Virus record (IMG/VR): IMGVR_UViG_3300020042_009419
Span: 1 to 22,741 of that record
Length of the DNA stretch: 22,741 nt
Direction: 5' to 3' (one strand)
Origin: a virus
Taxonomy: Duplodnaviria > Heunggongvirae > Uroviricota > Caudoviricetes
Part shown: positions 1-22,741 of the stretch, piece after piece
Layout of the letters: the number at the start of each line of letters is the position of its first letter
Position numbering within the stretch: the stretch's first letter is position 1
Notes under the pieces: model-generated
What the model was told of the DNA's origin: nothing
The model's database searches: none
The model's input: only the letters and a program-made list of their open reading frames with translations
Program-made: the position numbers and the translations under genes

Positions 1-1
1 T

Positions 2-166
2 AGTAGAGAAGCACAGGCCTGGGCCAGCGGGAACGGTATCAAACTAGTTGCTGAACAAATACCAATTGTAAACATAGTAGATCTAGAAAACAAACTGTTC
101 GAATATAGAAAAATGTTATATAGAAATTCTCGAGACAACAATCGAGCACAAATAATTTTACACTAA
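2..166 (+). CDS. 3' end of a hypothetical protein (truncated by the window start)
   Basis: Frame 2 is open from base 2 to TAA at 164-166 (SREAQAWASGNGIKLVAEQ...RAQIILH*) and ends 8 nt before the uvsX ATG. Not in the ORF track because its start lies outside the window. Confidence 0.55.
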   Translation, partial: SREAQAWASGNGIKLVAEQIPIVNIVDLENKLFEYRKMLYRNSRDNNRAQIILH

Positions 167-174
167 GGGTAAGC

Positions 175-1236
175 ATGGCAAAAGCATTTGACGTAAGCAA
201 GTTCCGCAAGGAAATTACAAAAAGCATTGAAGGACTCAGCATTGGCTTCAATGACCCCACAGACTGGGTAAGCACAGGCAACTTTGCACTGAACTACCTA
301 ATCTCAGGATTCTTTGATCGAGGTATTCCATTAGGCAAGGTCACAGTGTTTGCTGGTGAATCTGGTGCAGGCAAGAGTTATATCTGCTCGGGCAACATTA
401 TCAAGAACGCACAAGAGCAAGGTATCTATGTGGTCTTGGTTGACAGCGAAAACGCTCTAGACGAAGCATGGCTCAAGGCACTGGGTGTGGACACCAGCCA
501 AGACAAACTGCTGAAACTGAGCATGAGCATGATTGATGATGTGGCCAAAACAATCTCAACATTCATGCAGGACTACAAGGCCCTGGCCGAAGGCGAACGT
601 CCCAAGGTCATGTTTGTGATTGACAGTCTGGGCATGTTGTTGACACCCACAGACGTCAACCAGTTTGAAGCAGGTGAAATGAAAGGTGACCTTGGTCGTA
701 AACCCAAAGCACTCACAGCCCTGGTTCGTAACTGTGTAAACATGTTTGGTAATTACAATGTGGGCTTGGTGTGTACCAATCATACATATGCAAGTCAAGA
801 CATGTTTGATCCAGACGATAAGATATCCGGTGGTCAAGGATTTATCTACGCCAGTTCAATCGTTGTGGCCATGAAGAAACTCAAGCTCAAAGAAGATGAA
901 GATGGCAACAAGGTGTCTGAAGTCAACGGTATCCGTGCGTCATGCAAGATCATGAAAACACGTTATTCAAAACCTTTTGAAGGTGTGCAGGTCAAGATTC
1001 CGTACACAACAGGCATGAGTCCGTATTCGGGCTTGACTGATCTAGCTGAGAAAAAAGGTATCCTTAAAAAGGATGGCAATAGACTGGCATTCACTATACA
1101 GGACACAGGCGAAATTATCAAGTATTTCCGCAAGGCCTGGGAAGCCAACGAAGATGGCTGTCTTGACAAGGTCATGGCAGATTTTGCCAAGATCAAAGAT
1201 GAGGTCGTTACAGCAGAAGAAGGAGACGAAGCATGA
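175..1236 (+). CDS. uvsX: RecA-like recombinase, T4 UvsX type
   Basis: Walker A AGESGAGKS, VLVDSENALD, Walker B region MFVIDSLG, NHTY and SGGQGFIYASS motifs of the RecA family; 353 aa; uvsY-like gene nearby. Confidence 0.93.
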   Translation: MAKAFDVSKFRKEITKSIEGLSIGFNDPTDWVSTGNFALNYLISGFFDRGIPLGKVTVFAGESGAGKSYICSGNIIKNAQEQGIYVVLVDSENALDEAWLKALGVDTSQDKLLKLSMSMIDDVAKTISTFMQDYKALAEGERPKVMFVIDSLGMLLTPTDVNQFEAGEMKGDLGRKPKALTALVRNCVNMFGNYNVGLVCTNHTYASQDMFDPDDKISGGQGFIYASSIVVAMKKLKLKEDEDGNKVSEVNGIRASCKIMKTRYSKPFEGVQVKIPYTTGMSPYSGLTDLAEKKGILKKDGNRLAFTIQDTGEIIKYFRKAWEANEDGCLDKVMADFAKIKDEVVTAEEGDEA

Positions 1237-1502
1237 GCGAAACAGTAGCAAGCGAAATCTGGGGAGAACTCAAGCGTTATGTGAACACTGTGGATCGTGA
1301 CGAAGCAGCAGAAGCTGTGGTTGCAATCTTGATTGACAATGATTCGGATGTGGATGATATTCGTGCTGCCTTCAAGAACGATGTGGATATCAAACGTGCG
1401 CTCACTGCTTATCTTGACAACGACAAAGACTATGTGGATCCCGAAGATGAAGATCCTGAAGAAGATAGCGACACCACAGATGATGACCGCTGGGAAAACT
1501 GA
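1233..1502 (+). CDS. Small hypothetical protein with highly acidic C-terminal tail
   Basis: 89 aa; ATGA overlap with the uvsX stop and TGATG coupling to the next gene; AAGGAG upstream; 16 of the last 29 residues are D/E. Confidence 0.8.
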   Translation: MSETVASEIWGELKRYVNTVDRDEAAEAVVAILIDNDSDVDDIRAAFKNDVDIKRALTAYLDNDKDYVDPEDEDPEEDSDTTDDDRWEN

Positions 1503-1954
1503 TGTGGTATAGTCAAGTGGCTGCGGATCTGGGCAAGATCCCAGACTTCATGGCACACTATGATCGTGAGCTCACGGATGCCAAACGAGATTGCCGAATT
1601 GGCGGCATTGTTGAGAACAACATCAAGCTGCTTCCGGGCATAACTGAACAGAGATTCTATCAGCTTCAAGAAGTAGAAGCTGTGTTGAATCTGCTGAACA
1701 TTCAACTGCGCAAGATTCGTCGCAAGCACTTTCAAAAGTATCTGGAAGGTTACAATCGTGCTCTCAGCAGCAGAGATGCTGAAAAGTATGTGGACGGCGA
1801 AGATGAAGTGATTGACTTTGAAACCATTATCAATGAAGTGGCCCTGCTGCGTAATCGCTGGCTGGGTATCATGAAGGCACTAGAAAGCAAGAACTTCATG
1901 CTGGGTCACATTGTTAGACTACGAGCAGCTGGTATGGAAGATATTCAAGTTTAA
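1502..1954 (+). CDS. uvsY: UvsY-like recombination mediator protein
   Basis: 150 aa, predominantly helical, with KYLEGYNRALSSRDAEKYVDGE and C-terminal KNFMLGHIVRLRAAGMEDI resembling the UvsY family; located in the uvsX operon. Confidence 0.75.
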   Translation: MWYSQVAADLGKIPDFMAHYDRELTDAKRDCRIGGIVENNIKLLPGITEQRFYQLQEVEAVLNLLNIQLRKIRRKHFQKYLEGYNRALSSRDAEKYVDGEDEVIDFETIINEVALLRNRWLGIMKALESKNFMLGHIVRLRAAGMEDIQV

Positions 1955-1962
1955 GGAAATTA

Positions 1963-3057
1963 ATGAGTTATTTGTTTACAAGTGAATCGGTGTCAGAAGG
2001 GCACCCAGATAAGATTGCAGATGCAATCAGCGATACAGTACTAGATCTTGTGATGGCCAAACAGGATTCTGCACTAAGATGTGCATGCGAAACCTTGGTA
2101 ACTACCAATCGTGTGGTGATTGCTGGAGAATACAAAGGTGTATTACAGTCTGAAGATGTTGATGTTGCTGTGCGAAGTGTTATTAAAGAAATTGGATATG
2201 AGCAATCGGGATTTGATTGGCGCACAGTAGAAATCACAAACTTGCTACATGGGCAAAGTGCTGACATTGCACTTGGCACAGATTCGTTTGGTGCCGGAGA
2301 TCAAGGCCTGATGTTTGGGTATGCCTGTAATGAAACTGCAAATTATATGCCCGCAGCCATTTACTGGAGCCATCGCATTGTTGAACAACTGACAGAAGTG
2401 CGCAAAACTCAGGTGGTTGATTGGCTAGGACCTGACGCTAAATCACAAGTCACATTTGAATATCATGATGACGGCACACCTGTACGTATAGCCAAGATCG
2501 TGTGCAGTACTCAACACAGTGATTTGGTGGATATTGATCATGTTCGACTAACAGTGAAAAATATTATTCTTGGTATATTGCCTACAAAATACATTGATAA
2601 TTCCACAGAGTTTTATATCAATCCCACAGGACGCTTTGTCATTGGCGGACCCGATGGGGATACAGGATTAACTGGACGCAAAATTATTGTGGACACATAC
2701 GGTGGATCTTGCCCACACGGTGGCGGCGCTTTTAGTGGCAAAGACCCCACCAAGGTAGATCGCAGTGCAGCCTACATGATGCGTTATCTTGCCAAGAATA
2801 TTGTGGCCAGCGGCCAGGCCACCCGTGCCACATGTCAGATCAGTTATGCAATTGGAGTTGAGCAACCCATGAGCTTTTATGTACAAAGTGATGGCAATAG
2901 TCAAGCAATTACTGATTGGGTACAAAACAATGTGGACCTAACCCCTGCAGGAATTATCAAGAGATTTGATTTGTTCCGTCCAATTTATGGATCAACTACC
3001 AATTATGGACACTTTGGCAAAGACTATTTGCCGTGGGAAAAACTAGACCTGATCTAA
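1963..3057 (+). CDS. metK: S-adenosylmethionine synthetase
   Basis: Signature motifs FTSESVSEGHPDK, GAGDQG, GRFVIGGP.GDTGLTGRKIIVDTYGG, HGGGAFSGKDPTKVDRSAAY, YGHFG; AAGGA upstream. Confidence 0.97.
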   Translation: MSYLFTSESVSEGHPDKIADAISDTVLDLVMAKQDSALRCACETLVTTNRVVIAGEYKGVLQSEDVDVAVRSVIKEIGYEQSGFDWRTVEITNLLHGQSADIALGTDSFGAGDQGLMFGYACNETANYMPAAIYWSHRIVEQLTEVRKTQVVDWLGPDAKSQVTFEYHDDGTPVRIAKIVCSTQHSDLVDIDHVRLTVKNIILGILPTKYIDNSTEFYINPTGRFVIGGPDGDTGLTGRKIIVDTYGGSCPHGGGAFSGKDPTKVDRSAAYMMRYLAKNIVASGQATRATCQISYAIGVEQPMSFYVQSDGNSQAITDWVQNNVDLTPAGIIKRFDLFRPIYGSTTNYGHFGKDYLPWEKLDLI

Positions 3058-3065
3058 TCAGTGTT

Positions 3066-3071
3066 TAAATA
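3066..3071 (+). promoter_or_regulatory. Putative T4-type late promoter core (TAAATA) 5 nt before the ATG at 3077
   Basis: TAAATA lies in the 19-nt intergenic gap and matches the core of the T4 late consensus TATAAATA; the same TAAATA-N5-ATG geometry occurs at 10497-10484 on the minus strand. Confidence 0.55.
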
Positions 3072-3076
3072 CAAGT

Positions 3077-3835
3077 ATGAAAATTGTACTTGTAACTGGG
3101 GGATTTGATCCCTTACACTCTGGACATATCTCCTATCTAGCAGCAGCCCGCCAACTTGGTGATCGGCTGGTAGTGGGAGTAAATTCTGACTCATGGTTGA
3201 GCCGTAAAAAAGGTCGACCGTTTATGCCTGCAGTTGAGCGTGTGGCAGTGATAGAAAATCTACGCATGGTAGATCACTGTATCCTGTTCAACGACGATGA
3301 CGGATCCGGAATTGAAGCCATACGCAATGTGCAGATGTTGTATCCCAAGGATGAAATCATCTTTGCCAACGGCGGTGATCGCACAGCAGTCAATATTCCT
3401 GAAATGGTGGTGCAAGATGTGGTTTTCAAATTCGGAGTAGGCGGCGACGATAAACAGAATAGTAGCAGCTGGATTCTGGAAGAGTGGAAAGCCCCAAAGA
3501 CTCAACGAGCCTGGGGCTACTATCGTGTGCTGCACGAAGTTGATAACCATGTCAAACTCAAAGAACTTACTGTGATGCCGGGTCAGCGACTCAGTATGCA
3601 ACGACACTCAAGTCGTGCAGAGTTCTGGTTTGTGGCCCAAGGTGAAGCCACTGTTTACACAGTGGATCCTCACAGCACTGAATATGAGTTGATGGCAAGT
3701 CCTGCACGGCATCAATCCACCTGGATAAAATTAAATGAGTGGCACCAGTTGTGCAACGAAACTGATCAACCGCTAAAACTGATTGAAATACAGTACGGCG
3801 AAAACTGCGCAGAAACGGACATAGAACGAAAATGA
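3077..3835 (+). CDS. HxGH nucleotidyltransferase (TagD/RfaE-like) fused to a type II phosphomannose isomerase-like cupin domain
   Basis: N-terminal VTGGFDPLHSGH, VVGVNSD, ANGGDR; C-terminal RAWGYYRVL, KELTVMPGQRLSMQRH, HQLCN, IEIQYG, TDIER. Confidence 0.85.
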   Translation: MKIVLVTGGFDPLHSGHISYLAAARQLGDRLVVGVNSDSWLSRKKGRPFMPAVERVAVIENLRMVDHCILFNDDDGSGIEAIRNVQMLYPKDEIIFANGGDRTAVNIPEMVVQDVVFKFGVGGDDKQNSSSWILEEWKAPKTQRAWGYYRVLHEVDNHVKLKELTVMPGQRLSMQRHSSRAEFWFVAQGEATVYTVDPHSTEYELMASPARHQSTWIKLNEWHQLCNETDQPLKLIEIQYGENCAETDIERK

Positions 3836-4524
3836 CAAACATCATACCAGTTTTTGTGGGCTACGATCCCAGAGAAGCCATAGCATATCATGTGTGCGTG
3901 AACTCAATAATTAGACACGCCAGTCAACCAGTCAGCATTATTCCCTTGGCTCTAAATCTGTTCCGCGACTACACAGAAACACACACAGATGGCAGCAATC
4001 AGTTTATCTACAGTCGTTTCCTGGTACCGCACCTGATGAACTACACCGGGCATGCTATCTTCATAGATGGTGACATGATTGTGCGTGGAGACATTGCTGA
4101 ATTGTGGAACCTGCGTAATGCTGCACAAGATGTGCAAGTGGTCAAACATGATTATCAAACACGCATGAGTGAAAAATACCTAGGATCAAAAAATGAAAAC
4201 TATCCTCGCAAGAATTGGAGTAGTGTTATTTTGTGGAATTGTAATAGCTTTCCTAACCGGCGACTTACTCCCGAGTTTGTCCAACGAGCCACAGGTGCCG
4301 AGCTACACCGTTTCTCGTGGATAGATGATGCTCGCATTGGCGAACTACCTAAAGAATGGAATTGGTTGGATGTGGAATACGAATGGAACCCAATGGCAAA
4401 ACTGGTTCATTACACACTGGGAACTCCTTGCTTCCATGAGTTTGCTGATCAAGGTGACTTTTCGGATGAGTGGCATCGAGAGCGTATCTTTACAGAATAC
4501 TGTCAACAGCGTGATATAAAATGA
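3832..4524 (+). CDS. GT-A fold glycosyltransferase, GT8-like / plant CDI-like
   Basis: IPVFVGYDPRE, FIYSRFLVP, DxD motif FIDGDM, YPRKNWSSVILWN, LHRFSW, LVHYTLGTP. Confidence 0.8.
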   Translation: MTNIIPVFVGYDPREAIAYHVCVNSIIRHASQPVSIIPLALNLFRDYTETHTDGSNQFIYSRFLVPHLMNYTGHAIFIDGDMIVRGDIAELWNLRNAAQDVQVVKHDYQTRMSEKYLGSKNENYPRKNWSSVILWNCNSFPNRRLTPEFVQRATGAELHRFSWIDDARIGELPKEWNWLDVEYEWNPMAKLVHYTLGTPCFHEFADQGDFSDEWHRERIFTEYCQQRDIK

Positions 4525-5510
4525 TCGATCAAGAACCATTGGATGATGACTGGGTAGAATCGCCTGCACCACCGGTGCCTTTGAGCATATTTGATCAAGC
4601 ACCACCGGACGTCACAGTACTGTTCGAAAACATTCTGAAATACCGTGTGGACCCGGCAGGACTGGTGTATGGTATTACCTTGCCGCTGCTGACACAACAA
4701 CTGGCTGCATTGCCTGTCAACAACATAGTGAGTACCGACAGTGAATACAGATACGAAAGAAAAGGTCACATGTACGATCCCATACTACAAAGTTTTGTGC
4801 AAGGTGCTGGTGGTCAAATCAGCAGCTGGAGTCGAGAAGAATTCACAGCCACTCCGGTGGTACTGCGTGGCATTACCAAACGCAAGCAAATGCAGGCCTG
4901 TAAAGATGCCGGCCGCGATTTTTACTACATTGACACAGGATATTTTGGCAACGGTAAGAAAAAAACGTTTCATCGCATTACTCGAAATGATGTACAATGG
5001 TTTGGTGACATTGTGGAACGACCCGGAGACAGATTTAGCAATACTGGGGTGCAAATTAAAAAAATGCGAAGAGGAACAAATATCCTGATTGCTCCGCCCA
5101 GTCAAAAACTTCTGAACAACTATGATATTGTGCTAGAAGAGTGGTTGGCCAATGTACAAGAAGAAATCAAAAAGTATTCTGATCGCCCTGTGGTGATTCG
5201 CGCCAAACAAGGTCGTAGTACCAGGGTCAACGATGACACCATGGAAATGGCCCTGGATCGTGATGTACACTGTTTGGTCACGTTTAGTAGTATTGCAGCT
5301 GGAGAAGCTCTGTTGTACGGTAAACCGGCTATCACACTAGGTCCCAACGCCGCCGGACCCTTGTGCAGTCAAAGTCTCAGCGCAATTGAAAATCCACGTA
5401 TTCCCAGTCTAGATGAAGTCACAGCCTGGGCACATCATTTGGCCTATTGTCAGTTTACTGAACTGGAGATGCGTGATGGCACAGCATGGCGGATCCTGAA
5501 CAATGGTTGA
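4521..5510 (+). CDS. Capsule-polysaccharide-synthesis (KpsS-like) putative glycosyltransferase, paralog 1
   Basis: YYIDTGYFG, NILIAPP, DRPVVIR, VHCLVTFSSIAAGEALLYGKP, WAHHLAYCQF; the motif series is shared with three other ORFs in the cluster. Confidence 0.6.
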   Translation: MIDQEPLDDDWVESPAPPVPLSIFDQAPPDVTVLFENILKYRVDPAGLVYGITLPLLTQQLAALPVNNIVSTDSEYRYERKGHMYDPILQSFVQGAGGQISSWSREEFTATPVVLRGITKRKQMQACKDAGRDFYYIDTGYFGNGKKKTFHRITRNDVQWFGDIVERPGDRFSNTGVQIKKMRRGTNILIAPPSQKLLNNYDIVLEEWLANVQEEIKKYSDRPVVIRAKQGRSTRVNDDTMEMALDRDVHCLVTFSSIAAGEALLYGKPAITLGPNAAGPLCSQSLSAIENPRIPSLDEVTAWAHHLAYCQFTELEMRDGTAWRILNNG

Positions 5511-6426
5511 TGTGGTTGTGTATGCATCCAGTGTGGCCAATGCACACAAACATGAGCGCAAGGTAGCATGCCTTGAAAATTTTGCTCAAGGTGTACGAGC
5601 TCTTGGACACAGTGTGGTTGTGGACTGGGACTATAGATACCAGCCCGCAAAGCTGGCAGTGATGCTGGGCTGGGCCACAACAAACACAGGTGGCAGAAAT
5701 ATCACACTGCGAAAACAAGTCATCGCTGAACAACAAAGACATGGGTTTCGTACCATGTGCATTGATGCCAGTTGCTTCAAGTACCTGGACAACTCAGGCA
5801 CATATCTTCGATACAGTCTTGGCGGCCCGTTTTATGATCGTGCCGAGTATGCTAACCGTAACAGTGATTCCACCAAGTGGCAAGAGATACAGCATCAGCT
5901 GGGCATCACAATGCGTCCAACTCGATTCCGTGATGGCTATATTCTAATAGGCATGCAACGTGATGGTGGATTTAGTATGAAAACTTTGAGTCCATTGGCC
6001 TGGCTGGTCAACAAAATTCAAGAAATACGAAAGTACACCACACGAGAGATTGTGATACGACCACATCCTGGCAAGTTCGACATGGCAGATTTTACCAAGT
6101 TTCAACACAAAGAATATGTCAGACAACATGTGCGGGTGATAAATCCACTTGAATCAACTCTGCTGGAGAATTTACAATTGGCCCATGCAGCAGTATTTTT
6201 CAACAGCAGTGCCAGTGTTGCTGCTGTGCTAGAAGGTGTGCCGGTCTGGGTGGATGATGCCAGTGCAGTCACCTGGGCAGTAGCACATCATGACATGAGC
6301 ACTATTGAATCGCCGCAACAGTTTAGCACAGGCCAGTGGATACATGATCTAGCAACAGCACACTGGAGTGACCAGGATGGCAAAGCTGGTCTCATTTATC
6401 AAAAGTTTATGCCTTTTCTACAATAA
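5503..6426 (+). CDS. KpsS-like putative glycosyltransferase, paralog 2
   Basis: ILIGMQ, REIVIRPHP, HAAVFFNSSASVAAVLEGVPV, WIHDLA; 8-nt overlap with the upstream gene. Confidence 0.6.
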   Translation: MVDVVVYASSVANAHKHERKVACLENFAQGVRALGHSVVVDWDYRYQPAKLAVMLGWATTNTGGRNITLRKQVIAEQQRHGFRTMCIDASCFKYLDNSGTYLRYSLGGPFYDRAEYANRNSDSTKWQEIQHQLGITMRPTRFRDGYILIGMQRDGGFSMKTLSPLAWLVNKIQEIRKYTTREIVIRPHPGKFDMADFTKFQHKEYVRQHVRVINPLESTLLENLQLAHAAVFFNSSASVAAVLEGVPVWVDDASAVTWAVAHHDMSTIESPQQFSTGQWIHDLATAHWSDQDGKAGLIYQKFMPFLQ

Positions 6427-6967
6427 TATCGTAGTTGTGTCCCACAACGTTGGGCCACTTGTGACTTTTGTCAAACACAGAGATCTCTTGTGACACAATG
6501 GTGATATCCATGTTGGCAAGTAATTGTTCTCGCCACCATGCGGGTGACTCCACAATCAAGTGAGCATTACGGCCATCTGGTAGATGTTTTTTTGCAGGAT
6601 AACAGGCAATTCTAAACCAACCTGCAACGATCATCTTGTTGCTGATCATGTGTAATGTTTCCGCTAGATGGTTGGGCTCAATGTGTTCAAACACATCTGC
6701 ACTGACCACAGCATCAAATGATCTTTTTGGCACACAATTATGATCAGCGTTACCCGGATCATAACCTTCCACACGCATGTCAGGATAGGCCTGTTGTATG
6801 CTAGTCATCAGAGCACCGTGTCCGCATCCAAAGTCTAACACACTGGTGGGTTGATACTGTGTGAGGAATGGTTGTATTTTACCAAAAATTTTGCTACCTC
6901 TAACAAATTGTCCCTTGCTGTGCATTTCAGACAATTGGGCTTGATATGTTTTATCTATTATGGTCAT
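6407..6967 (-). CDS. Class I SAM-dependent methyltransferase
   Basis: VLDFGCGHG, GYDPG, FDAVVSADVFEHIEP, PAKKHLPDGRNAH. Confidence 0.85.
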   Translation of the reverse strand: MTIIDKTYQAQLSEMHSKGQFVRGSKIFGKIQPFLTQYQPTSVLDFGCGHGALMTSIQQAYPDMRVEGYDPGNADHNCVPKRSFDAVVSADVFEHIEPNHLAETLHMISNKMIVAGWFRIACYPAKKHLPDGRNAHLIVESPAWWREQLLANMDITIVSQEISVFDKSHKWPNVVGHNYDIIVEKA

Positions 6968-7617
6968 TGATAAATTGCCTCCACGTATTGGTATTTGCCG
7001 CTCCAGCTATCTGGAACATCTTTCCAGTGACCATTTAACTGATCATCCATCCACTCAGGATAGTGTGAGCGATCCTTGAACCACCAGAACAGATCACTGC
7101 TGCTCCAGTTCTTGAAGTATCTCTGAAAGAATTCACGTGTTCTTGGCTCACGAAAGTGCTCAGGATCATACATGGTTTTTTTGCCCTTGGCAGGACGCTG
7201 AAAATTCAAGCCAACAAAACAAAACTTAGCAGCGTATGATTCCAGCTGTGCTGCAACCCAATTCAAATCATCGTCTGGAATACTGTTCAGCACCTGTGTG
7301 CAAATAACACCGTCAAACTTTGTGCCTGCAGGTGGTGGTGTTTCTAATCCTGCCACACAAGGATCATACCGATACACACTAACACCCAGGTAAGCATCAA
7401 ACGTTTGCCAATTGTGTTCTCCAGCATAGGGTAGCGGTTCAGTGTATTGCTGTCCCTTGCCGCAGCCGTAATCAAGTATGGTTTGCGCACCATAGTGATC
7501 CACTAGGTCCTTGACACAATTTTGATATTTGACCACATCATAGCCTGCCCAACTTTTGTTGCTCTCCTGGAACTCACGACCTAGACGAACTGATTCTGCA
7601 TAGTACGCACTTGTCAT
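6964..7617 (-). CDS. Class I SAM-dependent methyltransferase (paralog of 6407-6967)
   Basis: ILDYGCGKG, YRYDP, FDGVICTQVL; 4-nt overlaps at both ends. Confidence 0.8.
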   Translation of the reverse strand: MTSAYYAESVRLGREFQESNKSWAGYDVVKYQNCVKDLVDHYGAQTILDYGCGKGQQYTEPLPYAGEHNWQTFDAYLGVSVYRYDPCVAGLETPPPAGTKFDGVICTQVLNSIPDDDLNWVAAQLESYAAKFCFVGLNFQRPAKGKKTMYDPEHFREPRTREFFQRYFKNWSSSDLFWWFKDRSHYPEWMDDQLNGHWKDVPDSWSGKYQYVEAIYQ

Positions 7618-8249
7618 AGCAACTTGATCTCTACTGTGGCACGTTTTTTACCCCCAGCGTTTGAAACAACATTCACAACTTCAAACCCATCTACACCAAT
7701 GTAGTTTGTTGCTGTGCCCTTGCATCTAATGTCCAAGATGATTCTGGTATTCTTGTGCGAATGTTTTTTCATCAACTCTATGTAGGTTTTTACAGGATAG
7801 TGATGTCCGCAACTGAGCCATGATGTGATAACATCAAATTTAACATCACTGGGTATGTTGATGTTGTTGGCATCTACTAGATGGTAGTTCTTTGTGCCTA
7901 GTTCTTGTAGTTTGGCATCCAAGAAATCAAATGTGTGATAAAACTTTAGTTCACTGGGATCAGTGTTCCAGTTGCCGTAACTGGCAGTGTCAGATTTGGT
8001 AGCGTTGGTACTAGCGTCACCATCCAACAACCAAAGTTCTGTACCGTATTTTTCATTAAACCATCGGCTTTGCCACGCAAAGCCACAGCCAATGTCCAAC
8101 AGTCGCCCTATGGGTTGATTGAGATAAGCATCTACTATCTCAAAACTTGCTCGATGTTTGGCAATATATCTATCCTTGGTCCATTTAACAGCCCATGCCG
8201 CAGAATCTTTGGCACCCTTATCAATATTGTCAGTTGTGTTTAGTTCCAT
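7614..8249 (-). CDS. Class I SAM-dependent methyltransferase
   Basis: LLDIGCG, LWLLDG, FDVITSWLSCGHHYP. Start placed at the ATG at 8249 (MELNTT), overlapping the upstream stop by 10 nt, instead of the track's 8261. Confidence 0.75.
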   Translation of the reverse strand: MELNTTDNIDKGAKDSAAWAVKWTKDRYIAKHRASFEIVDAYLNQPIGRLLDIGCGFAWQSRWFNEKYGTELWLLDGDASTNATKSDTASYGNWNTDPSELKFYHTFDFLDAKLQELGTKNYHLVDANNINIPSDVKFDVITSWLSCGHHYPVKTYIELMKKHSHKNTRIILDIRCKGTATNYIGVDGFEVVNVVSNAGGKKRATVEIKLL

Positions 8250-8890
8250 CCCATAATCCAATCATCTCTAATTTGATCTAGCTTGATCATGCCCCATTCT
8301 TTCAACAGGCCAACAGCCGCAAACTGGCCGTATTGTTTGCTGTAAGCATCATGTGGTTTTTGTTCTATTACCACAACAGGTCTGCAACGTCGAATAGTTT
8401 GTTCCGCACCTTGCAGTATGCGATACTCGTATCCTTCGCAGTCAATTTTGATATAGTTTATGTCATGCAAGTTTAGATTGTCAAGCCGAACCACTTGCAC
8501 ATCGCCTGCGCCCATGGTAGCAGGGTCAAGATGACTGTGCCCCGAATTGTCTTCGGTAATGATCATGGTTCCCATGGTGTCCTGATCGCCCAGCGCAATG
8601 GGACGAACTTCAAAGTTTTCCCCGGTTACATTGCGTTCAAGACATTCTCTAAACACAGCAACAGGTTCAAAGGCAATCACACGGGCAAAACTTTTCACAA
8701 GGTCACGACTCCATAAACCCACGTTGGCACCAATGTCTAGTGCCACATCTCGTTGAGTGCATAATTCAATACTGCGTTGTCGCACAGCAATTTGATATTC
8801 AGCTGGTAGACCTTTGTCTACACTTTTCTTCAACATCCGTGGTAAGTGTGTTTCGAAGTCGGGAAATTGCCATCCATAGTGTTCACGCAT
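8240..8890 (-). CDS. FkbM-family methyltransferase
   Basis: VALDIGANVGLW, VIAFEP, VRLDNL, IKIDCEGYEYRILQGA, PVVVIE. Confidence 0.9.
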   Translation of the reverse strand: MREHYGWQFPDFETHLPRMLKKSVDKGLPAEYQIAVRQRSIELCTQRDVALDIGANVGLWSRDLVKSFARVIAFEPVAVFRECLERNVTGENFEVRPIALGDQDTMGTMIITEDNSGHSHLDPATMGAGDVQVVRLDNLNLHDINYIKIDCEGYEYRILQGAEQTIRRCRPVVVIEQKPHDAYSKQYGQFAAVGLLKEWGMIKLDQIRDDWIMGWN

Positions 8891-9686
8891 TTTGAGTCTC
8901 CTTGAGTATTGCGGCTGCGGTGCCGTCAGCTAGTTCTGTGGTATGGAACTGTCCGTACGCCAAATGGCAAGCCCAGGCATGACGTTCGTCATCTGTGGGA
9001 AACCATGGCGTTTCTATTTTTTCTAGATCTAAATTGCTCACAGGTCTAGCAGCATTGGCAGGTGCTGTGACAAACACAGGCACACCAGCCAAGATACATT
9101 CAGTTGCGGCAGAACTGTTGAATGTGACCACAGCATGTACATCCATGAGCCAGTCTTCGGCTCGTTGTGTTTTACGATCCCAGCGAGATGCCGGTCGTTC
9201 TCGCACTAGGATGGGTCTATCTGTGTGTTGTTTCAGTGTGTGAATAGTTGTCTGCATCCACTCATCCAGTGTGATGCCGTAAAAACTGCAGGGCTTCTCG
9301 TCGGGTGCAACCAGCAGGATGTTGCGACTGTGACGTTGTTCAGGACGCATGGCGATGCCTAGTCGTTGCCAACGATCTGCCGGCCTGGCAACAACAGTAC
9401 TGTGTTGTAGATCATTCAGCACAACTCTGTGCCAGAATTTCCAGCCATTGGGATTGTCGGGTCCGGGTCTATTGCCCAGGTATCCAGTGTCCATGTAGTA
9501 GAAGTCACGAGTGTCTTGCCAGCACCGCTTGATAATCTTGTGCTTCATGATACCTCGCAACACCAATGGGTCTGTGCTGTCTTCGTACTGCCATGTTTCT
9601 AAACAAGTGGGAATTGCACCTGATCCATGAGCAAACATTTCAATGTACTCGTCACTGTTGTTTTTGTTTAGAAATATCCAGGTCAT
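8883..9686 (-). CDS. KpsS-like putative glycosyltransferase, paralog 3 (closest to 4521-5510)
   Basis: LVLRGI, DFYYMDTGYLGN, NILLVAP, TDRPILVRE, VHAVVTFNSSAATECILAGVPV, WACHLAYGQF, DGTA. Confidence 0.6.
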   Translation of the reverse strand: MTWIFLNKNNSDEYIEMFAHGSGAIPTCLETWQYEDSTDPLVLRGIMKHKIIKRCWQDTRDFYYMDTGYLGNRPGPDNPNGWKFWHRVVLNDLQHSTVVARPADRWQRLGIAMRPEQRHSRNILLVAPDEKPCSFYGITLDEWMQTTIHTLKQHTDRPILVRERPASRWDRKTQRAEDWLMDVHAVVTFNSSAATECILAGVPVFVTAPANAARPVSNLDLEKIETPWFPTDDERHAWACHLAYGQFHTTELADGTAAAILKETQNA

Positions 9687-10486
9687 TGCCAGTACGCTTC
9701 TGTACGTGGAACCTTAAGGTCTGCTCTTCGGCTGCGCCCTAGATCTTTTCTAGCACCTTTGAGATGGTCTAGATATGCGCCCCAGTCTGAGTTGATCAGC
9801 GGATGACCTTCACCAGTGATCAAATCACCGCTCCAGTCCAGTTCTTTTAATGCGCATTGAGTTCTCACATGATCAAACACAAAACTGTCGTGCCATTCTG
9901 CCAGAGTAAAGATACCGGTCTCTGCATGATCATATACCGTTTGAAATTTTTGTAGAAAGTCTTGGGTAGCAGTACTGGCCAATTTCATTGCATACAATCC
10001 ACATTCGGTGTATTTGCCACGACGGCCCAAGAAACAAAGATCCTGAGATGCTGGGCATAACCGATCAAGGTCGGCTACAGTAACAGGACTATGGCAAACA
10101 GTATCGGCATCCATCCACAACAACCAATCAGTTTGCGTGTGTTTAGCACAATGGAAAATACTGTAGACCTTGTGAGAAAAGCGCACAGCGTCCCATTTGA
10201 ATCCTTTGCCTGAATCCTTGCGGCGTGCTCGAGCAGGATCGGCACTGACATCGCCATTGGCCTTGGGCACATCTCGCCACTGAGCTTTGAATGCCGCTAG
10301 TTCGGGACTTGCTGCCACAAGATCATGCACTGTCAAATTGGCCGCAGATTCGGTTACAGTACAGTTTTCAGCATACACAATCAGGTCTACTTCGGCAGGC
10401 CAAGTTTGCAAAAAGGTCTGGATCATGCGATGTCCGTATTTCTCGTAGCCAGCGGCATTAAAAGTGGTAACTACACAGTATCTCAT
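9683..10486 (-). CDS. GT-A fold nucleotide-diphospho-sugar transferase-like protein
   Basis: YCVVTTFN, DAVRFSHKVY, DxD motif LLWMDADTV, ECG, WHDSFVFD, YLDHLKG. Start placed at the ATG at 10486 (MRYCVV), 5 nt after TAAATA. Confidence 0.7.
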   Translation of the reverse strand: MRYCVVTTFNAAGYEKYGHRMIQTFLQTWPAEVDLIVYAENCTVTESAANLTVHDLVAASPELAAFKAQWRDVPKANGDVSADPARARRKDSGKGFKWDAVRFSHKVYSIFHCAKHTQTDWLLWMDADTVCHSPVTVADLDRLCPASQDLCFLGRRGKYTECGLYAMKLASTATQDFLQKFQTVYDHAETGIFTLAEWHDSFVFDHVRTQCALKELDWSGDLITGEGHPLINSDWGAYLDHLKGARKDLGRSRRADLKVPRTEAYWQ

Positions 10487-10491
10487 AAGTG

Positions 10492-10497
10492 TATTTA
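10492..10497 (-). promoter_or_regulatory. Putative T4-type late promoter core (TAAATA) 5 nt before the ATG at 10486
   Basis: Minus strand reads gTAAATAcacttATG at the head of the six-gene inverted operon. Confidence 0.55.
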
Positions 10498-10499
10498 CA

Positions 10500-11348
10500 G
10501 TGATAAAAAACATCGCATATTTTCCGGCTCAATGCGCCCAAAACTCGGGACCTGTCATGGGGGCAGTACTAGATAGTCTGCAGGCTCGTGGAATACAAAC
10601 ACAAGAAAACTCCATGAATTCAGATGCAGTGGTCATATGGAGTGTGCTGTGGCACGGACGTATGGCCCAAAATCAACAGGTATATCAGCACTATCGTGCG
10701 CAGGGAAAATCTGTGATAGTGATTGAAGTTGGTGCGTTGTATCGTGGTCGCACCTGGAAACTGGCGGTGAACAATGTGACAAGTCAAGGCTATTATGGGC
10801 ACGAAACCAATCTTGATCTGGACCGTCCAAGAAAACTAGGCACCAGTCTAGCAGTCAATCACAGTGCAAACCCTGCTGTACTGATAGCAGCACAGCACAA
10901 TCGCAGTCATCAACTGAACGGAGTAAACCAAGAAGCCTGGATCACAGATACTATCCGTGAGTTGCGCAAGCACACTGACAGACCAATTCATGTACGGTCG
11001 CATCCTAGGTCTGCGTTGCAATGGAATCGATTACCGTCTGACATAGTACCGGTTCGGCCAGCACGACTGAGCAACACCTACGACGGTTTTGACATGCATT
11101 TTGATTATCATGCTGTGGTCAACTACAACTCAGGACCGGGAATCCAAGCAGCTATTTCGGGCACAAGACCCATAGTAAATACTACCAGTCTAGCATATCC
11201 AGTTGCTCATGCAATAGCACAGATTGACCAACCCTACTTGATCAATCGAGATCAATGGCTGATAGAAATATGTCATACTGAATACACTGTGGAAGAATTA
11301 CAAAAGGGCCTATGGCTAAAAAGAATAGAACCAGCACTGACGGCATAG
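10500..11348 (+). CDS. KpsS-like putative glycosyltransferase, paralog 4
   Basis: VIVIEVG, VLIAAQH, TDRPIHVRSHP, YHAVVNYNSGPGIQAAISG, QWLIEICHTEY. Start placed at GTG 10500 to avoid overlap with the divergent gene; the exact start is uncertain. Confidence 0.6.
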   Translation: MIKNIAYFPAQCAQNSGPVMGAVLDSLQARGIQTQENSMNSDAVVIWSVLWHGRMAQNQQVYQHYRAQGKSVIVIEVGALYRGRTWKLAVNNVTSQGYYGHETNLDLDRPRKLGTSLAVNHSANPAVLIAAQHNRSHQLNGVNQEAWITDTIRELRKHTDRPIHVRSHPRSALQWNRLPSDIVPVRPARLSNTYDGFDMHFDYHAVVNYNSGPGIQAAISGTRPIVNTTSLAYPVAHAIAQIDQPYLINRDQWLIEICHTEYTVEELQKGLWLKRIEPALTA

Positions 11349-12049
11349 TTGATTGTGCCTGTGTGATACACAGCACCGGATATGATTGGCAGTATGTGGA
11401 ACGACTCTACAACATGCTGGTGCGTGTGTTCCCTCATGGCATACGCATGCATGTGTACACCGAGCATGACAGATCAGTTCCGCCACACATGATCAAACAT
11501 GTGCTGGATGACTGGGGCATGGGCGGTCCCAAAAAGTCCTGGTGGTACAAGATGCAGTTGTTCAATCCTGAGCACTTTGCCGGAGACCTGTTGTATCTTG
11601 ATCTTGATGTGGTGGTGGCACGTGAACTGGACTGGGTCACGGCCCTGAACACCAGTTACTTCTGGGGCATACGGGACTTTAGATATCTGCAACGACAGAA
11701 CTCAACCACACTCAACTCCAGCATGATGTGGTGGAATGTGTCCAAGTTTTCTTGGATCTGGAACGATCTTTTGACCAAAGACATTCGGCAAGTGGCCAAG
11801 CAGTTTCCCGGAGATCAAGATTATCTAGGTCATGTGCTGGATGTAAATCAACGTAGATTCTTTGAGGACAAGCGTGTGGAAAGCTACCGCTGGCAATGCC
11901 TGGATGGCGGATTTGACTTTCAGCGCCGATTGCATCGCCGCCCTGGTGCCGGAGTTGCCATTGCCAACGATACTGCCCTGGTGGTTTTTCACGGACTCCC
12001 CAAACCGCATCAGGTCACAGATCCCACCATTGCTGAACTTTGGCGCTGA
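11312..12049 (+). CDS. GT-A fold glycosyltransferase (GT8-like)
   Basis: CACVIHSTGYDWQYVERL, WWYKMQLF, DxD motif LYLDLDVVV, NSSMMWW, GDQDYL, VVFHGLPKP. Confidence 0.8.
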   Translation: MAKKNRTSTDGIVDCACVIHSTGYDWQYVERLYNMLVRVFPHGIRMHVYTEHDRSVPPHMIKHVLDDWGMGGPKKSWWYKMQLFNPEHFAGDLLYLDLDVVVARELDWVTALNTSYFWGIRDFRYLQRQNSTTLNSSMMWWNVSKFSWIWNDLLTKDIRQVAKQFPGDQDYLGHVLDVNQRRFFEDKRVESYRWQCLDGGFDFQRRLHRRPGAGVAIANDTALVVFHGLPKPHQVTDPTIAELWR

Positions 12050-12050
12050 A

Positions 12051-12079
12051 TTGACCTTTATTGCTCAAAATGCTATAAT
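12051..12079 (+). promoter_or_regulatory. sigma70-type early promoter P1
   Basis: TTGACC-17 bp-TATAAT with extended -10 TG. Confidence 0.9.
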
Positions 12080-12106
12080 ACACACTTAGTAACACAGGAG
12101 CCAACT

Positions 12107-12367
12107 ATGTCTACAATTTATAGCGCAAATATTGCAAAAGCCAAAGTCATTTACTACAAAGACAAAGAGACATACAAAATTATTTTTGCTTTTAATGTAC
12201 ACAGGAAAGTAAAAGACAACGGCGAGATTGTTCACATGTTTCCTACTCAAGCAAAATGTGCTTATGTCAGCGGAGACATCTGCTACGAAACACTTCAAGC
12301 AGACAAAGAACGTATTATTGCACAAGCCAAACAGACAATGCGCACAGATAACGTGGAATTTGTATAA
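12107..12367 (+). CDS. Hypothetical protein (86 aa), early cassette
   Basis: Own promoter P1 and AGGAG SD; no recognisable domain. Confidence 0.85.
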   Translation: MSTIYSANIAKAKVIYYKDKETYKIIFAFNVHRKVKDNGEIVHMFPTQAKCAYVSGDICYETLQADKERIIAQAKQTMRTDNVEFV

Positions 12368-12377
12368 TTTTGCAGTG

Positions 12378-12401
12378 TAATGGGCATTCGGTTGCCCATT
12401 A
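12378..12401. other. Perfect 9-bp inverted repeat overlapping the -35 box of P2
   Basis: TAATGGGCA (12378-12386), loop TTCGGT, TGCCCATTA (12393-12401); no U-tract follows. Confidence 0.7.
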
Positions 12402-12420
12402 TTCACCATTGTGCTATAAT
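12392..12420 (+). promoter_or_regulatory. sigma70-type early promoter P2
   Basis: TTGCCC-17 bp-TATAAT with extended -10 TG; a variant copy of the repeat. Confidence 0.8.
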
Positions 12421-12447
12421 ACACACATACACAGCAAGGAACTGATC

Positions 12448-12798
12448 ATGCAAGATACAATGACCCGCACTGAAGAACTGCACAGCATCTTCTGGGATAT
12501 GTACAAAGACGCTCATGGTTTCCGTCCTCGTCACGTGGACACTACGGGTTGGACAGAGGCTGAATTCAATCAGGAGTTTGAGCACCTGTCCCGCATGATC
12601 CAGCACAACGAGTGTGAGCGCAAGATCTCTGAAGAAAAAGCAGCTCACGAGTTTGAGATGCGAGTGCAGAGCATCATTGCTTGCGGTGCTGAGGATCGTG
12701 ACATGGCCATGCGCTGGATACACGAAGCTGAACAGACTCGCGGCGACAACGACTACCTTGCTTACACTCTGGGCTTGCCTTATCGTTATTTCAAGTAA
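12448..12798 (+). CDS. Hypothetical protein (116 aa), early cassette
   Basis: Start moved to ATG 12448, after P2 and AAGGA; contains FWDMYKDAHGFRPR; function unknown. Confidence 0.85.
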   Translation: MQDTMTRTEELHSIFWDMYKDAHGFRPRHVDTTGWTEAEFNQEFEHLSRMIQHNECERKISEEKAAHEFEMRVQSIIACGAEDRDMAMRWIHEAEQTRGDNDYLAYTLGLPYRYFK

Positions 12799-12810
12799 TA
12801 GGAGAAGAAA

Positions 12811-13056
12811 ATGATTGATACCGTCCAAACAGTAGAATTTCAGGGCATCACCTACAATGCCTCCCATGGTAGCCCATTTGATCGCGGCTCAGCAGACAGC
12901 TACTACGGTCGAGCACAAGATCCCCACAAGTACCCCAATGGTACCGGCAATGCACCTCGTGTGGAAGGTTCCGACATGACCCTGGCAGAGATGCGTGAAT
13001 ACTACCGGGGCTATGAGTACAATCAAGAGTCCGGCGAGCGAAAACGGTACGATTGA
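12811..13056 (+). CDS. Hypothetical protein (81 aa), early cassette
   Basis: AGGAG SD; HGSPFDRGSADSYYGR motif; its stop TGA lies inside the P3 -35 box. Confidence 0.85.
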   Translation: MIDTVQTVEFQGITYNASHGSPFDRGSADSYYGRAQDPHKYPNGTGNAPRVEGSDMTLAEMREYYRGYEYNQESGERKRYD

Positions 13057-13081
13057 CCTTTATTCACCCAAATGCTATAAT
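13053..13081 (+). promoter_or_regulatory. sigma70-type early promoter P3
   Basis: TTGACC-17 bp-TATAAT with extended -10 TG. Confidence 0.9.
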
Positions 13082-13109
13082 ACACACATACGCAGCAACA
13101 AGGAACGAT

Positions 13110-13304
13110 ATGATTCATGACTACGGAATGTTTACTGATGCGGGCAACCAAGCAGTAGAAAGCATTGTGATGCTGAAGTTTCAACGTCAACTCAGTTGGC
13201 CCACCGTCCAAGCCATGCTGGCTGCACTGGCACTGGAAGAAGTCTATTCCGAAGCAGTAGACACCGCTGTACGTGAAGCAGTTTACACAGCCTGCTTCGA
13301 TTGA
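13110..13304 (+). CDS. Hypothetical protein (64 aa), early cassette
   Basis: Start moved to ATG 13110, after P3 and AAGGA; its stop TGA lies inside the P4 -35 box. Confidence 0.8.
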   Translation: MIHDYGMFTDAGNQAVESIVMLKFQRQLSWPTVQAMLAALALEEVYSEAVDTAVREAVYTACFD

Positions 13305-13329
13305 CCTTTATTCACCGAAATGCTATAAT
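13301..13329 (+). promoter_or_regulatory. sigma70-type early promoter P4
   Basis: TTGACC-17 bp-TATAAT with extended -10 TG. Confidence 0.9.
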
Positions 13330-13355
13330 ACACACATAGCAAAAAGGAGCTGATT

Positions 13356-13469
13356 ATGATGGTACAAGATCGCAAAACTGGTGAATGGTACAACCCAGAG
13401 CTGAGATTCCAAGAAATTCTTGCCCAGCATTGGTTTATTGCTATTATAAAACGGCTAGCTAACAAATAA
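13356..13469 (+). CDS. Small protein, 37 aa (MMVQDRKTGEWYNPELRFQEILAQHWFIAIIKRLANK)
   Basis: Not in the ORF track; dedicated promoter P4, AAGGAG SD, and the ORF fills the unit up to P5. Confidence 0.75.
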   Translation: MMVQDRKTGEWYNPELRFQEILAQHWFIAIIKRLANK

Positions 13470-13475
13470 CAGGAT

Positions 13476-13504
13476 TTGACCTTTATTCACCGAAATGTTA
13501 TAAT
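13476..13504 (+). promoter_or_regulatory. sigma70-type early promoter P5
   Basis: TTGACC-17 bp-TATAAT with extended -10 TG. Confidence 0.9.
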
Positions 13505-13530
13505 ATACACTTAGCAACAAAGGAAACACC

Positions 13531-13689
13531 ATGCAAGATTTACAGACACAAGAACAGCGTTTGGACAATGCAATGCTTAAAGTGCAAGTTGTACTCAACG
13601 AGATGTTTCTAGACCAGAATGACGAAGTGCAAGACGCTTTTAACAAGTTTGTGCTAGCCTACAAAGCAGCCTTAAGCGCCCGTTATTAA
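13531..13689 (+). CDS. Small helical protein, 52 aa (MQDLQTQEQRLDNAMLKVQVVLNEMFLDQNDEVQDAFNKFVLAYKAALSARY)
   Basis: Not in the ORF track; dedicated promoter P5, AAAGGA SD, and the ORF fills the unit up to P6. Confidence 0.78.
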   Translation: MQDLQTQEQRLDNAMLKVQVVLNEMFLDQNDEVQDAFNKFVLAYKAALSARY

Positions 13690-13705
13690 CAACACTTTGG
13701 CGCAT

Positions 13706-13734
13706 TTGACCTTTATTCAGAGTTCTGCTATAAT
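13706..13734 (+). promoter_or_regulatory. sigma70-type early promoter P6
   Basis: TTGACC-17 bp-TATAAT with extended -10 TG. Confidence 0.9.
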
Positions 13735-13764
13735 ACTATTTTAACGCACAAAAAGGAGCCAACC

Positions 13765-14793
13765 GTGAGTGCAATTCGAATCGTTAGTGGTGAGTATCGT
13801 AACAAAAAAGTTAGCAATGCTACATTCAGCCTAGTAAAGGGATTCCAAACTGGATCCAAAGGCGGATTTGTTACTGTAAAAAGTAATGGACATTTTGGTC
13901 CTGAGTTTGACGTTGTTCGCATTCGTGTAAATAACATTTCTGACATTGAATACGTAAATGGAGTAGACCCTGTGACAGCACATTCACCGCAGATTGAAGT
14001 TGCAAAACACACAGAAACTGAAGAACAGGCAATGACTCGAATTCGCGAGCGTTTTGAAATTCTTACAGAAATGACCAAGGCAGCAACAGCCGGCGACATT
14101 CGTGCCATGATTGTGTCAGGTCCTCCAGGCGTGGGCAAGAGCTTTGGCGTGGAACTGGAAATTGACAAGGCCACCATGTTTGATAAACTGGCGGGCAAAC
14201 GGCTTCGTGCAGAAGTTGTCAAAGGTTCAGCCACCCCAATTGGCCTGTATCAGACTCTGTACAAGTACTCAGATGAAAACTGTGTGCTGGTGTTTGATGA
14301 CTGTGACTCAATCCTGTTGGATGACGTTGCACTGAACTTGCTGAAAGGTGCCCTGGACTCAGGCAAGAAGCGTAAAATTAGTTGGTTGAGTGAAAGCTCG
14401 AGCCTGCGCCGTGAAGGCATCCCAGACAGTTTTGAATTCAAAGGCAGTGTGATCTTTATCACCAACCTGAAGTTTGACAAAATGAAATCGCAAAAATTGC
14501 GGGATCACCTGGATGCACTGCAAAGTCGCTGCCATTACCTGGACTTGACGCTGGACACCATGCGTGACAAGATTCTGCGTATCAAACAAATTGCCAGCGA
14601 TGGCGTGTTGTTTGCAGACTACGACTTTGAGCAGTGCCAGCAAGACGACATCATTGAGTTCATGAACACCAATCAGACTCGACTGCGTGAAATGAGCCTG
14701 CGCATGGCGCTGAAGGTGGCGGATCTTGTCAAGAGCTTTCCGGCAAAATGGCGCTTGATGGCAGAGACCACATGCATGAAGCCAGCACAATGA
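13765..14793 (+). CDS. P-loop NTPase (AAA+-like) with a small N-terminal domain
   Basis: GTG start after AAGGAG; Walker A GPPGVGKS, Walker B VLVFDDCD, VIFITN, ALQSRCH; tandem TGA TAA stops. Confidence 0.85.
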   Translation: MSAIRIVSGEYRNKKVSNATFSLVKGFQTGSKGGFVTVKSNGHFGPEFDVVRIRVNNISDIEYVNGVDPVTAHSPQIEVAKHTETEEQAMTRIRERFEILTEMTKAATAGDIRAMIVSGPPGVGKSFGVELEIDKATMFDKLAGKRLRAEVVKGSATPIGLYQTLYKYSDENCVLVFDDCDSILLDDVALNLLKGALDSGKKRKISWLSESSSLRREGIPDSFEFKGSVIFITNLKFDKMKSQKLRDHLDALQSRCHYLDLTLDTMRDKILRIKQIASDGVLFADYDFEQCQQDDIIEFMNTNQTRLREMSLRMALKVADLVKSFPAKWRLMAETTCMKPAQ

Positions 14794-14796
14794 TAA

Positions 14797-14866
14797 GAGT
14801 TTTCTGGGCCTAGGTTGGCTCCTGCCCAGATTTCACAGTCGCCCCTAAAAAGGCGACTGTTTTTTT
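14797..14866 (+). ncRNA. Candidate 3'-UTR regulatory RNA (anti-RBS hairpin plus terminator)
   Basis: Stem TCTGGGC (14803-14809) / GCCCAGA (14824-14830) encloses GGTTGGCTCCT (14813-14823), the exact reverse complement of 13754-13764. The function is inferred. Confidence 0.4.
14835..14866 (+). terminator. Rho-independent terminator
   Basis: ACAGTCGCC / GGCGACTGT 9-bp stem, 8-nt loop, then a T run to 14866. Confidence 0.9.
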
Positions 14867-14893
14867 GACTTTTGTATAGATGTGTGTTACTAT
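14865..14893 (+). promoter_or_regulatory. sigma70-type promoter, probably producing a leaderless mRNA
   Basis: TTGACT-17 bp-TACTAT with extended -10 TG; ATG at 14901 is 7 nt downstream with no SD; the -35 overlaps the terminator T run. Confidence 0.7.
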
Positions 14894-14900
14894 ATACAGT

Positions 14901-15449
14901 ATGACATCTTTCATTCCCAATCGACCAGTAATAATAGAATCACCTAGAGGACTATATCATTGGGCTCGTATTTTTAATCGATTACAAAGAAACTTTTTTG
15001 TGGAATCAGTGCAACTCAGAAGAGAAAAACAGATTGAAGATTTTATAAAGCTCAATGGTTACAAAAGAGTAAAATTTAAAACGGACACCGATGTATTCAC
15101 TGAAATTGTTGATGTAATACAATGCGGCAAGAGTTCAGAAGCAGAACTAGTTGTCATAACTGATCAAAAATTCAGCAGACACCCGTGTACGGTATTGATC
15201 GAACAAATAAAAAATCAATTAGAACGTTGTTCTCAATTGTATCTATGTCTTAACAGACACTATGTCAACATTGACAACAGTTATTGTGATGCTGCCCTTG
15301 ATCAGAATTTCAATTTAGCTATTTCGCAATGGCTTAAAAAACAATTGCCTGGTTATGATATTGTGGATCTGAGTCTAGACTACCTGGACTGTGGAACAGC
15401 GTTTACCTGGGCAATACCAGACAGGCATTTTTTTATTAGAAAATTATGA
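14901..15449 (+). CDS. Hypothetical protein (182 aa)
   Basis: Start moved to ATG 14901 to fit the promoter; AT-rich; 4-nt overlap with the next gene. Confidence 0.75.
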   Translation: MTSFIPNRPVIIESPRGLYHWARIFNRLQRNFFVESVQLRREKQIEDFIKLNGYKRVKFKTDTDVFTEIVDVIQCGKSSEAELVVITDQKFSRHPCTVLIEQIKNQLERCSQLYLCLNRHYVNIDNSYCDAALDQNFNLAISQWLKKQLPGYDIVDLSLDYLDCGTAFTWAIPDRHFFIRKL

Positions 15450-16141
15450 GCAAAATTATTGAATTTTTTGACCAGGCTGTTGAAAAAAGCAACTGGAAAA
15501 CACAATATATTCGATATAGATTAGGCCGACTCAAACATCAGTATTGGCTGTGGAATAGAAAAAATCTAACTCGTGCAATCATTGATGAGTATGATTATGC
15601 AATAATGAAAAATTGTCAACCAGGGCGTACTGCATTTTTTGGTAGTGCAGGATATTACATACGAGATATATTTCCTGATGTACACGTGATTGAGATGCAC
15701 CCGGTGGTCAAAACCTTTTACCCTGACGCTTATATTTGTACTGATAGATCGATGCTGCCAACGGTAGTGCCATTTCTAGTAGACAATTTTGTTGTGGTAA
15801 ACAATCGTGCAGACCATTGGGTAACTGTACACGGGTTAACAGAACACCTACGCAACTACTCATCAGTGATGAATCCAGGTTGCAGAGTTTTCTACAGTTT
15901 TAGAGACACACAAATACATGTTAATCGACTGACTACTGACTTAGAATCTCACTTTTTGGATTGGGCAAAATCCTTGAAACATATTCTTGGGCTAGAGTTG
16001 GTATGGCACAGTGTTGATTTTACCAAAAAACTTCCTGATTCCAATGGATACTATGATCAACTTGAAAACCCAGATACCACTAACGGCAACTTGAAATTTT
16101 GGTTTGTATATAAAGGAACACCATGGACACCAACTCTTTGA
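15446..16141 (+). CDS. Hypothetical protein (231 aa)
   Basis: Long coupled ORF, AT-rich; no motif that can be confidently named. Confidence 0.8.
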   Translation: MSKIIEFFDQAVEKSNWKTQYIRYRLGRLKHQYWLWNRKNLTRAIIDEYDYAIMKNCQPGRTAFFGSAGYYIRDIFPDVHVIEMHPVVKTFYPDAYICTDRSMLPTVVPFLVDNFVVVNNRADHWVTVHGLTEHLRNYSSVMNPGCRVFYSFRDTQIHVNRLTTDLESHFLDWAKSLKHILGLELVWHSVDFTKKLPDSNGYYDQLENPDTTNGNLKFWFVYKGTPWTPTL

Positions 16142-16686
16142 AAATTGTGTGTTATACTGGCGGCACCTGCGGAGATTTGATATCAGCACTGATTGACCCA
16201 ACGGATTCAGAGTTTCAGAATAACACATTGATGCATTCAGTTGATCGACAACGTCTTAAAAAACCGCACATGTTTGTCAATAATGAAGACAAAGATCAGT
16301 ACATTGCAGACATATCGGATTGTTATCTCAGTATACCAAGTCATGATCTTGATTATCATGTACTACGCGGCCACAAATTTATATCAATTACAGTGCAAGA
16401 TTTTACAGTTGCCATGTGGGCTGCACAAAGATTTAAACAACTACACAGATCACATGTGTGGCAAGAAATGCAAGCAAAGTGCGGTGCCAGCACAGTTGAA
16501 GACTATGCACAAATGTTGATAGACTACTCTAATATGGTTGCAAAACACACCAACAATGTTGTACAATTAGAAGACATACTCAAAGGTCAAGCAATCAACT
16601 CTTTGGAAAATTTAGGTATTAGCATACCAAACAAAAATCTGTATCAGTCCTGGTTAGATTTGCAAAATACCCAAAACATATCATGA
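16123..16686 (+). CDS. Hypothetical protein (187 aa), possibly sulfotransferase/P-loop-like fold
   Basis: AAAGGA SD; N-terminal strand plus Gly loop IVCYTGGTCGDLI; the fold guess is weak. Confidence 0.7.
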   Translation: MDTNSLKIVCYTGGTCGDLISALIDPTDSEFQNNTLMHSVDRQRLKKPHMFVNNEDKDQYIADISDCYLSIPSHDLDYHVLRGHKFISITVQDFTVAMWAAQRFKQLHRSHVWQEMQAKCGASTVEDYAQMLIDYSNMVAKHTNNVVQLEDILKGQAINSLENLGISIPNKNLYQSWLDLQNTQNIS

Positions 16687-18152
16687 AACAATGCACCATA
16701 GTAATTCGAGATGAAGTCAACATCAAGATAGAAGGACTTGATCTGGATTGCCGCAAGGCTCTGGTTAATGCTTTCAAGTATGAGAATCCAGCGGCACGTT
16801 ATCTGCCCGCGGTTCGACTGGGAAGGTGGGACGGCAAGATTGCCTACTTTCAACTAGGTGGCAGCACCTATGTAAATCTCTTGCCCGAGATCATGCCCAT
16901 ACTTGACAAGTTTGATTATAGTCCGGTGCTGGATGATCAACGTGAGTACACTACGGTGTTTGACTTTGCAGCAGTGTCTGAAAATCATTACAGTCATGTG
17001 CTATGGCCTAAAACCCATCCAGCAGCAGGCGAGCCCATGGTGCTGCGTGACTATCAGGTGGAGATCATCAACAAGTTCCTGACCAATCCGCAGTGCATAC
17101 AAGAAGTGGCCACAGGTGCAGGCAAGACCATTATCACAGCAGCCTTGAGTGATGCAGTCAGTGCCTATGGTCGTTCAATTGTGATTGTGCCCAACAAGAG
17201 TCTGGTAACGCAGACCGAGCAAGACTACATCAACATGGGTCTGGATGTGGGTGTGTATTTTGGCGACAGAAAAGAATACAATCGTCAGCATACCATATGC
17301 ACCTGGCAGAGTCTCAACAACATGATGAAGCTGACCAAGACTGGCGAAGCAGAAATAACCATTCATGAGTTTATACAAGATGTGGTGTGTGTGATTGTGG
17401 ACGAAGTTCATATGGCCAAGGCTGATGCACTCAAGACCCTGCTGACCGGAGCCATGAGTCAGATTCCCTTAAGATGGGGGCTGACCGGGACAGTGCCAAA
17501 AGAACTGTTTGAAAGCCAGGCCCTGTTGGTCAGCCTAGGTCCAGTGGTCAGTCGACTCAGTGCCAGTACCTTGCAAGACGCAGGTGTGCTAGCACAGTGC
17601 CATGTGAACATTGTGCAACTGGTGGATCATGTGGAATACGCTGACTATCAAAGCGAGCTCAAATATCTGCTGGAGGAGTCTGGACGCTTGGACACCATGG
17701 CTGAACTGATACGCAAGGTAAACGAAACAGGCAATACTCTGGTGTTGGTAGACAGGACTGAATGTGGACGACAACTGGTAGAACGCCTAGGTAACAAAGC
17801 AGTGTTTGTGTCAGGCGCTACCAAGTCAAAAACCCGCCAGGACGAATACAACCTGGTGGCCGATGCCACAGACAAGATCATTGTGGCCACCTATGGTGTG
17901 GCTGCTGTGGGTATCAACATACCACGCATCTTTAATCTTGTGCTGGTGGAACCGGGCAAGAGCTTTGTGCGTGTGATACAGAGTATTGGACGTGGTATTA
18001 GAAAAGCCGAAGACAAGGATCATGTGGAAATCTGGGATATCACCAGCACATGCAAGTTTGCCAAGCGTCACCTGACCAAGCGCAAGGCCTTTTATAAGGA
18101 AGCCAACTATCCATTCTCAGCAGAGAAACTAGAGTGGATGAAGATCAAATAA
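16683..18152 (+). CDS. uvsW: SF2 DNA helicase, T4 UvsW type
   Basis: LRDYQ, ATGAGKT, DEVH, GLTGT, VATYGVAAVGINI, QSIGRGIR, IWDI. Confidence 0.9.
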   Translation: MKQCTIVIRDEVNIKIEGLDLDCRKALVNAFKYENPAARYLPAVRLGRWDGKIAYFQLGGSTYVNLLPEIMPILDKFDYSPVLDDQREYTTVFDFAAVSENHYSHVLWPKTHPAAGEPMVLRDYQVEIINKFLTNPQCIQEVATGAGKTIITAALSDAVSAYGRSIVIVPNKSLVTQTEQDYINMGLDVGVYFGDRKEYNRQHTICTWQSLNNMMKLTKTGEAEITIHEFIQDVVCVIVDEVHMAKADALKTLLTGAMSQIPLRWGLTGTVPKELFESQALLVSLGPVVSRLSASTLQDAGVLAQCHVNIVQLVDHVEYADYQSELKYLLEESGRLDTMAELIRKVNETGNTLVLVDRTECGRQLVERLGNKAVFVSGATKSKTRQDEYNLVADATDKIIVATYGVAAVGINIPRIFNLVLVEPGKSFVRVIQSIGRGIRKAEDKDHVEIWDITSTCKFAKRHLTKRKAFYKEANYPFSAEKLEWMKIK

Positions 18153-19054
18153 TGGGCACAGATTTTCTAGTAGACGATGGAGTGTTTATGCCCATGCTAA
18201 ACGATACCGGACGAAATCAATTTTATAAACAAGCATTAGATCGCGCCGCAGCAGGTCAAGTGGTTTGTGACATTGGTGCTGGCACTGGGTTTTTGAGTGT
18301 GCTGGCGTTACAAGCAGGTGCGTCACATGTGATTGCTGTAGAGCGGGATCCGGGTAGATTTGCATACTTGAATCAGACTATAAAAAATCTAGAACTTGAA
18401 GATAAAATAGAAACCCACTGTGTTGATTTCTTAGACAGTGATATCCAAGCTGATGTTTATGTCAGTGAAACAATCAACACACAGATATTTGGCGAGGATA
18501 TGGCTCGACTCAGTAATCATGTTGCACATCGTGGCGGCCAATTTATACCCGCCGGGGTTAGAATCTGGGCTGAAGTCTACACTGATCATCCGGTGTTTGT
18601 GCTGGACCTAACGCACAATGAATCTTACGAGTTTGACCCAGGAATTGGTATAGATTCAGAATTTGTCAACAGCGTCAACTTGGACTTTCAACAGCAATAC
18701 AATTTACAACAAACTGTGTTCAAGGCCAATCAGTTCACCCGACTGTTTACCATGCTTGATCGTTTTACAGATCTAAGGCTGAACAAGATTGGTGAAACTA
18801 CTCCAATCACTGTGAATTTTAATCATCACAACAACGAAAGCAACATTGAAATTGTGATACCCAACAGCCAGGTACCCATGGGAATGCCAATGGTAGTGTT
18901 GAAATGGGAAATGTTTTATCAAGATATTGTACTGCACAGCAACAAGTGCTGGTTTGGCAATGTCGCCAAAAATATACGTGATCAGTTTCGCACAGGCAAT
19001 GACATTGTGTTTCGTTATGATCCTGCAATACGCAACTGGAGATTGAGCTACTAG
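18152..19054 (+). CDS. PRMT-like (protein arginine methyltransferase-like) SAM methyltransferase
   Basis: Start at 18152 (TAATG coupling to uvsW); MLND.GRN.FY, VCDIGAGTGFLS, VIAVE, double-E loop VSETINTQIFGE, GGQFIP. Confidence 0.65.
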   Translation: MGTDFLVDDGVFMPMLNDTGRNQFYKQALDRAAAGQVVCDIGAGTGFLSVLALQAGASHVIAVERDPGRFAYLNQTIKNLELEDKIETHCVDFLDSDIQADVYVSETINTQIFGEDMARLSNHVAHRGGQFIPAGVRIWAEVYTDHPVFVLDLTHNESYEFDPGIGIDSEFVNSVNLDFQQQYNLQQTVFKANQFTRLFTMLDRFTDLRLNKIGETTPITVNFNHHNNESNIEIVIPNSQVPMGMPMVVLKWEMFYQDIVLHSNKCWFGNVAKNIRDQFRTGNDIVFRYDPAIRNWRLSY

Positions 19055-19056
19055 GC

Positions 19057-19085
19057 TTGACTTTTCTTCTAATATAAATTATAAT
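19057..19085 (+). promoter_or_regulatory. sigma70-type promoter, probably producing a leaderless mRNA
   Basis: TTGACT-17 bp-TATAAT; ATG 6 nt downstream with no SD; a late-like TATAAAT is nested at 19073-19079. Confidence 0.75.
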
Positions 19086-19091
19086 ACTACT

Positions 19092-19592
19092 ATGCGAATA
19101 TTAACATTAGACAATACATTTTATGACTTGAATCATCTACCTGAAGAAGTGGATGACATGCGATTTGCTATCCTAGACAATAGTAATCCACAAGACCCGG
19201 ACTATCACTTTATTCCGCTGATATTCCTGGAAAGTTTCAACAGTCCTGCACTAGTCTTGCGCATTGGCAACACCACAATCAAGATGCCCATGGACTGGCA
19301 AATACTCATAGGTGAACCAGATGTGGGCGACCTAGAGGTGTTACCACTCACCAGCATCAATGATCGTGGCTTCAAGGTGTTTCAATTCAATCCACTAACC
19401 AGTTTCCGTCCCAGCTTTCCGGACATTGAAATACTGGATGTGTACCATGAAGTAACATGGTTTGCACCCAAACTCAAGAATGGGCAGATGCTGGCCGTGC
19501 CGCTAAACGATGATGCAGAACCTGACTGTGTGTATTTTGTAAAAGACGTCAGCCGCAACTGCGAAATAGTTGACTACAACAAGGCCTGGTAG
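19092..19592 (+). CDS. Hypothetical beta-rich protein (166 aa), possible degenerate Hint fold
   Basis: Clean ORF with its own promoter; pattern resembles Hint blocks but lacks the catalytic residues. The fold is inferred. Confidence 0.8.
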   Translation: MRILTLDNTFYDLNHLPEEVDDMRFAILDNSNPQDPDYHFIPLIFLESFNSPALVLRIGNTTIKMPMDWQILIGEPDVGDLEVLPLTSINDRGFKVFQFNPLTSFRPSFPDIEILDVYHEVTWFAPKLKNGQMLAVPLNDDAEPDCVYFVKDVSRNCEIVDYNKAW

Positions 19593-19594
19593 AT

Positions 19595-19735
19595 ATGGCT
19601 TACACAGAACCTGAAGTATTTCGAACAATCAATCGACTGGCTAGACTGTATCTGGAAAGTTACCCCGATGACCGCGAAGGCCTGGAGCGATTCCTGCGTT
19701 GGGCACATGTTCAGTACGGGTATCAGTATGGGTAG
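19595..19735 (+). CDS. Small protein, 46 aa (MAYTEPEVFRTINRLARLYLESYPDDREGLERFLRWAHVQYGYQYG)
   Basis: Not in the ORF track; starts 2 nt after the upstream stop and overlaps the next ATG by 8 nt. Confidence 0.7.
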   Translation: MAYTEPEVFRTINRLARLYLESYPDDREGLERFLRWAHVQYGYQYG

Positions 19736-19988
19736 CCTTGTGCCTGGCGTGCCCTTGATCTACGAGCGTGTGGAAGGTACTGTGTACTCCAGACGTGTGG
19801 GCGAACTTGCTCGCACAGTGGTGGGACACGACCATGATCCCAGAACCAGTGATGGTAGACCCCTGTATGACCATTTGATGGAAGATAAAATGTGGGGCGA
19901 GATTCGGCGAACGGCAAAAACCAATCCCACTTTACAAGACGCTCTAGAACGTGCTATAATGATTTATCAACTGAGCAAGACCACATGA
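19728..19988 (+). CDS. Hypothetical protein (86 aa)
   Basis: Start moved to ATG 19728 (MGSLVPG), coupled to the 46-aa ORF; 4-nt overlap with the radical SAM gene. Confidence 0.75.
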   Translation: MGSLVPGVPLIYERVEGTVYSRRVGELARTVVGHDHDPRTSDGRPLYDHLMEDKMWGEIRRTAKTNPTLQDALERAIMIYQLSKTT

Positions 19989-21061
19989 GTACTGTGCATT
20001 GTAAGGCGCCGTGGGTTAGTGTTAGTTACATGCCTGGCGGTAAGTTTGCTCCTTGTTGTCAATGGTCCGGAGATCTGTTCGACACACAAGAACACATGAT
20101 TGATCATGTAGGCGGTGCTTTTCTGCGTGGTGAGATCCCAAAAGAATGTTCAAGTTGCCCGCCAGGACCTGACCGAAGTTGGCGATCAACGTTTGAACCA
20201 TACCATACTGATTATCAAACCAGCAGTATACAATTCTTAGATTTTAGAAACAATAACTTGTGCAATCTAAAGTGTCGCAGTTGCGGCCCGTTGTTTAGTA
20301 CCAGCTGGAGTTCAGAAGCCGGGCGTGAGATTATCAATGACTATGATTCAACTACTCTGGACAACATTGATCTAAGTCAATGCAAAATGGTGTACTTTGC
20401 TGGCGGCGAGCCCTTGATGAATCCACAGCATTATGAAGTTCTAAAAAGATTGATTGCACAAAGGGCCAGACCTATTCTGATGTACAGCAGTAACTTTACA
20501 GTGACTGGATATAAAGATCAAAAAGTGGCAGATCTATGGCAACACTTTGATGACATTCGCTTGCATGCTAGTATTGATGCTGTGGGCAAATATGCAGAAA
20601 TTGTGCGCAGCGGTACGGACTGGTCCACTGTAGAAGACAATCTTGCATGGGCACAGAAATTGTCCAATGTTGAACTCAAAATTGCACCAGTAATCAGTGC
20701 TATCAATATTTGGTGGATCAAAGATCTGCTGGACTATTTTGATTGGGTAGAGCCTGCTAATTTTCAACCAGTATTGGCCAATGCTGACGGTATATGGGGA
20801 ATTGGGTGTATCCCTACCAAATATCGTGAACCATTGATTGCTGCACTTGACCAATCAAAGTTTCGAGATCATGTCAACATGCAACGAGCTATAAAGATTT
20901 TGTCTGACCCTCTATTGACCAATCACTGGTATCAATTTTTAACACAGCAACTGGTACTGGATAATTATCGTAAAGAGCATTGGTTTGATAATGTACCTAT
21001 CAAGCACAACATCTATGCTGAATCATTACAAATGGAATCTTGGGTGAAACAACATGAGTGA
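19985..21061 (+). CDS. Radical SAM protein with an N-terminal SPASM/twitch-like Cys cluster
   Basis: CNLKCRSC (CxxxCxxC), YFAGGEPL, SIDA; N-terminal CKAPW...APCC...CSSC; start moved to ATG 19985. Confidence 0.88.
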   Translation: MSTVHCKAPWVSVSYMPGGKFAPCCQWSGDLFDTQEHMIDHVGGAFLRGEIPKECSSCPPGPDRSWRSTFEPYHTDYQTSSIQFLDFRNNNLCNLKCRSCGPLFSTSWSSEAGREIINDYDSTTLDNIDLSQCKMVYFAGGEPLMNPQHYEVLKRLIAQRARPILMYSSNFTVTGYKDQKVADLWQHFDDIRLHASIDAVGKYAEIVRSGTDWSTVEDNLAWAQKLSNVELKIAPVISAINIWWIKDLLDYFDWVEPANFQPVLANADGIWGIGCIPTKYREPLIAALDQSKFRDHVNMQRAIKILSDPLLTNHWYQFLTQQLVLDNYRKEHWFDNVPIKHNIYAESLQMESWVKQHE

Positions 21062-21500
21062 TCGACTACACATTTCAAACGAGATGCGACAATTGGATGC
21101 CAAGAACAGAGGCTTCTATGACGAACTTGACTCGGATGAACGCAAGAAATTTTCCACGTTTTTAATGTTGCGCTGGGGATCAGCAGTGGACGGTGCTCAG
21201 GAACTGCAAGAATACTATGTGCAGAGCTGCAATCACTATCTCAACAAGCACTTTTTTGACATAGGCCGCCATCCCAAACTGCAATGGTTGTGTGCCACAG
21301 CAGTAAGTCCAGGCATGGGCACAATGCGGCATCCCTGGATTGCTCCCAAGAAAAAAGTTGCAGGACTCAGTGCCAAACGCAAGGCCTTGATGGAAATATA
21401 TCCCACCTACAAGGACGACGAGATTGATGTGATGGCCGAGTTGGTCACACAAAAAGAACTAGATGCATATCACAAATCCGCAGGTAATGTTAAAAAGTGA
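21054..21500 (+). CDS. Putative clamp-loader small subunit (T4 gp62-like)
   Basis: 148 aa, helical; KFSTFLMLRW, NHYLNKHF, HPKLQW and WI..KK patterns resemble gp62-type proteins; replication context. Confidence 0.55.
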   Translation: MSDRLHISNEMRQLDAKNRGFYDELDSDERKKFSTFLMLRWGSAVDGAQELQEYYVQSCNHYLNKHFFDIGRHPKLQWLCATAVSPGMGTMRHPWIAPKKKVAGLSAKRKALMEIYPTYKDDEIDVMAELVTQKELDAYHKSAGNVKK

Positions 21501-22225
21501 TCAAACTACTGGTAGTCAACGGTTGTAGTTATGCCCAAGTCTATGCTAACGGTAATGGTCATATTGACCTTGCTCGCAGACTTGGCATTGTTGGCCATCA
21601 CAATATTCCGCAGGCTGTGAGCCTGGGCATTGGTGGTAGTGCCAATAGTCGCATACTTAGAACCACACTCAAGCACAGCTATATCACTCAAGTGCCAACC
21701 TTGTATGTATTGGGCCTGACTTTTATATCCAGACTGGAACTGCCCATCTGCAATCCTGATAATGAATTTGAAGGTAGATGGGCAAACCCGCAAAATCAAG
21801 AGTTTCAATCCAGATGGCAGTATCAATGGTCTGCATGGGATAGTGAGCAGTTTGTAGAAACCAAACTCAAAAGCGAAGTGTATAGTCTTCTAGATCGCAC
21901 AGAAGATCTAATGTATCGTGTGGTCAGCACAATTTCAGATATTCAAAATCGTGGACATCGGGTGCTGGTGTTTCAGCAGGCTGATGATTCATATCATGAG
22001 TATTTGGATGACTCTAGACTACGGTTGTTTCAACGACCAGAAATCATTAACGGATTTGCCTGGCGCTCTGTGGCCTGGCAGCATGCTCAGGGAGTTGAGC
22101 CCACAATTTATGCTGCCGGATCTCCGTATGTGCCGCCAGATATAACCCATCCTAAACCAGGCCAGCATCAAAAGGTCAATGAGTATTTGACAAACTACAT
22201 ACAAGAGCATAAAATACTAGCATGA
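21497..22225 (+). CDS. SGNH/GDSL hydrolase-like protein
   Basis: N-terminal LVVNGCSY, GIGGSANSRI, C-terminal DITHP (DxxH). Confidence 0.55.
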   Translation: MIKLLVVNGCSYAQVYANGNGHIDLARRLGIVGHHNIPQAVSLGIGGSANSRILRTTLKHSYITQVPTLYVLGLTFISRLELPICNPDNEFEGRWANPQNQEFQSRWQYQWSAWDSEQFVETKLKSEVYSLLDRTEDLMYRVVSTISDIQNRGHRVLVFQQADDSYHEYLDDSRLRLFQRPEIINGFAWRSVAWQHAQGVEPTIYAAGSPYVPPDITHPKPGQHQKVNEYLTNYIQEHKILA

Positions 22226-22741
22226 CACATGTGTGCGAATACTGCAAAAAAGAGTTTGTGAGAGAAACCTCTATACAGGCGCACATGTGCGAGCCTAAAC
22301 GTCGGCGTCGCGAGCGTGACGAGCCCGGGCCAAGACTGGGGTTCCAGGCCTACATTCGCTTTTATGAAAGCATGTCAGGATCGGCCAGAAACAAAACACA
22401 CGACACCTTTTGTGAAAGCAGTTATTATCGTGCGTTTGTAAAGTTTGGGCACTACTGTGTGAACACTCGAGTGATCAACCCGGAAAGATTCATGGCCTGG
22501 TTGTTGAAGAATAATCGCAAGATTGATCACTGGTGCAGTGACAAAGTGTACACAGAGTATCTGGTGGATCATCTAAAGGTGGAAGCCGTGGATGATGCAC
22601 TCACACGTGCCATAGAGTTTGGCATAGACTGGTCAGAAAAAAACACCAGCCCTGCACATGATTGCATGAGATACGGCAATGCCAATGTGCTGTGTTACGC
22701 TGTGACCGCAGGTAGAATAAGTGCCTGGGTAATTTACAATT
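22222..22741 (+). CDS. Zinc-finger protein, truncated by the window end
   Basis: Open frame from ATG 22222 to the window end: MTHVCEYCKKEFVRETSIQAHMCEPKRRRRER... (CxxC-x12-HxC); absent from the ORF track because it has no stop in the window. Confidence 0.8.
   Translation, partial: MTHVCEYCKKEFVRETSIQAHMCEPKRRRRERDEPGPRLGFQAYIRFYESMSGSARNKTHDTFCESSYYRAFVKFGHYCVNTRVINPERFMAWLLKNNRKIDHWCSDKVYTEYLVDHLKVEAVDDALTRAIEFGIDWSEKNTSPAHDCMRYGNANVLCYAVTAGRISAWVIYN

Follow-up and report, generated by a model that had tools for sequence, protein, structure and literature searches.

A conserved block of 12 soluble sugar-adding and methyl-adding enzymes is encoded by an uncultured giant phage from freshwater. 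We tentatively read the block, with a probability of about 0.42, as making a late, methylated, Kdo-type glycan that would be built in the cytoplasm, most likely on virion proteins. The window analyzed is the whole 22,741-nucleotide stretch of IMG/VR record IMGVR_UViG_3300020042_009419.

Gene content

A sequence-only reading had proposed that the phage encodes a 12-gene cluster that builds and methylates a glycan, and gene content together with profile and fold matches bear this out. The 12 consecutive genes (3077–12049) all lie where that reading placed them. They encode one nucleotidyltransferase-cupin, three GT-A enzymes, four paralogs with a beta-Kdo-transferase-like fold, and four unrelated SAM methyltransferases. 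The features of the region are as follows.

1963–3057, plus strand: MetK, S-adenosylmethionine synthetase; all three S-AdoMet_synt domains, E 2e-32 to 5e-57
3066–3079, plus strand: late-promoter-like head of the plus-strand operon, TAAATA, 5 bases, ATG; read from the sequence, conserved in relatives
3077–3835, plus strand: HIGH-type nucleotidyltransferase (RfaE domain II/TagD-like) fused to a PMI-type cupin; PF01467, PF01050, TIGR02199
3832–4524, plus strand: GT8-family GT-A glycosyltransferase, DGD motif; PF01501, 35.5 bits against a cut-off of 24.3
4521–5510, plus strand: paralog A, type 2 (without the Gln of QxxxD and the His of RxHP), beta-Kdo-transferase-like fold
5503–6426, plus strand: paralog B, type 1 (Gln conserved, RPHP, no Asp nucleophile), beta-Kdo-transferase-like fold
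6407–6967, minus strand: class I SAM methyltransferase 1; PF13489, 41.9 bits; motif I VLDFGCGHG
6964–7617, minus strand: class I SAM methyltransferase 2; phrog_24759 "methyltransferase", E 4.8e-13; motif I ILDYGCGKG
7614–8261, minus strand: candidate class I SAM methyltransferase 3; PF13489, 24.6 bits, below cut-off; phrog_22502, E 3.2e-5; motif I LLDIGCGFA
8240–8890, minus strand: FkbM-family methyltransferase; PF05050, 70.8 bits, and TIGR01444, 95.7 bits, both above cut-offs
8883–9686, minus strand: paralog C, type 2; AlphaFold model compared by Foldseek and VIA
9683–10486, minus strand: GT-A glycosyltransferase, WMDAD motif, first gene of the minus-strand operon; AlphaFold and Foldseek
10484–10497, minus strand: late-promoter-like head of the minus-strand operon, TAAATA, 5 bases, ATG; read from the sequence, conserved in relatives
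10500–11348, plus strand: paralog D, type 1 (Gln conserved, RSHP, no Asp nucleophile), GTG start
11312–12049, plus strand: third GT-A-type glycosyltransferase, FDLD motif; phrog_1962 "glycosyltransferase", E 5.5e-21

The nucleotidyltransferase-cupin matches CTP_transf_like (PF01467, E 1.1e-14) and the MannoseP_isomer cupin (PF01050, E 2.4e-22). The best match of its N-terminal half is rfaE_dom_II (TIGR02199, E 6e-23, below its cut-off), its PDB relatives are cytidylyltransferases, and it probably makes one NDP-activated donor. MetK, directly upstream of the block, is predicted to supply the methyl donor SAM and is functionally part of the block; it is an accessory gene carried by only 8 of the fetched relatives. 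In relative L037, the same slot, between uvsY and the nucleotidyltransferase-cupin, is occupied by a bona fide KdsA (Kdo-8-phosphate synthase; NF003543, 371.9 bits against a cut-off of 242). This KdsA points to Kdo among the sugars; against that, KdsA is rare (1 of 80 loci). The claim that the cluster is self-contained proved wrong: a search for CMP-sugar synthetases (KdsB/NeuA type) came up empty, KdsB being missing from every record searched, and the cupin-nucleotidyltransferase and MetK are missing in many relatives, so most donors would come from the host.

DxD motifs are invariant in all three GT-A enzymes. In the GT8 enzyme these are D79-G-D81, and the gene is fused to paralog A in two relatives (L064 and L037) and likewise in database proteins. 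In the third enzyme (11312–12049), D97 and D99 of DLD are invariant, and phage Mosig has a homolog (E 4e-36). A family match sought at sequence level for the minus-strand enzyme (9683–10486) was not found. Its AlphaFold model has a moderate pLDDT of 71, the WMDAD motif is invariant (D126-A-D128), and all its Foldseek matches are retaining GT-A enzymes (probability 0.99, E about 1e-3), namely alpha-1,3-GalT, glycogenin, blood-group GTA/GTB, and WrtF. Its start is most likely 10486 rather than the 10513 of the sequence-only reading, since the former ATG follows TAAATA-N5.

Motif I is present in each of the four methyltransferases. Methyltransferase 1 is a homolog of CcrColossus gp130 (E 1.7e-19) and the FkbM enzyme has homologs in phage Mosig (E 1e-19); methyltransferase 3 is the weakest assignment of the four and its start codon is uncertain. 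Close relatives differ in how many methyltransferases and which precursor-supply genes they carry, and such variable content resembles surface-antigen loci.

Transmembrane prediction, proposed with the original reading, was carried out as a Kyte-Doolittle scan and gave no membrane helix in the 12 block proteins (top 19-residue window, 1.38). The proteins are mostly acidic or neutral.

Paralog family

The four paralogs had been called KpsS-like. The KpsS/KpsC-like fold stands, at the level of fold only: none of the four has a Pfam match, and a contig-wide search for PF05159 (Capsule_synth) gave nothing even at E up to 10. In one nearby Atlas cluster, PF05159 occurs in 10% of members, which is a lead only. 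The AlphaFold model of paralog C has a pLDDT of 95.3, and its best 18 Foldseek matches are all KpsC, KrkA, or WbbB. The proposed Foldseek check matched both paralog C and the minus-strand GT-A enzyme to glycosyltransferases. In VIA, paralog C reached Z 9.4–12.0 over 210–238 residues to KpsC/WbbB/KrkA, compared with at most 8.4 for generic GT-B enzymes. By its model, paralog C is predicted to have a modified GT-B fold, its N-terminal domain reduced, of the retaining beta-Kdo transferase type. The family profile also matches WbbB (E 1e-3) and KpsC in the PDB, and hhalign of the family to E. coli KpsC-N gave E 1.3e-4.

Retaining beta-Kdo transferases have an absolutely conserved Asp nucleophile, within a QXXXD motif, and a CMP-binding (K/R)XHP motif (PMC12887879). 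In the hhalign alignment, which compares sequences and not superposed structures, KpsC Q156 aligns with the family Gln and KpsC D160 with a family Ser. Across 58 family members, the Gln column holds 41 Gln and 17 Pro; the nucleophile position is Ser in 41 and has no fixed residue in the remainder, and all four window paralogs lack Asp at the aligned position. The Arg of RxHP and the NS-Ser, both assigned to CMP binding in PMC12887879, are retained in 57/58 and 56/58 sequences, respectively. The His position of RxHP is His in 41, Lys in 14, and Arg in 3; within the window, B has RPHP and D has RSHP, while A has RAKQ and C has RERP. Neither paralog-family member of Mosig has RxHP. Given these absences and the missing nucleophile, CMP-Kdo may not be the donor for all, or any, of the paralogs. 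Transfer by the paralogs, which lack the Asp, would probably proceed by direct displacement, with no covalent enzyme-sugar intermediate.

Like KpsC/KpsS (GT107), the WbbB N-domain (GT99), and KrkA (GT140), the paralogs have a modified GT-B fold over the full protein, a conserved acidic residue in an N-domain (L/I)E(V/I)G motif, an NS...EA...G.P nucleotide-binding segment, and, in B and D, the Gln of QxxxD and RxHP. In contrast to these enzymes, they have the Asp nucleophile replaced, and in A and C the Gln and His are missing too. They also have no match to Capsule_synth, the Pfam family of the KpsS/KpsC branch, and belong to a family that is almost entirely viral. The start of paralog D, corrected from the sequence-only reading, is the GTG at 10500, with the divergent ATG 13 bases away; the corresponding codon of relatives is ATG in 38 and GTG in 17.

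Promoter-like motifs

The late-type motifs that had been noted at the operon heads are real and conserved. The whole window contains only four TAAATA, two of which are the operon heads. The plus-strand head is conserved in at least 24 relatives, among those listed, and lies directly before GT8 in relatives without the nucleotidyltransferase-cupin. At the minus-strand head, TAAATA or the variant TAAGTA is found at the same place in the relatives listed (about 40 of 73). No Shine-Dalgarno was found at the plus-strand head, which suggests a leaderless-type mRNA, and within the block sigma-70-like sites show no enrichment. In a 99%-complete relative of 342,865 bases (G001), 16 of the 18 TAAATA-N5-ATG occurrences stand at the start of an ORF of 60 or more amino acids, versus a 22% background. 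Among the genes headed by TAAATA there are those for tail sheath (E 2e-205), for baseplate wedge (E 6e-283), and for virion proteins. Because the motif precedes these genes, late expression of the block is likely.

Occurrence in other phages

Cultured carriers are Pelagibacter phage Mosig, with nearly the whole module, and Caulobacter phage CcrColossus, with part of it. Related genes in CcrColossus lie after the tail protein gene and before the lysis cassette, and CcrColossus has additional enzymes with GT9 and sialyltransferase annotations. The counterparts in podovirus ct7QV12 are found a short way upstream of the genes for terminase, portal, and capsid. Searching 50,697 phage records by tblastn with paralogs C and D returned only Caulobacter phages, Mosig, and one podovirus. 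In the phage studied here, the neighbors are uvsX/uvsY on one side and an AAA ATPase and helicase after the block, not structural genes.

Acceptor of the glycan

Virion decoration is the tentatively favored reading of the acceptor. The late-type heads, and the placement beside tail or capsid genes in CcrColossus and ct7QV12, speak for it indirectly. The assembly line would be wholly cytoplasmic and switched on late, with the three GT-A and four beta-Kdo-transferase-like enzymes attaching sugars one by one. Donors would come mainly from the host pool, probably including CMP-Kdo, and one more would be activated by the phage nucleotidyltransferase-cupin. The chain would be assembled directly on a cytoplasmic acceptor, most likely virion structural proteins at particle assembly; the four methyltransferases would O-methylate the product and the phage MetK would top up SAM. 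The particle would gain a methylated, acidic glycan coat. The location of the block among recombination and helicase genes in this phage speaks against the virion, as does the likeness of its families (Kdo-type, GT8, heptose-type nucleotidyltransferase) to a lipopolysaccharide core or lipooligosaccharide locus.

That likeness, extended by the KdsA of L037 and the GT9 and sialyltransferase annotations of CcrColossus, would suit remodeling of a host envelope glycolipid, which we consider unlikely, though the most probable of the three rivals. Soluble enzymes at the inner membrane face would act on lipid A-core, an undecaprenyl-linked unit, or phosphatidylglycerol, the last being the substrate of KpsS/KpsC, and host exporters would carry the methylated product out, blocking superinfection or stopping progeny from sticking to debris. 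PF02397, PF00953, PF01943, PF04932, and PF01061 (initiating enzyme, flippase, polymerase/ligase, exporter) are absent from the 99%-complete relative, where PF00005 gave sub-threshold P-loop matches only and no ABC exporter. This sets the block apart from lipid-carrier (Wzx/Wzy or ABC) loci. The sequence-only reading had taken the lack of export genes to favor virion decoration; the argument is weak because lipopolysaccharide core enzymes are also soluble and depend on a host exporter. A remodeled glycolipid needs no phage export genes, so their absence fits. Similar cyanophage gene sets have been read as cell-wall modification genes (PMC12801897). A membrane anchor is absent, however, and in two further lineages of phages the module adjoins tail or capsid genes. 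Host surface conversion is expected to act early, whereas the late-type heads are common to the block and virion genes.

A soluble product with no macromolecular acceptor, such as a cytoplasmic methylated oligo- or polysaccharide or a glycosylated small molecule, is improbable. The fully soluble pathway with no export or carrier genes and the several distinct methyltransferases would suit it, and mycobacterial polymethylated polysaccharides offer an analogy. But we know of no phage precedent for such a product, the block has no hydrolase or acyl-handling gene, and the link to late and structural genes would be left unexplained.

DNA hypermodification, originally named as the alternative to a virion glycan, is kept as a lesser rival and is the least probable reading: a methylated oligosaccharide would be placed on a modified phage base before packaging, evading host nucleases. 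The block does lie among recombination and replication genes, and late timing would also be compatible with post-replicative DNA modification. Group transfer to DNA is described as a late event in a passage of PMC13326640. Phage DNA glycosyltransferases put Kdo and heptose on 5hmC, the heptose requiring a cytidylyltransferase (bioRxiv 10.1101/2023.12.21.572611). DNA glycan clusters have a neighboring thymidylate-synthase homolog or C5-methylase/5mYOX pair (Pyle et al., same preprint). The block resembles them in its sequential transferases, its putative Kdo- and heptose-type sugars, and its cytidylyltransferase-like enzyme, and differs in having no such neighbors. PF00303, PF12851, and PF00145 (ThyA homolog, TET/JBP, C5-methylase) are absent from the phage's own contig and the 99%-complete relative, leaving no known route to a hydroxylated, glycosylatable base; the TET/JBP absence is weak evidence, since in the PF12851 search no positive control passed the cut-off. 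The matches of the paralogs are also to enzymes for capsule and O-antigen rather than to T4 beta-glucosyltransferase, and the mostly acidic or neutral charge of the proteins likewise argues against DNA.

Comparison with known glycan systems

Chlorovirus PBCV-1 reportedly makes an O-methylated capsid glycan with its own cytoplasmic glycosyltransferases and methyltransferases, without host secretory machinery. Virus-encoded build-and-methylate enzymes are common to both, a functional and not homologous resemblance; PBCV-1 is a eukaryotic giant virus whose glycans are N-linked, and it lacks a Kdo-transferase-like family. Mycobacteriophages are said to encode soluble glycosyltransferases that act in the cytoplasm with no export machinery. 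Soluble phage transferases without export, and the late or structural context in some module carriers, are shared with that system, whereas hosts here are Gram-negative, the enzyme families differ, and with 7 transferases and 4 methyltransferases the set is much bigger. The block is also known from genes alone and does not lie beside capsid or tail genes in this phage. Mycobacteriophage virion glycosylation was described by Freeman et al. 2023, according to a summary passage in PMC12619734. Large T4-like cyanophages S-SCSM2R, S-SCSM1, and P-SSM2 carry predicted "cell wall synthesis and modification" sets whose target is debated (PMC12801897). Those sets and the module studied here both belong to large aquatic phages and combine many glycosyltransferases with precursor genes, which in the cyanophages are KdsA, KdsB, and TagD. 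They differ in the paralog family, whose tblastn matches (paralogs C and D) were confined to Caulobacter phages, Mosig, and one podovirus.

Four paralogous genes in a 12-gene phage block are members of a glycosyltransferase family that is very large, almost exclusively viral and so far uncharacterised, and which would descend from the beta-Kdo-transferase fold with loss of the covalent-catalysis aspartate. Because of that loss, they would be mechanistically new and probably inverting, cytidine-nucleotide-dependent ulosonic-acid transferases. Together with conserved GT-A and methyltransferase partners, they would decorate the virions of abundant aquatic phages that infect Gram-negative bacteria with a methylated glycan containing Kdo. 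This joint reading is tentative, with a probability of roughly 28%.

Virion glycosylation is known from mycobacteriophages and chloroviruses; if true, the joint reading would provide the first such system outside the actinobacteriophages. If these phages wear a coat of methylated acidic glycan, or give their hosts a new one, the effects in lakes and oceans would extend to adsorption, grazing, aggregation and recognition. Whether the Kdo-transferase fold still functions once its aspartate nucleophile is gone is a question for which the paralogs are a natural test case. Cultured phages of two model or important hosts, Caulobacter crescentus and Pelagibacter ubique, also carry the module, so the question is open to experiment now. 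Large phage glycan clusters with an undefined target have been described previously (PMC12801897). New here are a large viral family that shares the fold of Kdo transferases but not their nucleophile, the conserved multi-gene module common to cultured phages, and the promoter and KdsA evidence.

Gene content

The window is the opening 22.7 kb of a viral contig of 94.2 kb. CheckV rates the contig 27% complete, so the phage genome is of jumbo size. A relative of 342,865 bases (G001), rated 99% complete, served as whole-genome reference. A Megablast search of GenBank phages with the full window returned no match. The phage's relatives are very common in freshwater metagenomes, and database proteins matching two block genes number 1,106 and 3,049. 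Gene order in the window is UvsX, UvsY, MetK, the block, an early-promoter cassette array, an AAA ATPase, a helicase, a methyltransferase and a radical-SAM gene, and the block's neighbors are phage replication and recombination genes.

Positions 3077–12049 are filled by 12 closely packed genes. The sequence-only reading had counted and described these genes correctly, as the family checks confirm; two of its start codons are revised, to 10486 (minus-strand GT-A) and 10500 (paralog D).

Genes of the block
3077–3835, +, HIGH-type nucleotidyltransferase fused to a PMI-type cupin (PF01467; nearest RfaE domain II)
3832–4524, +, GT8 (Pfam match above cut-off)
4521–5510, +, paralog A
5503–6426, +, paralog B
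6407–6967, −, methyltransferase 1
6964–7617, −, methyltransferase 2
7614–8261, −, methyltransferase 3
8240–8890, −, FkbM methyltransferase
8883–9686, −, paralog C
9683–10486, −, GT-A gene (AlphaFold pLDDT 71; model matches retaining GT-A enzymes only)
10500–11348, +, paralog D
11312–12049, +, third GT (match to PHROG "glycosyltransferase")

The nucleotidyltransferase of 3077–3835 also resembles glycerol-3-phosphate and ethanolamine-phosphate cytidylyltransferases. No sequence family was found for ORF 9683–10486, and single-sequence and profile searches of the PDB with this GT-A gene and the third GT returned nothing useful. The DxD motif is invariant in all three GT-A genes in alignments of relatives. 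hhalign among the three families brought nothing beyond the DxD segment into alignment, with a non-significant E of 0.04. The four class I SAM methyltransferases, one of the FkbM family, have no detectable kinship with one another. None of the block proteins contains a stretch hydrophobic enough to approach the membrane-helix threshold. The genes for paralog B and methyltransferase 1 are convergent and share 20 bases at their 3′ ends (6407–6426), leaving no space between the operons to fit a terminator.

In 19/19 long related loci the block has uvsY on one side and the AAA ATPase/helicase genes on the other. Relatives almost always have the four paralogs, the GT-A genes and FkbM; MetK, the nucleotidyltransferase-cupin and methyltransferases 1–3 are variable. 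Two relatives have a fusion of GT8 to paralog A, with GT8 and a paralog-A-like domain in a single ORF (L064:13624–15282, 552 aa; L037:16017–17648, 543 aa). Comparable GT8-paralog fusions occur among database proteins (P0004, P0012, P0024).

Paralog family

Pairwise identity among the four paralogs is 22–42%, and they matched no family in Pfam, NCBIfam or PHROGs. A family profile search of 1.84 billion cluster representatives recovered 4,245 at E up to 0.001, some of which carry an N-terminal GT8 domain as a fusion. Atlas neighbors of the family are 94–100% viral. An earlier five-sequence profile, which wrongly included the GT-A ORF, found nothing in the PDB. The 58-sequence family profile matches WbbB (E 1e-3) and KpsC there, over a segment that includes both the HP and the NS...EA...G motifs. 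AlphaFold modelled paralog C with confidence (pLDDT 95.3), and the first 18 Foldseek matches of the model are all KpsC, KrkA or WbbB. VIA-align Z scores are 9.4–12.0 over 210–238 of 267 residues against these three, and at most 8.4 against generic GT-B enzymes. On both results, the label "KpsS-like" that the paralogs had been given is right at fold level.

Retaining beta-Kdo transferases are defined by QXXXD, in which Asp is the covalent nucleophile, a CMP-binding (K/R)XHP and a general-base Glu (PMC12887879). Motifs were mapped onto E. coli CFT073 KpsC-N by hhalign (E 1.3e-4), which aligns KpsC Q156 with the family Gln and KpsC D160 with the family Ser. Among the 58 sequences, the Gln column holds Gln in 41 and Pro in 17, the Asp column holds Ser in 41, and the HP-motif His column holds His in 41, Lys in 14 and Arg in 3. 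Near-invariant residues are the Arg ahead of the HP-motif His, the NS-Ser and an N-domain Glu/Asp. In contrast to retaining beta-Kdo transferases, the family mostly has Ser where the Asp nucleophile should be, which places it outside the group so defined. The missing nucleophile suggests a mechanism without a covalent intermediate, and the retained nucleotide-binding residues suggest cytidine-nucleotide donors.

The paralogs are of two types. Gln and RxHP are kept in B and D, and neither is present in A or C. Members of the family in Pelagibacter phage Mosig are of the second type only, so this type is not merely a partner subunit. The idea that second-type paralogs are inactive partners of the first was dropped on this account.

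Module in other phages

Mosig encodes two FkbM-like methyltransferases, two family members and one sulfotransferase, and each of the three GT-A genes has a homolog there (E 1e-36 to 1e-70). Caulobacter phage CcrColossus and the phages akin to it encode two family members, a GT8 homolog and a methyltransferase homolog, beside genes annotated sialyltransferase and GT9. This module is placed directly after a tail protein gene, ahead of the lysis cassette. In the freshwater podovirus ct7QV12, the terminase, portal and capsid genes are closely preceded by a family member together with a TibC-like transferase and a methyltransferase. The ct7QV12 family member (MW202713.1, 4882–5619) has no annotated gene in the GenBank record, and the match partly overlaps a CDS named "pyridoxal phosphate-dependent enzyme".

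Expression

TAAATA occurs only four times in the window on both strands, and two of these lie exactly five bases ahead of a first-gene ATG, one per operon (3066–3079, +; 10484–10497, −). The element is similar to the T4 late promoter TATAAATA. G001 has 18 TAAATA-N5-ATG sites, a leaderless class without a ribosome site, and 16 of them begin an ORF that is 60 aa or longer, as do 22% of ATGs in general. Permutations of the hexamer in the same layout gave only 1–9 sites. A second, leadered class in G001 consists of TAAATA, 8–14 bases, an AGGA ribosome site, about 7 bases and ATG. Both classes together head 51 of 382 predicted G001 genes, including tail sheath (E 2e-205), baseplate wedge (E 6e-283), several virion structural proteins and a spanin-like protein. 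The structural genes were identified by PHROGs and missed by Pfam Gp23 and Phage_sheath_1.

Heads are kept among the relatives listed, as TAAATA or TAAGTA, and the motif is directly ahead of GT8 in relatives without the nucleotidyltransferase-cupin. Sigma-70-like sites are not enriched within the block. Late expression is therefore likely, judging from the heads shared with virion genes and this lack of enrichment. One strong sigma-70 site (12051–12079), near-consensus (11/12) with an extended TG, lies just beyond the block end and marks the change to the early-gene cassette array. The divergent start codons of the minus-strand GT-A gene and paralog D are just 13 bases apart with TAAATA within the spacer (10484–10502), an arrangement kept in relatives. 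Probably both genes are leaderless, or their promoters lie within each other's coding sequence.

Acceptor

No initiating phosphoglycosyltransferases, Wzx, Wzy/ligase-type proteins or ABC exporters were found in G001. The known routes to a glycosylatable base are thymidylate-synthase homologs, TET/JBP dioxygenases and C5 DNA methylases (bioRxiv 10.1101/2023.12.21.572611; PMC13326640). None of these was found in G001 either, and DNA as the acceptor is accordingly very improbable. With neither a lipid-carrier route nor a known DNA-base route, the chain would have to be assembled straight onto an acceptor in the cytoplasm or the inner leaflet. Virion proteins are favored by the late heads and by the structural-gene neighbors in other lineages, at somewhat under even odds. 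A host envelope glycolipid is a serious rival with a lesser chance, since core-oligosaccharide enzymes are equally soluble and depend on host export. A free soluble product is improbable.

Sugar and donor supply

One relative (L037) encodes a bona fide KdsA between uvsY and the nucleotidyltransferase-cupin (18947–19699, −), with 371.9 bits to NF003543 (cut-off 242) and 356.8 bits to TIGR01362 (cut-off 314). KdsA is rare (1/80 loci), and a small WbuC-like cupin follows it (17645–17998). Its slot is the one occupied by MetK in the window, and both accessory genes give a precursor, MetK SAM for methylation and KdsA Kdo-8-phosphate for the glycan. KdsA in the MetK slot is independent context evidence for Kdo. 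No KdsB/NeuA-type CMP-sugar synthetase was found in the phage's own contig, G001 or 13 further related records, so CMP-activated donors must be host-derived. The nucleotidyltransferase-cupin was not adopted as a CMP-Kdo maker; it is dispensable in relatives, and products of its superfamily are pyrophosphate-linked. A HAD domain fused to one family member was not identifiable as Kdo-8-phosphate phosphatase. Downstream of the helicase (18134–21061) are additional SAM-dependent genes, for a 306-aa methyltransferase and a radical-SAM enzyme, and MetK may serve more than the glycan cluster.

Follow-up and report, generated by a model that had tools for sequence, protein, structure and literature searches.

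The window analysed here, meaning the whole stretch of 22,741 nucleotides, forms the opening 22.7 kb of a viral contig of 94 kb in IMG/VR (CheckV completeness 27%). Since related contigs reach 342-349 kb at a completeness of 95-100% (one with terminal repeats), the source is an uncultured freshwater giant phage of ~350 kb; a megablast search of GenBank phages returned no close relative. A promoter scan revealed seven strong sigma70-type tandem early promoters, mostly TTGACC-17-TATAAT, at 12051-13734. Behind each early promoter there is a small ORF, except that the last promoter serves instead the gene of an AAA-type ATPase, which is 42% identical to its homologue in Pseudomonas phage PA5oct. 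This last promoter, kept at the equivalent position in relatives, places the ATPase ribosome site within a ~23-nt 5′ UTR. The terminator search found only one intrinsic terminator in the early unit, downstream of the ATPase gene, and none between the promoters and there; all seven nested transcripts should therefore share the same ~70-nt tail, if they end where predicted. The features of the ATPase cistron and of its 3′ end are as follows.

13706-13734, plus strand: ATPase promoter, sigma70-type, TTGACC-17-TATAAT (promoter scan, 11/12 matches), the last of seven.
13754-13767, plus strand: ATPase translation initiation region, with Shine-Dalgarno sequence (SD) AGGAG at 13754-13758, spacer CCAACC at 13759-13764 and GTG at 13765-13767.
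13765-14796, plus strand: AAA-type ATPase gene, 342 aa, phrog_1250 (function unknown), with tandem stops TGA (14791-14793) and TAA (14794-14796).
14803-14830, plus strand: hairpin 1, a 7-bp stem of 14803-14809 (T14803-C14809) with 14824-14830 (G14824-A14830) around a 14-nt loop (14810-14823).
14813-14823, plus strand: anti-ribosome-site (anti-site) GGTTGGCTCCT, in the 3′ part of the hairpin-1 loop and reverse-complementary to 13754-13764 at every position.
14835-14867, plus strand: intrinsic terminator, a 9-bp GC-rich stem (hairpin 14835-14860) with an 8-nt loop and a T7 run.

The setting resembles the PeSL promoter-terminator cassettes of T4-type phages, which are recombination-prone regulatory cassettes (PMC2839356, PMC4122927): a terminator stem-loop is followed directly by an early sigma70 promoter (14835-14893), the T-run of the terminator overlapping the -35 box (TTGACT, 14865) of that promoter, and early promoter cassettes are repeated, here as seven in tandem. 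The PeSL description, however, does not include an anti-ribosome-site hairpin. Elsewhere in the unit, between the first cassette ORF and the next promoter, another hairpin (12380-12401; AATGGGCA, loop TTCGGT, TGCCCATT) holds the -35 box TTGCCC (12392) of that promoter in its 3′ arm, which is a PeSL-like layout. The gene that starts at ATG 14901, 3′ of the terminator (window 14865-14903), encodes 182 aa with no family match; its promoter, TTGACT-17-TACTAT, is followed by 7 nt and the ATG, with no SD, so that the mRNA appears leaderless. An ATG 5-7 nt past the -10 box, behind the terminator, is found in many relatives as well (L004, L009, L035, L049, L050, L054).

Assembled contigs from four lake or freshwater metatranscriptome runs (four studies) match the early operon with 92-100% identity. 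They cover 11900-14863 and almost nothing past 14864; as assembled contigs carry no information on ends, strand or level, expression and termination are hinted at only weakly, if at all, by the fall in coverage past the terminator. The matches also suggest that phages of this group are active in lakes.

The initial annotation of the window had pointed to the segment between the ATPase stop and the terminator, where it described a 7-bp stem enclosing 14813-14823 and proposed that the enclosed sequence pairs with the ribosome-binding sites of early genes, in the first place with that of the ATPase itself. Our sequence check agrees with the stem and with the pairing: the ATPase site AGGAGCCAACC (13754-13764) matches the anti-site in 11/11 Watson-Crick pairs, with a duplex energy of -22.2 kcal/mol. 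Lying between the stops at 14791-14796 and the terminator at 14835-14867, the anti-site belongs to the 3′ untranslated part of the mRNA as delimited by the predicted transcript ends. The tail folds locally into hairpin 1 and the terminator hairpin (z = -4.1); in the MFE fold of the isolated module AGG 14812-14814 pairs with CCU 14821-14823, which leaves 5 of the 11 anti-site nucleotides weakly sequestered. None of the Rfam 15 covariance models matched 11500-15500 on either strand at E <= 1. In the 94-kb contig AGGAGCCAAC occurs in three copies only, namely two ribosome sites and the inverted copy at 14813-14823. Read on the minus strand, the motif runs into TAG and has no start codon within range, which bears out the earlier view that it is not the ribosome site of an antisense gene.

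The second of the two ribosome sites, and a further one that pairs less well, belong to other early genes:

12095-12106, plus strand: ribosome site upstream of ATG 12107 (first cassette gene), CAGGAGCCAACT, which also pairs near-perfectly with the loop.
13345-13355, plus strand: ribosome site of a 37-aa ORF (ATG 13356), AGGAGCTGATT, a weak partner (7 Watson-Crick and 4 G-U pairs, -14.5 kcal/mol).

The pairings listed by the initial annotation for these and the remaining early sites were likewise reproduced. Site 12096-12106 forms 10 Watson-Crick pairs and one G-U pair (exact run of 11 when the extending pair C12095-G14824 is counted; -20.1 kcal/mol), although it may be a mere paralogous copy of the same cassette. 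At 12437-12447, for which one mismatch had been noted, there are 7 Watson-Crick pairs, 3 G-U pairs and 1 mismatch. Before the starts at 12811, 13110 and 13531 pairing is largely confined to the SD core, at -6 to -9 kcal/mol versus -22 kcal/mol for the ATPase site. When the 38-nt UTR was shuffled, an exact run of at least 11 to any of the seven early sites arose in 30 of 20000 trials (p ~0.0015). With G-U pairs allowed, the plus strand holds 60 matches of 10/11, fewer than the mean of 91 in shuffles; because such matches are common by chance, the G-U-rich ones at 13345 and 12437 carry little weight. The early ribosome sites are, moreover, paralogous cassette copies, and together with the frequency of G-U matches this means that the window alone does not prove function.

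We therefore rely on relatives for what the window cannot provide. Three scans of IMG/VR with ATPase proteins yielded 228 loci with 155 unique ATPase genes (72-89% identity), and for 139 of the 155 unique loci a terminator was found downstream; these 139 form the covariation set. In almost all of them the two-hairpin 3′ module is kept, and its single-stranded part complements the ribosome site of the ATPase gene of the same locus. Between that site and the element ahead of the terminator, the longest exact run reaches 11 nt in 30 loci, 10 nt in 31 and 9 nt in 47, thus 9-11 nt in 108/139; in the remaining loci it is 8 nt (9 loci), 7 nt (16) or at most 6 nt (6). The sequence of the site is not constant. 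At least seven distinct ribosome-site sequences occur, each with its own matching 3′ sequence, the two changing together between lineages:

Site GGAGCCAAC, 3′ element GTTGGCTCC.
Site GGGCTAGAAA, 3′ element TTTCTAGCCC.
Site AGGAGCTAGA, 3′ element TCTAGCTCCT.
Site TGGAGCAACA, 3′ element TGTTGCTCCA.
Site GGAGCTAAC, 3′ element GTTAGCTCC.
Site GGAGCAA, 3′ element TTGCTCC.
Site ACACGGA, 3′ element TCCGTGT.

In the GGGG class the SD core itself has changed from an A-U to a G-C pair, and in the AGGAGCTAGT-ATG class the complement, interrupted by one bulged base, extends past the start codon as far as codon 2. On the ATPase tree class switches are scattered among the GGAGCCAAC lineages. GGAGCC in the site and GGCTCC in the tail occur together in 89/91 loci, and the tail motif is never found alone. 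Among eight phylogenetically independent pairs, six changed in the same direction and none in the opposite one (sign test, p = 0.031), and the duplex energies of cognate pairs were better than those of permuted pairings in 20000/20000 permutations. Exceptions with a poor match are few (L225/L226, L095, L116). Covariation between the loop and the ATPase ribosome site, which the initial annotation had named as its decisive check, is thus present among the 139 relatives, in at least seven sequence classes. Mismatches in cognate pairs favour G-U over A-C (16:4 and 248:39), a skew that is explained by the G/U-rich composition of the anti-site; by the same comparison, mismatches at the sites of other genes look random.

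The hairpin that presents the anti-site evolves as an RNA helix. In a register-consistent alignment subset of 35 sequences, compensatory changes were seen at 6/7 pairs of the hairpin-1 stem and 94.7% of cells were paired; 0/500 shuffles equalled the real alignment in paired fraction, in the count of compensatory pairs or in covariation score. RNAalifold on the mixed alignment, in which hairpin-1 stems of unequal length are misaligned, recovered the terminator only. The stems are wholly different among lineages (CTGGGC/GCCCAG, AGAGTCGC/GCGACTCT, CGGATAGCC/GGCTATCCG, GTTCGGG/CCCGAAC). The terminator helix is 100% paired in relatives, with compensatory changes at 5/9 pairs. Two architectures exist: the anti-site lies on the 3′ side of the hairpin-1 loop in 98 unique modules and just 5′ of hairpin 1 in 22, and it is mostly unpaired in both. 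In some lineages (L208, L070, L079, L215 and their relatives) each module has two anti-SD segments aimed at overlapping parts of the ATPase start region, CTCCTTTTT 5′ of hairpin 1, which is the complement of AAAAAGGAG, and GGTTGGCTCC in the loop, which is the complement of GGAGCCAAC.

The long-range duplex is also favoured thermodynamically. In the fold of the full 1125-nt ATPase mRNA of the window, all 11 long-range pairs are part of the MFE structure, with a mean pair probability of 0.98, a figure to be read with the caution that folding programs are unreliable over 1 kb and that translating ribosomes would disrupt a long-range fold. Across 20 representatives of different classes the full-length MFE fold contains the complete duplex in 14 and lacks it in 6; shuffling the anti-site abolished the duplex in most of the 14. 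Together, the loop-site covariation and the dominance of this duplex in the predicted mRNA fold uphold the proposal that a 3′-terminal RNA element has been selected to pair with the ATPase site.

Which ribosome site is the target can be read from the same loci. In nearly every relative the ATPase site is the best match among the ribosome sites of its transcription unit, and the sites of other early genes usually match at the GGAG/SD core only. The module lies directly behind the ATPase gene in 22/127 unique modules, and in 105/127 at least one small ORF stands between them; these intervening ORFs total up to 1.5 kb, and the displaced module still tracks the ATPase site. The paired run ends -2 to +1 nt from the start codon in 106/127 unique modules. 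The element is thus, as judged from sequence, specific for the ATPase start region and not a general early-gene switch, and the ATPase initiation region at 13754-13767 is its predicted target. In the window, the first cassette gene nonetheless shares the target sequence. The part of the initial annotation that extended the switch to other early genes is accordingly not supported, since the element in relatives follows the ATPase site and the other sites are mostly SD-core matches.

The ORFs between the ATPase gene and the 3′ module are small and hydrophobic in L007, L017, L023 and many other loci. They start at, or a few bases from, the ATPase stop (TGAnATGG, TAATGG), which suggests translational coupling.

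The module appears to be a singular element of its genome. The 94-kb contig and a complete 347-kb relative each yielded a single terminator module of this sort. Non-coding sequences that complement the start of a gene and lie downstream of that gene were, in a genome-wide search, no more numerous than in controls. One candidate anti-site, a complement of 9 nt (extendable to ~15 nt) to the start region of the gene at 62626-63867, located 1.7 kb further downstream at contig position ~65569, was rejected: an ATG follows it on the minus strand, and it serves as ribosome site for a minus-strand gene whose leader is paralogous. Among more distant phages, the homologues in Straboviridae (Cronobacter LPCS28, Vibrio ValKK3) showed no complementarity. 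The PA5oct homologue (L231, MK797984.1 248735-249950) has the ribosome site AGGAGTAGCATTT-ATG and, just past the stop, a hairpin with ATGCTACT as its 3′ arm, which complements AGTAGCAT. A run of this length, 8 nt, would be expected ~0.05 times by chance. PA5oct, Paride and 30-3 are identical at the 8-nt match region and hence carry no covariation information, and no PA5oct-like contigs were found in IMG/VR.

Full-length hok mRNA of the plasmid R1 hok/sok system is a well-known message whose 3′ end pairs with its 5′ region, making it translationally inert. The hok 3′ end pairs with the extreme 5′ end (tac) and not directly with the SD, trimming of the 3′ end activates the message, and the system includes the antisense RNA Sok and a toxin product. 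The term fold-back inhibition (fbi-tac) is attested for this arrangement (PMC3562002). The phage unit resembles hok in that the 3′ end of an mRNA pairs with the 5′ region of the same mRNA, but it shows neither a toxin ORF nor a Sok-like antisense RNA: the target is a 342-aa AAA ATPase, and no antisense promoter or ORF was found at the site. We do not, on this ground, place it with the hok/sok type.

A closer parallel is icaR of Staphylococcus aureus, where an anti-SD motif in the 3′ UTR prevents the initiation complex from forming and gives rise to a substrate of RNase III (Ruiz de los Mozos et al. 2013, PMC3868564). In both cases the SD region of an mRNA is paired by a pyrimidine-rich anti-SD motif from the 3′ UTR of that mRNA, a pairing that for the phage was found in silico, by folding and covariation. 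Lowered translation and an RNase III substrate would be predicted for the phage by analogy; in five related phage records no homologue of RNase III (PF14622) was found. The two differ in several respects. icaR, a chromosomal gene for a regulator, has a 3′ UTR of ~390 nt in which the motif, UCCCCUG, is short, whereas the phage 3′ UTR is ~70 nt and its complement runs through the spacer to the start codon, which makes it gene-specific. The phage anti-site, unlike that of icaR, lies in or beside a terminator-proximal hairpin at the end of nested transcripts from seven promoters, and the evidence for the phage case is evolutionary and thermodynamic. We use icaR-type for a mechanistic class, not for a homology family.

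Gill et al. (2025 preprint, PMC12697547) showed for Bacillus subtilis that long-range sequences resembling the anti-SD (aSD-like sequences), hundreds of nucleotides downstream, form base pairs with the ribosome site in vivo, so that initiation is inhibited and decay is promoted. Those were synthetic 8-mers, of a kind depleted from natural genes; the phage anti-site, in contrast, is positively maintained and co-evolves with its target. The other phage route known to inactivate early messages at the SD, cleavage of GGAG ribosome sites by the T4 endoribonuclease RegB (PMC3014915), differs in that a protein enzyme acts there on many early genes, whereas the module described here is an RNA element of one operon.

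Because icaR (PMC3868564) and the long-range aSD-like sequences (PMC12697547) provide two experimental precedents for repression, we consider it probable that the 3′ module is a conserved anti-ribosome-site RNA which folds back, 3′ to 5′ as in icaR, to occlude the ATPase translation start and attenuate its use. Ribosomes would load on the ATPase site while transcription is still in progress. Once the last ~70 nt were made, the anti-site, which complements the SD and spacer of the ATPase gene and in some lineages its start codon too, would fold back across ~1.05 kb in the phage studied here and across up to ~2.6 kb in relatives with inserted ORFs. The resulting duplex of 7-14 bp would compete with binding of the 30S subunit, so that less ATPase would be translated, and, as with icaR and the aSD-like sequences, the untranslated mRNA would probably be exposed to decay. 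On this model pairing would occur in vivo, would act mainly in cis and, by analogy with the characterised cases, would repress the message and not stabilise it. A possible rationale is that the ATPase cistron, lying on all seven nested transcripts, might otherwise be over-expressed.

A further-reaching version of the fold-back model, which we put forward only tentatively, is that a widespread clade of freshwater giant phages builds a translation limiter into an early mRNA and that the message carries its own clock, or a lock that depends on its translation history: it would be translatable until its 3′ end folds back, with no need for a protein or a separate antisense gene, the tail perhaps acting also in trans on look-alike early sites, and it would represent the first natural 5′-3′ UTR translational switch of a phage.

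Action in trans could also be the main role of the module. An RNA of ~65-70 nt, comprising hairpin 1 and the terminator and released by processing or surviving decay, would then serve as a dose-dependent feedback sRNA for ATPase sites on other mRNAs and for similar early sites such as 12096. In 3′UTR-derived sRNAs the seed usually lies within or next to a hairpin, and a terminator hairpin ending in a U-tail comes after it. The module has this layout, with a terminator and a conserved seed that is largely unpaired in both architectures, and the second site of the window (12095-12106) pairs with it almost perfectly. GTTT, which resembles an RNase E site, stands 7-30 nt upstream of the anti-site in 38/69 unique modules (55%) as against 12% of random windows; the enrichment, however, comes mostly from one related class (in the window the place is 14798-14803). 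The discrete fragment itself is a candidate, the ends of which metatranscriptome contigs cannot show. Other early sites in relatives do not track the element, and cis pairing already dominates the predicted fold. We regard a mainly trans-acting sRNA as unlikely, though cis and trans action may coexist.

Still less probable, in our estimation, is that pairing protects or activates the message, either as a 5′-3′ clamp shielding the SD or the mRNA ends from nucleases or by bringing the stop close to the start and so aiding re-initiation. For a clamp there is a suitable threat in T4, where RegB cuts the GGAG ribosome sites of early mRNAs and RNA structure protects against it (PMC3014915). RegB (PF10715) was not found in the 94-kb contig or in four related genomes that are 95-100% complete, which weighs little against the clamp, since control genomes were also silent. 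Re-initiation would suit the flank-type modules, in which the anti-site lies 0-8 nt past a stop codon, within reach of a terminating ribosome, but over all modules the distance from stop to anti-site is broad (0-80 nt). Moreover, occlusion of SD and start codon is repressive in all characterised cases.

That the inverted repeat works at the level of DNA, as a recombination or inversion site or a two-site operator, or is a chance product or relic of a ribosome-site cassette, is very improbable, even though promoters and ribosome sites recur in this region as cassettes like the PeSLs, for which recombination is known (PMC2839356, PMC4122927), and the ratios of G-U to A-C mismatches are compatible with a strand-symmetric constraint: at least seven different sequence pairs have stayed reverse complements, which neither chance nor a relic can explain; gene orientation is constant in 139/139 loci, each with its promoter ahead of the gene and its terminator behind it, so that nothing points to inversion; every match takes in the SD and adjoins the start codon; the site sits in an RNA hairpin with compensatory changes; and no start codon follows the motif on the minus strand. 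To this we add the length of the matches. Runs of 7-11 bp are too short for homologous conversion.

On the novelty that the initial annotation had left unverified, the type of mechanism is known from icaR, hok and the B. subtilis aSD-like sequences. In the literature searched, no phage example was found of an mRNA whose 3′ end pairs with its own ribosome site, and phages go unmentioned in a 2021 review on bacterial 3′ UTRs. Natural bacterial mRNAs with such pairing are themselves very few, icaR and hok being the textbook cases. More than 100 natural variants, including compensatory switches in the SD core, now offer a ready mutational series with which the competition between long-range mRNA folding and ribosome loading can be studied. 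If the fold-back reading is true, early operons of giant phages can use RNA structure in cis, and not RegB-like enzymes, for regulation, and the phrog_1250 ATPase would be marked as a conserved, uncharacterised gene whose dosage is tightly controlled.
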